DNA of 64,000 bases from an uncultured delta proteobacterium (lineage in GTDB: Bacteria > Desulfobacterota > Binatia > Binatales > Binataceae): positions 166,970 through 230,969 of the forward strand of contig CAVTEN010000021.1 in the NCBI GenBank assembly GCA_963733715.1, given 5' to 3'. Under the pieces are notes generated by a model, which saw nothing but the letters and a program-made list of their open reading frames with translations, was not told the DNA's origin and did not search any database. The position numbers and the translations under genes are program-made. Below, piece by piece: positions 1-64,000 of this stretch (within the stretch, counting starts at the first letter, position 1; each line of letters begins with the position of its first letter).

Positions 1-281
1 AAGTCGAGACGCTGCGTGCTCTTCCGCCCGACCTTCAGGTGGAAGCGTTCTTCAACTGTTGGACCCGCAAGGAGGCCTACGTGAAGGCCCGCGGCCAGGG
101 ATTGTCGATCGAGCTCAACAGCTTCGACGTATCACTCACTCCAGGCGAGGAGGCAAAAATTCTTCGCGGCGACGATAGCATCGGCTGGTCGATGGTCGCA
201 TTCAAGCCCGAAGACGGCTGTGTGGCTGCGATGGCAACGCAGGGAAGCCCGCTTCGAATCGCCAATCCGCGCTGGCTCTGA
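1..281 (+). CDS. 4'-phosphopantetheinyl transferase (Sfp/EntD type), C-terminal fragment entering from the left edge
   Basis: ORF 39..281 stays open back to the window edge. FFNCWTRKEAYVKARGQG matches the W-x-x-KEA-x-x-KA motif of the PPTase superfamily. Confidence 0.7.
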   Translation, partial: VETLRALPPDLQVEAFFNCWTRKEAYVKARGQGLSIELNSFDVSLTPGEEAKILRGDDSIGWSMVAFKPEDGCVAAMATQGSPLRIANPRWL

Positions 282-474
282 ACTCTGAAATTCCGCCACC
301 CTGAACTTTTGAGCCTTACGCTCACGATCGTGCGGTGCAAGACTAATCGTGAATGATCAACTGGACATCAGGCAGGCGTGGATCATCCCGGACACATTGC
401 GGGCAAACAGGGTGCCATCGTTGCGGGTTGCTTGGCCGTTAGCGAATAACCGACCGGCAGGGCAGTTGCAGCGT

Positions 475-3400
475 ATGCATTTAAACAAGGCTTCAGTACG
501 GCTCGTGGTGCTCGTGATTTCCATTCCGTTGGTGGTGCTTGGCACAATAGTGAGCGTGTTGGGGCAAGCGCCGCCGAATCAACCGCCGCCCGGTGCGTAT
601 GTACCGATCCCGAACTACACCGGTGTCGGGGCAGGATCGCTGTTCCGGAGAGCGATTAACGATCGCTTTTCGGGCACGCAGCGGATGGCGCCGGCAATCG
701 CAACCGCGTCCTTCGCAAATCTCCCGATGGAACAAGACGGGATGTTGATCTATTGCCCGGATTGCAAGCTGACCTCGCCTTGTACAGGAACCGGAACCGG
801 GGCATGGGCGCTTGGGGCGCGTGGTCAATGGACATGCTCGAGCGGAGCGCTGGAGGCGAACCTCAACGCAAACGGAAACAAGATCGCAAATCTTGCCAAT
901 GGGACTGTCGGCGGCGACACGCTGGTATTTGGACAGCCCGCGGGCAGCGATCTCAGCGGATCGTTTCCCAACCCGATCGTTCAGACCGTGCTCGGCGGCA
1001 AGATGCCGGTTTACTCGAACCAAGCGAGCCCGCTGCTGAAGGACTCGATGCTGCCGGTGGTCGGTACAGCTACAAAGGTAATAGTGCAAGGCGCTCCGAA
1101 TTTAACTCTGAACAGGCCCTCGACGGTAGTATCAGGCCATACGATGGTCATGGGCTACTTCTCGACTGTTACTGCGGCACCAACAGCACCCTCAGGTTGG
1201 ACACTGATTCGGAGCGACACGGGCTGCGGTATCTTCGGAACGATGGCTAGCTATTACAAGGTTGCAGGCGGCAGTGAACCCAGCAGCTATACGTGGACAT
1301 TTTCCAGCGGCTATCACTCTGCGGCGCTGATCGACGTCGGAGTGACGGCGGCGAACCCGGTCGACGCGATCTCGCCCGCTGTGTGCGCATCCGGACCTAC
1401 GCTGACCGGACTTACACTAGGCGCACAACCAGAGAGGGTAATCATCTTCGGCGGCGGATCGAATAATTTCCTGGGGTCAGCTACGCAGATTCTGTTTAAT
1501 CAGGGGACGCAGTTCGCGCAAATAACTGGAAGTGGTATCGTGCCATTTTCGGGCGCCCACTTAGTCGCTAACTATGCCACCAGCCCTTCGGTCACTATGA
1601 CAATCGGCGGCGGCGCGGCGCAGATGATCGCAATCAAGCCGGCTGCGAGCTACGGCTCAAGTCCCGTGCTTCAGGGCGACAGCTATGCGGAACTGACGAA
1701 AATAGCCGCGACCTTCGGCAGCAATGCTTCGATCGAGCGTTTCAACATCGATGGGCGCTTCAACGTCAAGAATCCGATCTATGGCGCGAAGGGTGACGGT
1801 CTGGCTGACGATACGGCGGCAATTCAAGCTGCCTACAACGCGACTTGTGCGGCAGCTATAGCAGCGAATAGCGCCAACGCAAATATCGCAGCAACATTGT
1901 GGTTTCCGGCTGGCACTTATATCACGTCGTTTTCGCTCATATCCAACTGCTCACAACCGATCACCTGGAAGTGTGAGAGCGAGGGTGCTTGCACTATTCA
2001 GGCGGTATCGGAAGGCATATTCCCGATCATCATGCACGAGGCGAATGGCTATCTGAACGGCATTACTACGCAAGGTCCCATCTTGTCAGCCTCGCTCGCG
2101 ACCGGGTCTGGATCGTCGCTGAATTGGGGTCCGGGTTCCGCGCAGTACTATGATCTGAAAGACGCGCAGCTAGGGAATAACGGCTCGACCGGATGGAACA
2201 ACGCGAAACCCATCAATGGGTGGTCGGCGCTCAGCGTCGAAGGTTTTTTGAACTACGCTGGCGGCGGGTCGGGCAACATCTTCATTCTCAATAGCATTGG
2301 CGACGATCTCAACGGAGTCTGCGGCGGTAGATCCTGTTCAGCGGCGATAGGACTCTTTCTTGTGCCGGGAACGCCAAACACACTTGCGGCGTGTATTACG
2401 ACGAGCGGGAGCGGCTTGGTGTGTTCGGCGGGGGGCGGCAGCATCACGCCTGGAACTACCTACGAGTTTGAGGCGAGCTATGACGGCTCCACGCTAAGGG
2501 TATTTTACGGGGCTCCAGGCGGCACGACGACGCTGGCGAGCAGTGTTGCGGCGACCGGAACCATCATTCAGAAACCGAGCGAGGTGTTCACCCTGGGCGA
2601 CGGTGGCAGCATCGCGATCGGCGGCGCCAACGGTTCCGGGTCGAGTCATTGGATCGGTCAGCTCGATTCGATTCGCATCTCGAGCGTCGCGCGGCACACG
2701 GCAACCTACACCGCGCCGACCGCGAAGTTCGCCAACGACGGCAGCACGCTTATCCTGCTCAACAATCTTGCGCAGAGCGACACGCTATTGCAGGTGACCA
2801 ATGTGACCGGTGCGCCGAATGCGGCATGGATTCCGCTGCACTTCTACGGGAATTTTGGAACCGGCGCGCCGCCGGGAAACGTCCATGCCAATTTTGTGAA
2901 TCTTAGTCTTCAGGGCGGCAATTACAACCTGCTCGGCGAGAATGTGCTTTACACAACGCTGGACCACGTGAGCGGCGGCGGCGCGTCGCATGACGCATTC
3001 AAATTTGAGGATATTTCTTACGGCACCCGCATCGAACACTTAAACGCCGCGGTCACAGAATTCGGCGAATCCAACGTGGTGATGTCGCACACAAACGGGT
3101 TGGTTTATCTATCGTGGCTGTTCTCGACCGGCGGTTACTACGGGATGGAGTTGATTGACTCGGGCGGCATCTATTCGATGCTCTTCATGAATCCCGGAAG
3201 TAACGCGATTGCGGATCTGGATATCGGTGGCAGTACCATCTTCAACAGCACATCGATTCATGAGTTCAACGTCGATTTCGAGAGCGGTGGAACTCCGGTG
3301 CCGGCGAAGATTTGGGGTCAGGGTGCGGTGCAATTCTACGGCGGCGACTGGCAGTACGACCCGAGCGTGAATGCAATCTGGGCTTGGCCTGGCAGCGGTG

Positions 3401-3786
3401 CCGCGAACGGGTTGGCGATCACGTTGTTCGGCGGTCAGGTTGATATTTTGGGGACGCCAACGAACGCGCTCGTCAGTTGGAAGGGCGGAACGCCCGCGAC
3501 TCCGCTCACATGGATCAATCCGATCGTGAACGGGAAGTCGCTGTCCGCCGCGGGCGTGCCGCTATCGGACAATAGTGACTACGCGCAAGCCCTGGGCGAC
3601 GTGCTGATTGCGCCGGTCAAGACTGTAGCGACGCTGCCTACATGCAACAGCGCGGCGAAAGGATGGGAAGTGCAGATCAAGGACTGCAATGCGAACTGCA
3701 CGACTTATTTGGGCACGACTTTCACGGGGGGCGGATCGACGCGATCGACCGTGCAGTGCAACGGGACCGCATGGGAGCTTCACTGA
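475..3786 (+). CDS. Large membrane-anchored tailspike-like protein (beta-helix/pectate-lyase-fold domain plus LamG-like domain); candidate glycan depolymerase
   Basis: Track ORF 349..3786. The ATG at 475 precedes one hydrophobic anchor (VRLVVLVISIPLVVLGTIVSVLG). NANGNKIANLANGTVGGDTLVFGQ looks like a tail-fibre motif. FNVKNPIYGAKGDGLADDTAAIQAAY is the GDG-xx-DDT signature of Pectate_lyase_3/tailspike beta-helices. WIGQLDSIRISSVARH is LamG-like. Confidence 0.6.
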   Translation: MHLNKASVRLVVLVISIPLVVLGTIVSVLGQAPPNQPPPGAYVPIPNYTGVGAGSLFRRAINDRFSGTQRMAPAIATASFANLPMEQDGMLIYCPDCKLTSPCTGTGTGAWALGARGQWTCSSGALEANLNANGNKIANLANGTVGGDTLVFGQPAGSDLSGSFPNPIVQTVLGGKMPVYSNQASPLLKDSMLPVVGTATKVIVQGAPNLTLNRPSTVVSGHTMVMGYFSTVTAAPTAPSGWTLIRSDTGCGIFGTMASYYKVAGGSEPSSYTWTFSSGYHSAALIDVGVTAANPVDAISPAVCASGPTLTGLTLGAQPERVIIFGGGSNNFLGSATQILFNQGTQFAQITGSGIVPFSGAHLVANYATSPSVTMTIGGGAAQMIAIKPAASYGSSPVLQGDSYAELTKIAATFGSNASIERFNIDGRFNVKNPIYGAKGDGLADDTAAIQAAYNATCAAAIAANSANANIAATLWFPAGTYITSFSLISNCSQPITWKCESEGACTIQAVSEGIFPIIMHEANGYLNGITTQGPILSASLATGSGSSLNWGPGSAQYYDLKDAQLGNNGSTGWNNAKPINGWSALSVEGFLNYAGGGSGNIFILNSIGDDLNGVCGGRSCSAAIGLFLVPGTPNTLAACITTSGSGLVCSAGGGSITPGTTYEFEASYDGSTLRVFYGAPGGTTTLASSVAATGTIIQKPSEVFTLGDGGSIAIGGANGSGSSHWIGQLDSIRISSVARHTATYTAPTAKFANDGSTLILLNNLAQSDTLLQVTNVTGAPNAAWIPLHFYGNFGTGAPPGNVHANFVNLSLQGGNYNLLGENVLYTTLDHVSGGGASHDAFKFEDISYGTRIEHLNAAVTEFGESNVVMSHTNGLVYLSWLFSTGGYYGMELIDSGGIYSMLFMNPGSNAIADLDIGGSTIFNSTSIHEFNVDFESGGTPVPAKIWGQGAVQFYGGDWQYDPSVNAIWAWPGSGAANGLAITLFGGQVDILGTPTNALVSWKGGTPATPLTWINPIVNGKSLSAAGVPLSDNSDYAQALGDVLIAPVKTVATLPTCNSAAKGWEVQIKDCNANCTTYLGTTFTGGGSTRSTVQCNGTAWELH

Positions 3787-5135
3787 AGCGCTATAAGTAC
3801 GTTTCGCGCCTGCTTGTGATCGCTTGCGTTCTCGCGGGAGTGAAGTTTGTCGTGCGTGGACCCGCGCGGGTGGTGTCAGGCTCCGGCGATCTTAAAGCAA
3901 TTTACCTGCCGTCGCGCGCGTGGCTGCATGGGCTCAACCCCTACGACGAGGAGGTCATCCGTCGGACGTGGATTGATGCGGGGGAGACAGGAACGGCGCC
4001 CATCCGCTGGGGCGCGCCTTCGGTATATCCGCCGACCACGCTGGCCATGCTCAGCCCTCTCAGCGCTTTCCCATGGATGTTTGCTCGACCGATTTGGTGC
4101 GCAGCGAATCTGGTTGCGTTGGTGGTGCTGATGATCTGCCTGCATCAACTCGCTGAAGTCCGATGGTTTGAGGGGCGAAGTCTCTGCATGATCGCGATCA
4201 TGCTTGCGTTCGAGCCGGTATCGACCACGATCGCGCTGGGACAGCCTTCGATCATTGTCGCGGCTTTGGCGGCCGCATCGATTGTTTATGGAACGCGCAG
4301 CGAATCGAAAACCGGTTTGCTCGAGGGACTTGCGATAGCCCTCAAACCACAGCTGGGAATCGCGTTTGCAGCTCCGTACGTTCTCGCACGGCGATGGAAA
4401 TACCTGGTCGTGGTCCTGGCGACGGTCGTGATAGTCGGTTTTATCGCCGCCATACGACTGCCCGCGCACACCCGCTGGACCGCCGACTATCTGGCGAATC
4501 TTCATTTTGCGTTCGGGCCAGGAGGGGCGAATGACGCTGGGCCGTTGAACCCCAACCGAATCGAGTTCATCAATCTCGGATACCTCTTCAGCTTGTTTCT
4601 GAGGAGCCGCTCGCTCGCCGAGGGATTGGGGTGGGCCGCTGGCTTAGCCTTGGCACTTCCGGGATTGAAGGAGCTCATCCGGCGTCCTACGGGAGTGATG
4701 TTGCTGGAGTGTGTGGCGCTAATGGCGACGGTGGAACTGCTGGTCTTCTATCACAAGGCATACGACGCGGTCGTGCTTACGTTTCCAATGGCGTGGGCGT
4801 TGTCGCCTGCAGTTCCACTAAGGCGGAGTTGGCCGGTGCTGCTGACCTTGGGCTGCTACATATTGCCGGGCGGCGTGGCAGTACAAGTCCTGGGTCAGTC
4901 GCATTACGTCTCCTCCGCGATATCCTCGAGCGCCGTGTGGCGGACGCTCATTGTGCCTTATCAAGCCTGGGCAGTGCTGATTATGGCGTTATGGTTGTCC
5001 GGCTGCCTGTTGCGTCCGAGAACTGACGCTGCCGCCGAATCTCTGAGCGGATTAAGAAATGCGACCTTCCGTTCTAGGACAGTAGCAGCCACCGAAGATG
5101 GGTCGCGTGGCAATGTTGACAACGGTACAGCGTGA
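3771..5135 (+). CDS. Polytopic membrane protein, GT-C-like (DUF2029/GT87-like glycosyltransferase candidate)
   Basis: Track ORF 3642..5135. An in-frame ATG at 3771 overlaps the stop of the upstream gene. Many hydrophobic segments; GLAIALKPQLGIAFAAPYVL resembles the DUF2029 family core. Confidence 0.45.
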   Translation: MGASLKRYKYVSRLLVIACVLAGVKFVVRGPARVVSGSGDLKAIYLPSRAWLHGLNPYDEEVIRRTWIDAGETGTAPIRWGAPSVYPPTTLAMLSPLSAFPWMFARPIWCAANLVALVVLMICLHQLAEVRWFEGRSLCMIAIMLAFEPVSTTIALGQPSIIVAALAAASIVYGTRSESKTGLLEGLAIALKPQLGIAFAAPYVLARRWKYLVVVLATVVIVGFIAAIRLPAHTRWTADYLANLHFAFGPGGANDAGPLNPNRIEFINLGYLFSLFLRSRSLAEGLGWAAGLALALPGLKELIRRPTGVMLLECVALMATVELLVFYHKAYDAVVLTFPMAWALSPAVPLRRSWPVLLTLGCYILPGGVAVQVLGQSHYVSSAISSSAVWRTLIVPYQAWAVLIMALWLSGCLLRPRTDAAAESLSGLRNATFRSRTVAATEDGSRGNVDNGTA

Positions 5136-5259
5136 AACGGAACAGCTTGTATAGCCGGGGTTGGGGCTTACGCGAAAGTCGGATTTCGTGGCTGCCGCAA
5201 TCTGGGCATTCCGTCATCGAGGAACCGATCAGCCGTCTAAGCGGTCTCAGGACTCTCAT
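5074..5259 (-). CDS. Small zinc-ribbon protein (CPDC...CQHC)
   Basis: 61-aa ORF with two CxxC pairs (CPDCGS ... YRCQHCH). It converges on and overlaps the 3' end of 3771..5135 by ~60 nt, so it may be spurious. Confidence 0.3.
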   Translation of the reverse strand: MRVLRPLRRLIGSSMTECPDCGSHEIRLSRKPQPRLYKLFRFTLYRCQHCHATHLRWLLLS

Positions 5260-5495
5260 CTAAGTAATTCCAAAGGCTCTCAAATTATTTCTAAACCCTC
5301 CAAGAAGAGCAGCTTTATTGCAACCGCGCAGCTGATTTTCCGCCGCAATTCGTTTCAGGCTCTGCTTGCAAGTACGTAGCAAAAACTGGTCTTATCGGCT
5401 CGTACAAAAGATTGCCGGCGAATGATCTTTAATGCGTCCAGGTTCTACTTCTTAATTCCGTTATCTGTTGCGATTTCGCGATGACATAGAGAGCG

Positions 5496-6218
5496 GTGCA
5501 TCCGATCGTCAGATTGAGGCAAACGATCTTTGCCGGGCGCAAAGTGATGCTGCCCATCGCGAAGGACGCGCGCGTCCTTGAAGTCGGCGGCGGCGACAGC
5601 CCGTCACCGCGTGCTGACGTTCTGGTAGATTTCGCACTGGAGCCGCGGGAACGATGGGGCGGCAGAATCGAGCGCGATGACCGTCCGCTGGTCCTTGCGC
5701 GCGGCGAGGCATTGCCTTTTCGTGATAAGTCATTCGACTACGTAATTGCCTTCCATGTACTGGAGCACAGCGAGCATCCCGAGGTGTTCCTGTCTGAATT
5801 GCAGCGCGTCGCATCGGCCGGGTACATCGAGACGCCCAGTTTTTGGTCGGAACGCGTTTTGCCGCTTTCGGTTCATCGCTCGGAAGTTGCGGCGATCGAC
5901 GACGGCCGCGGTCCGATGCTGATAATCCGCAAAAAACCGGCACCGGTGTGCGATCCGCTGCTCGAGCGTGCGTTCAAGGTGAAGATGAACGAGGGGGCGC
6001 TGGCGGCTATAAGTCCGGAGGCCTGGGTGACGCGTTTTCACTGGAAGGATCGAATTCCATACGCAGTCGTAAACCCGGAGGTTGAGTCGATCTGGCCGGT
6101 AGAGCCGGCTTCGTACGACGGTTTCAATCCCCGCACGCGGGTCAGGCGCATTCTAATAGCGGGGGCATCCGCTGTCTTCGCTTTGCGACGCCGCCTTCGC
6201 GGCGCGAGCAAAATCTGA
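5496..6218 (+). CDS. Class I SAM-dependent methyltransferase
   Basis: VLEVGGGDSPSP (motif I-like) and LPFRDKSFDYVIAFHVLEH (Methyltransf_11-like motif); GTG start. Confidence 0.65.
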   Translation: MHPIVRLRQTIFAGRKVMLPIAKDARVLEVGGGDSPSPRADVLVDFALEPRERWGGRIERDDRPLVLARGEALPFRDKSFDYVIAFHVLEHSEHPEVFLSELQRVASAGYIETPSFWSERVLPLSVHRSEVAAIDDGRGPMLIIRKKPAPVCDPLLERAFKVKMNEGALAAISPEAWVTRFHWKDRIPYAVVNPEVESIWPVEPASYDGFNPRTRVRRILIAGASAVFALRRRLRGASKI

Positions 6219-6857
6219 GCGATTCTGAGGCTGCGCGATTCCGACGCGGGACCGAATTCGTCACCCAAGAAGAGAAACTCGCCTAGCAGGAGTGAAAACA
6301 TTTTGACTGCTGCTTGATCGCGCACCTTATGGCAGCTTGGTCTTCGGTATCCAGAGCGGATGGTCGTTTGCAACTGATCGGGTTCGCTAATAGAATCCCG
6401 CGCAGTGTTAAAAGTCTTCGCTTGACCATTCGGGCATCGCATCCGGCGTCGCAAGGCCGGTGCGTTGCGGAAATGGCGGGCAGTGCTTGTACCGAGGGGC
6501 CACGGAAGAGCGCGAGGAACACCCGCTAATTCAGGGGGAACACCAAAAACGTCGATGTCCGAAACTTTCGCACTCGCCGATCGAGCGCTTGCGGCTACCG
6601 TGGTTTGCTAATATGGTGGTTCCTAGCGCGTCTAAGCACTTCTTACAATACCTGAGAGACGCCTGAAGGAAAAAAGGCAGCATTGCACTTTTGTAGATGC
6701 CGATAGCATCAGTGGGCATCGAGCTTGAGTGAACCAGTAGCAAACTGGGAGCGGCCCGATTGGTTCATCGTGGAATCAAGGGATGGCGGACGCGTGCCCG
6801 CTTGAGACGGTCAGGATCTTGAAAACGATTGCGTGGCATCGGACCGCGTCGCGATCT

Positions 6858-8111
6858 GTGAAGAAAGGCGCCAAATTGAAGACGACAAGAAAACGATCAG
6901 CTGGATTCCTGGCTTGGTCATTTGCTGCGTTAGCCGCGATGGCGTTGAACGCCTGCGCGACCGCTGCGCCGCCGCCAGTGGACAGGGCAAATGCGCCTGC
7001 AGCTCCGACGATTGATCCTCGAATTCCGAGCGTGGCAAATTCTGATGCCAATCAGGAGCGATTGAAAGCGCTGTGGGAGAAGCGATCGGCCCGCGCGGAG
7101 ACGACGACGGACTTCCCGATCGGTCCCGGGGACGTAATCGAAATCGCGGTGCCGGGGGTCGATGACCTGAAGGATCGCACCGTTCGAGTCAGCGGCAGCG
7201 GTCAGATAGAGCTGCCGCTGATTGGGATAATCGAGGCCTCGGGCCAAACTGAAGCCGGTCTGCGAGACAAGTTAAGGGGCGCGCTCACCAAGTACATGTA
7301 CGATCCCCAGGTGGACGTGTTCGTGCGGGAGTACCATAGCCGGCAGGTGGCGGTGGTCGGGGCGGTGAAGAATCCCGGGCTTGTGATATTGACCGGCGCG
7401 GGCGAGACGATTCTGGACGTGATCACACAAGCAGGCGGAATGACGCCGGATGCAGCGGACGAGATCGTGATCCTGCCGGAGGTAAAGGGCGGCAGCGAGA
7501 AGCTCAAGCAGATTGCGAGCTCGATGGCCGAGGGCAGTTCCGCCAAACCCGGGACCGATGAAGAGACGCATGCCGGCACCACTCACACGGCACAAGCGGC
7601 GTCCACGCCAGGTGTGATGCAAGCTTCGACGACAGCGTCGGATAGCCCCGTCGATCTCCCAACTCTGGAACGGGAAGTCAGCAACGGTCCCGCAGTAGTG
7701 ATCCCATTGAAAAGCGCGATGAGAGGCAGTGCGAAATACGTGAACATGCCGGCGAATCCCGGCGACATTATCGTAGTTCCCGGCGGAGGAAACGTGATGG
7801 TAACTGGCTGGGTCTACAAGCCGGGCTACTTCCAGGTGGGATCGGGTTTGACGGTGCTGGGCGCAGTCGCGTCTGCGGGCGGCGCTATGTACGCTGCGAA
7901 TCCGTCGGACGCCACGTTGATCCGGAGCGACGGCAGCGGCAACAAGGTTTCAATACCTGTGGATTTGGAGAAAATCTCGAAGGGCGACGATTCCGACATT
8001 CCAGTCCGCGCCAACGACGTGATCGATGTTCCATACTCCGACGTGAAGATCGGGCCGTATGTTTTCTATAACATCCTGACTCGCGTGCCGTTACCGACCT
8101 ACGGTTTCTGA
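6858..8111 (+). CDS. Polysaccharide export outer-membrane lipoprotein (Wza-like: Poly_export + SLBB)
   Basis: Track ORF 6783..8111. The GTG at 6858 gives VKKGAKLKTTRKRSAGFLAWSFAALAAMALNAC, a lipobox signal. FPIGPGDVIEIAVPGVDDL and HSRQVAVVGAVKNPG are Poly_export/SLBB motifs. A Ser/Thr/Ala-rich insert lies at ~7500-7680. Confidence 0.8.
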   Translation: MKKGAKLKTTRKRSAGFLAWSFAALAAMALNACATAAPPPVDRANAPAAPTIDPRIPSVANSDANQERLKALWEKRSARAETTTDFPIGPGDVIEIAVPGVDDLKDRTVRVSGSGQIELPLIGIIEASGQTEAGLRDKLRGALTKYMYDPQVDVFVREYHSRQVAVVGAVKNPGLVILTGAGETILDVITQAGGMTPDAADEIVILPEVKGGSEKLKQIASSMAEGSSAKPGTDEETHAGTTHTAQAASTPGVMQASTTASDSPVDLPTLEREVSNGPAVVIPLKSAMRGSAKYVNMPANPGDIIVVPGGGNVMVTGWVYKPGYFQVGSGLTVLGAVASAGGAMYAANPSDATLIRSDGSGNKVSIPVDLEKISKGDDSDIPVRANDVIDVPYSDVKIGPYVFYNILTRVPLPTYGF

Positions 8112-8124
8112 TGCTGGACCGACG

Positions 8125-10548
8125 ATGACTCAACCATCACCATATTTCATTCGCCGCACCACGCCGCTCGAAGACGCTGAGGCGGCCGATAACCGCGTTA
8201 CCTCCTTCGAAGACGAAGAGGGGCGGATAGATTTCAATCAGTATTGGCGGATCGTCCACAAACATCTGTCGATGATCGTCGCGATTTTTGTGGGCGTGAC
8301 GCTGCTGACGGTGATTCGGGTGCTGATGGAAACGCCGCTGTACACGGCGCAGGCGACCATCCTGATAAAACCCGGCACGCCGCAAATATTTGGCAACCAG
8401 GTGCTCAACGGCGGCGACAGTTCGGAGGGTGGAGACCAGGGCGACTACTACGACAACTACAACAAGACCCAGTACGAGATTTTGAAGAGCAGAAGTCTAG
8501 CCGTCAGCGCGATCAAAGATGATGGCCTCGAAAAAGTCCTGACGGCGGGCGGTGACAAGTCGGGCCCCGGATGGATCACTTCGGCGCGGATGGCAGTCGG
8601 GCATTTCATCAAGGGGATTTTCGTTCGGTCGTCGCCCAAAAAATCTTTGCCCGCGTCTCACTTGGGGCGAGACTCGGACGGAGTCAGCGGATCAGCGATT
8701 AGCGCGTACATGGGCGGTCTAACGATCAAGCCGGTACAGGAAACCAACCTGGTCTATATCGTGTTCACTACGCCCGACGGCGAGCTATCGGCGCGGCTGG
8801 CCAACGCGCACGCACACGCCTACATCCGGCAGGGAATCGAACTGCACAGCCAGGCAAATGAAGAGGCGCAGAAATTTCTCGAGCAGAAGCTGGTCGATCT
8901 GAAGGAAAAGCTGCAGAAGTCCGAGTTCGCGCTCAACCGCTATCGGCGAGACCAGGGAATCGTGCCGGGCCTGATGTCGTTGGACGGTAAAGAGACAATC
9001 GTTCTGGACCGGCTTACCGAACTGAGCAAGGGCCTGACCGAGGCTCAGGTCGCGCGCCTCGAGATCGAGGCGAAGGTCCAGATGATTCAAAGTCATCAGT
9101 ACGATGCGCTGCCCGAGGTTCATGAGGACAAGATGCTGGCCGACCTGCGTGCGAGCTACAACGCGATGTCGACCGAGTATGCCGGGATGGCGAAGCAGTT
9201 CAAGCCCGACTATCCACCGCTGGCTCAGCTCGAAGCGAAAAGAAACCAGGTGCAACGCGATATCGACGAGGAAATCCATCGCGTGACCGCCAGTATCGAG
9301 TCGGCTTACCAGGAGGCCAAGGGCAAAGAGGGCAAGCTCCAGGAGGAGATGGACAAGAGCAGGACCCACGCGCTCGGACTCAACGACGCGGCGGTCGAGT
9401 ACGCTATTCTGCAGCGAGAAGTCGATACCAATCGCGACCTGTACAACAGCGTCCTGCAGCGAATGAAGGACGTCGGCCTGGCGGCCGAAGCGCGTTCGTC
9501 GAACGTGGTGATTGTCGATGAGGCGCAGCCCTCGAGTTCGCCATCGAGTCCGCAGATGTCCAAGAGCGTGACGACCAGTGCAGTTCTGTCGCTGGCGGGC
9601 GCGGTTGCGCTGGCGTTTTTGATCGAATTTCTCAACAACCGGCTTAAGACGCCTGAAGAGGTCGAGCAGTACCTGCGCTTACCTAACCTGGCGGTGGTGC
9701 CGGTGTTTTCGTATGTCGAGGAGAAAGGTCGAGATAGTTTCAGAGCGCTGAAGCTGGCGAGAAAGACAGTCGATCAGAATTCTGTTCCTGCACGTCTGTC
9801 TCGCGGGCATCCTCGCGAGCTGATCGGGGCCTTGAACCCATATTCGGTGCATGGCGAAGCATATCGAACGCTGCGAACCGGAATACTTTTGTCGCGTGCC
9901 GGAGCACCGCCGAAACTGATTCTGATGACGAGTACGACCAGCGGCGAAGGCAAGACGGTAACCTCAACCAACGCTGCTGTTTTATTTGCCCACACGGGGG
10001 CCAAGGTCCTGCTGATCGACGCGGATCTTCGCCGGCCGCGTTGTCATCGCGTCTTCGGAATGGATAAGGAGCCGGGGCTTACCGAGGTGCTTACCGGAGG
10101 GCGCGCAGTTTTCGAAATGATACGTCCGACGCAGGTGGACGGGCTGTCGATCCTCACGTCGGGCTCGCTGCCACCGAATCCCACCGAGCTGCTCGGCTCC
10201 GACAAGATGAAGAAGATACTGGCCGAGCTTGCGGCGAGTTTTGATTTCGTGGTGATCGATTCGCCGCCGGTATTGCCGGTCAGCGATTCGGTTTTGCTCT
10301 CGACCATCGTCGATGGCGTCGTGGTGGTGGTGAATAGCGCGACCACGGCCAAGCAGCAGATCAGAGTTGCGTGCGCGCGGCTGAAGTACGCGCGATCGAA
10401 AATATTCGGAATCGTGCTGAACAAGGTGAATCTGCAGAGTCCGGAATACAAGTACTACAAGAACTACTATTTTCATTATTCGAATGACGTTCTCGAAGGC
10501 AACGAGGAATTCACGCTGCCGCAGCCGAGCACCAAGGAAATCAGCTAG
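8125..10548 (+). CDS. Polysaccharide co-polymerase / BY-tyrosine autokinase (Wzc/GumC-like)
   Basis: N-terminal Wzz-like domain with coiled coil. Walker A LMTSTTSGEGKTVTSTN and Walker A'/B-like LLIDADLRRP and VVIDSPPVLPVSD. C-terminal tyrosine cluster PEYKYYKNYYFHY. Confidence 0.85.
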   Translation: MTQPSPYFIRRTTPLEDAEAADNRVTSFEDEEGRIDFNQYWRIVHKHLSMIVAIFVGVTLLTVIRVLMETPLYTAQATILIKPGTPQIFGNQVLNGGDSSEGGDQGDYYDNYNKTQYEILKSRSLAVSAIKDDGLEKVLTAGGDKSGPGWITSARMAVGHFIKGIFVRSSPKKSLPASHLGRDSDGVSGSAISAYMGGLTIKPVQETNLVYIVFTTPDGELSARLANAHAHAYIRQGIELHSQANEEAQKFLEQKLVDLKEKLQKSEFALNRYRRDQGIVPGLMSLDGKETIVLDRLTELSKGLTEAQVARLEIEAKVQMIQSHQYDALPEVHEDKMLADLRASYNAMSTEYAGMAKQFKPDYPPLAQLEAKRNQVQRDIDEEIHRVTASIESAYQEAKGKEGKLQEEMDKSRTHALGLNDAAVEYAILQREVDTNRDLYNSVLQRMKDVGLAAEARSSNVVIVDEAQPSSSPSSPQMSKSVTTSAVLSLAGAVALAFLIEFLNNRLKTPEEVEQYLRLPNLAVVPVFSYVEEKGRDSFRALKLARKTVDQNSVPARLSRGHPRELIGALNPYSVHGEAYRTLRTGILLSRAGAPPKLILMTSTTSGEGKTVTSTNAAVLFAHTGAKVLLIDADLRRPRCHRVFGMDKEPGLTEVLTGGRAVFEMIRPTQVDGLSILTSGSLPPNPTELLGSDKMKKILAELAASFDFVVIDSPPVLPVSDSVLLSTIVDGVVVVVNSATTAKQQIRVACARLKYARSKIFGIVLNKVNLQSPEYKYYKNYYFHYSNDVLEGNEEFTLPQPSTKEIS

Positions 10549-10609
10549 TTCGTCGCACTCCGAACCTCTCCGAAGGGTCTGATAAACGCGCGGTTGCGGG
10601 CCCCGCTAT

Positions 10610-12898
10610 TTGCGTATCCTCGACAGAATATTTCAGGCGCTGCTGTTCGGCCTGATTTTCCTGGCGCCGCTCGCGTTCGGATCGGTATATCCGTGGGCGT
10701 ACCGGGCGGTCGAAGCGGGCTGCTTCGGTTTGTTCGCGGTCTGGATGCTGAAGCTGCGGATGCTCGCCAGCAGCGTTGGCGAGGTGCCTGCGCCGCCCGA
10801 CGCCAAACTGGTCCGCTCGCTGGGCGTTCCTCTCGGACTGCTGCTGTTATTTATCGCGTTCCAATCGCTCCCGCTGCCGCCGGCGGCGTTGCGGATTATT
10901 TCACCAGCGACCTATTCGCAGTACGAACGTATTTTTTCCGACTGGCCCGACCACGCACCGGGCGCCGACCTGGCATCGATAGACGAGAGTAAAAAGGCGC
11001 GACCGCCGCAACCGAAGCCGGGCGCTTCGACAGTCCCGTCGACTAAAATTGAAGTGCTGCAAGGCGCCGCGGCTACGCCGATCGGATCGGCGGGCGAGAT
11101 CAAACCGGGCCTTGCGGTGCCTGCGATCTATTCGACCCGATGGCGGCCACTGACGATCGCATGGCCACTGACAAACACCGGCCTGATTGGCGCGTTCGCG
11201 ATCGCGGCGCTGCTGTTCGCAGTGGCGTTCTATCCGGCCGGTTACCAGGGCGAACCGCTCGCGGGCATGGAATTCACGCGGATCACATTGATCGCGGTTC
11301 TTGTATCCGGCCTCCTCATCGCCATGATTGGTTTGATCCAGTGGGCGACTTGGAACGGTAAGATTCTTTGGACCATGGTGCCGCTGGATTGGGGCGCCCC
11401 TGATCCGGGGGCTCAGCGCGCGTCGGGGCCATTCGTCGATCCGGATCACTTCGCCGGCTACCTGGCGATGGTCTTTCCGTTGATGCTGTCGGGAGCGGTC
11501 TTCGGCGGCTTCCCGGCGCGTTCCGGCGCAGATGCGGCGAAACGAATCTCGTGCGGGTTCGCCGCGTTTCTGATTTTCATCGCCGTCGCACTCAGTCAAT
11601 CGCGCGCTGGATGGATGGGTCTGGGGATCGGCACAGTTGCGCTGTTCCTGTTCGTGCAACCGCGTTCTCGGTCGAGCGAAAATTCGGGAAGCGGCAAGGC
11701 AACTGCCAGACCGCTGCGTACGTCGCTCGCAATCCTGGCCGCGATGGTAGTGTTGGCGTTGATGTTCGTCGGCGAGCGCGGTCGCGATGAATCGACCACG
11801 CGCCTCGGCGTGACAGTGTCGCAGGGTAGCCTGGATCTGCAGGAACGCTTCGCGGTCTGGGTCAGAACGCCGGCGATACTGCGCGAGTTTCCGCTCTTCG
11901 GGGTCGGGCTCGGCGCATGGCCGGAAGCCTTTTTCCGCTTTCAGCCCTACCTCGATCTGATCTTCTCTACAACGCGGCCCACAACGACTATCTCGAGCTC
12001 GTTGTCGATATCGGACTGGTCGGCATCGCAATTCTCGGATGGCTGCTGGTCCGGGTGGCGGCGCGGCTGCGATCCGCGTTGCGAACAGTGCCCGAGCAGA
12101 TGCTGCCCGCGCTGGCCGCGATGACCGCGGGACTGATCGTGATGGCGGCGATCGAGTTTTTCGATTTCGATCTCCAGATTCCCGCGAATCTGGTCTTGTT
12201 CGTGCTCCTTGCCGGTCTCGGGCTGAGGATGTCCATTCCGATCGCCCAGCCGGAAGCGGGGCCTCGGTTGGTGCGCGCACACGAGGGCGACTCGAACAGC
12301 GGAATCTTTTTCCTTCCGTTGGCGGGCGCGATTGGTCTGGGAATTTTCGCGATGACGCAAACGGGTCTGCCGTATCCTTACGATATTGCGACACCCGTTT
12401 CGTTGAGCGACGCGCGAAGCCTGCTGCTCAGCTATCCGTATAATCCCGATACTCATCGGCTCACGCTCGCGCGCTTCGGCGACTCGATGGAACCTGCGAT
12501 GCGATCGCGTTGGATTGCGACCTGGGAGTGGCTCGATCCCACCGATCCGAATGCGCGCGACAGTCTACGCGCAAGATATGCTCGACCACGGAATGCGACC
12601 GGATGCGATGCGGCAAATCAGCGAGTCGGTATTCGTTGCGCCGATCGCGTCGTCGCACTTCTATCTCAGTCCGCGAATCGTTCCATGGCTGCCCGATGAC
12701 GAAAAGCACGCAATCAGCGGTGGCCTCGAGCGCGCGGTAAGCTCAGGTTTCAGCGGATCGGTCGAAGCGCTGGGGGACTTTTACCAGTCAGTTGGCAAGT
12801 CGAATGAACGCGCGTCGCTGCTGACACAGGCGGCCGACAAGAGAACGATCCCACGCGCCGCGCGCAGTATCTTCGCGACGCCGCCGACGCCTACGTGA
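10610..12898 (+). CDS. O-antigen ligase/polymerase family (Wzy_C) membrane protein with soluble C-terminal extension; reading frame broken near 11960 and 12555
   Basis: Track ORFs 10610..12124, 11917..12699 and 12515..12898 each carry a consecutive piece. LYNAAHNDYLELVVDIGLVG (the Wzy_C H-N-x-Y-L motif) lies in the second frame right after GLGAWPEAFFRFQP in the first. Confidence 0.65.
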
Positions 12899-12928
12899 AG
12901 ATGGGGCGGCTTAGAAAAAGCTGGCGAG

Positions 12929-13519
12929 GTGCTGCGGGCCGCAATCGATGCGGATCCCGACGAAGCCGACGACTACACCGAGCTTATAGCGCGAGTGATG
13001 ATGCCGCGTGAGGAATTCGAACAGGTGCAGAGTCTTATATCTCAGGGAATCGATCGCGGTGCCGACCCATGCAAGCTCGCGCTGAGCGTGGTCAAAGGGG
13101 CGCAGGCTCTCGGTCGCGTCGACGTCGCCGAGCAGGCTCTGGATACGGCGCTTAAGGCCGATGCGACCTCGTATGACTGCACGCTCGCAATGGGAGACCT
13201 ATACCTCGGAAGCGGCAGGAACGCTCGAGCGGTGCTGCTGTTCGACAAGGCTAAAGAGCTGAGACCGGATTCGGTCGATGCGCTTATGAATCTCGCCATC
13301 GCCGCAGATAGAAATTATGACTACTCGACGGCAGAGGCGGCGTACAATCGCGCCGCGTCGTTAGCGCCACAAAACCAGGAAGTCGCGGAACGGTTGGCGG
13401 GATTCAAACGCAAGCTGGCCGACGCCGCGGCGGATTCGGATCGTCCACACGCTATGCCGGCTGATGTTGCAGCACCGGACGCGCAGGCGTCTCCGGCGGC
13501 TGATTCGGACGCTCGGTAG
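12929..13519 (+). CDS. TPR-repeat protein (possibly the continuation of 10610..12898)
   Basis: TPR-like helices (ALMNLAIAADRNYDYSTAEAAYNRAASLAPQN). An alternative frame at 12845-12905 reads AQYLRDAADAYVKMGRL and joins EKAGEVLRAAIDADPDE, suggesting a pair of compensating frame errors. Confidence 0.55.
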   Translation: MLRAAIDADPDEADDYTELIARVMMPREEFEQVQSLISQGIDRGADPCKLALSVVKGAQALGRVDVAEQALDTALKADATSYDCTLAMGDLYLGSGRNARAVLLFDKAKELRPDSVDALMNLAIAADRNYDYSTAEAAYNRAASLAPQNQEVAERLAGFKRKLADAAADSDRPHAMPADVAAPDAQASPAADSDAR

Positions 13520-13534
13520 CATAGGGCAAATCTC

Positions 13535-15453
13535 ATGTGTGGTATCGGCGGATTGATTGGAGCGCAGGACGAAGGCGGCGTGATTTCGCGCCGGCTGCTT
13601 GCGGCGTTGCGTCATCGCGGGCCCGACGACGAAGGCATGATGCAGCCGACGCCAACCGTGTCGTTGGTGCATACGCGGCTCTCGATTTTCGATCTTAGTC
13701 CTGCGGGACATCAGCCGATGACCGACGGGCCTTCCCGCGACTCGCGGGTCGAGCGGATCATGGGTCGTGTTCAACGGTGAGATTTATAATTTCAAGGAAT
13801 TGGAATCGGAGCTCGCGGCGCGCGGCCAGACGTTTCGGACTCGATGCGATACCGAAGCAATCCTGCGCAGCTACCGGGAGTGGGGCGAAGCGGCGATACC
13901 GCGCTGGCGCGGGATGTTTGCGATCGGCCTCGTCGATCCCGCGCGCGGAGTCGGCTACCTGGTGCGCGATCGACTGGGGATAAAGCCGCTGTTTATGTGC
14001 CGGCTGCCCGGCGGCGCGTTGGCGTTCGCGAGTGAACTTCGCGCCTTGCTGTCGCTGAGTCCGGAGACGGGTTCGAACGAGGTCGAGCCGGCTGCCCTCG
14101 AGAGTTTTTTCGCGCAAGGCGCCGTGCATGGCTACCAGACGTTGGTCAAGGGCGTCACGATGCTGCGGCCGGGCGAGATGCTTGCGGTTGATCTCGCGAC
14201 CGGCAAAGAGCTGCGCCGCGCGACCTATTGGCATCTGCCGTCTGCCGTCGGCAGCGAAAGCGAGTCCCGTGCGCGCGGACGCGGTCGAGGAGTTGCGCGA
14301 AGTCGTGACGGGTGCGGTCAAGCTTCATCTGGCGAGCGACGCACCTCTCGGGCTGTTTCTTAGCGGAGGGATCGACTCATCGGCATTGCTGGCGCTTGCG
14401 TCGGCGTCGTGGAGCGGCACGCTGCGGACGCTCACGATAGGATTCGATTCGCCGGAGTTCGACGAAAGCGATATTTCGGCCGCGACCGCTTCTCGTTTCG
14501 CGGTCGAACATCAGAATATTCGGCTGACCGGCGCCGATGTGCTCGGCGAGATCCCCGGCGCGCTAGCCGCGATTGACCAGCCTACGGTTGACGGGTTCAA
14601 CACCTATTTTGTCAGTAAGGCGGCGCGCGAAGCCGGACTTACGGTGGCATTGTCGGGGCTGGGCGGCGACGAATTGTTCGGCGGATACGCCACCTTCACC
14701 GACGTTCCGAGGGCGCTGGCGCTGTCGCAAAATCCAGTGCTCAGCATGCTTGCGAGACTGGGCAGCGGTTTCATGCGAAATCGGGCCGGACTCAAGCTCG
14801 CCGAAACCAGTCGGCGTCCGCCTGACGCGCTGGCGATGTATCTGCTCCGGCGCGAGCTTTTTCTGCCTGCGGAACGCCGTGCGCTGATGCCGCGTCCCGA
14901 ATCTGCCGATCCTCTCACGGGAGTCGATTCCGCATTGCTCGATCAGTTGCGGGCCGAATCGCGCGGTCTTGGCGCCGCAACCAAAATCAGCTTTTTCGAA
15001 ATGAACCTCTACATGCGCCACATGCTGCTCCGCGATTCCGACGTCGCGAGCATGGCTGCACCGATCGAGTACCGCGTTCCGTTTTTGGACCATTGCATGG
15101 TCGAAGCGGTGTTCTCAGCGCCGGATAGCTGGAAGCTGCCGGACCCGCGGCCCAAGCCGCTCCTGCTCGATATTGCGGGCGCAGGCGTTGCGCCCGAAGT
15201 GTGGCAACGCGCCAAGCGCGGTTTCACGTTTCCATGGGCAGAATGGATGGGCAAGGACAGGCCGCTTTACCCGGTTGCAGAGGACGCGGTGAACGATACG
15301 GGCAGATGGCGCGACCTGGGAATCGACGCGGGCGCGCCGCGCAGGCTATGGACGCAATTCCTCGCCGGTGATCGGCGCGTCAGTCCGCTGCAGATTCTCG
15401 CGTTCATCGTGATGCGCGATTATTCGGCGCGATTCAAGCTCCACGCAGCGTGA
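13535..15453 (+). CDS. Asparagine synthase (glutamine-hydrolysing) family amidotransferase, EPS-associated; frame broken near 13740 and 14258
   Basis: N-terminal MCGIGGL (Cys2 nucleophile), VFNGEIYNFKEL, and PP-loop LFLSGGIDSS. The pieces lie in track ORFs 13535..13780, 13767..14363 and 14128..15453. Confidence 0.8.
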
Positions 15454-16676
15454 AGATCCTGTATCTCAATCCTTCCGGGGAGCTTGGCGGCGCCGAACGC
15501 AGCCTGCTGTTTCTGATGGCCAGTCTGGGCGCAGCGAAACCCAACTGGCAGATGCAACTGGTCGCAGGCAGCGGCGGTCCTCTGATTCGCCGCGCTGCGG
15601 AGATTGGAGTTCAGGCGAGCGCAATTGATTTCCCTCGTTCACTGTCACGTCTGGGCGACGCGGGCGCCGGCGGACCCGCCGGCCGGCAGCAAAGTCACCT
15701 GCGACTGGTCGGCAATGTGGGACGCGCGGGAGTACCGAGCATCGCATACTTGCGTCGCCTGCGCCGGACATTGGCGCGATTCGCACCGGATCTGATCCAC
15801 AGCAATGGCTTCAAGATGCACGTGCTGGCGGCGTGGGCGCGTCCTGCAGGATGTCCGTTGATTTGGCACATTCGAGATTACGTCAGCGCGCGGCCGTTCA
15901 TGTCGCGGCTTATCCGCGCGAATGCGCATCGATGCACGGCGGCGATCGCGAACTCGACCAGCGTCGCCGAAGACCTGCGAACGGTCTGCGGCGACAAGTT
16001 GCGAATCCATCGCGTCTATAACGGCGTCGATTTGAATGCGTTTTCTCCAAACGGGAATATCGCGAATCTCGACGAGATCTGCGCCATGCCCGAGGCGGCG
16101 CCTAACACCACGAGAGTAGGTCTGCTCGCGACGATGGCGCGCTGGAAGGGTCATCAGATTTTTCTGCGGGCGGTCGCGAAAGCGTCACGCGTCACGCCGA
16201 TCCGCGCATACGTGATCGGAGCGCCGATTTATCAAAACGACAGTAGCCAATATCGGATAGACGAATTGCGGCGAATGGCGGCGGAACTCGGGCTCGAAAA
16301 AATTGTCGGATTCACCGGTTTCGTCGATGACAGTGCGGCGGCGATTCGCGCGCTGGATATCGTCGTGCATGCGAGCACGCAGCCCGAGCCGTTCGGACTC
16401 GCGATAGCTGAGGGAATGGCGTGCGGCAAGCCGGTTATCGTCAGCGCGGCCGGCGGCGCCATCGAGATAGTGACGCCGGGAGTTGACGCGCTCACGCATC
16501 CGCCCGGCAACGTTGACGCGCTGGCGGATTGTATCGTGCAGCTGGCCAGCGATTGCGGCCTGCGAAATCGGATCGGCGCGGCGGCGCGAGCGTCGGCTGA
16601 ACGTCAGTTCTCGCGCGAGCGGGTGGTCGCGGAGATGCTTCCGATTTACCAGGGAGTGGCGCGCGCCGCGGCGTGA
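15450..16676 (+). CDS. Glycosyltransferase, GT4-like (GT-B)
   Basis: VKILYLNPSGELGGAERS N-terminus; C-terminal E-x7-E region PEPFGLAIAEGMACGKPVI. Confidence 0.8.
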   Translation: MKILYLNPSGELGGAERSLLFLMASLGAAKPNWQMQLVAGSGGPLIRRAAEIGVQASAIDFPRSLSRLGDAGAGGPAGRQQSHLRLVGNVGRAGVPSIAYLRRLRRTLARFAPDLIHSNGFKMHVLAAWARPAGCPLIWHIRDYVSARPFMSRLIRANAHRCTAAIANSTSVAEDLRTVCGDKLRIHRVYNGVDLNAFSPNGNIANLDEICAMPEAAPNTTRVGLLATMARWKGHQIFLRAVAKASRVTPIRAYVIGAPIYQNDSSQYRIDELRRMAAELGLEKIVGFTGFVDDSAAAIRALDIVVHASTQPEPFGLAIAEGMACGKPVIVSAAGGAIEIVTPGVDALTHPPGNVDALADCIVQLASDCGLRNRIGAAARASAERQFSRERVVAEMLPIYQGVARAAA

Positions 16677-18139
16677 TGAGTCGCGCCGAGGGAGTAAACA
16701 CCCAGTGGCTGTTTCCGTGCCTGCTGATTTCGTTCTGCGCGATTTATCTTCTCTACTATCCGCCGTCGTACGGAATCGAAGACGAAGGGAACATCCTGCA
16801 ACTGTCGTACAGCCTCAGTCACGGGACGATTTTTCTGGATCATGCCGGGCCGTACACCTCACCCTCAATCGATGGTCATCGAGTTTCGAAGTTCTCGGCT
16901 TTTCACGCAGCGATGATCGCTCCGCTGTGGAAGCTCGATTGGCGGCTCGGGTTTGGGCTGGCAGCCTTATTTTTCTCGGCCGGCGCTTTCGTCGTGCGCA
17001 ATTGGCTCATGCGGGAAAAACTCAACGGCGATTGGAGCGCCCTGTATTTTCTTCTGTTCGGATCGCTCTACTACACGCAGACTGTGATGGCTGCCGTGCC
17101 TGCGGCGGTCGCAGGCCTGTTCGGGATATCTCTTTTGCTGCGCGAACAGCCGCGGCCGATGCTGGCGGGCCTGATGTTCGGCGCGAGCGTCCTGATGCAT
17201 CCGTGGATGGGTCCGTTCGCGGTAGTGAGCGCAACAGTCTGGCTGCTTGAGAACTGGCGAATTGATCTGATCGAAAGAGCGGGCTGGTTATTTGCCGGAG
17301 CCCTGGTGCCGATCGCGATGTTGGGTAGTTACAATTTTGCGACCACCGGAAGTCCATTTCGAAGTGTCTATACACTTATGGGGCATCAGAACTCATTCGT
17401 GGGTGATCACTTCGGATCGTACGCGTTGTTCTACGTCGCGTCGCTCGCGATTTTTCCACTCGCAGGCTGGGTAGTTTTTTCGCCGAAATGGGCGAGGGGT
17501 TGGACGCTGCCGGCGACGAGCGCGGCGATGGTCTTGCTCGCTTCGCTCTACTACTACCGCGACGGGCTCAACGTTTCAGCGTCCTCGATGCATAGCACGA
17601 TGGCATTGATGGCGGGCGCGATTCCCGGCCAACGATTTCTCATCCCGGTGTCGATGGTGGCATGCATCCCGGCCGCACGGTTTCTCGACGCGCAATCGGA
17701 AAGGATGCCGCACTGGGTAAGCCGCTTTGCCAGACCGGTCGCGCTGACCGCGTTCATTGGCGGCTTCGCAGCGATGAGCACGGCGCATAGTTCGTTTCTG
17801 CGCGCGCACGCAACCGTGCAGAAGGCTCTGTGCGAGACGATTCCCGCGAACGCGCCGGTTGCGATTTCCGACGGCGTGCTGAAGGAGACGGCGCCGATTT
17901 GCCAGGTATTCGAGCACGCGGTGCTGACCCAGGATTCCGCGGTACCGTCGCCAGATATGTTCACCGCATGGCTCGGCGCGCCGGGAGCGCGCGCGCCGAA
18001 TGGCTGGCTGGAAAAGCGCGATACCAAGACTTTTCAAATCAGATCATGGATTTGGAACCGCGATCTGTTTGTTGCAGCGCCGTCCGGAGAATCGCTGCGG
18101 CCTGCGCGTGGAGCTAATGAATCAGTTCCACCGGCTTAG
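16673..18139 (+). CDS. Polytopic membrane protein (GT-C-like candidate)
   Basis: 488-aa ORF with more than 10 hydrophobic segments. The first loop, IEDEGNILQLSYSLSHGTIFLD, resembles the loop GDSVPAKNLPLSILLHGNFYLD of 47014..48948. Confidence 0.4.
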   Translation: MMSRAEGVNTQWLFPCLLISFCAIYLLYYPPSYGIEDEGNILQLSYSLSHGTIFLDHAGPYTSPSIDGHRVSKFSAFHAAMIAPLWKLDWRLGFGLAALFFSAGAFVVRNWLMREKLNGDWSALYFLLFGSLYYTQTVMAAVPAAVAGLFGISLLLREQPRPMLAGLMFGASVLMHPWMGPFAVVSATVWLLENWRIDLIERAGWLFAGALVPIAMLGSYNFATTGSPFRSVYTLMGHQNSFVGDHFGSYALFYVASLAIFPLAGWVVFSPKWARGWTLPATSAAMVLLASLYYYRDGLNVSASSMHSTMALMAGAIPGQRFLIPVSMVACIPAARFLDAQSERMPHWVSRFARPVALTAFIGGFAAMSTAHSSFLRAHATVQKALCETIPANAPVAISDGVLKETAPICQVFEHAVLTQDSAVPSPDMFTAWLGAPGARAPNGWLEKRDTKTFQIRSWIWNRDLFVAAPSGESLRPARGANESVPPA

Positions 18140-18145
18140 CAGGCC

Positions 18146-19294
18146 ATGACTCGCGTCCTGCACATCGTCAGCGGCAATCTTTACGGCGGAGTAGAGACGC
18201 TCGTCGTAACCCTCGCGCGCTATCGGCAAAGCTGTCCCGCACTGGACCAGCAATTCGCCGTTTGTTTTGAAGGGCGGTTGAAGCGGGAACTCCTCGCGGA
18301 CGGCGCGACCGTGCATGACCTGGGTGCGGTACGCGTCCGCCAACCTTGGTCGATTTGGAAGGCGCGCCAGCGGCTCTTCGGCCTTATCGAAGAAAATCAA
18401 ATCGACGTGGTGATCTGTCACATGGCGTGGACGCAAGCGATGTTCGGTTCCGTGGCGCGGGCATCACGCGTGCCGGTCGCGATGTGGCAGCACATGGCGT
18501 CGAACGGACGCCATTGGCTGGAGCTACTGGCACGATGGTCGGGCCCCGATCTGGCGATCTGCAACAGCGAATATTCGGCGCGGGAATTTCGCGGATCTTT
18601 TTCGTCGATCCCAATTGAAGTGGTCTACTATCCGGTAGCGGCGCCAACTATCAGCTACTCGCGGGTCGATCGTGCCGCTGTCCGGTCTGAATTTACAACT
18701 CCAACGGAAGCAGTCGTCGTCGTGCACAGCAGCCGGATGCAGGAATGGAAGGGACACCGACTGCTGATGCAGGCTGCATCAAGGATCAAGTCGAACAGCC
18801 AGTGGATTCTATGGTTCGTCGGTGGCGCACAGCGCGAGCTTGAACAAACCTACCTTGCCAGTCTCCGCGCCACCGCGGCAGAACTCGGAATTGAGGATCG
18901 TGTTCGATTTTTGGGTCAGCGCAATGACGTCGAGCGGCTGCTCGCGGCCTCGGACATTCATTGTCAACCGAATATTTCTCCTGAACCCTTTGGGATTACC
19001 TTCATCGAGGCTCTCTATGCGGGAATCCCGGTGGTCACGACGCAGATTGGCGGCGCGACTGAAATAGTGAACGATTCATGCGGCGTCATGGTGCCACCGG
19101 ACGATCCCAACGCACTAGCTGCCGCGCTTGAGCGGCTCATCGTTGACGGTGAACGCCGCCGGCAGCTGGGGAGTGCAGGACCGGCTCGAGCGCGCGAGTT
19201 GTGCGACCCGGTCACGCAGATCGAGAAAGTGCGTAAACTTCTTGCCGGAATCGAGCGCGAGAGCAAAAGAGATCGAGTCGCAGAGGCATATTAG
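18146..19294 (+). CDS. Glycosyltransferase, GT4-like
   Basis: [20 protein letters not shown]; [19 protein letters not shown]. Confidence 0.8.
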
Positions 19295-19317
19295 CGAGCC
19301 GTCGAGCCTCTCAGACG

Positions 19318-20226
19318 ATGAACCCCTGGGCGATAGCGCAACCGTATTACCTTCTTCGGCCGAGTCAGATCGTGCGCCGTTTGCGCTTTTGGTATCGACA
19401 GCCGCAGCGAGCATATTCCACCGTAGCGCTGCCGTGGGGACTGCGGATCGGCTGCCGCCCGAATGAAGAAATCGGCTGCTCGCTACACACCACCGGAATA
19501 TATGACTTGTTGCTCACCGAGATGATCTGTCGCTGCGTCGAGCGCGGCGACACCGTGATCGACGCGGGGGCTAATATCGGCTACGCGACGAGCTTGATGG
19601 CAAAGCTGGCCGGACCACGCGGGAAGGTCTACGCCTTCGAGCCTCATCCGCAGATTTTTCTCGAACTCATATCAAACGTCGAAGGTTGGCTAGGTGATTC
19701 GCGCGTGGCGCCGATCGATCCCCTTGAACTGGCACTCAGCGAAAGTTCGGGTACGGCCACCTTGCATGAGCCGCAGCGGGGGTTCGATGCCAACAGCGGA
19801 TTGGCCTCGCTCGCTCACAAGCCCGAGGCCGGCGGCAAAGCGTTCACAGTAAGGAAGCAGCGCCTGGACGAAATAATATCAACGCCCGATGCGGCGATCG
19901 GGGTTTGGAAAATTGATGTCGAGGGTCACGAGCTCGCCGCGTTTCAGGGGGGCGAGCGCCTGCTGCGTTCGGGGAGAATTCGCGACATCATCTTCGAGGA
20001 GTTCTCTCCTTACCCAGCCCAGACGCATCGCCTTCTCGAAGGGTTCGGCTATACGATTTTGCATTTGGAGCCGCACCTGCTGGGCCCGGCGCTTCGGCGG
20101 ACGGGGCTGGAATACCATCCGCCGCGGTATAGTCCTCCGAATTTCCTGGCGACTCTGGATCCAGTCAGAATGGCCAATAAGTTTCGCGACAGGCGATGGC
20201 GCTGGCTTTCGGCAGGGCTGGAATAG
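19318..20226 (+). CDS. FkbM-family methyltransferase
   Basis: [16 protein letters not shown] and [14 protein letters not shown] (Methyltransf_21 motifs). Confidence 0.75.
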
Positions 20227-20284
20227 TGAGCCTCCCCATGTTGCCACAGAGAGTTTTTGACGGCCCGAAGATTGGCGCAATAGC

Positions 20285-21640
20285 GTGATTGCATTTCTTG
20301 TATGCCTGCTGGGTTTTGTCTCGGTATATATCGCGGGACGACGTTCGCTGTCGGCTGGCGTAGGGCTCGCGCTTAGCTTCGGATATATGTACGGGCTGAT
20401 TCGCGCGCACTATCCTGAGCCGGCCTCGTATTTTATCTTCGATTCCAGCCTGGCCGGGTTGTACCTGGCGATTCTCACGCGCCAGCGCTCGCCACTTGAA
20501 CGGCGCAAAATGCGCCAGATCGCGCCCTGGGTATTGATAATGACTGCGTGGCCGATCGCGCTTTCGTTGCTGCCGCTCCAGGACAGTCTCATTCAATTGG
20601 TCGGACTCCGGGGTCAGGTATTTTTTCTGCCGTTTCTGCTGATTGGTGCGATGTTCGACGATCGCGAGCTTAGGAAGCTGGCGTTCTGGCTGGCCGTGCT
20701 CAACATTGTGGCCTTTGCTTTTGCGAGTGGCGAATATGTCTTCGGGATTTCCGCATTTCTTCCCCGTAACGCCGCCACCGCAGTCATCTATGTCTCCAAG
20801 GATGTGGAGACGATCGGGGGCGAGACCGCGTACCGAATCCCGGCCACATTTGTTAATCCAGCAGGTTACGGCGGAGTGATGGTCCTGAGTCTGCCGATAC
20901 TCATCGGCGCGTGGGCTCGCGTCGAGGAATATACCTGGAACCGCGTGCTATTTGCCGTCAGCATCGGGGTAGCGGTGTTGGGCGTGTTCATGTGCGCTTC
21001 TCGCAGCCAGGCCGTGATCCTGATCATGCTTGCCATCGTCGTATCGTTATCGTTCCGGGTTCGCTTGACCGCTTACCTGGCATGGGCTGCCATAGCAGCA
21101 TTGGTTGGCTGGCTGGTCGTAACATCGCCGCGCCTTCAGCGGTTTACAACGTTGCAGGACACCAGTTACGTCCAGGTGCGTATCCGGGGCAGTGTGAACG
21201 AAGGGTTCCTGGAATTAGCGGAAAACTATCCGCTGGGTAATGGACTGGGCGGCGGCGGAACCAACATTCCCTACTTTCTGCAAGACCGCCTGGTAAACTC
21301 GGTAATAATCGAGAACGAATATGCGCGCATACTGGCCGAGCTGGGTATTCCGGGTCTGGCTATCTGGATGGCATTTATTTTCTGGGTTTTCACCCGCGCA
21401 GCGCCGCGGAGATCAGATCCGTGGTTTATTGGCCGGCGCCTGGCGTACGTTGCCACCCTGATGTTCATGGCCATGGCAGTGATTGGACTGGGATTGCTGA
21501 CCTGGGTGCCCGGCACAGCGATGCTTATGTTGCTGATCGGCTGGATCGCGGTTCCAAATAAGCTGCGAGTGGCGGTCGCCGACCCGTGGGCGCCGGCTAT
21601 TATCCGCGGTGATTTCATCCGATCGCGCGCGCGAGCTTGA
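20285..21640 (+). CDS. O-antigen polymerase/ligase-family membrane protein (Wzy-like)
   Basis: Polytopic. MCASRSQAVILIML, PLGNGLGGG and IENEYARILAELGIPGLAIW parallel the Wzy_C motifs. Confidence 0.6.
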   Translation: MIAFLVCLLGFVSVYIAGRRSLSAGVGLALSFGYMYGLIRAHYPEPASYFIFDSSLAGLYLAILTRQRSPLERRKMRQIAPWVLIMTAWPIALSLLPLQDSLIQLVGLRGQVFFLPFLLIGAMFDDRELRKLAFWLAVLNIVAFAFASGEYVFGISAFLPRNAATAVIYVSKDVETIGGETAYRIPATFVNPAGYGGVMVLSLPILIGAWARVEEYTWNRVLFAVSIGVAVLGVFMCASRSQAVILIMLAIVVSLSFRVRLTAYLAWAAIAALVGWLVVTSPRLQRFTTLQDTSYVQVRIRGSVNEGFLELAENYPLGNGLGGGGTNIPYFLQDRLVNSVIIENEYARILAELGIPGLAIWMAFIFWVFTRAAPRRSDPWFIGRRLAYVATLMFMAMAVIGLGLLTWVPGTAMLMLLIGWIAVPNKLRVAVADPWAPAIIRGDFIRSRARA

Positions 21641-21641
21641 C

Positions 21642-22859
21642 GTGTCGGTTACTGCGATCAAAATCCGCCGGTCCTCACACGCGCGAACGTGGGTGCTCGT
21701 GGCTGGCGGATTCCATCGCAGCGGCGGCATGGACGCGGCCAATGCCGCTCTGGCGACGCATCTTGCGGATCGCGGCAGCAAGGTACACCTCGTATGCCAT
21801 CGGGCGGACGAGGATCTTCGGAAACATAAGATGGTCGAAGTCCATCACGTCGAGCGGCCAGCCGGATCATTTTTTCTGGGCCAATGGTTGATCAACTCAA
21901 GCGGCCGGCGAGTCGCCCGCGATGTACTGGCGCGCGACGCTTCAACGCGGATAGTGGTGAACGGTGGCAATTGCAACTGGCCCGATATCAACTGGGTCCA
22001 TTACGTGCATCGCGCGTGGCGCGAAATGGATACCAGCGGCCCGCGACTGTCGCGTGCAAAGCTGCGGCTCGACAAATCCGTCGCGCTGGTCCGCGAACAA
22101 CGCGCGCTCATTCGCGCGCAGGTAGTAATTGCCAATTCAAATCGTACCCGCCACGATTTGATCAATCTGGTGGGCATTCCCGCAGAACGCGTCCACACGG
22201 TCTATCTCGGCAGCGAACCGCATTGGCGGTCGCAGACTCCCGAGGGCAGTTTGTCGGCGCGGGAATGGCTGGGCAAGCCAGCTGACCGTCCATTGGTGGC
22301 GTTCATCGGATCTCTCGGATTCGACTCGCGAAAGGGTTTCGACACCCTGTGGGAAGCGTGGCAAAAGCTGTGCGCGCGCTCCGAATGGGATGTCGATCTG
22401 GTCGTGGCAGGCGGTGGTCGCGCGATGCCGGTGTGGCAGGCGCGCGTCGCCGAGGCGGGCTTGGGAAGTCGGGTATCGATGCTCGGGCACACGGACCGCA
22501 TTTATGACGTCCTTGCGGCGTCCGACCTGCTCGTGAGCCCGGTGCGATACGAGCCCTACGGTCTCAACGTTCAGGAGGCGCTATGCTGCGGAATCCCGGC
22601 AATGGTCAGTGCCAGCGCCGGGGTTGCCGAGCGCTACCCTGCGGATCTTCGGGACTTGCTGATTCCTGAGCCCACCGATGTTGATGGATTGGCGGCCCGG
22701 ATGCTTGGATGGCGTTCGACGATGAATAGCTGGAGGCAGCGCGTGGCGCCGCTCGCACGTCAATTGCGAGCGCGCACCTGGGAAGCGATGTCGCGCGAGA
22801 TAGTCGAGATGGTCGAAGATGCGCGGCCGGTCGTCGAGCGGGCAGCGTCGTCGGAGTGA
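21642..22859 (+). CDS. Glycosyltransferase, GT4-like
   Basis: Track ORF 21609..22859; the GTG at 21642 follows the upstream stop. VLVAGGFHRSGGMDAANAALATHLADRG; YEPYGLNVQEALCCGIPAM. Confidence 0.75.
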   Translation: MSVTAIKIRRSSHARTWVLVAGGFHRSGGMDAANAALATHLADRGSKVHLVCHRADEDLRKHKMVEVHHVERPAGSFFLGQWLINSSGRRVARDVLARDASTRIVVNGGNCNWPDINWVHYVHRAWREMDTSGPRLSRAKLRLDKSVALVREQRALIRAQVVIANSNRTRHDLINLVGIPAERVHTVYLGSEPHWRSQTPEGSLSAREWLGKPADRPLVAFIGSLGFDSRKGFDTLWEAWQKLCARSEWDVDLVVAGGGRAMPVWQARVAEAGLGSRVSMLGHTDRIYDVLAASDLLVSPVRYEPYGLNVQEALCCGIPAMVSASAGVAERYPADLRDLLIPEPTDVDGLAARMLGWRSTMNSWRQRVAPLARQLRARTWEAMSREIVEMVEDARPVVERAASSE

Positions 22860-23765
22860 AGAAGGGATCTGGATTGGCGACAGCGTTGACAAATAAGGTG
22901 CGTCCTCCGGAAATACCGGAGGGATCGGCCGACAACGCGATCGAATCGACGCCGACAATCACGATCGTGGCAGGCCGGCGATCGGCCGGGCTTGATCTGT
23001 ACGACCTGTGGCTGCATCGCGATCTTTTCTATTTCCTGATGTGGCGCGACGTTAAGGTCCGCTACAAGCAAACCTTTCTCGGCGCCTCGTGGGCGATTCT
23101 TCAGCCGCTGCTTACGATGCTACTGTTCACGGTCATCTTCGGCAGGCTGGCGAAAGTTCCGTCGGACGGAATTCCGTATCCGATTTTCGCCTACGCAGGG
23201 CTGTTGCCCTGGACGTTTTTTTCAAATGCCGTAACCATCAGCAGCAACAGCCTGGTGGGCAACGCCGCGATCATCACCAAAGTGTATTTTCCGCGGATGA
23301 TGATTCCGGCGGCTGCGGTCGGAGCAGGGCTGGTCGATTTCGCGATCGCAGGCGTGATTCTTATCGCGATGATGGCCTGGTATGGATTCGGACTGAGTCT
23401 CGCGTGCGCTGATGCTGGTGCCGCTGGTGATTCTGACGGTGATTCTGGCGCTCGCCGTCGGCACCTGGACGTCCGGCCTCAACGTGAAATACCGCGACGT
23501 TCGTTACGCGCTGCCATTCTTCATCCAAATGTGGATGTATGCCTCGCCAGTGATCTACCCGACCAATTTTGTGCCGCAGCAATGGCGGTGGCTGTTGGTG
23601 CTCAATCCTCTGACCGGGGTTATTGAAGGCTACCGGTCTGCGCTCTTCAACCGGCCATTCGAGTGGCAGCATCTAGGCGTGTCGGCTGTGATCGGCATCG
23701 CGATGCTGGTTTATGGAACCTATTCATTCAAGCAAATGGAGCGCGAGTTTGCCGACATCATTTAA
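22856..23765 (+). CDS. wzm: ABC-2 type polysaccharide export permease (Wzm-like); frame broken near 23400
   Basis: YKQTFLGASWAILQPLLTMLLFTVIFG is in ORF 22856..23626. The C-terminal TM helices (MLVPLVILTVILALAVGTW...YASPVIYP) are in ORF 23412..23765. Confidence 0.75.
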
Positions 23766-23804
23766 ACGATCGCCGGCGCATCTGTTCGTGCGTGCAATGC
23801 GACA

Positions 23805-25241
23805 GTGAATCCGATCATCAAAGTTCGTGGACTGGGTAAGCAGTACCGAATCGGTAGGCGGCGGATCAGCCGGACGTTGCGCGAAGCGGCGATGGATTCT
23901 GTCACCGCGCCGTTGCGTTACTCGCGGTCGATCCTCAGGCGAACGGCAAACGATGCGAGCAGCGGCGAAAAACGCGACACGATTTGGGCGCTGCGGGACC
24001 TGAATCTGGATGTTGGAGAGGGTGAGGTGCTCGGTGTCATCGGGCGAAACGGTGGCGGCAAGTCCACACTACTCAAGGTCATGTCGCGAATTACCGAGCC
24101 GACCACCGGACGGGTTGACCTGCACGGTCGAGTCGGAAGTTTGCTCGAGGTCGGCACTGGATTTCATCCCGAGCTGACGGGGCGCGAGAATATTTTTCTG
24201 AGTGGCGCGATTCTCGGGATGCGGCGCAATGAAATCGAGCGCAAGTTCGACGAGATCGTGGCGTTCGCCGAAATGGACCAATTTGTCGACACTCCGGTCA
24301 AACATTATTCGAGCGGAATGTACGTGCGGTTGGGGTTTGCGGTCGCGGCGCATCTCGAGACCGAGATCATCCTCATCGACGAAGTGCTGGCGGTTGGCGA
24401 CGCGTCGTTCCAGAAAAAGTGCCTGCGCAAAATAGGCGACGTCGCGCGCCAGGGCCGCACCGTCCTGTACATCAGCCACAACCTGGCGTCCGTCGAATCG
24501 CTGTGCGACTCCTGCATCTATCTGAGCGGCGGGCGGCTCGAGGAAGCGGGCAAGCCGCGCGACGTGATCGCGAAATATATGGCGTCGCAGACCCGCGCTA
24601 ACTCGGGCACGATTTCACTCGCGGATCATCCAGGTCGCAGGCCGGGATACAAGCCGCATCTTCGATCTCTGGAATTGCGCTCCGGATCCAAGACCGCAGT
24701 CGGGGCAATCCGCATGGGCGACCCGCTGACAATAATGATGAGCTTCGAGACCACCAACCCTCTTCGGCCCGTGGTCGCAGTGATAATAAAGACTATCCAG
24801 GGAACGCCGGTATGTTCCGTGAACGACAGGTTTTCGATGCAACTCCGTGACTGCAAATTGCTGTCCCGAGGGACTGTCGTCTGCGAGATAGACAAATTGA
24901 TGCTTATGCCGGGGCAATACAACATCGATGTGTCCTTCGGCGATCTTGGTCCGGATTTGGATGTCATATCCGACGCGATCTCATTCGATGTTTTGCCCGC
25001 CGACCTGCTCGGCAGCGGCAGGCTGCCGCCGTCAAGCCAGGGGCCGATGTTCTGCGCGGGCACCTGGAAGCTAGCGAAGATACAGATCGACCATAGACTG
25101 GCGCGGATAAGACCCGAAAGTCCGAAAAAATGTTGGCATCAGTTCAGCGATTGGCGCGCGCCGCATCCGGCGCCATTGGCAGAGAGTCGTGGATCATTCG
25201 GCAACTGCGGCCCGCATACGAATCCACCCTGCAAATCTTGA
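23805..25241 (+). CDS. wzt: Polysaccharide export ABC ATP-binding protein with C-terminal glycan-binding-type domain (Wzt-like)
   Basis: Walker A GRNGGGKSTLLK, signature YSSGMYVRLGFA, Walker B ILIDEVLAVGD, and a ~200-aa C-terminal extension. The 3' end overlaps the next gene by ~110 nt and is uncertain. Confidence 0.8.
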   Translation: MNPIIKVRGLGKQYRIGRRRISRTLREAAMDSVTAPLRYSRSILRRTANDASSGEKRDTIWALRDLNLDVGEGEVLGVIGRNGGGKSTLLKVMSRITEPTTGRVDLHGRVGSLLEVGTGFHPELTGRENIFLSGAILGMRRNEIERKFDEIVAFAEMDQFVDTPVKHYSSGMYVRLGFAVAAHLETEIILIDEVLAVGDASFQKKCLRKIGDVARQGRTVLYISHNLASVESLCDSCIYLSGGRLEEAGKPRDVIAKYMASQTRANSGTISLADHPGRRPGYKPHLRSLELRSGSKTAVGAIRMGDPLTIMMSFETTNPLRPVVAVIIKTIQGTPVCSVNDRFSMQLRDCKLLSRGTVVCEIDKLMLMPGQYNIDVSFGDLGPDLDVISDAISFDVLPADLLGSGRLPPSSQGPMFCAGTWKLAKIQIDHRLARIRPESPKKCWHQFSDWRAPHPAPLAESRGSFGNCGPHTNPPCKS

Positions 25242-25960
25242 GCGGCGAACGCGGGGTGCCGTGGGAAATTAACGGCGTGCCCTTCCGGATTGACCCGCGG
25301 TATCGCACCCAGTTGGCCAAGAACTACGAGGCGGACGTCGCGCAATTTTTGAGCGAAAGGATCAGGCCGGGAGCGATATGTTTCGATGTAGGCGCGAACG
25401 TCGGCGCCTACGTACTGCAGTTTGCGCACTGGACCGGTCCCACTGGAAGGGTGGTCGGATTTGAACCGAATCCGCTAGCCGTCGAAGTCCTGTCGGAGCA
25501 CGTGGAGTTCAATGGTTTCGATGCAATCGTCTCCATCGAAAAGAGTGCGGTTGGATCTTCCACCGGCACCAAGACGCTGTATCGTTCGGCTGCCGATGGG
25601 ATGAGTCGTCTGGCTGAGCAGAACAGCTTGCTCGACTCCGCCGAGCGCATCACAGTACCGGTGATCACCATCGACGACTTCTGCGCACGGACCAAACTCG
25701 AGCCCGATTGGATATTGATCGACATCGAGGGATTCGAGCTGGCAGCTCTTCGCGGTGCCGCTCGTACAATCGAAAGGCGTCGCGGGAGTTTAGGCCTGGT
25801 AGTGGAGATCCATCCTGCTCTGTGGGCTTCGGCTGGTACCGACCGCTCCGATGTGGAGCGATTTCTCACTGAGACAGGATTGCGCGCGACACCGTTGAAT
25901 GGGCAGCGCGATCCATTGGGGGAATACGGCTTGGTTCATCTTTCGTGGAGTCAGTCCTGA
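25130..25960 (+). CDS. FkbM-family methyltransferase
   Basis: CFDVGANVGAYVLQFA; LIDIEGFELAALRG. Confidence 0.75.
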   Translation: MLASVQRLARAASGAIGRESWIIRQLRPAYESTLQILSGERGVPWEINGVPFRIDPRYRTQLAKNYEADVAQFLSERIRPGAICFDVGANVGAYVLQFAHWTGPTGRVVGFEPNPLAVEVLSEHVEFNGFDAIVSIEKSAVGSSTGTKTLYRSAADGMSRLAEQNSLLDSAERITVPVITIDDFCARTKLEPDWILIDIEGFELAALRGAARTIERRRGSLGLVVEIHPALWASAGTDRSDVERFLTETGLRATPLNGQRDPLGEYGLVHLSWSQS

Positions 25961-25982
25961 GCGCACCCTGCAACCAAGCGCT

Positions 25983-27119
25983 GTGACAGCGTGGAACATT
26001 ATTACCGGAGAGTATCCACCTCAGCCCGGTGGGGTCAGCGACTATACGCGGCTGGTTGCGGAGGGACTCGCCGACGCTGGCGATGACGTTCGCATATGGG
26101 CTCCGCCAGTCTCGGGATCGGATCTCTCCTCACAGCACAATATCCGCGTAAATCGTCTCCCGGATCACTTTGGGCGGCGTGGCCTTGAGATTCTCGCGCA
26201 AGAATTGGAGCGAGATCGGACCGCGCGAGTGCTGGTCGAATACGTACCTCACGCATTCAGGATGAAAGCGATGAATGTCCCGCTGTGCCTGATGCTGCTT
26301 CGCCGGCGCTGGATTGACATTACCGTGATGTTCCACGAAGTCGCGTATCCGATAAGTCGCAAGCAATCGATTCGTCACAACGCGCTTGGTGCCGTCCACC
26401 ACGCGATGGCGGCGATACTGACGCGAGCGGCGTCCAGGATATTCGTCGCGGCTCAGGTCTGGCGCGACATCCTCGTTCGCTACGCGCCGAAGGGTCGCAA
26501 GATTGGCTGGCTGCCGGTGCCGAGTACGATCCCGGTTGTCCGCGACCGCGCGGCGACGCTCGCGGTGCGAGCACGTTTCGCGATGCCGGAATCCAAATTG
26601 TTGGGTCATTTCGGAACCTATGGACAATTGGTCGCCAGCCGACTCGAGCCCGCATTGGAAGCGGTTCTCTCGACTGACCAGAATGCACGAGTCTTACTGA
26701 TTGGGCGCAACGGTGAGCGATTTCACGACGACTTCATTCACGCGCATCAAGCGCTTGCGTCGCGGGTGTTTGCCACGGGAGCGCTCGCGGAGTCTGACGT
26801 CTCAATTCATATCGGCGCGTGCGACGTGATGCTTCAGCCGTATCCGGACGGCATTACTTCGCGCAATACCAGCGCGCTTGCGGGTCTCGCGCATGGGAAA
26901 GCGACAGCGACAACGACCGGCAAACTATCGGAAGACTTATGGCAGCGGAGCGGAGCAGTGTTTCTTGCGCCAGACCGGGACGCCGAAGCGTTGGCGCGAG
27001 GTACGATCGACCTGCTCAACGATCGGGACCGCGCAAAAGCGATGGGGTGCGAGGCGGTAAAGTTATATCGCGAGGTTTTCGACCTCGAGCATACGATCGC
27101 AGCGCTGCGAGGGGCTTGA
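25983..27119 (+). CDS. Glycosyltransferase, GT4-like
   Basis: Track ORF 25899..27119. The GTG at 25983 gives VTAWNIITGEYPPQPGGVSDYTRLVAEGL, a typical GT-B N-terminus. Confidence 0.7.
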   Translation: MTAWNIITGEYPPQPGGVSDYTRLVAEGLADAGDDVRIWAPPVSGSDLSSQHNIRVNRLPDHFGRRGLEILAQELERDRTARVLVEYVPHAFRMKAMNVPLCLMLLRRRWIDITVMFHEVAYPISRKQSIRHNALGAVHHAMAAILTRAASRIFVAAQVWRDILVRYAPKGRKIGWLPVPSTIPVVRDRAATLAVRARFAMPESKLLGHFGTYGQLVASRLEPALEAVLSTDQNARVLLIGRNGERFHDDFIHAHQALASRVFATGALAESDVSIHIGACDVMLQPYPDGITSRNTSALAGLAHGKATATTTGKLSEDLWQRSGAVFLAPDRDAEALARGTIDLLNDRDRAKAMGCEAVKLYREVFDLEHTIAALRGA

Positions 27120-28372
27120 TGCGGGTCGCGATCGCAAATTGGAATCGCAGCGTAGTAGGGGGCGCCGAGTCCTATATAAAAGGAGTGGTGACGGCGCTGG
27201 AATCGGCCGGGGTCGAGCTCGCGATGTTGAGCGAACGCGAATCTGCCATCGACCGCGAGAGAATCGAGCTTTCTGCCGGCGCGCCGACCTGGTGTATCAG
27301 CGATATCGGTGAGCAAGCGGCACTTGCGGCGATGCGCGCGTGGCGTCCCGACGTAGTATACGTTCACCTTATCGAATCGCCGGCGCTCGAAGCGCGCCTG
27401 CTCGAGGTCTCGCCCGCAGTTTTATTTGCGCATTCGTACCACGGGATGTGCATCAGCGGTGAGAAGACTTTCAAGTTTCCGGATGTGCGGCCGTGCGGGC
27501 TGCCTTTCGGCTGGAAATGCCTGCTGCACTTTTACCCGCATCGATGCGGCGGCCTTAGCCCGATCACCATGTGGCAGGATTATCTCAAGCAGAGCGAGCG
27601 GCATTCGCTACTGCCGAAGTATTCTGCAATCGCGACGGCCTCGGAATATTTGCGCCGGGAATTGATTGCCAATGGCGTTAAGCCCGATCGCGTCCACAAG
27701 ATTCCGATGATGCTGAGCGCTGCCTTCGCCGAGCCTGGTAATCAGCCGGTTGCGTCGCGTACCGATGAGACGAAACGAATTGTATTTGTCGGGCGAATAG
27801 GTCGGCTGAAGGGTGTGGGAATCTTGCTCGACTCGATGCTGGCGGTTGCCGCCGCGCTGAACTCGCAGATCAATCTGACTTTCATCGGCGACGGGCCCGG
27901 GCGAGCGGCATGGGAAGAAAATGCGCGCCGGGTGCAAGCCCGAGACGCGCGAATCAGCATCCAGATGGCCGGATGGAAGAAACCCGAAGAAGTCCGCGCG
28001 GCGCTGGCCGAGGCCGATCTGCTGGTTGTTCCAAGCGTGTGGCCGGAGACTTTCGGGCTGGTCGGACCAGAGGCGGGTAGATTAGGCATTCCAGCCGCGG
28101 CGTTTGATGTTGGCGGTATCTCGGAATGGCTGGTCGACGGCGTCAATGGTGCACTTGCTCCGGGAAATCCACCGACCGCCCAAGGACTCGCCGACGCGAT
28201 CGTGCGATGCCTGCGCGACCCGGCGGTCTACAAACGTCTGCGCGCCGGCGCGCTGGAAATTTCACAAAGATTCGACACCAGGCTGCACGTCCAATCGCTC
28301 ATCGCGATATTTCGGCGAGTTGCGGGACCTGAATTGCGACGGGAATCGGAGTCGCTGGAGGCAGTGAATTGA
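27119..28372 (+). CDS. Glycosyltransferase, GT4-like
   Basis: Track ORF 26819..28372. The ATG at 27119 overlaps the upstream TGA and gives MRVAIANWNRSVVGGAESY. PETFGLVGPEAGRLGIPAA. Confidence 0.75.
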   Translation: MRVAIANWNRSVVGGAESYIKGVVTALESAGVELAMLSERESAIDRERIELSAGAPTWCISDIGEQAALAAMRAWRPDVVYVHLIESPALEARLLEVSPAVLFAHSYHGMCISGEKTFKFPDVRPCGLPFGWKCLLHFYPHRCGGLSPITMWQDYLKQSERHSLLPKYSAIATASEYLRRELIANGVKPDRVHKIPMMLSAAFAEPGNQPVASRTDETKRIVFVGRIGRLKGVGILLDSMLAVAAALNSQINLTFIGDGPGRAAWEENARRVQARDARISIQMAGWKKPEEVRAALAEADLLVVPSVWPETFGLVGPEAGRLGIPAAAFDVGGISEWLVDGVNGALAPGNPPTAQGLADAIVRCLRDPAVYKRLRAGALEISQRFDTRLHVQSLIAIFRRVAGPELRRESESLEAVN

Positions 28373-28400
28373 TTCGCGGCCTCGAGGGCATACCTCCTCG

Positions 28401-29328
28401 TTGAAAAGGGTGACGGCAGTGCCGCTCGTTTCCGTAGTAATACCCGTTTACAACGCCGAACGGACGCTCAAGGCAAGCGTCGACAGCGTGCTCGCGCAGG
28501 ATTTCCGCGATTTTGAAATAATCGTCGTGAACGATGGCTCGTCAGACTCTACCAAAGCGATACTCGCGGCCTACGATTCTCAAATTCAAGTGATCGATCA
28601 GAACAATCGCGGCGCCCCGGCTGCTCGCAACGCGGGAGTCAGTGCTGCGAGTGGAAAATATATTGCGTTTCTCGATTCCGATGATCTGTGGCGTCTGGAC
28701 AAGTTGACACAGAGTGTGCGTGCCCTAGAGCTGAACCCCTCTGCGTCGCTGGTGTTTTCGGACTGTTGCGGACTACGCGCGGATGGCACCACTTCGACAT
28801 TTTATTCCTACCACGGCGCACCCTCACTGAAAGAGATGCTCGATAACGGATTTGAAATCGTCCCCAGCGCCGTGACGATGAGGCGTGACGTCTTCCAGGC
28901 CTGCGGAGGATTCAGCGAGAGCTTTGCCCCTATCTACTTCGAGGATCTTATGGCTGTGGTTCCTTGCTCGCGAGTTGGGCGAGTTCGAATATATTCCGAA
29001 AGAACTGACGACTATCAGGCTTCGCGACAAACGCCTTAGCCCCCGCTACTTCGTTAACGGACGCACTTATATCGGGTTCCTGCGACAGCGCTACGGGCGC
29101 CGCGCTCGGGGCGCGATTCGGCAAGCTTACAAACATCTGGCGGGAGTATCGGTCTACGAAGCTTTGCGCAGAATGGACGCCGGTGACAGATGGGGTGCTT
29201 TGGCCTGGTGGATATTCGCAATCCGGTTAAGGCCGGCATTGATAGCGGAACTGGGCGGCCGAGTGTTCCGCCCGCGCAATCTCCGACGACTCGTCAGCAC
29301 GGTCAGTCCACCGTCGAAGGTTTCCTAG
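28401..29328 (+). CDS. Glycosyltransferase family 2; frame broken near 28950
   Basis: VSVVIPVYNAERTL, IVVNDGSSD and AFLDSDD (DxD). The C-terminal part continues in ORF 28885..29328 (WLWFLARELGEFEYIPKEL). Confidence 0.75.
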
Positions 29329-29350
29329 CCAACAGACTCGTTTTCCGTTC

Positions 29351-30175
29351 GTGCCCGAAATAAAAGAAATCGCCAGGAGATCGATTCCGCAGCCGCTGTG
29401 GACGATGCTTCGTCTCGCCCGGGTCTGGTCAAGCGTTCATTTCTATCGCGAACGAAAAGTGACGCACGTCTATGGCGGAATTCCGTTGTCTGTCTGGCTC
29501 ACAGATCCGCTCGCGCAAGGATGGTATGACGCGGACTGGCCGGAACCTCCGGAGATCAAATTGCTCAAGACCGGGCGCCTCCAGCCTGGTGCGCGCGTGT
29601 TCGATCTCGGAGCGCATCAGTGTGTCGTTGCGATGATGCTGTCGCGGATCGTCGGGTTCGAAGGACAGGTCGTCGCGCTCGAAGCCAATCCGCACAACGC
29701 GGAAATCGGCGAACGCAATCGCGCGCTCAACGATATTGCGCAGCTCAAGGTCCTGCATGGTGCGGCGGCGAAAGATCCCGGAACTATAGACTTCGGCAAG
29801 GGACTGAACGGCGCCGTCGCGGGGGGCGAGCGGGACTGGGGACTACAACGAGTGCGCGCATACTCGGTCGATGAGTTGGCGCGGGAATTCGGCCGGCCCG
29901 ATGTGCTGTTCATCGACGTCGAGGGGTTCGAGTGCGAAGTTTTGAAAGGCGCTCGCGAGACCCTGCGCGAACGGCCTGACGTATTCATCGAGGTTCACAG
30001 CGGATGCGGACTTGAGCGATTCGGCGGTTCGCGCGAAGAAATCCTGAATACGTTTCCAGCCGAACACTACATGCTGTTTTCTGCCGACCCTGGCTCCGCG
30101 GGATTCTTGCCGGTCAAGAACGCAAACACGCTACCTGAAAAAAGATTTTTCCTCGTCGCTTTGAAGCGAAAATAA
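29351..30175 (+). CDS. FkbM-family methyltransferase
   Basis: VFDLGAHQCVVAMML; FIDVEGFECEVLKG. Confidence 0.7.
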   Translation: MPEIKEIARRSIPQPLWTMLRLARVWSSVHFYRERKVTHVYGGIPLSVWLTDPLAQGWYDADWPEPPEIKLLKTGRLQPGARVFDLGAHQCVVAMMLSRIVGFEGQVVALEANPHNAEIGERNRALNDIAQLKVLHGAAAKDPGTIDFGKGLNGAVAGGERDWGLQRVRAYSVDELAREFGRPDVLFIDVEGFECEVLKGARETLRERPDVFIEVHSGCGLERFGGSREEILNTFPAEHYMLFSADPGSAGFLPVKNANTLPEKRFFLVALKRK

Positions 30176-30190
30176 AGGACGTACGATCAA

Positions 30191-31060
30191 GTGACTATAG
30201 TGTCTCGCACGATACGGATGTTGCCGGCGTCATGGGTTGAGTTCGTGTCGGATTGGGGAGTGAAATCTCCGCTGGTGGCGAAGTGCATCCGATGGGCCGG
30301 GACCTCGATGCACCAGCGCGATCAGATAATCGCGCGGGGCTTCGCCAAAGGCCTCAAGATCAACATCGGCTTTTCGCACGTAGGATACGTGCTCGGCACC
30401 ACCGAGCCGGAAGTGCAAGCTGCCCTCGACATGCTGTTGCGGCCGGGAATGACGGTTTACGACATCGGCGCAAACGTCGGGTTTCACGCGATTAGCGCCG
30501 CGCGCCGGATCGGACCGGACGCGAAGGTAGTCTGCTTCGAACCGCTGCCAAGTAATGCGAAACAGATCGAATACAATGCCGCGTCCAACAAGTTCACGAA
30601 TATACAGGTGGTAACCGCAGCGCTTGGAAGTTCGGAAGGCGAGGCTGCGTTCTGGACCTCGAGGCAGCCGACCTGGGGCAAGCTGGCGTCGGTCGGAAAA
30701 AAGCCGGACAAGTTTGCCGATGAGGTCAAGGTCAGCCTCCGCCGGCTGGATTCGGTGGTGGACGAATTGAACTTGCCACCGCCCGCGCTGATCAAGATGG
30801 ACGTCGAGGGTTCGGAAATCGACGTGCTCGAAGGCGCTCGGAAGACCCTGGAGCGTTACCGGCCGACTCTCCTGATTGAGGCGCACGGCACCAACGCGGC
30901 GATAGAGAATTTTCTGGTGGCGATCGGTTATCGCGTCGGCGTGCTCGGGAAGAATGTTCCGGTCGCCGATGCTTACTGGAACGCTCATATATTTGCGATC
31001 TCCGCCGATCCTGCCAGAGCTGAACAGATTTTCGACGGTCTGCGGAGTATCCAGGCTTGA
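30191..31060 (+). CDS. FkbM-family methyltransferase
   Basis: VYDIGANVGFHAISAA; KMDVEGSEIDVLEG. Confidence 0.75.
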   Translation: MTIVSRTIRMLPASWVEFVSDWGVKSPLVAKCIRWAGTSMHQRDQIIARGFAKGLKINIGFSHVGYVLGTTEPEVQAALDMLLRPGMTVYDIGANVGFHAISAARRIGPDAKVVCFEPLPSNAKQIEYNAASNKFTNIQVVTAALGSSEGEAAFWTSRQPTWGKLASVGKKPDKFADEVKVSLRRLDSVVDELNLPPPALIKMDVEGSEIDVLEGARKTLERYRPTLLIEAHGTNAAIENFLVAIGYRVGVLGKNVPVADAYWNAHIFAISADPARAEQIFDGLRSIQA

Positions 31061-32283
31061 CGCAACCGTCCACCACTTCTGTCAACGTCGACGACGCGAG
31101 CATTTCGCGCATGTCGAATCTCTCTCGTGCGACGCGCGCGCGTCGACGTCTGCTCACGATCGGGCATTCGTACTGCGTTGCGGTGAATCGGCGTCTCGCC
31201 CATGAGATGGCTCGCGAGGGTGGCCAGGATTGGGAGGTTACCGCGGTAGCGCCGGAATTTTTCCACGGTGACCTGCGTCCGATCCGGACCGAGCGGATAT
31301 CCGGCGAGCTTTGTCGTCTGGAAACGGTGCCGGCGTTTCTCAGCAATCGAATCCATTTCTTTTTCTATGGACGCAAGCTGCGCGAGATCTTAAGCCGCCC
31401 CTGGGATGTCGTGCACTGTTGGGAGGAACCGTTCATCGTGGCCGGCGGACAAATCGCGTGGTGGACGCCGCCCGCGACTCCGCTGGTCTTCTGGACTGGT
31501 CAGACGATACCGAAAAATTATCCACTGCCGTTTTCCGCGATCGAGCGCTACTGCGTCTCGCGTTGCGCGGGTTGGACCGCTCGCGGTGAGAACGGCATTG
31601 AGGCTTTGCTGCCGCGTGGCTACGACAGCAAGCCGCATCGCGTGATGCCGCTGGGTGTCGACGTTGAATTGTTCCGTCCCGATCGCAGCGTTGGTGAACG
31701 AGTGCGCGCTCAACTCGGATGGTCACCGGCGGGGGCACCGGTAGTCGGCTTCATGGGTCGTTTCGTCGAAGAAAAAGGGATTCGCACGCTGACCGCTGCG
31801 CTCGATCGCGTCGAGTCTCAGTGGCGCGCCCTGGTTGTCGGCGGCGGACCGCTCGAAGGATTTCTGCGCAAATGGAGCACGCCGTATGGCGACCGGGTGC
31901 GAATCGTAACCGGAATCCCGCACGATCGCGTGCCGGACTATCTGAACGCCATGGATGTGATGTGTGCCCCGAGCGAGACCGCGCCTAACTGGCGCGAGGT
32001 ATTCGGTCGAATGATCGTCGAGGCCTTTGCATGCGGCGTTCCGATAATCGCGACGAACAGCGGAGAAATTCCACGAGTGGTCGCGGACGCCGGACGGATT
32101 GTAAGCGAGCGCTCGCCGGATGAATTGGCCAACGCGATAGGAGCGCTGCTGGAAAATCCAGCGCAGCGGCGTGAGTTCGCGGCGCGGGGACTCGAGCGGG
32201 TCCGGACGACATATACCTGGTCGATCGTGGCGCGCCGCCATCTCGATTTTTTTGAGGAATTGCTGCAGCGCGGCGTGGCCTAG
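31057..32283 (+). CDS. Glycosyltransferase, GT4-like
   Basis: LLTIGHSYCVAVNRRLAHEMAREGG; REVFGRMIVEAFACGVPII. The start may be the internal ATG near 31111. Confidence 0.7.
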   Translation: MTQPSTTSVNVDDASISRMSNLSRATRARRRLLTIGHSYCVAVNRRLAHEMAREGGQDWEVTAVAPEFFHGDLRPIRTERISGELCRLETVPAFLSNRIHFFFYGRKLREILSRPWDVVHCWEEPFIVAGGQIAWWTPPATPLVFWTGQTIPKNYPLPFSAIERYCVSRCAGWTARGENGIEALLPRGYDSKPHRVMPLGVDVELFRPDRSVGERVRAQLGWSPAGAPVVGFMGRFVEEKGIRTLTAALDRVESQWRALVVGGGPLEGFLRKWSTPYGDRVRIVTGIPHDRVPDYLNAMDVMCAPSETAPNWREVFGRMIVEAFACGVPIIATNSGEIPRVVADAGRIVSERSPDELANAIGALLENPAQRREFAARGLERVRTTYTWSIVARRHLDFFEELLQRGVA

Positions 32284-32322
32284 CCGCCTCGAACTGCGAG
32301 TTCTCGATCTCGATCGAATCCA

Positions 32323-33531
32323 ATGGACAGATTGAAAGTCGCGGTAGTCGCCGACTACGTCGAGGAGGGATGGGCCAGCATGGACCTCGTGGCCGAGATG
32401 CTGGCGACCCGGCTCACGAGCGTGCATCGGGACGTGATCGATGCGAGGCTGATACGTCCCCGATTTTTGAGACCGTTGACCCGATTCGGTTCGCTCAGAC
32501 GCAGCAAATCGGCTTTCAATGCGGAGCGCGCGCTGAACCGATATTTCCTGTATCCGCTGTGGCTCCGGCGGCAGCGCGGAAAATTCACGCTGTTTCATAT
32601 CGTCGATCACAGCTACAGCCATCTGACGAATCATCTGCCCGGGGACAGAACGATCATCACCTGTCACGATATCGACGCATTCCGCGCCCTTCTTACGCCG
32701 TCGCGTGGGCCGCGTTCCGCGATCCCTCGTGCGATAGCGAGCCGGATTCTGAAGGGCTTTCGCCGCGCCGCGATGGTCACCTGTGTGAGCCGGGCAACGC
32801 GCGACGCGATTGTCGAGCACGGTTTGCGTTCGCCGCTGACGACAGTGGTTATCGCGAATGGAGTCGATGCTGTGATGTCGCCGGAGCCTGACCTGGTGGC
32901 GGACCGCGAGGCCGAAAATATTCTCGGCCGCCGCGATGCAGGCGCGCCTGAAATTGTCCACGTCGGCAGCACTGAGCCGCGCAAACGGATCGAAATGCTG
33001 CTGCAGATCTTTGCCGGAATCGCGCGCAAATTTCCAAACGCGCGACTCATTCGCGTCGGTGGCGGTCTGTCGTCCGAGCATTGGCGAGTCGCCGGCCTGC
33101 TGGGAATCAAGGATCGAGTCGTGATCATGCCGTTCCTGGATCGAAAAGTTCTCGCATCGGTGTACCGTCGCGCGGCGATCGTCTTGCTGCCGTCGGACGC
33201 GGAAGGTTTCGCCCTGCCATTGGTCGAGGCGATGGCCTGCGGGCGTCCCGTCATCGCCAGCGACTTGCCGGTGCTGCGTGAAGTGGGGGGAGATGCCGCA
33301 TCTTACTGTCCTGTCGCCGACGTTACCTCGTGGATCCAAACCGCAAGCGCGTTGCTGGACGGACGCGACGATTCCGATCGGGTCCGGGCGCGAACCGCAT
33401 GGGCGGCGCGATTTTCATGGGACACTTACTCCGCCAGTACCGTCGAGGTTTATCGCGCAGTTGCCGATGTGGCGACTGGAAAAACGACCACACTTTCGGT
33501 CCAGAGTCTCGAACCAACCACCGAATCGTAG
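32323..33531 (+). CDS. Glycosyltransferase, GT4-like
   Basis: AEGFALPLVEAMACGRPVIASDLPVLREV. Confidence 0.75.
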   Translation: MDRLKVAVVADYVEEGWASMDLVAEMLATRLTSVHRDVIDARLIRPRFLRPLTRFGSLRRSKSAFNAERALNRYFLYPLWLRRQRGKFTLFHIVDHSYSHLTNHLPGDRTIITCHDIDAFRALLTPSRGPRSAIPRAIASRILKGFRRAAMVTCVSRATRDAIVEHGLRSPLTTVVIANGVDAVMSPEPDLVADREAENILGRRDAGAPEIVHVGSTEPRKRIEMLLQIFAGIARKFPNARLIRVGGGLSSEHWRVAGLLGIKDRVVIMPFLDRKVLASVYRRAAIVLLPSDAEGFALPLVEAMACGRPVIASDLPVLREVGGDAASYCPVADVTSWIQTASALLDGRDDSDRVRARTAWAARFSWDTYSASTVEVYRAVADVATGKTTTLSVQSLEPTTES

Positions 33532-33711
33532 GCGCTACCAGGCAAATTCGAAGATCGCTGGCCACAAATATTCAAGTGTACGATAACTATACATCTAGTA
33601 GGGTATCGACCCTGCCTGGTGCGGAAAACCGCCGACCGAATTTCGATAGCGAAGCATTCGGAGGCAAGCTGTACCGTCAATCGATCCAGCTTTGGGGGAC
33701 ATGGCTGAGTC

Positions 33712-34917
33712 ATGGCGGAGGAGAGTGGCATGCAAGCCGAACCTAATTCACGGATCAAGGTCCTCCATATAGGAAAATTCTATCCACCGCACGCCGGCGG
33801 CATGGAGACTCATCTGGAGACGCTTTGCCGGGAACTCAGAAAGACGATGGACGTTCGCGCGCTGGTCGCCAACGACAAGCGTCGAGACGAGGATTCGATC
33901 ATCGACGGCGTCAGCGTTTCGCGCCTTGCAATCAATTTCCATATCGCGGGCGCGCCGGTATGCGCCAGCATGGCGTGGAAGGTAAGGCGGTCCACGGCGG
34001 ACATCGTTCACGTGCATTTGCCAAATCCTGCGGGCATCGTCGCGGTGATGGCGAGCGGCTACAAGGGCAAGCTCATCGCGACCTGGCATAGCGACGTGGT
34101 CCGTCAACGGCGACTTGCACGAATTTTTGCGCCCATACAGCGCCGGTTTCTCCGCCAGTGCAGTGCGATCATCGCAACCTCGCCCAACTACGTCGAATCA
34201 TCGCCCGATCTCGCGCGCTTCCGCGATCGATGCCAGGTAATTCCGTTCGGCATCAATGTCGATCAATACCGCCGCGTCGACTGGGAGGCCGTGAAAGCCA
34301 TCCGCGACCGTTATCCCGGGCCGTTGCTGCTAGCGGTAGGACGCCTGGTCTACTACAAGGGCTTCGAATATTTGATTCGCGCAATGAAAGACATCAAAGC
34401 GACGCTGCTGATGATCGGCGAGGGACCGCTGCGGCATTCGCTGGAGCAGGAAGCGCGCGCGGCGGGCGTCGCGGATCGGGTGATTTTTCTCGGCGCGCTA
34501 TCCGGCATCACGCCTTACTACCACGCGTGCGATGCTTTTGTACTTTCGTCGGTCTCGCGTAGCGAAGCGTTCGGAATCGTTCAGCTTGAAGCGATGGCTT
34601 GCGGCAAGCCGGTGGTGAATACTTCACTGCGGTCGGGCGTACCCTTTGTCTCGCTCGACGGCGTCACCGGTCTGACGGTAGTGCCCCGCGACTCGGCCGA
34701 GATGGCGAAAGCGCTGAATCGGTTGCTGGATGATCACGAGTTGCGCCAGAAGTACGGTGCCTCCGGGTTACATCGGGTGCGTACCGAATTCACTGCCGAC
34801 GCGATGGCGAAACGCACTCTCGACGTCTATCAGCAGGTAGTCAATGCTGGACTTCCTTGTCGCGACGTCGACGAACAGGTCGGAAAGGGCGCGGAGCTAA
34901 GTTCCGCGGCTATCTGA
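33712..34917 (+). CDS. Glycosyltransferase, GT4-like
   Basis: IKVLHIGKFYPPHAGGMETH; SEAFGIVQLEAMACGKPVV. Confidence 0.8.
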   Translation: MAEESGMQAEPNSRIKVLHIGKFYPPHAGGMETHLETLCRELRKTMDVRALVANDKRRDEDSIIDGVSVSRLAINFHIAGAPVCASMAWKVRRSTADIVHVHLPNPAGIVAVMASGYKGKLIATWHSDVVRQRRLARIFAPIQRRFLRQCSAIIATSPNYVESSPDLARFRDRCQVIPFGINVDQYRRVDWEAVKAIRDRYPGPLLLAVGRLVYYKGFEYLIRAMKDIKATLLMIGEGPLRHSLEQEARAAGVADRVIFLGALSGITPYYHACDAFVLSSVSRSEAFGIVQLEAMACGKPVVNTSLRSGVPFVSLDGVTGLTVVPRDSAEMAKALNRLLDDHELRQKYGASGLHRVRTEFTADAMAKRTLDVYQQVVNAGLPCRDVDEQVGKGAELSSAAI

Positions 34918-34962
34918 GAATCAAACCCACCGTTGGAATATCTTCCGGCAATTTCGCTGAAT

Positions 34963-36755
34963 ATGTTTAAAGCGGTACGAGCTTATACAAAATCCCTGGC
35001 TGAGGTGGCGCGATGGCGCCTGGGGTATACCTTCGCGCTGGTAGTGATCTCGTCGCTGACCGAGGGACTCGGCCTGGCGCTGCTGCTGCCCACGCTGCAA
35101 CTGGCCGGAGTCGACATAGGCTCTGGCAGCGCGGCAGGCCGCTATGCCGCCCTGGTTCGCGAAGGGTTCGGAGCGGTAGGGCTGCGACCGAGCCTGGCGC
35201 TGATGTTGGCGATTTTCGTGGCGATTATCTGCATGCGCGCGATGTTGACTCGAGCGCAAGGCATGGCGATCACCGTTCTGTATGAGACCTTCGCGCAACA
35301 CCTGCGGCAGCGCCTGTTCGAGGCAGTAAGCGGCGCCAACTGGCTATTCATCTGCAAGAGCCGCTCATCCGATTTCGTGCACGCTCTTACCAATGAAGTG
35401 GATCGTGCGAGCGGCGCCGCCTATCAAGGTCTGAATACTGTTTCCGGCGCGGCGGTCGCGGCCCTCTATATAGCGGCCAGCTTCATTCTATTCCCGACAG
35501 CGACACTTCTGATGCTGGGGCTATGCGCTGTATTGGCGCTGTTGCTGCGCGCAAAGACCCGTGCCGTCTACAGCGCCGGCGGCGAAATGTCTGACGTGAC
35601 AAACTCTGTCTACTCTGCCGCCATCGAGCATTTCCAAAGCATCAAGACCGCCAAGATGTACGGAGCACAACGGCGCACCTGCGATATCTTCTCCGGCCTG
35701 ACCCGGGACATGACGGTTAACCGGCCTCAGGTTGACCAGCGAGCAACTCTCCGCCGACGCATGGTTCGAGATCGGATCGGCCGTGATGATGGGTGCGATG
35801 CTTCTGGTGGCGATCAAGTGGATTGCGATTTCGCCCGCCGAAGTCCTGATTCTGCTCGTCCTGTTCGCCCGGGTCATGCCCCGTATCAGGACGCTGCAGA
35901 CCACCTACCGCGGTTTCGTCAGCCTACTGCCGGGGTTCGCCACTGTTACACGTATCGAAGAGCAATGCCGGGCAGAGGCAGAACCGGACGCCGACATCGG
36001 ACAGCCGTTGGAGTTTCGTTCCGCCTTGCGCTTCGAAAATGTCTCATTCAGCTACCCGTCTGGGCTGGCTCCGGTTCTTCGCGGCATCGATCTCACGATT
36101 CCTGTCGGCCGGACTGTAGCGATCGTTGGACCTTCGGGCGCCGGAAAGAGCACGATCGCTGACCTCCTCATGGGCCTGATGCCACCCGGCTCCGGACGAA
36201 TTACAGTGGACGGAACTCCGCTCAATCCAGCGCGGGCTCGGTCGTGGCGCGAGGAAATCGGTTACGTAGCTCAGGACACGTTCCTGTTTCACGACACTGT
36301 GCGCGCCAATCTCCTGTGGGCGCGACCCGACGCCACTGAAAGCGAACTGCGCGCCGCGCTCGAAGAGGGCAGCGGCGGAAGAGTTTGTCGCACGGCTTCC
36401 GCAGGACCTCGACACTATTGTCGGCGACCGCGGCGCGACCCTGTCGCAAGGAGAGCGGCAGCGCCTTGCGCTGGCCCGTGCGCTCCTGCGCCAGCCGCGG
36501 TTGCTCGTGCTCGACGAGTCCACCAACAGCCTCGATTCGGAAAACGAAACGAGAATCCTCAGCGCGATCGAGCAGATACATGGCGGGATTACGACGGTGC
36601 TGATCGCGCATCGGCTATCTACCATCCGCTGGGCCGACCTGATCTATGTGATCGAAAACGGTCGAGTCGTGGAGTCGGGCGACTGGGAGACCCTCGCAGC
36701 CAGGCTGGACGGCCGGTTCCGGAGCTGGTGCGTCGCGCAGGGGTTGGCCGCATGA
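34963..36755 (+). CDS. ABC exporter, fused TMD-NBD (McjD-like lasso peptide export/immunity candidate); frame broken near 35720 and 36367
   Basis: The TMD is in ORF 34933..36162 up to ~35720 and continues in ORF 35732... Walker A GPSGAGKST. After ~36367 a third frame gives LSQGERQRLALARAL and LLVLDESTNSLD (ORF 36501..36755). Confidence 0.8.
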
Positions 36756-37960
36756 GAACTTCATCGAAGATGCGCCTGAGCCCCGCGGCTGACCTGCTTC
36801 TGGCGATCGCGCGTCGTTTCGCAGGCACTGAATCCCCAGATGGGATCCGCTTCTACGCCGGCCGGATATCCGATTGGAGCGCCGCCATGGACCTTGCGCG
36901 AGCCCACGGGATGGAGCCGCTAGCGGCGTGGTACCTCAAGACTGACTGCGCTGGGACGTTTGCGCCGGATTTTTACGATCGCATGCGCGCTATACTGCGG
37001 CGCAATACCGCCAACTTCGTGTTGCTGAGCACCGATCTCATAAAGGTCCTGCGCATCCTTCAGGCGCGCGGGATACCGGTCGTTCCGCTGAAAGGCCCCG
37101 TCCTGGCTGTAACGCTGTTCAACGAAATCCCTTGGCGCGAGAGCTGCGACCTCGACCTGCTGGTCCGCCGCGCCGACGTCGGACGGGCTAAAGACGCGCT
37201 AATCGAAGCCGGCTATCAGCTCGATTCGCAGCTCCGCTCGGGTGAGGAGAACGACGCCTTTCATTGGAGGTCGCAACTAGTTCTCTTCCGCGACGACGTT
37301 AGCCCAGCGCTGGACCTTCACTGGGAACTACTGCCAAGCCTGTTTCCCTGTGCGCGCTACTTCGATTCGGTGTGGGAACGTCTCCAGAACGCCACTTTCC
37401 ACGATCAAGAGATTCTGACCCTCTCAGTCGAGGACCAGCTCTTCTTTCTGTGTGCGCACGCCGCCCGGCATTCATGGCACAGCCTACGGCTGGCGGTAGA
37501 TGTTGCCAGGCTCATCTATGTCCGCCCCGACCTGGACTGGGATTCTGTAATCCGCGCCGGCCGCGACTCGGATGGGACGGTTCTGGCGCTGGGCTTGTGG
37601 ATTGTGAGTCATCTCCTGGATGTGAGTCTGCCCGAGTCAGCTATGCGTTACGCCAACGAGGCGATCGACGGTAAGCCCTTTGCGTCTCAGCTGCTCGAGC
37701 GAATGATGAGCGTAACACCGGACCAATACGAGAACTCCTCGGAATTGCGGCTCCAATTGCGGCTGGCTGCAGGCTGGTGGCCGAAACTGCGCTGCGCTGC
37801 CGGCTATGTGCTGCTGCCAACCGATGCCGATGGGGCGCTGCGACTGCCGGCGTCGCTCTTCTTCCTTTACTACCTCTACCGTCCAGTGCGGCTGACAGCG
37901 AAATATGGGATGAAGCTTTTTCGAGTGATTTCAGGCGAAGTAACTCGCCATCACGTCTAG
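36752..37960 (+). CDS. NTP_transf_5-like 'uncharacterised nucleotidyltransferase' family protein
   Basis: The ATG at 36752 overlaps the ABC stop (ATGA). SDWSAAMDLARAHGMEPLAAWYL, WRESCDLDLLV and ALDLHWEL are family-typical. It appears in the track as the tail of fused ORF 35732..37960. Confidence 0.65.
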   Translation: MRTSSKMRLSPAADLLLAIARRFAGTESPDGIRFYAGRISDWSAAMDLARAHGMEPLAAWYLKTDCAGTFAPDFYDRMRAILRRNTANFVLLSTDLIKVLRILQARGIPVVPLKGPVLAVTLFNEIPWRESCDLDLLVRRADVGRAKDALIEAGYQLDSQLRSGEENDAFHWRSQLVLFRDDVSPALDLHWELLPSLFPCARYFDSVWERLQNATFHDQEILTLSVEDQLFFLCAHAARHSWHSLRLAVDVARLIYVRPDLDWDSVIRAGRDSDGTVLALGLWIVSHLLDVSLPESAMRYANEAIDGKPFASQLLERMMSVTPDQYENSSELRLQLRLAAGWWPKLRCAAGYVLLPTDADGALRLPASLFFLYYLYRPVRLTAKYGMKLFRVISGEVTRHHV

Positions 37961-37994
37961 GACCGATAGCGCGTAGGCTTAGCGGAAAGCTTCG

Positions 37995-38657
37995 ATGGGA
38001 CCGATCGCGATCCAGATTCAAAGAAAAGGCCTGGCATTAGACCCAGAGCAAATTGGCCAGCTCCGCGCGGAATTTCGCGATGCGCACTGGGTGCGGCTTA
38101 CTCAGTTACTGGAGCCATCTATAGTGGATTCTCTCCAGGCACGCCTGGATAACAGCCAATGGCAAACGATGTCACACGGGGAGATCGGTGAGGAATACAT
38201 CACCATTGATCTGCTCGCCAACAGTCTTCTCCATTTCGCAATGAACCGTCCCAAATTTCGCGCGGTCATAGAGGAGATTACGGGCTGCAAAAGCCTCCGA
38301 TGGTTCCGGGGACGGGTCTATCGCACGATCGCGGGAGCGGGCCATCACGATAACTGGCACGATGACGTTGATCATTCTAATGAGGTAGGTATGACCGTTA
38401 ATCTCAGCCGCGATCTCTTTCGTGGTGGATTGTTCATGTTACGGGAAGGCGACTCCAAGCGGGTTCTAGCTCATGTCGCTAACACCGGGCCTGGCGATGC
38501 TCTCATCTTCAGAATCTCGCCCGACTTGCAGCATCGAATTTCGGACCTGGAAGGAGCCGAGCCTAAGACGGCCTTTGCAGGGTGGTTTAGAAGCGATCTT
38601 CCTGAATGTTTCAGAGATTCCAGCATACGGATTCCCGCTGACTCGCGAGCTATCTGA
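37995..38657 (+). CDS. Fe(II)/2-oxoglutarate-dependent oxygenase
   Basis: HxD in HHDNWHDDVD, a distal His in LQHRISD, and TAFAGWF at the end of the jelly-roll. Confidence 0.6.
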   Translation: MGPIAIQIQRKGLALDPEQIGQLRAEFRDAHWVRLTQLLEPSIVDSLQARLDNSQWQTMSHGEIGEEYITIDLLANSLLHFAMNRPKFRAVIEEITGCKSLRWFRGRVYRTIAGAGHHDNWHDDVDHSNEVGMTVNLSRDLFRGGLFMLREGDSKRVLAHVANTGPGDALIFRISPDLQHRISDLEGAEPKTAFAGWFRSDLPECFRDSSIRIPADSRAI

Positions 38658-38658
38658 G

Positions 38659-39714
38659 TTGACGCGCGCCTGGAGCATATCGCCAACGTTGAGTACCACC
38701 AGCATCGACGCCTCCTGGACTTGCCAAGGAGAAAAAACCCACTGGTATGATATTTACGGTATTCGCCTGTGCAGCGAGATTCAGCTTTCCTTCCCGGATT
38801 CAGAGCCGATGCAATCCGCGGACGTTAGGCTTCTCGTGGCCCCACCGGATTTCTTTCGGAAGGCAACCGACGGCGCCATCGTGAATTCCAGTCCCACTCG
38901 ATGGTACAAGTATGCTCGACTGGACAACGGCCAGTCATACCTACGATGGGACGAGTTGTTTGAGTTCCTAGTCGGCGCGGACGGCCGGCATATCTGGTGC
39001 GGATGGCTCGGCGCGGCTTCGCTGGAATCTTTGCAGGTCTATCTCCTGGGACACGCGCTCTCCTTCGCGCTGGTGAAGCAGGGCTACGAACCTCTACACG
39101 CAACTTCCGTCGTGATCGACGGCGATGCTATCGCCTTCCTGGGTTCCAGCGGATTCGGCAAGTCTTCGCTTGCGGCAGCGTTTCTCGCGGACGGTCACCG
39201 CCTGCTCACCGACGACATGCTATTACTTCGGCGCAACGATGGAGGTTACGAGGGGCAGCCCGGCCCCGGCAGAATCAAGCTTTTCCCCAAGATAGCCCGC
39301 CGGTTCCTGGCAGGTGCGGCCAGCGCAGTGCCGATGAACAATGAAACTGAGAAACTGGTTGTGCCCTTAAGCGCCGATCATCGCCACGCCGGCAGCGCTC
39401 CCTTGCGAGCCCTATATGTGCTTGGCCCGCCACGCGAGGTGCACCGGAAGCAACCTATCCAGCTGACCTCCCTTACCACAAAGGAAACGTTCATTGAGTT
39501 AGTACGCGGCACGTTCAATTTCCTGATAACCGGATCGGAACGCCTTGAGCGGCAATATATTGAGAGCCTTCAGGTTGCATCGCGGGTGCCTGCGCGCCGA
39601 ATTTCCTATCCGCGCGTTCTATCAATGCTGCCCGATGTCAGGAAGGCAATTCTTTCCGACCTCGCGGAGGTAGTCCGGTACCGATATCGTCAGGAGTCCG
39701 ATGCCGCCAACTAG
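38659..39714 (+). CDS. HPr kinase-related P-loop protein (lasso/RiPP-associated kinase candidate)
   Basis: LHATSVVIDGDAIAFLGSSGFGKSSLAAAFLADGHRLLTDDM matches the HprK C-terminal domain P-loop. The start is uncertain (in-frame TTG at 38659 or 38689); track ORF 38473.. overlaps the upstream gene. Confidence 0.65.
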   Translation: MTRAWSISPTLSTTSIDASWTCQGEKTHWYDIYGIRLCSEIQLSFPDSEPMQSADVRLLVAPPDFFRKATDGAIVNSSPTRWYKYARLDNGQSYLRWDELFEFLVGADGRHIWCGWLGAASLESLQVYLLGHALSFALVKQGYEPLHATSVVIDGDAIAFLGSSGFGKSSLAAAFLADGHRLLTDDMLLLRRNDGGYEGQPGPGRIKLFPKIARRFLAGAASAVPMNNETEKLVVPLSADHRHAGSAPLRALYVLGPPREVHRKQPIQLTSLTTKETFIELVRGTFNFLITGSERLERQYIESLQVASRVPARRISYPRVLSMLPDVRKAILSDLAEVVRYRYRQESDAAN

Positions 39715-39753
39715 CCGTCAATTCGCCAGTAGCAATTTTGGAGGAATCTCCGG

Positions 39754-40044
39754 ATGAGTTCAGTGTCTTTTTCCAGCCGCGCGCGAATCGCTCCAGAGGT
39801 GATGATTCAAGAGGTGGGCGGTGAATCCGTGCTTCTCGACCTTAAGACCGAACGTTATCTCGGCTTGAACGAAGTGGGCACGCGAATGTGGCAGGCTCTT
39901 TCGGAGTCCGACTCGATTCAAGCTGCCTACGAAGCGCTCCAGGCCGAGTACGATGTTACACCGCAGCAGCTGGAAGAAGATTTGCGCGATCTAATCGATC
40001 GACTGCTCGCGAACGCGTTGATCACAACGGAGCCCACTGGTTAG
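39754..40044 (+). CDS. PqqD-family RiPP recognition element (lasso B1-like)
   Basis: 96-aa protein with EVGGESVLLDLKTERYLGLNEVGTRMWQAL..., a typical PqqD/RRE fold sequence. Confidence 0.8.
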   Translation: MSSVSFSSRARIAPEVMIQEVGGESVLLDLKTERYLGLNEVGTRMWQALSESDSIQAAYEALQAEYDVTPQQLEEDLRDLIDRLLANALITTEPTG

Positions 40045-40049
40045 CTGAG

Positions 40050-40931
40050 GTGCAAGGCAGCTACCTGAAAGAAGTAGCTCTCGATAGCTACTACTATTTG
40101 ACTCGCACAACTGGTGTGGGCCTCGTGCACAACCAACTCCGTCGCTGGTCACATCGCAGGCGCTACGGAGTGGATAGCTCCTTCATGTTCCGTACTGTGG
40201 AACTCGAAGTCAATTCGATGTGCAATCGGAAATGCTCTTATTGTCCGAATGTCTCCACGCAAAGACCTACCGGCTACATGACGGAATCTCTCTTCCAGAA
40301 AATTATTGCCGATCTTGCGGAAATGGATTTCGACGGCAACGTCTCATACCATTTCTACGGTGAACCTCTGCTGGATAAGCGCTTGCTCGGGTTCGTCGAA
40401 TACACAGTCAGACACGTCCCGAGATGCAGACCCCTGATATATTCGAATGGCGATTTCCTCACGCTCGATATCTTCCGCGAGTACATCAAGTGGGGACGCA
40501 CGATGTTTTGTATCACTCAACACGACAACCGGATGACGCCTAACCTGCAAGCGATCTTGTCCGAGGCGAGCGCGGAAGAGCTGGACCATATCCAGGTTCG
40601 TTTTGCAAATAATATTCACATGATGAACCGCAGCGGTCTCATCAAGACCATGGGTGTACCCAGTGAACCTCTTGAAATGCCATGCGATGCGCCTCTAGCC
40701 ACGATGGTGATAACCATGAGTGGCAATGTGGTTCTATGCTGCAACGACTATCTTGAAACGGAAGTTATAGGCAACGTAGCAACCTATTCGCTGCGTGAGG
40801 TTTGGTGCAGCGAACCTTTCGAGCGCTTCCGTAGCGCTCTGTCCAAAGGCGATCGTACCGCATCGAAGTTGTGTGTAAGTTGCGACTCCGTAACGCCCGA
40901 TTCCGCACTGAAACGCATCGTCGCGCAGTAA
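40050..40931 (+). CDS. Radical SAM enzyme with Cys-rich C-terminal (SPASM/twitch-like) region
   Basis: CNRKCSYC (CxxxCxxC). C-terminal cysteines at MPCDAP, VLCCNDY, WCSEPF and LCVSCDS. The start is GTG 40050 or ATG 40185; track ORF 39888.. overlaps pqqD-like. Confidence 0.75.
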   Translation: MQGSYLKEVALDSYYYLTRTTGVGLVHNQLRRWSHRRRYGVDSSFMFRTVELEVNSMCNRKCSYCPNVSTQRPTGYMTESLFQKIIADLAEMDFDGNVSYHFYGEPLLDKRLLGFVEYTVRHVPRCRPLIYSNGDFLTLDIFREYIKWGRTMFCITQHDNRMTPNLQAILSEASAEELDHIQVRFANNIHMMNRSGLIKTMGVPSEPLEMPCDAPLATMVITMSGNVVLCCNDYLETEVIGNVATYSLREVWCSEPFERFRSALSKGDRTASKLCVSCDSVTPDSALKRIVAQ

Positions 40932-40946
40932 GCCGGGAAAACTCCT

Positions 40947-42818
40947 ATGAGCGGCATAGTCGGAATCGTCAATCTGGATGGTGCGTCGGTGGATCGCCGC
41001 GTGCTGTCGCGCATGACTGAATTTCTTGCGTTCCGCGGTCCTGACGCTCAGCAAGTTTGGATTGACCGCGCCGTCGGCTTCGGTCATACGCTGCTTAAGA
41101 CCACTGATGAGTCCGAGCATGAACACCAGCCGTTAACCTTGAATGGGGAAGTCTGGATCGTCGCCGACGCCCGGATAGACGCACGCCAGGACTTGATCGC
41201 AAAACTGAAGTCTCACGGACAAGACGTCGCGCTCGATGCTCCTGACGTTGAACTGATCCTCCGTTCGTATTTGGTCTGGCGAGAGGGATGCGTCGAGCAT
41301 CTGCTCGGCGATTTTGCTTTCGGAATCTGGGACGCTTCGCAACAGCGCCTGTTCTGTGCCCGCGACCAGATGGGCGTCAAGCCATTTTATTACGCAGCTC
41401 TAGGTCCTTGTGTCATCTTCAGCAACACCTTGGACTGCGTCCGTCTGCATCCATCTGTCTCGGACCGCCTCAACGACACGGCGATAGCTGATTTTCTTCT
41501 GTTTAATCTGAACCAGGATAAGGCGACGACTACCTTCGCCGATATCCATCGGCTCCCGCCGGCGCATACTGCAACGTGGTCTGGTCGCAACCTAAGACTT
41601 CAACGTTACTGGACGCTTCCTATCGATGAGCCTATCTACTACCGCCGACACCAGGACTACGTCGACTGCTTCAGAGAATTGTTGCGGACCACAGTAGGCG
41701 ACCGTATCCGGACAGACCGGGTAGGGATCTTTATGAGTGGTGGCCTGGATTCGACGACGCTTGCCGCAAGCGCTCGCGGGCTACTTTCAGCACGATCCGG
41801 CGATAATGGCGTGCGCGCCTTTACGACTTCCTACCAGGGATACGACCAGGAAGGCGAGTACGCTGGCATGGTGGCTAAGAGCCTCGGCATTTCGATTCGA
41901 TTCCAGAGTTGGGGTCCCGAGAGAGTTGACCCGAACTGGTACTCTGGCGCATTTCACACTCCCGAACCTGTCCCCTATCCTGCCAGCCGGGCGTCGGACA
42001 TGGCGGATTTCCGTGCGATGGCGTCCTATAGCAGGGTAGCTCTTTACGGCGAAGGACCTGACAACGCACTACGATACGAATGGCGTTCCTATATCGGCTA
42101 TCTAGTCCGCCACCAGCGCTGGCGCTTACTTCACGACCTTTGCAGCCATGCTGTGTTGCATCGGCGACTCCCGCTTCTTTCCAGCATTCCGGGTATCATG
42201 CGGCAGTGGCAGCGGAAACGCGACACGGACATGGTGCCGCCTTTCCCGGATTGGTTCAATCCAGACTTCGAAAACAGTCTCCAGCTACGGACAAGGTGGG
42301 AACAACTCTGGCGCGATCCACCTTTCACTCATCCCATCCGGCCCCGCGGCTATGCCTCCTTCGATCTACCATTGTGGCAGGCCATATTCGAATCGTTTGA
42401 TGTCGCCGGGACTGGAGCTCAACTTGAGGTCAGGCACCCCTTCCTGGATCTCCGGATGCTTCGATTCTTGCTCGCTGTTCCAACGCTGCCCTGGTGCCGT
42501 TCGAAGTATTTGTTGCGCAGGTCGATGCGAGGAGTACTACCTGAGCCCGTGTTGCGGAGACCGAAGGCACCTGTTCTTCGCGATCTCCATGAGGAGCGCG
42601 TCATGGAGTGCGGCTTGCCTCTGCTTGAGCCGACGTGCAATCTGGACAGGTACGTCGACACCGAGCGTTTGCTGCGAACTCCGATTCGTTCGCCTGCAAC
42701 GTTCTGGATTGACTTTCGGACTCGAAGTTTGAATTATTGGCTGCGAAACAACGAATGCGTGGAAAAGCAGCCTCTGCGGGAGGAAAGTAAGTGGAACGTT
42801 CTGATAAACGCGAAATAA
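40947..42818 (+). CDS. Asparagine synthase-family lasso cyclase candidate (C protein)
   Basis: N-terminus MSGIVGI (Ser replaces the Cys2 glutaminase nucleophile). PP-loop IFMSGGLDSTTLAA. 623 aa. Confidence 0.75.
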   Translation: MSGIVGIVNLDGASVDRRVLSRMTEFLAFRGPDAQQVWIDRAVGFGHTLLKTTDESEHEHQPLTLNGEVWIVADARIDARQDLIAKLKSHGQDVALDAPDVELILRSYLVWREGCVEHLLGDFAFGIWDASQQRLFCARDQMGVKPFYYAALGPCVIFSNTLDCVRLHPSVSDRLNDTAIADFLLFNLNQDKATTTFADIHRLPPAHTATWSGRNLRLQRYWTLPIDEPIYYRRHQDYVDCFRELLRTTVGDRIRTDRVGIFMSGGLDSTTLAASARGLLSARSGDNGVRAFTTSYQGYDQEGEYAGMVAKSLGISIRFQSWGPERVDPNWYSGAFHTPEPVPYPASRASDMADFRAMASYSRVALYGEGPDNALRYEWRSYIGYLVRHQRWRLLHDLCSHAVLHRRLPLLSSIPGIMRQWQRKRDTDMVPPFPDWFNPDFENSLQLRTRWEQLWRDPPFTHPIRPRGYASFDLPLWQAIFESFDVAGTGAQLEVRHPFLDLRMLRFLLAVPTLPWCRSKYLLRRSMRGVLPEPVLRRPKAPVLRDLHEERVMECGLPLLEPTCNLDRYVDTERLLRTPIRSPATFWIDFRTRSLNYWLRNNECVEKQPLREESKWNVLINAK

Positions 42819-42967
42819 AGCCTGGCGAATCAATAAAGAAACCGTACAGTAGGCCTCAGTTGGAGGTTTACGGCAATCTACGCGAGATCACCCAAAGCGC
42901 GGGCAAGACCGGAAAGTCAGATGGTGGTGGTGTTGGAAACCCCAACCACATAAATACGGCTCCCTAA
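42791..42967 (+). CDS. Lasso peptide precursor (58 aa): leader MERSDKREIKPGESIKKPYSRPQLEVYGNLREITQ, core SAGKTGKSDGGGVGNPNHINTAP
   Basis: My own translation; the ORF is below the track's 60-aa cutoff. The GTG at 42791 is preceded by GGGAGG with a 7-nt spacer. The leader has Y-17, P-14, L-12, G-8 and T-2. The core has Ser1 and Asp9. It overlaps the cyclase 3' end by 28 nt. Confidence 0.75.
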   Translation: MERSDKREIKPGESIKKPYSRPQLEVYGNLREITQSAGKTGKSDGGGVGNPNHINTAP

Positions 42968-43229
42968 GAGCAAATACTTAGGCCAGCGTCGAGCCAACGA
43001 GGACGGACAATGCCGAGTCAAGAATTCTTCGAAAGGCTTGGTCTGTTTGTAGTCGGTGATTTTCTGGATGCCGCTCGTTGTGCTCAACTTTCTCGGAAGT
43101 GTTGGCGTCACCTGATTTGAAGGGACAAGTAGGTGGCGAAGTCAAATCGATAACCTTCGGCTAACGTCTTACCGTTGCGGCCTGGCTCACCAGCGACTCT
43201 TCACAAATCTCGGCCCCTCTTAAGCTTCT

Positions 43230-44804
43230 TTGATGACGCCTTCGCTGGCGCGCATAGCAGAATCTTTGAAAATTCAAGACTCGCCCAGCCTTGCCGTTCG
43301 TGAATCGGACGAACGACTGTACAAGGAAGCTATTTTCGCGCTGGCGGAGGCCAATAGAACTGAGGAAGCGATAGCGCTGGCTCGTCGCGCTCATAAGTCG
43401 TTCCCCAATCTACGATACTTTCAACTATGGGAAGCGCTCATGCTTCCGGTCCTATATGACACCGAGGAACAAATCGACCACTACCGGGCGCGATATTCCG
43501 CCGGCCTCGCCGAGGGTATAGCGGGTTTCAACTTAGATGACTCCGGAGATCGTCGGGCGGCGCTGGACGCGGTAAGCCGCCATCTTAATTTCTATCTTGG
43601 CTACCAGGGCCGCGACGATCGGGAATTGCAGGAGCAATACGCCCGGTTCGTCCACGCGGTGATGGCGGCGAACTACCCGGATTGGGTAAAGCCGATTGCC
43701 ATGCCGCCTCTCCGTCGTGGAGAGAAGATCCGGGTCGGCTATATCTCGGCGCACTTTCGCGATCATAGCGTCGCGAAACTTTTTTCCGGCTGGCTTCAGG
43801 AACTTGATCGCGGCGAGTTCGAACCGTTCGTCTATCACAACGGACAGACGGCGGACGCGGTTACCGATGATATCCGCCAAATGACCGATCATTTTCGCCA
43901 CATACCGGGAGTCCTGGAGCCGCTGTGCCAGGCAGTCGCGGCTGACAATCTGCATATCGCAGTGTTTCTGGACGTGCGGCATCGGCGCATGATGATGACG
44001 TCCTCATTGCGCCTGGCGCCGGTGCAGTGTGTTGCCTGGGCTCATCCGATCACTTCGGGATCGCCGATGCTCGACTACTATCTGTCGGGCGACCTGATGG
44101 AGCCCGAGGATGCGCAAGACCACTACTGCGAGCGCCTGATCCGCTTGCCGGGCCTGGGAGTCTGCTATCCGAAGCCGATGATTCCGAGGCCGCTGCTGCG
44201 AAAATCCCGCGCCGACTTCGGTCTCAGCGAGGACCGGATCGTGTTCCTTTGTTGTCAGTCAATCTTTAAATATCTTCCGCAGCACGACGATCTCTTTGTC
44301 CGTGTCGCGAAGCGGCTCCCCGCCGCCCAGTTCGTGTTTTTGGCGCTTAACGAAGCGGTCGCCAGGGACTTTCTGGTGCGATTGCGCCGTGCTTTCGCGG
44401 CACAGGGGCTCGAGGCTTCGGATCACTGCGTCATTCTCCCGATCCTCGGCAAATTCGACTACTGGAATCTGAATCTGCTCGCCGACGTATTTCTGGATTC
44501 CCTCGAGTGGTCCGGTGGAGTAACCACACTCGAAGCTATCGCCTGCGGGTTACCCATTGTTACGCTGCCAGGACGTTACATGCGCGGAAGACACAGTTAC
44601 GGGATTCTCACACAGTTGGGCATTACGGACACCATCGCTCACGACAAGGACGAGTACGTGGAGATCGCCGTCCGGCTCGGCACGGATCGTGAGTGGCGTA
44701 CAGATGTGCTCAACCGAATGACGGCGAACCAGGCGCGGCTTTACTCCGATACCAAGTGTGTCCGGGCGCTGGAAGATTTCTTTCGATCGGTAGTCCTGGC
44801 CTGA
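43230..44804 (+). CDS. GT41-family glycosyltransferase (bacterial OGT/SPINDLY-like) with helical N-terminal region
   Basis: RVGYISAHFRDHSVAKLF and VAWAHPITSGSPMLDYYLSGDLMEPEDAQDHYCERLIRLPG are typical of COG3914/Glyco_transf_41 proteins (family recognised from memory). Confidence 0.6.
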   Translation: MMTPSLARIAESLKIQDSPSLAVRESDERLYKEAIFALAEANRTEEAIALARRAHKSFPNLRYFQLWEALMLPVLYDTEEQIDHYRARYSAGLAEGIAGFNLDDSGDRRAALDAVSRHLNFYLGYQGRDDRELQEQYARFVHAVMAANYPDWVKPIAMPPLRRGEKIRVGYISAHFRDHSVAKLFSGWLQELDRGEFEPFVYHNGQTADAVTDDIRQMTDHFRHIPGVLEPLCQAVAADNLHIAVFLDVRHRRMMMTSSLRLAPVQCVAWAHPITSGSPMLDYYLSGDLMEPEDAQDHYCERLIRLPGLGVCYPKPMIPRPLLRKSRADFGLSEDRIVFLCCQSIFKYLPQHDDLFVRVAKRLPAAQFVFLALNEAVARDFLVRLRRAFAAQGLEASDHCVILPILGKFDYWNLNLLADVFLDSLEWSGGVTTLEAIACGLPIVTLPGRYMRGRHSYGILTQLGITDTIAHDKDEYVEIAVRLGTDREWRTDVLNRMTANQARLYSDTKCVRALEDFFRSVVLA

Positions 44805-44815
44805 GAGTGCACACT

Positions 44816-45958
44816 ATGTATGACCTTGCAGATTACGCGGCGATGATCGCATTCAAGGGGAGAACGTCAGCGTATGCGCGCGGGATTGAAGCTCATGTCA
44901 CCCCGGGCTCTGTGGTATTGGACATTGGCGCCGGCACCGGCATCCTCTCATTTCTTGCTTGCCGCGCCGGTGCTTCGAAGGTCTACGCAGTCGAATCCGA
45001 CAACATAATTCAACTTGCGCGTGAGGCAGCGGCAGACAACGGATTTTCCAGCCGCATAGAGTTTGTTCAGGGCTTGACCACCGAAATCGAGCTTCCCGAA
45101 AAAGTTGATGGGATCGTATGTGATATACACGGCCTCCTTCCGGTTAACGGGAAAAGTATCGTCTCGATTCTTGATGCCCGCGATCGGTTCCTGAAGCCTG
45201 GAGGCTGGATCCTGCCGGCGCGGGAAACGATGTGGGCGACTCTGGCCTGCTGTCCGTCCCTTCATGCCTCGCTCAGCAGTACCTGGGACACGGAGTATGG
45301 ATTTGATTTCGGCCGAGCGCGCCTCAAGACTGTGAATAATATGCGAGCAGTCCGGCTGAAGCCTGAGGATCTCCTGGGCGCGCCCCAACGCTGGACCGTG
45401 TTGGACTACGAGACTCTTGAAGGTCCCAGCTTAAGCGGCGATTTGTCATGGCTCATCGAGCGGAACGCCACGGCTCACGGCGTATGCGTGTGGTATGAGG
45501 CCGAAACCGATCCGGCGTCCACGTTCACCAATGCGCCTGCGGCCAGCGAACGCTACGTCTATCGTCACGCATTTTTCCCGTGGCCGGAACCAGTAGAGTT
45601 GATGGCTGGCGATCGCGTGACGGTTAGCCTGCGGGCCGATTTTGTCAACGGGGATTACGTATGGTCCTGGAACACGACCCTGACAAGTGATTCCAGCGAT
45701 GTGAAAGCGCGCTATCGTCAATCGACTTTCATTGGGGCAATTCTGTCGCCCGAGCGGCTACGCCGGAGCGCAGCCGGATTTGTTCCCGAGCCGAACGAGG
45801 ATTGGCGGATCGATAGCAAACTGCTGGAATTGATTGGCCGCGGTATCAGTTTGGGTGAGATCGCTACCACGCTTCTGGCCGAGTTTCCCGCACAGCTCAA
45901 AGATTGGAACGTCGCGCTCGCAAGAGCAGCGGATCTGTCGGAAACATACAGCAAGTAA
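44816..45958 (+). CDS. Class I SAM-dependent methyltransferase, PRMT-like
   Basis: The ATG at 44816 lies in track ORF 44693..45958. VVLDIGAGTGILSFLACRAGASKVYAVESD (motif I/post-I) and VDGIVCD, plus a C-terminal beta-barrel-sized domain. Confidence 0.6.
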   Translation: MYDLADYAAMIAFKGRTSAYARGIEAHVTPGSVVLDIGAGTGILSFLACRAGASKVYAVESDNIIQLAREAAADNGFSSRIEFVQGLTTEIELPEKVDGIVCDIHGLLPVNGKSIVSILDARDRFLKPGGWILPARETMWATLACCPSLHASLSSTWDTEYGFDFGRARLKTVNNMRAVRLKPEDLLGAPQRWTVLDYETLEGPSLSGDLSWLIERNATAHGVCVWYEAETDPASTFTNAPAASERYVYRHAFFPWPEPVELMAGDRVTVSLRADFVNGDYVWSWNTTLTSDSSDVKARYRQSTFIGAILSPERLRRSAAGFVPEPNEDWRIDSKLLELIGRGISLGEIATTLLAEFPAQLKDWNVALARAADLSETYSK

Positions 45959-46210
45959 AAACCTATTGGCTTTGGCCGTTTCTTCCTCTGCCGCCCATTA
46001 GTTTTTCACGCATTCTGCGACTTTTAACGTGGTGTTTGGGTACGACAGTCGAGTTGAGGTCGCTAATTTGCTATAAGCATGAGCCAATACCGACGCATCA
46101 GCAGCTTGGGCCCGCAATAGCATCTGTTTCTATCAAGATGAGCAGTCTGTCAGACTGGACCACCAATTCGGGGCGGATACGGATTTAGACTCTGGAGGGG
46201 CGTGACGTAG

Positions 46211-46979
46211 ATGAAGAACGGGAGCAATTTGAGTTGGTTGCGGGTGTGGTCGTTGGCGATGCTGGCGATGATCGGCGATAGCTGCCAGCGCTCCGGCGGC
46301 GCATGCGCAAAGCACGGTCGGTACGATCACGCAGCTCGCCGGGACCGCCAACATCCAGCGCGCCGGCGCGACCATCGCGGCCGCGCCGAACATGCCGATT
46401 ATGCTGCACGATCGAATCGCGACGAATCCTAACGCATCGCTGACCATCAGCCTGGTTGACAACAGCTCACTGCAATTGGGCTCAGCGTCAACCCTGGTCA
46501 TCGACAGCAGCGTCATGGTGAACGGAGTCGGAGCGCCGAGCAAGGTCGGACTGCTGCAAGGCGATCTGCATTCCTTAATCGTCGGCGCGATGAAAGGCAG
46601 TTCGACGACATTCGAAGTGAACACTCCCAACGCCATCGGAGCTGTTCGCGGCACCGATTTTCAAATGCATACCGACAACAACGGACGCCAGGGATACCCC
46701 GATTGCTTTCAGTTTACTGACCTCAGCGTCGACGACGGCACGGTGCAGTTCTGCAATACCGCGACTCCGCCCGAATGCAAGGACATCAAGAAGGGTGAAC
46801 ACTCCACGATGGCATGCGGCGGATTCGCCGGAGGTAGCGCCGCAGGAGGATTGGGCGTGGTCGGTGGGACAGCGGTTGGCGTAGGCCTCGCAGCCGGCGC
46901 CGGCGTTGGCATCGCGGCTGGAGCCGGAGCGTTTGGCGGCGGCGGCAATCAAAAGAAAAAGCATTCAGACAAGGATTGA
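46211..46979 (+). CDS. FecR-domain secreted protein with Gly/Ala-rich C-terminal tail; frame broken near 46275
   Basis: The signal peptide MKNGSNLSWLRVWSLAMLAMI is in one frame. AIAASAPAAHAQSTVGTITQLAGTANIQRAG continues in the frame of ORF 46392..46979. LHDRIATNPNASLTISLVDNSSLQLG is FecR-like. Confidence 0.6.
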
Positions 46980-47013
46980 TCACGCTGCCCGTGACGTGTG
47001 ACCTGGTCCGCGG

Positions 47014-48948
47014 TTACGGTCCGCCTCCCGACGCTGCTGCCGATGGCGTCACCGTTACCGGGACCGTCAGGGGCAGCCCGATCGTACGCGAAGTCTGGCT
47101 CCCGACTTCAGTCGCAAGCGAAATCTCGAGCTCGTAGTGGCCGGCTGCGTCTGGCGCAACCGCCGACGCATCGAGATCCATCGAGTCTCCCGGAAAGACA
47201 TCCAGGTGAAGTTCGCGCCGCTCTTCACTGTCTCCGACTACCTTCCCATCACTCTTCCATTCCCAACCCAGACTGACCATTCCGCGTTCATCCGCTGAAC
47301 GCCCCCCGAGCCACACGGCCTTGCCGGTATTGGTGGCGCGGATGGAAATATGGACGCGCGCTCCCGGCGCTGTATCCTGCGCAGGCGGATTTAGCACGTC
47401 CAGGCGGGCATCGAGCAGGTCCGGTGAAACTCTGCTGTTCGGACGATGACCCATCGCGATCCTCATCGAGTCGAGAGCCGATCGGAACGGGTCAATTACC
47501 GGATTGTCGCCCCACAACCACAGTCGCTTGTTCGCATCGCTGACCGCCCATTGATTCCATCCTCGATAGCTGATGAACGCGCCGGACGCGTTGGCGGTTA
47601 TCGACCACGCGCAGAGCATCGCGAACGCAACCGCAAGCGCGCGGCGATTGCGGATTGAATCTGCGAGCGGAAACAGCGCGAACGCCAATATCGGCGTCAG
47701 ATCCGCAAGCAGGCGCGGGCCGAAAGACTCGCCGGCGGAGGGCTTATGCCATTTGGCGACCAACAGTATTGTCAAAATCGCGCCGACTCCCAGGTAGCGC
47801 AAAAGCAAGTCCCCATTTTTTCGCCACGCGAGCGCCAATCCGGCCAATGATAAAATGAAAATCGGCGAATAAAAGAGCAGCCCGCGGCCGGGACTCAGCA
47901 CCTCTGTGGCTAATCCCTGCCTGAGCGGAGTCGCCCAGAATCCAGCGGACGGCACGCGCTGGCCGCCCAACGAAGAGGGTTGTGCGAAAAATTGGATTCG
48001 CAACGGCGAGCCGAAGTAAGTCGCGTTGTACCAGAGTTGAAAAATTAGCAGCGGGATAGCAGCCGTGATGAACGTCCAGATCTCGCGGCGGTAGTAGACC
48101 AGGACGTAAAGGCCGAGCGGCGCCGCGATCAACGCATCAGCCGGCCGCGTAATCACCTCGAACGCAAGCGGCAGTCCCGCGTATCCTGCCCAGCGTGGAT
48201 CGTCGCGCGCGCGTACCAGGCAATAGATGGCGGCTGCCAGTGCGAGCTGCGCGGGGCCATGCTGCCATAGCGCCTGGCTGCTTACGCTGAGACTGGTGGT
48301 GCCGAACGCATACACGAAGGTCAGGAGCATCGCCATCCAGTTGGCGGCGACGCGCGCGGCAGCCAGATAGAGCAGCACTGCGGACAAAGCGACGATCGTC
48401 GCCGCCGAGACTTTTTCCAGCTCCGAGAAAACCCGGCTGCTGGGACTGACGCCGCAAACGACCGACGGCACATAGAACGGCAACGCCATCAGCGCGGCGC
48501 CGACCGGAAAGTCGGACACGTAATGCCCGCCGCTCTCCAGCAAATAGTAGGGAATCTTTTTCTGGCCGGGAGTGATCAGTTGATCGAGATAGAAGTTCCC
48601 GTGCAGCAGGATACTCAGCGGCAGATTTTTCGCGGGCACCGAGTCGCCGCCGGGGATAGTGCGGCCATTGGCGAGAAACACGATCAGGGTTACCGAGAAA
48701 ACGATAAATCCCGGATTCGACCTCAGCGCGCCTTCGATCGAGCCGCTTCGAAAGACCACTCGCAGCAGCGCGAATCCGAGCATCGCGACGATCGCGGGCC
48801 ATAGCTTGATAGCATCGAACTTCAAGCCGGCCAAATTTACCCCGTAGCCGCCCGTCACGAGGATCGAGAGCAGGTAAATCGCGGCAATCGCGAAGGCCGT
48901 AGTCGCAAGCGTTTGAAGAAGCCGAAAGTTCACGAGGGTCGGATGCAC
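47014..48948 (-). CDS. GT-C-like polytopic membrane glycosyltransferase candidate (ArnT/PMT-like) with C-terminal extracytoplasmic beta-sandwich domain
   Basis: 644-aa ORF with more than 10 TM segments, then a soluble C-terminus (VHISIRATNTGKAVW...GHYELEISL). Confidence 0.55.
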   Translation of the reverse strand: MHPTLVNFRLLQTLATTAFAIAAIYLLSILVTGGYGVNLAGLKFDAIKLWPAIVAMLGFALLRVVFRSGSIEGALRSNPGFIVFSVTLIVFLANGRTIPGGDSVPAKNLPLSILLHGNFYLDQLITPGQKKIPYYLLESGGHYVSDFPVGAALMALPFYVPSVVCGVSPSSRVFSELEKVSAATIVALSAVLLYLAAARVAANWMAMLLTFVYAFGTTSLSVSSQALWQHGPAQLALAAAIYCLVRARDDPRWAGYAGLPLAFEVITRPADALIAAPLGLYVLVYYRREIWTFITAAIPLLIFQLWYNATYFGSPLRIQFFAQPSSLGGQRVPSAGFWATPLRQGLATEVLSPGRGLLFYSPIFILSLAGLALAWRKNGDLLLRYLGVGAILTILLVAKWHKPSAGESFGPRLLADLTPILAFALFPLADSIRNRRALAVAFAMLCAWSITANASGAFISYRGWNQWAVSDANKRLWLWGDNPVIDPFRSALDSMRIAMGHRPNSRVSPDLLDARLDVLNPPAQDTAPGARVHISIRATNTGKAVWLGGRSADERGMVSLGWEWKSDGKVVGDSEERRELHLDVFPGDSMDLDASAVAPDAAGHYELEISLATEVGSQTSRTIGLPLTVPVTVTPSAAASGGGP

Positions 48949-49262
48949 ACCGGTATATCACGCGCATCGCGAGCGCTTAAGATGACTGACTCGGAATTCC
49001 TCTTGAAAAAACGAAATGGTGAATGCGGAAGCTGATTGCCGGTGAGCGCCGCCGACTGTGCCGGTTGTCGCCGGATTTATGGGCTGAGCACTGTCGTCTT
49101 CAGGAGAGCGAGTCCGACGTGGACATTAGTTCTCAGGCGACTTCGGAACTTGTAGGAATTCCAAACTTTGGCTGCCGGCGCTTGGCCGGGCGATTAAGCC
49201 AATTGACAGCCAGTAACGGCTGGAAAAAGATCTAATCGAGCGAACGAAGCTTGGAGATCACG

Positions 49263-49652
49263 ATGAGCCTGATTATCGGATTGGATCACGTAAACCTTCT
49301 CATCGACGCCGACGACGACGCGCTCCCGAGAGCGCGCGCATTTTACGAAGGATTGCTCGGCCTCGAACCGCTGGAGCGTCCAGCCAACACCGATAGCGGC
49401 AACCCCGGCGCATGGTACCAATGCGGCGTACAGCAACTTCATCTGACCACCGAGAAGGACGCGTCGTCGGTCAATAAGAAATCGCGTCGCCATCCGGCGT
49501 TCCGCGTCGCCGATCTCGAAGCCCTCCGCAAGAAACTGGAATCCGCCGGCATAGAAATAATCGCGGGCAACCGATTCCCCGGCCAGGAGCGCTTCTTCGT
49601 CCGCGATCCATGGGGCAACCGCCTCGAATTCGTCGAAAGAACTGACCGCTAG
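49263..49652 (+). CDS. VOC/glyoxalase-family protein
   Basis: GLDHVNLLIDADD...FYEGLLGLEP and RHPAFRVADLEAL. The ATG at 49263 has GGAG 6 nt upstream. Confidence 0.65.
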   Translation: MSLIIGLDHVNLLIDADDDALPRARAFYEGLLGLEPLERPANTDSGNPGAWYQCGVQQLHLTTEKDASSVNKKSRRHPAFRVADLEALRKKLESAGIEIIAGNRFPGQERFFVRDPWGNRLEFVERTDR

Positions 49653-49653
49653 A

Positions 49654-50256
49654 TCAGTAGGCGCCGAGACCCGGCGATTCCATCCCGCCCGGCGACGATT
49701 GCGGCACCGGAGTAGCCTCGCCGAGCGGGGTGTTCTGCGGCGCCGGTGTTCCGACCGGCGCACCGAAGGGAGCCAGCGCCTCGTGCCCGTATTTCATCCC
49801 GGCGATCGCACGTCCTGAAACGATGTTCGCGGTCGCAGGCGCGGGGCTATCGACGATCGTGTCCGCCACGCTTTCATGCTCGAACGGCCGGCGTACGTCC
49901 AGCGGCGCCGGTTCGACGACATGACCGAGATTGATATCTTCGTTATCGACGCGAATTCCGCTGGCGAGAACCACGCCGCGCTCGGCGCGAAGATCGTAAA
50001 ATCCCGGCGGCAGGTCCGCCGTGAACGATCCATCGGGCTTGGTCGGCGCGACAAAGATGTCGCTGGTTACGCGATTTTCATAATGAAGCTGGCGTCGCTC
50101 GGCCGGCTTGCCGTCGCGATACGACATCAGTCCGCTCACGTTCGCAGCGCCCGCAATCCGGGTCCACGATGCCAGACCCGCTGTGACTGCGACCGATAGA
50201 GCAACCGCCGCGAAACCAAAACGGCGTCCCGACCTGTTATTGGAAATGTTCTTCAC
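49654..50256 (-). CDS. Secreted protein with carboxypeptidase-regulatory-like beta-sandwich
   Basis: This is the 3' part of track ORF 49654..50751. The GTG at 50256 gives a signal-like N-terminus (RRFGFAAVALSVAVTAGLASW). DGSFTADLPPGFYDLRAE is CarboxypepD_reg-like. Confidence 0.45.
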   Translation of the reverse strand: MKNISNNRSGRRFGFAAVALSVAVTAGLASWTRIAGAANVSGLMSYRDGKPAERRQLHYENRVTSDIFVAPTKPDGSFTADLPPGFYDLRAERGVVLASGIRVDNEDINLGHVVEPAPLDVRRPFEHESVADTIVDSPAPATANIVSGRAIAGMKYGHEALAPFGAPVGTPAPQNTPLGEATPVPQSSPGGMESPGLGAY

Positions 50257-50367
50257 GACGACTCCATGGCAAATAGTTTCGCGCCGGCTGAAATTGTAGC
50301 CGCTCAGGGCATTTCCATCAAAGCCCGAGTATCGCTTATGCTCTCCGAGAATCCAGACGAGGACGCA

Positions 50368-50718
50368 ATGGAACGGATAACCCTTTTTCACAATCCTGGC
50401 TGAGGCAACTCGAAAGGCGCGCTCGAGATACTTCGGGCGCGCGGTGTCGAGTTCGACACCATCGAATATCTGAAAGATCATCCGACGCGCGAGCGCCTCG
50501 AGAAAATCATCGAGATGCTCGACGTTCCCGTCGCCGACCTGGTCCGCAAGGACAAGCGCTTCAAGGAGCTCGGCCTGAATCCCGCCGACTACACCGACAA
50601 GAAGACGGTCGTCGCGCTCCTGCTGAAATATCCCGAACTGATGCAGCGCCCAATCGTAATTCGCGGCAAGCGCGCAATCATCGCGCGTCCCCCAGAAAAA
50701 CTCGAAGCGTTGTTGTGA
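50368..50718 (+). CDS. arsC: ArsC-family (glutaredoxin-coupled type) arsenate reductase with in-frame TGA at the catalytic Cys position (candidate selenoprotein)
   Basis: The ATG at 50368 gives MERITLFHNPG-TGA(50401..50403)-GNSKGALEILRARG, in the same frame as track ORF 50515..50718. It aligns with E. coli R773 ArsC ITIYHNPAC12GTSRNTLEMIRNSG and downstream RPIV. Confidence 0.6.
50417..50442 (+). promoter_or_regulatory. SECIS-like hairpin 13 nt downstream of the in-frame TGA
   Basis: gcgcgctcgag / ataC loop / cttcgggcgcgc forms an 11-bp stem (two G-U pairs) with apical loop AUAC, or GAUACU if the closing G-U opens. Confidence 0.35.
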
Positions 50719-50746
50719 AACCTCTCCGAAGGGAGAGGTTTTTCTT
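50719..50746 (+). terminator. Rho-independent terminator after arsC-like gene
   Basis: aacctctcc-gaag-ggagaggtt (9-bp stem) followed by tttttctt. Confidence 0.7.
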
Positions 50747-50748
50747 AA

Positions 50749-50809
50749 CACTGGGTGCAGGGGTCACCCCTGCCGAAGGAAGTGTGAAACCCACCGCGGG
50801 TTTCACATT
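50749..50809. repeat. 61-bp double-hairpin intergenic repeat, copy A
   Basis: cactgggtgcaggggtcacccctgccgaaggaagtgtgaaacccaccgcgggtttcacatt contains hairpins gcagggg-tca-cccctgc and tgtgaaaccc-accgc-gggtttcaca. Confidence 0.85.
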
Positions 50810-50822
50810 AAATCAAGTGCAT

Positions 50823-51011
50823 TCAGGCGCTCTTCTTGACCTTGCCCGAGCGGATACATCGCGTGCAGACCAGGATTCGCCGCACGTTGCCGTTAATCTC
50901 GGCGCGCACTTCCTGCAGGTTGGGATTCCACCGCCGCTTGGTCTTGTTGTTGGCGTGACTGACGTTGTTGCCGACTGACGGCTGCTTCTTGCAGTATGCG
51001 CAATGTCTCAT
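50823..51011 (-). CDS. rpmB: 50S ribosomal protein L28
   Basis: [33 protein letters not shown]..., typical L28. Confidence 0.9.
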
Positions 51012-51056
51012 GAGTCTTCCGTTCGATCCTTGAAAATCCTGATAGAAACGATCCTG

Positions 51057-52292
51057 CTAGGGTAGCCCGACCTGCGGCCGCTTGAAAGAGGGTGAATACT
51101 TCGCCTTTAGCAGCGCCTCGCCGACCGCTTCGCTTTCGAGCACCGCGCCTGCGTCGCATCCGCACTTGAGACTCATCAGCCATGCGCTCCGCCCGAGCGC
51201 GACCGCGTAGCTGTCGAGCTGTTCCTTGAGGCCCTTGGGCGCGTCCTTGTCCTGAATCGTGAGGTCCTTGGCGGCGACGATCACCTCGTTGGGGGTCGAG
51301 CCGGTTTGCTCGGCGAAGAGTTGCTTGATCATCGCAACGAATGCCTGATGGTCGAGCGCGGGCACGTCGCTCCGGATGACGCCGTCGTAGATCGAATCGG
51401 CGGGACTATTGGGCATCCCGGACAGTACCTGCCGAATCGAATCGGCGCGCGAGGGCTCGGCCGACGGCGCCTTCTCGTAGTCGGCCAGGATGACGCGCGC
51501 CTCGCCCGCGTTGCCGCCCGCCATCGCGCCGAGCGTCCGTCCCAGCAGCGCATTCGCAGCGCTGCGACGCAGCTGGCCCTGCGCGGCCGCGATCATCCGC
51601 TGCACGTCGGGATTGTTGACTCCCGCCGATTTGAACACTGCCATCGCATCCTCGCCGTCGCCCCGATCGAGCAAAGCTTTCGCCGTGTCGAGCGGATTGA
51701 GCGGGGTGGTGTCGCGAATCGACGCCGTCGCGAGATACAGCTTGGTCGCCGCGACCAGTTTGGCCTCGACCCGCGTCTGCACCGCCTCGAACGCCTGCCA
51801 TTGATCGCTCGAGATAAGTTTCTTGCCGGTCGCGCGCTCGGCAAACGCCTGCGCCGGCAACGCCAGGAATGCGGACAGGCCGCCCACCACCGTCTCGCTG
51901 TCGGTGAAGGTGAAGCGATGGCGGTCCTCGGCCAGGGTCGAGAGATTCAGCGTCCAGATTTCGTAAGCGCCGGTAAATTTCGCCTCGTTCGAATCGCGCT
52001 GCGATTGAAACGACTCGGTCGGCAGGCTCACGACCATCACCGCGTCGAGCCGATCCTCCGGGTCGCCAGCGACGAATCGCTTGACGCACGCATCGACGCC
52101 CCCCGGCGGCTGAATCGGCACCGCCTTCACGTTCGGCAGCTTGCCGACGATTTGGTCGATATCGGCCTCGGTCTGCGGCGAGATCGGTCCAATCACGCCG
52201 ACTCCAATCTTGATCTGGTCGGCATACGCGCCCGCCGCAGCCGCAACCACCAGGATTGCCGCGCCGAGCAGCATTATCGTAATTTTTCTCAT
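51057..52292 (-). CDS. Secreted hypothetical protein
   Basis: Track ORF 51057..52382. The internal ATG at 52292 gives the signal peptide MRKITIMLLGAAILVVAAAAGAYA. No family recognised. Confidence 0.5.
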   Translation of the reverse strand: MRKITIMLLGAAILVVAAAAGAYADQIKIGVGVIGPISPQTEADIDQIVGKLPNVKAVPIQPPGGVDACVKRFVAGDPEDRLDAVMVVSLPTESFQSQRDSNEAKFTGAYEIWTLNLSTLAEDRHRFTFTDSETVVGGLSAFLALPAQAFAERATGKKLISSDQWQAFEAVQTRVEAKLVAATKLYLATASIRDTTPLNPLDTAKALLDRGDGEDAMAVFKSAGVNNPDVQRMIAAAQGQLRRSAANALLGRTLGAMAGGNAGEARVILADYEKAPSAEPSRADSIRQVLSGMPNSPADSIYDGVIRSDVPALDHQAFVAMIKQLFAEQTGSTPNEVIVAAKDLTIQDKDAPKGLKEQLDSYAVALGRSAWLMSLKCGCDAGAVLESEAVGEALLKAKYSPSFKRPQVGLP

Positions 52293-52457
52293 CGTTTGAG
52301 TGATGCAGCTGAAACCCTGAAAGGGAATTCGCCGCGCCGAGAGCTTTTCAAAACCCGCCGCGATCTTCAACCCGCGCAACAACTATCCCCCGATTTTTGA
52401 CGCCATGGCGGCGAGTTGCATGAGTATCCAGTCCGAAAGCTACAATGTCTAGTCGTT

Positions 52458-54273
52458 ATGTCCGACCACATCGTCCACATCCTGCCCGAACAAGTCGCCA
52501 GCCAGATTGCGGCCGGCGAAGTCGTCGAGCGTCCGGCGTCTGCCGTCAAGGAGCTGGTCGAGAACTCGCTCGATGCGGGCGCGCGCTCGGTGAGCGTCGA
52601 GATTCTGGGCGGCGGATCGGCGCTGATCGCGGTCGCCGACGACGGCGCCGGCATGACGCGCGCCGACGCGATCCTTTCGCTCCGCCGTCATGCGACCTCG
52701 AAGATTCGCAGCGCCGCCGACCTGACCGCGATTCGTACGCTCGGATTTCGCGGCGAGGCGCTCGCCTCGATCGCCAGCGTATCGCATCTGCGGATGCAGA
52801 CCCGCCGCGCCGCCGATGAACACGGCGTCGAGGTCGCAGCCGAAGCCGGCAATATAGAGGATACCCGCACCTGCGCGATCGCGGCGGGCACGCGAATCGA
52901 AGTTCGCGAACTTTTCTTCAACACTCCGGCGCGCCTCAAGTTCCTGAAGACGCTCGCGACCGAGCAGGGCGCGATAGCAGAATCTTTCCAGCGCGTCGCG
53001 CTCGCCAATCATCATATAGCGTTCCGTCTGTCCGCCGACGGCCGCGTCGTCTTCGATTTGCCGCGCGCCAACTCGGTGCTCGAACGATTCCGGCAAGTGT
53101 TCGGTCCGAAGATCTCTGGCAAAATGCTGGCGTTCGATCTCGATCGTCCCGGAATTCGCGCGCAAGGACTGGCCGCGTCCAGCCAGGAATCGTTCGCCAC
53201 TGGCAGGATGATTTTCACGTTCGTCAACGGCCGCTCGGTTCGCGATCGAATGCTGATTCGTGCAATCGAGCAGGCCTATCAGACGCTGATTCCGCGCGGA
53301 CGTCATCCGGCGACGATGCTGTTCGTCGACATCCGCCCCGAAGATGTCGACGTCAACGTGCATCCGATGAAAACCGAAGTGCGATTTCGCAACGGCGGCG
53401 CGGTTTTCGACGTCGTCTATCACGCCGTTCGCGACCGGCTGGCGGACCAGACCGAAAATGCGCCGGCGCCGGCGTCATCCATCGACGACGCCGCGATGGG
53501 ACTGATCACAATGTCGTCGACGAGCGAGAACTCTCGCGTCGGAGACCCGGCTCCGCGCAGCGACGCTCCTCTGCGGCTGGTCCCCGATGCGCCCAGTCCG
53601 GTCGCGTATCAGCGCCCTCTAACCCTCGCTTACGATCGCGACGCGCGCCCCGGCCGCAAGTCTCGCCTCGCCGATACCCACGGCGCCAATTCCGATGTAC
53701 TCGAAGCTCCGCGTGATCGGACAAATCTTCGCCGGATATATCGCGCTCGAGACCGAGGAAGGGTTGCTTCTGATCGATCAGCACGCGGCGCACGAGCGCG
53801 TCACGTTCGAGAAGCTGCGCCGCGAGCTGCGCGACGGCGGAATTCGCACGCAGGCGATGCTCGCGCCGGTGTCGGTCGAGCTAAACCCCGCTCGCGCTCG
53901 CAAGTGCATGCCGCGATCGGCTGAACTGCGCGCGATGGGCTTCGACCTCGAGCCGTTCGGGCCGACTACACTGTTGCTTAAAGGTGCGCCTGCCGTGTTC
54001 GGCCCCGAAGGCGGCGCGAAGCTTCTCGGCGACATGATCGAGAGCATGGGCGATGCGGGCTTTCGTGGCGGCGGCGAGGCCGCGTTCGAGAACTGGCTCA
54101 AGCAGCTCGCGTGTCACGGCTCGGTTCGCGTCGGGCGCGTGCTCGAGCCGGCGGAAATCCATTCGCTGCTGGCAGAACTCGATCGCACCGAATTCAAGAC
54201 CAACTGCCCGCACGGACGCCCGGTGCATATTCAGTTCGCGCGCGGTCAAATCGAGCGAATGTTTCGGCGATGA
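52458..54273 (+). CDS. mutL: DNA mismatch repair protein MutL; frame broken in the linker near 53600-53690
   Basis: ILPEQVASQIAAGEVVERPASAVKELVENSLDAGA is in ORF 52416..53924. The C-terminal dimerisation domain (VIGQIFAGYIALETEEGLLLIDQHAAHERV) is in ORF 53695..54273. Confidence 0.9.
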
Positions 54274-55238
54274 GTAGTTTGCCGACAGCGGAAATCGCGG
54301 AGCGAGCGCGTCCGGCGCGGATACCGGTCGGCTTTGTTGTCGGGCCGACCGGAGCGGGCAAATCCGCGCTCGCATTGGAAGTGGCGGAGCGCGCGAACTG
54401 CGAGATCGTCAACGCCGACTCGCGCCAGTTTTATCGCGGGATGGATCTCGGCACGGCGAAACCGTCGGCGGAAGATCGCCAGCGCGTGCCGCATCATCTT
54501 ATAGACGTGCGCGATCCCGACGAGTCGCTCGACGTGGCGGAGTTCGCGCAGCTTGCGCGCGCGAGCTATCGACGATATCGCGGCGCGCGGGCGAAATCCG
54601 CTGATAGTTGGCGGGAGCGGGCTTTATTTGCGCGTGATCCGCGGCGGAATCTTCAGCGGCCCGGCCGCGTCGGCGGAAATTCGCGACCGATTGGCGAAAG
54701 TCGCGGCGCAGCTGGGCGTCGCCATCTGCATCAGAAGCTGCGCGAGATCGATCCCGAGGCGGCGAATCGAATCGGCGTCAACGACCTGTACCGAATCGTG
54801 CGGGCGCTCGAAGTCTTCGAGCTGACCGGCGAAACCATTTCGGCGCATCAGCGGCGGCATCGCTTCGCCGACATCGGCTACGACATTTTGACGGTCGGTG
54901 TCGAAGTCGAACGCAAAAAACTCTACGACGCGATCGACACGCGCTTCGATGCGATGGTCGCGGCCGGCCTCGTCGAGGAAGTGCACGCGCTGGTCGAGGC
55001 GGGATACTCGCCAGGGAAGCCTCCCCTCAGTACGATTGGATACAAGCAGATCGCGGCGTATCTGCACGGCGAGATGACGCTGGCCGACGCGATCGCCCTC
55101 GCCAAGCAGGAATCGCGGCGGCTGGCCAAGCGGCAACTCACATGGTTTCGCCGCGAGCCGGAGATCGTATGGCTTGACCCGGAGCGCGGCGCTCAGGATG
55201 CTCTTGCGTTGTTCGAGAAATTTTTCAGGCGTAGATAA
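54270..55238 (+). CDS. miaA: tRNA dimethylallyltransferase MiaA; two compensating frame errors (~54555 and ~54725)
   Basis: [12 protein letters not shown] and [17 protein letters not shown]. The expected segment [30 protein letters not shown] lies in the alternative frame (ORF 54553..54825), while the main frame stays open with non-homologous sequence. Confidence 0.85.
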
Positions 55239-55240
55239 AA

Positions 55241-56165
55241 ATGAAAGGCAATCACAACGGACATAAGGCGCGCGGCGGCAAGAATCGCGGCAATGGAATC
55301 GCGACGACCGAGGCGCAGGGGTCGGACCCGCGCAGCGCAATCGAGCGCGTGCGCCTCGCGCGGCATCCAAATCGCCCGCAGACGCTCGACTACATCGAGT
55401 TGCTGATGCGCGACTTTATCGAGATACACGGCGACCGGCACTTTGCCGACGACGGCGCGATCGTAGCGGGCCTCGCCTATTTCGGCCATCGCGCGGTCGC
55501 AGTGGTCGGGCATCAGCGGGGCCGCTCGACCAGCCGAACGAATCAAGCGCAACTTTGGCAAGCCGCATCCCGAGGGCTATCGCAAGGCGACGCGACTTTA
55601 TGAACTGGCGGAGCGGTTCGGCCTGCCTATTATCACGCTGATCGACACGCAGGGCGCAGAGTCCGGCGTCGGCGCCGAGGAGCGCGGGCAAATAGAGGCG
55701 ATCGCGCGCAACCTCGAGCTGATGGCGCGGCTCACCGTACCAATCGTCACTTGCGTGATAGGCGAGGGCGGCTCCGGCGGCGCGATCGCGCTCGGCGTCG
55801 CGAATATAGTCCTGATGCAGGAAAACGCGTGTTACTCGGTGATCACGCCGGAAGGATGCGCCGCGATCTTGTGGCGCGCGGGCGGCGAAGAGAACGTTGC
55901 AGCGGCGGCGTCGGCGCTGAAGTTGTCGGCACCCGATTTGCTCGAGCTCGGATTGATCGACGAGATCGTCCCCGAGCCCGCCGGCGGAGCGCATACTGCC
56001 CCCGCCGAAGCGGCTCATCTGATCGGCGCGGCGCTCGCGCGGCACTTAGAGCGCCTGGTCAAGCTTAAGCCGCAGGAGTTGCGCCGCGCCCGCGAACGAA
56101 AGTTCGCCGCGATGGGCTCGGCGTACCTGACACGCGGCCGCGTCGAGAACGATCCACTTAATTGA
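55241..56165 (+). CDS. accA: Acetyl-CoA carboxylase carboxyltransferase alpha subunit; frame broken near 55525
   Basis: [13 protein letters not shown] and GHQRGR are in ORF 55241..55603. [18 protein letters not shown]...[14 protein letters not shown] is in the frame of ORF 55722..56165. Confidence 0.85.
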
Positions 56166-56225
56166 ATGTGAAACCCGCGATGGGTTTCACACTTCCTTCG
56201 GCAGGGGTGACCCCTGCACCCAGTG
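56165..56225. repeat. 61-bp double-hairpin intergenic repeat, copy B (inverted)
   Basis: The reverse complement is identical to copy A at 60 of 61 positions; the single mismatch is in the second hairpin loop. It starts at the accA stop codon. Confidence 0.85.
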
Positions 56226-56296
56226 ATAACAGTGATCGTAACCTTTTCGCAGCGCCCTGGTTTATCTATTAAGAGCGATCGCAGGAGGTCTTTTCG

Positions 56297-56722
56297 ATGG
56301 ACACGCAGAGCACGCACGCTAGAATTATTCCAGGTATGCGGTATCGCAACGCGCCGGCGGCAATCGAATGGCTGTGCAAGGCCTTCGGCTTCGAGAAGCA
56401 TCTCGTGGTGCCCGATCAGAGCGGCGGCATCGCTCATGCCCAACTCACGTTTGGTGACGGAATGATCATGCTGGGGTCGGTCGGTGGCGGAATGTTCGGC
56501 CGCTTGATGAAGCATCCCGATGAAATCGGAGGCTGCGAGACGCAGAGCGCATACGTGATCGTCCCCGATTGCGACGCGCATTACGCTCGCGCCAAAGCTG
56601 CCGGTGCCGTGGTGCTGCGAGATGTCCAGGATGAGGACTACGGCGGCCGTGGGTACACATGCCGCGATTTAGAGGGTCACATCTGGAGTTTCGGCAGCTA
56701 CGATCCTTGGACGCATTCCTGA
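56297..56722 (+). CDS. VOC/glyoxalase-family protein (PhnB-like)
   Basis: IIPGMRYRNAPAAIEWLCKAFGFE and DYGGRGYTCRDLEGHIWSFGSYDPW. Confidence 0.7.
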   Translation: MDTQSTHARIIPGMRYRNAPAAIEWLCKAFGFEKHLVVPDQSGGIAHAQLTFGDGMIMLGSVGGGMFGRLMKHPDEIGGCETQSAYVIVPDCDAHYARAKAAGAVVLRDVQDEDYGGRGYTCRDLEGHIWSFGSYDPWTHS

Positions 56723-56742
56723 GTCGATCTCGATAAGAAAGT

Positions 56743-57986
56743 TCACGGCGTGCCGCACAGCGTGCCATTGATGTCGCATTGTGGCGTGATGCCTCGATCA
56801 CGTTGCTGCTGATTCAGCGTCGAGATCGCCTTGTTGGTCTTGGCGCTGGGGTCGCATTGGCAAAGCTGGCTGGCGCAGCAACTGCAATCCGCTGCCGTTT
56901 CGGCTTTCACGATTTCCGAAATGTCGCATCCGGCCAGCCCCGAGCATGCGACGCTCACCAGGTCGCGGTCATTGCATTCGTCGGTGCATAGCGTGGCGTC
57001 GCAGGTGAAGCCGGCCTGAGCGCCTTTCGGTTGCAGGCAGGTGTGGTACTCGTCGCAGACCTTGGCGCAATCGACGCCGCTGTCTGGCGGAATCATCGTG
57101 ACACCAGGGACATACAAGGGGCACCCAATGCCACCGGGCGCGTCGGGCAAGCATGCGGGAGGACTTGGCACCGCGGCAGGAACGGCAACAGCGCGAGCGT
57201 CGGCGGAGGACATCATCTTATATACGTCCGCAGAAATCGCGGGTGTTGCTGTGGCGTCGCAGGCGGAGCGTATGCGGCGGACCATGTCAGCCCGCCGCCG
57301 AGCGTGCATGCCTGATCGTTCTGGCCGACCTGGTAGGGACCGTTGAACACCGGGCACGAGCATTGGACGATGCCGGCCTGAGCGGTTTTGAAGCACGGCG
57401 CCGTCATGCATCCGGCGTACGGCTGTTGCGCGCAATTCGTCAGGCCGAGTCCGTTTTCCGGGACGCAATCGAAGCTGAAAGTCGAGTAGACGCTCGACCC
57501 GGGCATCAGATTTCCCGCGTTCACGTTGGCGCAGACCGGTGCCGAGTTGAGCGTCGCGCAGAGGCTGCCGTCGGCGCCGCATTGCGCGATCGTTTTTTCA
57601 TAGACCGCGTGATTGAGGATCGCGTTGATATCCACGAAGTACACGCCGTACGGAATGTCGAAGCAATTACAGTTGGCATATTTGCCGTCGGCGGTGAGCG
57701 TGCACGACAGGTCCTCGGCGCCCGAGCTCGGTCCCGAGTAATAGCAGAGCGCGAAGGGTCCGCCGCGGCACGGGACGAAATTGCTCGACGCAAGCGTGAT
57801 GTCGGCGTAGGCGGGGCCGAAGGTCGTCGTCCAGTTTGCGGGGTTGCTCCAGAACGCGTGAGAGTTGGGAACGAAGTGCACGATTCCGGATGACGTCGTG
57901 GTCGGCGAATTCGATCCTCCACCATTGCAGCCCGCCAGCAGGATCATTGCCAATATGAGGAGGCGAGTTGCGCGATTGCGGTTCAC
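56743..57986 (-). CDS. Cysteine-rich lipoprotein, unknown function; frame broken near 57250
   Basis: Lipobox MNRNRATRLLILAMILLAGC. Track ORFs 57213..57986 and 56743..57582 join at AYAPPATP/AISADVYK. There are roughly 35-40 Cys in total. Confidence 0.55.
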
Positions 57987-58186
57987 GATTCTGAAATGTC
58001 CCAGAGGTTACAAATCCAGCTTTGGCGCTGATAGCAGCCAGTTTGCAAGTGTTAACTAATGAGTCAATCCACCGTCTGCGATTGTTCCCCTTCCCTCGAG
58101 GGCCCGAAAAAAGGAGTTAGGGGTTAGGTTGCTGTTGCAGCTTAATGTTAGAAAGTGTGCGCGAAGCATCGACGAGGAGAACAACA

Positions 58187-58630
58187 ATGAAGCAGATAAT
58201 CTACGCCATGCAGTTCAAGGGAAAGGCCGCGCCGGGTGCGTCGCCCAACGTGATGAGGGCGTCGACCAGCGCGTCAAGCACGACGATCACAACTGAGATT
58301 GGCGCGGAGGGCGTCCAGGGCAGCATCAAGCCCGCGCCCGGCGGGAAGGCTGAGTTCGAGTCCGAAGTGACGCTCGCCGGTGAGACCTCATTTCTGGAGA
58401 AGGGCAGTATCCGATTCGGCGACGGCAATCGTTTGCATTTCAGCACCATCGAGCATGGATATCTCGGCGATAGCGCGGATCCGAAGCTGAAATCGGGCGC
58501 CGTCATGTGGCGCGTCGATGGCGGCGAGGGCCAGTTCGCGGGCGCCACTGGATTTATTACGTCGAATTTCACGCTTAGCGACGCGGGCGAGATAACCGAC
58601 AATCAGTTCGGCGTGATCTTTGTGAAGTGA
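58187..58630 (+). CDS. Hypothetical protein
   Basis: Track ORF 58145..58630. The ATG at 58187 is preceded by GAGGAGA. No family recognised. Confidence 0.5.
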   Translation: MKQIIYAMQFKGKAAPGASPNVMRASTSASSTTITTEIGAEGVQGSIKPAPGGKAEFESEVTLAGETSFLEKGSIRFGDGNRLHFSTIEHGYLGDSADPKLKSGAVMWRVDGGEGQFAGATGFITSNFTLSDAGEITDNQFGVIFVK

Positions 58631-58682
58631 TGCGTTGAAAAGGGCGGTTGATCGGGTTGCGACGGGTAGCCATTCTTGTTCG

Positions 58683-59798
58683 ATGTCTTCACGAGCAGCA
58701 AGGAAGTCCCTGCCAGAGCCGCCATCGATCGAGACTCTGCGGGCGCGAATGGATGAGATTAATCTCAAAATTCTGCGGCTCATCTCGGCGCGTGCGAGTG
58801 TCGCGACAGAGATTGGCCGCCTGAAGCATCATGAGGGCGGCGAGGTTTATCAGCCGGTCCGCGAGCGCGCGATTATCGAAAAGATGATCGCAGAGAACCA
58901 GGGGCCGCTCACCGACGATCAGGTCAAGCGGATTTACGTCGAGATAATTTCGGCGTGCCGCGCGCTCGAGCACGAGCCGCGCGTCGCCTTCCTCGGCCCC
59001 GAGCATACGTACTCGCATGAGGCGACTCGCATGCGTTTCGGCTCGAGCATCGAGCTGATGCCGCTGGAGTCGTTCGCGGCCGTCTTCCAGGCGATCGAGA
59101 ACGGCCGCGCCGATTTCGGCGTGGTGCCGGTCGAGAACTCGACCGAAGGCTCGGTCACGCTGACGCTCGACCTGCTTATCGACACGTCGCTGGTGATTGT
59201 CGGCGAGGTGCTGCTGCCGATTCGGCATTCGATAATGTCGCTGAGCGGCGGGGCAGGCGACGTCAGCCGAATCGTGTCGCATCAGCAGAGCCTCGCGCAG
59301 TGTCGCGGCTACATCAGCGCGAATTTTCCGAAATGCGAGACTGAAGCAGTCGCGTCCAATGCGCTGGCTGCCCAGCGCGCGGCCGCGGACTCGTCCATTG
59401 CAGCGATCGCGTCGAGGGCGGCGGGCGAGGCGTACGGCCTCAAGACCATCGCGTCGAACGTGCAGGACCTGGCGGCCAACACTACGCGATTCCTCGTGAT
59501 AGGGACGCGGCCGGTCGACCGCTCGGGCAAGGACAAGACCACTCTGCTGTTCGCGGTGGCGGACCGGGTCGGCACGCTCAACCAGGCGCTCAACCTGTTT
59601 GCCCGCAATGCGATCAATATTTCGAAGATCGAGTCGCGGCCGCTGCGCGCGCGGCCGTGGGAATACCTGTTCTTCGTCGATGTGATGGGGCATCGCGACG
59701 ACCCCAGGCTCGCCCGCGCGCTCAAGTCTTTGTCGACCAAGGCCCTATTCTTGAAGGTCCTGGGATCATATCCTGAAGGAAGGTCGGCCGCTGCCTGA
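58683..59798 (+). CDS. pheA: Bifunctional chorismate mutase / prephenate dehydratase (P-protein)
   Basis: CM: LRARMDEINLKILRLISARASV. PDT: RVAFLGPEHTYSHEA and TRFLVIG. ACT: TLLFAVADRVGTLNQALNLF...ISKIESRP. The start could be TTG 58635. Confidence 0.85.
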   Translation: MSSRAARKSLPEPPSIETLRARMDEINLKILRLISARASVATEIGRLKHHEGGEVYQPVRERAIIEKMIAENQGPLTDDQVKRIYVEIISACRALEHEPRVAFLGPEHTYSHEATRMRFGSSIELMPLESFAAVFQAIENGRADFGVVPVENSTEGSVTLTLDLLIDTSLVIVGEVLLPIRHSIMSLSGGAGDVSRIVSHQQSLAQCRGYISANFPKCETEAVASNALAAQRAAADSSIAAIASRAAGEAYGLKTIASNVQDLAANTTRFLVIGTRPVDRSGKDKTTLLFAVADRVGTLNQALNLFARNAINISKIESRPLRARPWEYLFFVDVMGHRDDPRLARALKSLSTKALFLKVLGSYPEGRSAAA

Positions 59799-59838
59799 GC
59801 CGGGCAGCCAAAACTTTTCCAGTGGCCGTTCACCTGTT

Positions 59839-60945
59839 TTGATCAAAGCACAAGATCTCGTACTCCCATCCGTCGCCGCGCTTGCTCCCTATGAACCGGG
59901 CAAGCCGATCGAGGAGTTGCAACGCGAGCTCGGAGTCATCGAGCCGGTCAAGCTGGCGTCGAATGAGAATCCTCTCGGGCCGTCGCCGCGCGCGATCGAA
60001 GCGATCAAGGCGGCGCTGCCGGAGCTGAATCGCTACCCCGACGGCGCGAGTTACGACCTGCGGGCGAAGATCGCGGCGCATCATAAGATCGGAGTCGAGC
60101 GGGTGTTCGCGGCGTCGGGCTCGGTCGAGGTGCTCAACCTGCTCGCGTTCCTTTATTTGCGGCCGGGCCTCAACTCGGTTTACTCGGAGCATTCGTTCGC
60201 GATTTATCCGCTGGCGACGGCGGCTGCTGGCGGCGATCATCGTGTCGTCAAAACCAGCGATGGATTCTCGCACGACCTCGACGCGATGGCGGCGGCTTGC
60301 GACGCGAACACGCGAATTGTTTTTCTCGGCAATCCGAACAATCCGACCGGGACGATTTACCGGCGCGCCGAATGGAAGCGGTTCCTCGAGCGGGTGCCGG
60401 AAAACGTGGTGATCGTCGCCGACGAGGCGTACTTCGAATTCGTGCGCGACCCGGAGTATCCCGACTCGATGGAAGATCACGACGACCGTCGGCTGTTAAT
60501 CACGCTCAGAACGTTTTCGAAAATTTTCGGGCTGGCCGGCATTCGCGTCGGCTACGCGGTCGCGCGGCCCGACATGATCCAGATGCTGGACAAGGTCCGG
60601 CAGCCCTTCAATGTGACGTCGCTGGGGCAGGTGGCTGCTATCGCGGGGATGGACGATCGCGCGCATATCGCGAGGACGCTGCAAGTCAACGCCGACGGGA
60701 TGACTTACCTGGAGGGCGAGTTCGCGCGCCTCAAGCTTCCGTTCGTGCCGAGTCACGCAAATTTTTTCCTGGTCGACGTCGGCGAAGGTCGCGCCGTTTA
60801 CGACAAGCTTTTGCGCAAGGGCGTGATCGTGCGCCCGATGCATGGTTATGGCTATCCGCGGCACGTGCGAATCAGCATCGGTCTGCCCGAGGAGAATCGC
60901 CGGCTGGTCGCGGCGCTCGGTGAAGCAATCGGCGTGCAATCGTGA
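59839..60945 (+). CDS. hisC: Histidinol-phosphate aminotransferase
   Basis: YEPGKPIEEL...KLASNENPLGPSP and RTFSKIFGLAGIRVGY (PLP lysine motif). Confidence 0.85.
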   Translation: MIKAQDLVLPSVAALAPYEPGKPIEELQRELGVIEPVKLASNENPLGPSPRAIEAIKAALPELNRYPDGASYDLRAKIAAHHKIGVERVFAASGSVEVLNLLAFLYLRPGLNSVYSEHSFAIYPLATAAAGGDHRVVKTSDGFSHDLDAMAAACDANTRIVFLGNPNNPTGTIYRRAEWKRFLERVPENVVIVADEAYFEFVRDPEYPDSMEDHDDRRLLITLRTFSKIFGLAGIRVGYAVARPDMIQMLDKVRQPFNVTSLGQVAAIAGMDDRAHIARTLQVNADGMTYLEGEFARLKLPFVPSHANFFLVDVGEGRAVYDKLLRKGVIVRPMHGYGYPRHVRISIGLPEENRRLVAALGEAIGVQS

Positions 60946-61403
60946 AGAATCGAAATGCAGAAACCGTGGCGCAAGCGTTGCTCATCGCGATGTTCATAGT
61001 CGCGATAATGTCGTGGTCGTCGGTGCCGGCGCAGATTCCAATCCACTGGGACATCTCGGGGCAGGTCGATGCCTACGGGTCGAAATTTAGCGGCTTGTTG
61101 CTGCTGCCGATAATCGCGCTGGCCGGATACACGCTGATCGGGCTGACTGCGATTTTCTCGCCCGCACAATTCCAGGGCCGCGCGATGAATGCGCTGTCGT
61201 GGTTCAGACTCACATACGTGCTGATTATGGCGGGAGTGTTCGGCGTGATCGTGGCTGACGTTCGCGGCGCGAATATCAATATGAATTACGTCATCTTCCC
61301 GCTGCTCGCGCTGATGATGATTGCGATCGTCAATCTGCTGATACATACCAACCGCAACAAATCGGCGAAGACGTTGCCGCCCGGCGGCGGAGTCCAGGTC
61401 TGA
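60942..61403 (+). CDS. Small membrane protein (DUF1648/SdpI-like)
   Basis: IPIHWDISGQVDAYGSK motif; 4 TM segments. Confidence 0.5.
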   Translation: MKNRNAETVAQALLIAMFIVAIMSWSSVPAQIPIHWDISGQVDAYGSKFSGLLLLPIIALAGYTLIGLTAIFSPAQFQGRAMNALSWFRLTYVLIMAGVFGVIVADVRGANINMNYVIFPLLALMMIAIVNLLIHTNRNKSAKTLPPGGGVQV

Positions 61404-62266
61404 TGGCGCAGCTGTTTCGACAGATGACCGTGTGCGGAGTGGGCCTGATAGGAGGCTCGCTCGCGCTTATCGCGCGGCGCGCAGGTGTCGTCGGCAAAGT
61501 TGTAGGCCTTGGACGGTCGCAGGCGAACCTTGACGTAGCCGTCGATCGCGGCATGATCGACATAGCGACGCGCGACCCGGTCGAAGCGGCGCGCGGTGCG
61601 GACCTTATTGTACTGGCCGTGCCGATTCAGACGATGCGTGCGACGCTTGAAAAAATGATCGAGCACGCTGCGCCGGACGCAGTCGTGACCGACGTCGGCA
61701 GCGTGAAGCAGTACGTGGTTCATGAGCTGGAACCGCTAATCACTGGAAAAAGATCGCTGGTCGCGGCGCATCCAGTCGCTGGCAAGGAGACTACCGGCGC
61801 GGCTGCTGCCGACCCTGCGCTGTTTCGCGATCGCCGCGTGATTCTCACGCCGTCGGCGAAGAGCACGCCTGATGCGATCAACAAGATCGAACAGCTTTGG
61901 GACGAGACCGGCGCGTGCGTCGAGATGATGGACGCTGCCGCGCACGACGCGATCCTCGCACGATCGAGTCATCTGCCGCAGGCGGTCTCGAGTGTGTTGG
62001 CCGCGGCTCTTAACACTGAAAAGATCGGAGACAAGCTTGCAGCAGAGTATGGAGCGGGCGGACTTCGCGATACGACACGGTTGGCGTCGTCGTCGTGGGA
62101 GATGTGGCGCGATATCTTTGTCACGAATCGCGAGGCGATCGCGGCGGCGCTGAAACTGTACGGCGGAACCTTCGCCGAATTTCAGCGCGCAGTGGAAGCC
62201 GGCGACATGAACGGCGTCGAGAAGATTTTTAATCGCGGGCGGGAGATGCGAGAAAAGATTAGATGA
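61403..62266 (+). CDS. tyrA: Prephenate dehydrogenase
   Basis: VCGVGLIGGSLALIARRAG (NAD fold), TDVGSVK and AAHPVAG. Confidence 0.8.
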   Translation: MAQLFRQMTVCGVGLIGGSLALIARRAGVVGKVVGLGRSQANLDVAVDRGMIDIATRDPVEAARGADLIVLAVPIQTMRATLEKMIEHAAPDAVVTDVGSVKQYVVHELEPLITGKRSLVAAHPVAGKETTGAAAADPALFRDRRVILTPSAKSTPDAINKIEQLWDETGACVEMMDAAAHDAILARSSHLPQAVSSVLAAALNTEKIGDKLAAEYGAGGLRDTTRLASSSWEMWRDIFVTNREAIAAALKLYGGTFAEFQRAVEAGDMNGVEKIFNRGREMREKIR

Positions 62267-62961
62267 TCCGCGGGAGACCAATAATTGCGATTGATGGGCC
62301 CGTCGGCGCGGGAAAATCCGTGGCGGCACGCGAGCTTGCGCGCGAGCTTGGCTACTCGTACCTCAACACGGGCGCGATGTATCGCGCAGTCGCGATTGCA
62401 GCGCGCGAGGCGGGTATCAGTCCTGACGACCCCAACGTCGAAGAGAGACTAGCGTCGATTCTCAAGGTGATTAAGATAAAGTTCGACGGCGAAAAAATAT
62501 TGCTCAACGGCCGCGACGTGACCGCGATGAAAGATGATCCGGAAATCGGCGAGCTCGCGTCGCGGTTCTCGGCGATTGGCTCGGTGCGCGCGCGGATGCG
62601 CGACCTGCAGCGCGCGGCGGGCGAAGATGGCGGTGTAGTCATGGAAGGACGCGATATAGGCACGGCGATTTTCCCCGACGCCGAGTACAAATTCTTTCTC
62701 GACGCCGACGTGAAGACCCGCGCGCGTCGCAGATATGAAGAGCTCAAGAAGAAAGGCGCGTCGATTACGGAGAATGAAGTGCTCGAGCAGCTAGTCGAGC
62801 GCGACCGTCGTGACAGCGGGCGCGAGCTCGCCCCGCTCAAGCGCGCCGACGATGCGACCGTGATAGATTCAACCAATCTTTCGATCGACGCAGTGGTTGC
62901 GGCGATGAAAGCGAAGATCAATGATCGAAACAACGCCGGCAAGGACTTGAAACGAGCCTAG
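62263..62961 (+). CDS. cmk: Cytidylate kinase
   Basis: IIAIDGPVGAGKSVAARELARELGYSYLNTGAMYRA. Confidence 0.9.
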   Translation: MIRGRPIIAIDGPVGAGKSVAARELARELGYSYLNTGAMYRAVAIAAREAGISPDDPNVEERLASILKVIKIKFDGEKILLNGRDVTAMKDDPEIGELASRFSAIGSVRARMRDLQRAAGEDGGVVMEGRDIGTAIFPDAEYKFFLDADVKTRARRRYEELKKKGASITENEVLEQLVERDRRDSGRELAPLKRADDATVIDSTNLSIDAVVAAMKAKINDRNNAGKDLKRA

Positions 62962-63019
62962 CCCGGTTGTAAGGATTGCAGCAGCCCCGAAGTCCCGGAA
63001 TCCCGGAAGGTCCCTCTAA

Positions 63020-64000
63020 ATGGAGAAAGTGTTGCCAGAGCAAATGAGCGGAGGAGAAAATGACTTTGAGTCGTTGATGGAAGAGAGTTTGAAGGCTCCC
63101 CGTCCCGGCGACGTGCTGGTCGGAAGAGTGCTTCTAATCACGCGCGACAGCGTCATTATCGACATCAACTACAAGTGCGAAGGGCAGGTCCCCCTCGCCG
63201 AATTTCTTGACCACGAGGGGCATCCCTCCGTCAAGGAAGGCGACGAGGTTGACGTGTACTTCGAAGGCACCGAGACCGACAACGGTACGGTGATGCTTTC
63301 GCATGCGAAGGCCGAGAAGTTCAAAGTCTGGCGCGAACTCGACAAAGCGTTTCAGGCCGAGACTCCGGTCGAAGGCGTGGTGCTTGGCAAAGTCAAAGGC
63401 GGGCTCAAAGTCGATATCGGAGTGCCGGCGTTTCTGCCGGGTTCCCATGTTGATATTCGTCCGGCGCGCAATCTGGACCGGTACGTTGGACAGCGTGGAC
63501 GCTTCCAGATCCTGAAGTTCAATCGCGCGCGTGGCAACGTCGTGGTTTCGCGGCGCAGCGTGCTCGAGCGCGAGCGCTCGTCGTTGAAAGAACAGACGCT
63601 CAAGGTGCTCGAAGAGGGCGTCATCCTCGAAGGCACCGTTAAGAATATTACCGACTACGGCGCGTTCATCGATCTCGGCGGCATCGACGGCCTGCTCCAT
63701 ATCACGGATATGGCGTGGGGCCGGCTGCAGCATCCGTCGGAAGTGTTGAAGGTCGGCGACAAAGTTAAAGTCGTAGTGCTGAAGTACGACGCCGAGCGCG
63801 AGCGCGTATCGCTCGGCATGAAACAGATCATGCCCGATCCATGGACCAAGGTAGCGGAAGGTTATCCGCCGGGGACGCGAATCAAGGGCAAGGTCGTCAG
63901 CGTGACCGACTACGGCGCATTCGTCGAAATCGAAAAAGGCGTCGAGGGTTTAATTCACGTCTCCGAAATGAGCTGGAGCAAGCGCGCGGTCCATCCGTCG
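63020..64000 (+). CDS. rpsA: 30S ribosomal protein S1, N-terminal part running off the right edge
   Basis: My own translation from the ATG at 63020; it is absent from the track because it has no stop. Repeated S1 domains: GRVLLITRDSVIIDI, VEGVVLGKVKGGLKVDIG, LEGTVKNITDYGAFIDLG and IKGKVVSVTDYGAFVEI. Confidence 0.9.
   Translation, partial: MEKVLPEQMSGGENDFESLMEESLKAPRPGDVLVGRVLLITRDSVIIDINYKCEGQVPLAEFLDHEGHPSVKEGDEVDVYFEGTETDNGTVMLSHAKAEKFKVWRELDKAFQAETPVEGVVLGKVKGGLKVDIGVPAFLPGSHVDIRPARNLDRYVGQRGRFQILKFNRARGNVVVSRRSVLERERSSLKEQTLKVLEEGVILEGTVKNITDYGAFIDLGGIDGLLHITDMAWGRLQHPSEVLKVGDKVKVVVLKYDAERERVSLGMKQIMPDPWTKVAEGYPPGTRIKGKVVSVTDYGAFVEIEKGVEGLIHVSEMSWSKRAVHPS

Follow-up and report, generated by a model that had tools for sequence, protein, structure and literature searches.

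Sec-containing ArsC proteins and bacterial SECIS elements

A report of 2006 described ArsC-like selenoproteins in the bacterial genomes of Desulfotalea and Desulfuromonas (PMC1794560). ArsC (TIGR00014/PF03960) carrying a UxxS motif is a published selenoprotein family, known from the Sargasso Sea and GOS data and from reviews (PMC2398784, PMC9312934, PMC13188914); it is listed as COG1393 in a 2022 review (PMC9312934) and as TIGR00014 in a 2026 review (PMC13188914), each time with the UxxS motif. An earlier note on this DNA, made from the sequence letters, had mentioned that ArsC-like families were listed in metagenomic selenoproteome surveys, and the same publications bear this out with exactly this motif (PMC2398784, PMC9312934, PMC13188914). 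No mention of selenoproteins in Binatia or Binatota was found in the literature searched.

The published model of the bacterial SECIS describes a loop of 3-9 nt closed by a stem of 4 bp or more, with a G in the first two loop positions that is usually followed by G or U, a distance of 16-37 nt from the UGA to the loop and a minimum free energy (MFE) of -7.5 kcal/mol or lower (PMC13188914). About 12.6% of bacterial selenoprotein genes in BSepDB are without a canonical SECIS, and elements outside the model are acknowledged there without being described.

We analyzed a stretch of 64,000 nucleotides (hereafter the window) and found that a gene within it joins the known ArsC selenoprotein family. 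When compared with the published entry "Arsenate reductase (ArsC) 1" (pfam03960/TIGR00014), the window gene was found to share the domain family, the UxxS motif and the placement of Sec at the catalytic Cys, and marine clades of the same family with a canonical SECIS were recovered in our metagenome scan. In contrast to that entry, the window gene comes from terrestrial Binatia and is followed by tandem hairpins with a GU loop 46 nt from the UGA. The marine ArsC clades with the motifs HNPHU and HNPNUNSSS have one hairpin at 17-23 nt, which differs from the tandem arrangement in Binatia. The account as a whole, that of an ArsC-type oxidoreductase with Sec12 that likely reduces arsenate and whose recoding signal consists of two adjacent hairpins (H1 and H2) with SelB acting on H2, is given a probability of roughly 85%.

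Gene structure and similarity to R773 ArsC

The features of the locus are as follows, all on the plus strand.

50359..50363, plus strand: putative Shine-Dalgarno GAGGA, 4 nt 5' of the ATG, as suggested by the sequence
50368..50718, plus strand: predicted ArsC-family selenoprotein coding sequence, 116 codons, Sec at codon 12, with its own UGA stop
50401..50403, plus strand: in-frame TGA, the predicted Sec codon, within U-G-N-S (UxxS motif), aligned with the catalytic Cys12 of R773 ArsC
50417..50442, plus strand: hairpin H1, 11 bp, loop AUAC, starting 13 nt after the UGA; variable, possibly a spacer or helper
50443..50460, plus strand: hairpin H2, GGUGUCG-AGUU-CGACACC, 7 bp, loop at 50450-50453; candidate SelB-binding part of the SECIS
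50716..50718, plus strand: TGA stop of the same ArsC-family gene, as read from the frame
50719..50746, plus strand: terminator-like hairpin AACCTCTCC-GAAG-GGAGAGGTT followed by TTTTCTT, core at 50722-50735, 9 bp, directly after the stop

The earlier note had read a frame from an ATG through MERITLFHNPG into a TGA and onward without interruption. We found the same frame, in which the ATG at 50368-50370 and the TGA at 50401-50403 are followed by open sequence up to the stop at 50716-50718, and the listed ORF at 50515-50718 is part of it. The gene is monocistronic and has a terminator of its own.

The protein with Cys placed at codon 12 matched PF03960 (Pfam ArsC) over residues 7-114 with an E-value of 7.5e-12. 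With the same replacement of Sec, the best NCBIfam match was TIGR00014 arsC, which scored 101.1 bits against a curated equivalog cut-off of 106.05. NF041106, a separate UxxC "arsenate reductase-like" family, was absent among the NCBIfam matches; the motif in the window is U-G-N-S. The closest solved structure was that of R773 ArsC (1I9D/1JZW), with an E-value of 3e-18 and residues 1-111 aligned on residues 1-111. As had been claimed from the sequence, this alignment places codon 12, and with it the TGA, on the catalytic Cys12, and the conserved arginines are retained, with R60, R94 and R107 falling on R60, R94 and R107 of R773 ArsC. This triad was invariant in all 81 orthologues, as were H8 and S15. 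Codon 12 occupies the nucleophile position of the HNPxC(x)xS motif, and only Cys or TGA was found at this position in the orthologues. We consider it very probable that this is a real ArsC-type gene in which the catalytic Cys is replaced by Sec at an in-frame TGA.

Sec and Cys at codon 12 across Binatia

Codon 12 was read in 80 orthologous loci from species-representative Binatia genomes. It was TGA in 52 of these loci and TGC or TGT in the other 28, so that the Sec/Cys pair proposed for the catalytic column is present in the alignment of homologues. A protein search placed the organism in Candidatus Binatus / Binataceae; the full-length relatives from there read ...HNPACGNS... with Cys, and a second group of relatives comprised near-identical database proteins of 96-99 aa that start just past the TGA position. 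The gene order, with the arsC-like gene followed by rpmB on the opposite strand, a hypothetical gene, mutL and miaA, was common to both types, and the TGA-type and Cys-type genes are therefore positional orthologues. On a neighbour-joining tree built blind to positions 11-12, at least 15 switches between Sec and Cys were required. Interspersed changes of this kind are the pattern typical of Sec/Cys pairs.

Coding conservation was observed on both sides of the TGA codon. In particular, the amino acids of codons 1-11 were kept while the codons varied synonymously (His8 as CAC or CAT; Pro10 as CCC, CCT or CCG; Gly11 as GGC, GGA or GGT). Since codons 1-11 are conserved as protein, the ribosome must read across the TGA, and the start of the gene lies upstream of it.

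The TGA could instead stem from a sequencing or assembly error or be the lesion of a pseudogene, or the actual product might start at the ATG at 50515 and have no active site. The window does contain at least one probable indel error, a frameshift in mutL with an extra C in a C-run, and public gene calls yield products that are shortened to 96-99 aa. However, the same TGA was present in 52 other species genomes and in at least 118 metagenome contigs, a recurrence that rules out a sequencing error or a pseudogene, and there is purifying selection on either side of the TGA together with a TGA-specific RNA element downstream. A downstream start is likewise opposed by the window sequence, where no ATG, GTG or TTG occurs between the TGA and codon 50, so that starting downstream would delete half of the fold. 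We regard this explanation in all its forms as exceedingly improbable, and Sec at codon 12 is retained as the preferred reading.

The Sec-type orthologues were found in public protein sets solely as N-terminally shortened products of 96-99 aa that start after the TGA. The shortened entries are P0046, P0054, P0060, P0096 (identical to L007), P0118 and P0056, the last of which has a spurious out-of-frame N-terminus; P0096 (NCBI) bears the name "ArsC/Spx/MgsR family protein", and "arsenate reductase" is the name given in several JGI records.

UGA is not reassigned genome-wide, because TGA serves as the ordinary stop of most Pfam-supported ORFs in the window (19 of 26) and is also the stop of the ArsC-family gene itself. 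As a blind control, 5,729 TGA sites with open flanks from the window and 80 related loci (~1.4 Mb) were aligned across loci. The arsC TGA was the only one of these sites with a column made up of Cys codons or TGA alone (for example 22 Cys, 46 TGA and 0 other). We also considered whether the window or the related loci hold a second selenoprotein gene, and with it an independent SECIS, and rejected this, as the other TGA sites were out-of-frame artefacts with Trp, Leu, Arg or extra stops. Among these was the minus-strand TGA at 56015-56017 (55700-56150), which has long open flanks and whose column holds Cys in 14 loci and TGA in 9, so that it resembled a further Sec candidate. Its frame is of low complexity, has extra stops in relatives and shows Trp, Leu or Arg at the column, and it was dismissed as an artefact, read out of frame from a conserved gene; the minus-strand ORFs 55416-56045 and 56015-56581 had no Pfam match.

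Two side observations concern these loci. The residue before Sec was Gly in all 53 Sec-type sequences of the Binatia clade (HNPGU or HNQGU; 50398-50400 in the window), codon 11 was mostly Ala in the Cys-type orthologues (HNPAC, 68%), and the other Sec-type clades have His, Asn or Arg there; the Gly could reflect a structural accommodation of Se or the context of the UGA codon. Additionally, three loci with a Binatia-like arsC/rpmB/mutL context, L042, L049 and L080, are labelled "uncultured Actinomycetes", "uncultured Gammaproteobacteria" and "Klebsiella pneumoniae", respectively. The first 60 codons of the gene are the same in L042 and L040, and the three loci are likely mis-binned or mislabelled contigs.

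Two adjacent hairpins downstream of the TGA

The earlier note had also pointed to an 11-bp hairpin beginning 13 nt after the TGA as the expected SECIS. This hairpin does exist (H1, 50417-50442), and a 76-nt region here folds at -36.4 kcal/mol (z = -4.8 against dinucleotide shuffles), but the role of a conserved element linked to the TGA did not hold for H1 and falls instead to H2, which adjoins H1 directly. The two hairpins were compared in an RNA alignment of 53 Sec-type sequences, consisting of the window and 52 loci. In the register of the window, 67% of the H1 cells were paired, many of the departures being merely unpaired cells; a G occupied one of the first two loop positions in 18 of the 53 genes, and H1 was absent from the RNAalifold consensus of the 53 sequences. 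On these grounds, namely the incomplete pairing, the missing consensus structure and the unconserved loop in this alignment, H1 was rejected as a conserved SECIS. Some H1 hairpin of 6-12 pairs was nevertheless always present in the 98 distinct Sec-type sequences of clades A and D (see below). Among these sequences, H1 started 8-13 nt after the UGA in 75 of 98 and ended 0-2 nt before H2 in 91 of 98.

The conservation of H2 was of another order. In the 53 Sec-type sequences, 96.6% of the H2 cells were paired, with compensatory changes at pair 44:59 (GC, AU or GU) and pair 45:58 (UA, CG or GC), and the loop always contained GU (AGUU in 49, CGUG in 2 and AGGU in 2). The inner 6 bp were intact in 53/53 Sec-type genes versus 3/28 Cys-type genes (Fisher 6e-18, a value that is not phylogenetically corrected), and the inner six pairs were also intact in 98/98 distinct Sec-type sequences of clades A and D. 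The apex codons 27-30 (GTC GAG TTC GAC, encoding Val-Glu-Phe-Asp) showed zero synonymous variation in 52 distinct Sec-type sequences, in which every other degenerate codon of the region varied. At the same codons of the Cys-type genes, both the amino acid and the codon varied. We also found that the codons for residues 26 and 31 co-vary, as GGT/ACC, GAT/ATC, AAG/CTC, GGC/GCN and AAC/GTC, which correspond to the residue pairs G/T, D/I, K/L, G/A and N/V; because H2 sits within coding sequence, these codons co-vary so as to keep the stem.

Synonymous resampling, in which codons were recoded with the protein sequence kept and the folding was compared, gave a mean z of -2.55 for H2 in Sec-type genes versus -0.45 in Cys-type genes. 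For H1 the mean z was -1.35 in Sec-type genes, -0.31 in Cys-type genes and -2.3 in the window itself. Over both hairpins of the window, none of 150 synonymous recodings folded as well as the native sequence. Since z is low in the Sec-type genes and near zero in the Cys-type genes, RNA-level selection acts on both hairpins only in genes with TGA at this codon, and it is much stronger on H2. Lineage inertia is an unlikely cause of the contrast between Sec-type and Cys-type genes, because there were many independent switches and the distant clade D has the same hairpin. Other copies of the H2 core GTCGAGTTCGAC were limited to two chance matches, in L001 and L045, neither of which has an in-frame TGA upstream.

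Comparison with the SECIS consensus and proposed recoding mechanism

When the two hairpins were set against the published SECIS criteria, H2 satisfied all of them but the spacing, its loop being located 46 nt after the UGA rather than 16-37 nt; this loop start at 46 nt was found in all 98 distinct sequences of clades A and D. H1 satisfied the spacing (24 nt) but failed the loop-G rule in most sequences. Relative to the bSECISearch/fdhF-type consensus, H2 is similar in its apical loop of 4 nt, where the second position is G and the third is U, and in its stem of 6-7 bp, with a mean MFE of about -9.1 kcal/mol; it is different in the 46-nt spacing and in the second, variable hairpin (H1) that occupies the gap.

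It could be argued that the functional SECIS is H1 by itself, at the canonical distance, and that H2 is an auxiliary element or is kept for ribosome pausing, for mRNA stability or by a protein constraint on V-E-F-D. The H1 loop, at 24 nt, lies inside the consensus range, the canonical SECIS of other Sec-type ArsC clades stands at the same position (GGUC at 23 nt and CGUG at 17 nt), and the stability of the H1 region is higher in Sec-type genes. However, the register and loop of H1 vary as described above, whereas H2 combines an invariant GU loop, compensatory changes and a lack of synonymous variation with decay in the Cys-type genes. A constraint on the protein only cannot explain zero synonymous change at four codons, nor the co-varying codons 26 and 31. 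We therefore consider a signal that consists of H1 only unlikely and prefer H2 as the candidate core of the SECIS.

In bacterial SECIS elements that have been characterised, what SelB recognises is the G-U dinucleotide of the loop. In the proposed mechanism, insertion of Sec at the UGA at 50401-50403 would be directed by an mRNA structure within the coding sequence, in which about 10-13 nt of single strand after the UGA would be followed by the variable H1 and then directly by the conserved H2. The AGUU loop of H2 would present the G-U dinucleotide, and the complex of SelB, GTP and Sec-tRNA(Sec) would bind to H2. The folded H1 may serve as a compact spacer, so that H2 reaches the ribosome entrance while the UGA occupies the A site. 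The recoding signal may be an undescribed SECIS variant.

Searches for the Sec machinery were performed around the gene. There were no tRNA or Rfam matches in the window, a gene neighbourhood that says little about the genome, and no tRNA-Sec in 80 genome loci or 120 metagenome loci, all of which are gene neighbourhoods. Likewise, selA, selB and selD had no tblastn match in the window, the 80 genome loci or the 120 metagenome loci, which as neighbourhoods are uninformative on whole genomes; the probes were E. coli SelD, SelB and SelA sequences validated against NCBIfam.

Sec-type ArsC clades in metagenomes

Metagenome contigs were searched with the DNA pattern T-x-[Y/F]-H-N-P-x-TGA-x-x-S-R, which gave at least 120 matches; in at least 118 of them the frame continues across the TGA as a full-length ArsC-family ORF. 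These ORFs belong to five clades.

Clade A, HNPGU: Binatia-like, 52 among the matches listed; H1-H2 tandem with an AGUU loop at 46 nt
Clade B, HNPHUGSSR: marine, 18 among the matches listed; single hairpin with a GGUC loop at 23 nt (17/17 distinct sequences)
Clade C, HNPNUNSSS: 25 among the matches listed; loop CGUG[A/C] at 17 nt (20/23 distinct sequences)
Clade D, HNPNUxKSR...VEFDVIEY: marine, 13 among the matches listed, without Arg60; H1-H2 tandem with an AGUU loop at 46 nt
Clade E, HNPRU: AT-rich, 2 among the matches listed; weak predicted hairpins only (MFE -7.8 and -4.3 kcal/mol)

A canonical SECIS was thus found in clades B and C, and the tandem architecture was common to clades A and D. 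Clade D includes L094, L098, L111, L112, L119, L135, L137, L142, L143 and L187, which read HNPNU[GS]KSR...VEFDVIEY and have ...MLHSGSF... in place of Arg60. The GUCG-AGUU-CGAC hairpin of the Binatia genes recurs in this clade, likewise 46 nt after the UGA. Since it lacks Arg60, clade D is probably not an arsenate reductase.

We tentatively raise the possibility, to which we give somewhat less than even weight, that the signal of this ArsC clade represents a distinct bipartite class of bacterial SECIS. Such a class would comprise an invariant GUCG-AGUU-CGAC hairpin that begins 39-40 nt after the UGA, with its loop at 46 nt, and an abutting variable hairpin that holds H2 at its working distance, and the RNA constraint would force the co-variation of residues 26 and 31. 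It would be shared by Binatia and the marine ArsC-like clade without Arg60, the other Sec-type ArsC clades having ordinary single hairpins.

Proposed function of the Sec-type protein

The product is predicted to be a 116-residue ArsC-family oxidoreductase with a thioredoxin fold, of the glutaredoxin-coupled type, whose nucleophile would be Sec12. The Sec12 selenolate would attack arsenate held by Arg60, Arg94 and Arg107 and form a Se-As(V) adduct, which would then be resolved by glutathionylation and subsequent reduction by glutaredoxin. This scheme follows the established ArsC mechanism. The protein shares features with R773 / E. coli ArsC (1I9D, 1JZW), being collinear over 1-111 with identical numbering and the same His8, Ser15, Arg60, Arg94 and Arg107, but there are differences: Sec replaces Cys12, the protein has 116 aa instead of 141 aa and is without the C-terminal extension, and the gene is not in an ars operon. 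The protein also belongs to the same Pfam family and the same thioredoxin-like fold class as Spx/MgsR and YffB-type proteins. Its similarity to these was lower, with 58.9 bits for TIGR01617 (cut-off 75) and an E-value of 3.6e-6 for Spx 3L78, and it differs from them in the reductase-typical Arg triad.

Because all catalytic residues of R773 ArsC are kept, arsenate reduction is the most likely activity, and by this analogy arsenate is probably the physiological substrate. A related oxyanion or a thiol-redox substrate is possible, because the gene lies among housekeeping genes and outside an ars operon. The neighbours are a glyoxalase-family gene, rpmB, mutL and miaA, followed by pheA, an aminotransferase gene, tyrA and cmk, and no ars genes (arsR, arsB/acr3) were found among the Pfam-scanned ORFs at ~1-28 kb and 43-64 kb of the window. 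An ars operon context is usual for the ArsC family without being strictly defining. The monocistronic arrangement and the marginally sub-threshold TIGR00014 score also call for caution about the substrate.

The gene might accordingly encode a Sec-containing ArsC-family protein that is not an arsenate reductase but a housekeeping redox protein acting on another oxyanion or on thiols. This would agree with the missing ars operon and with the glyoxalase-family/rpmB/mutL/miaA neighbours, whose synteny extends across Binatia, as well as with a TIGR00014 score slightly under its cut-off and with matches to structural-genomics "putative arsenate reductases" of ~120 aa (3F0I, 3RDW). However, no solved structure matches better than that of the characterised R773 enzyme, neither H8 and S15 nor any member of the Arg60/94/107 triad varies among the orthologues, and the Spx and YffB-like models score far lower. 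We judge such a housekeeping role rather unlikely, and reduction of arsenate is the function that we favour.

Other features of the window

Several further observations were made in the window. The region that separates the terminator of the arsC-like gene from rpmB (50823-51011, minus strand), on the side of the rpmB 3' end, contains a perfect 9-bp inverted repeat, GTGAAACCC-ACCGC-GGGTTTCAC, at 50783-50808. This repeat may terminate rpmB or form a bidirectional element that is shared. The mutL gene (52416-54273, plus strand) is split over two frames, 52416-53924 and 53695-54273, and is one ORF of 608-626 aa in the relatives L001, L002 and L012. The window copy has an extra C in a C-run (GCGCGCCCCGG versus GCGCGCCCGG), with the indel near 53648-53652, and a 6-nt in-frame gap upstream. 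The split is probably a homopolymer assembly error; a real frameshift in mutL is less likely.

A long same-strand gene cluster of polysaccharide or O-antigen type was found at 349-28372 and 43230-44804 among the Pfam-scanned ORFs (~1-28 kb and 43-64 kb). It contains many GT1/GT4 glycosyltransferase genes, GT87 and GT41-like genes and Wza-like exporter domains (Poly_export/SLBB). Additionally, the cluster includes a chain-length regulator of the Wzz/GNVR tyrosine-kinase type, two Wzy_C ligase/polymerase genes, a Wzm/Wzt ABC transporter, FkbM methyltransferases and an asparagine synthase.

Significance

Dozens of Binatia genomes and many metagenome contigs carry this gene, and the catalytic residue and the use of selenium are invisible in current records. 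Because public protein sets hold only the 96-99 aa products, selenium use by a widespread soil lineage has been hidden. The series of 53 Sec-type and 28 Cys-type positional orthologues, with at least 15 switches, helps to ask when Sec is kept or replaced at an active site that handles arsenic. The result for H2 provides a concrete, testable candidate for a bacterial SECIS outside the consensus, in a setting where about one in eight selenoprotein genes in BSepDB is without a canonical SECIS.
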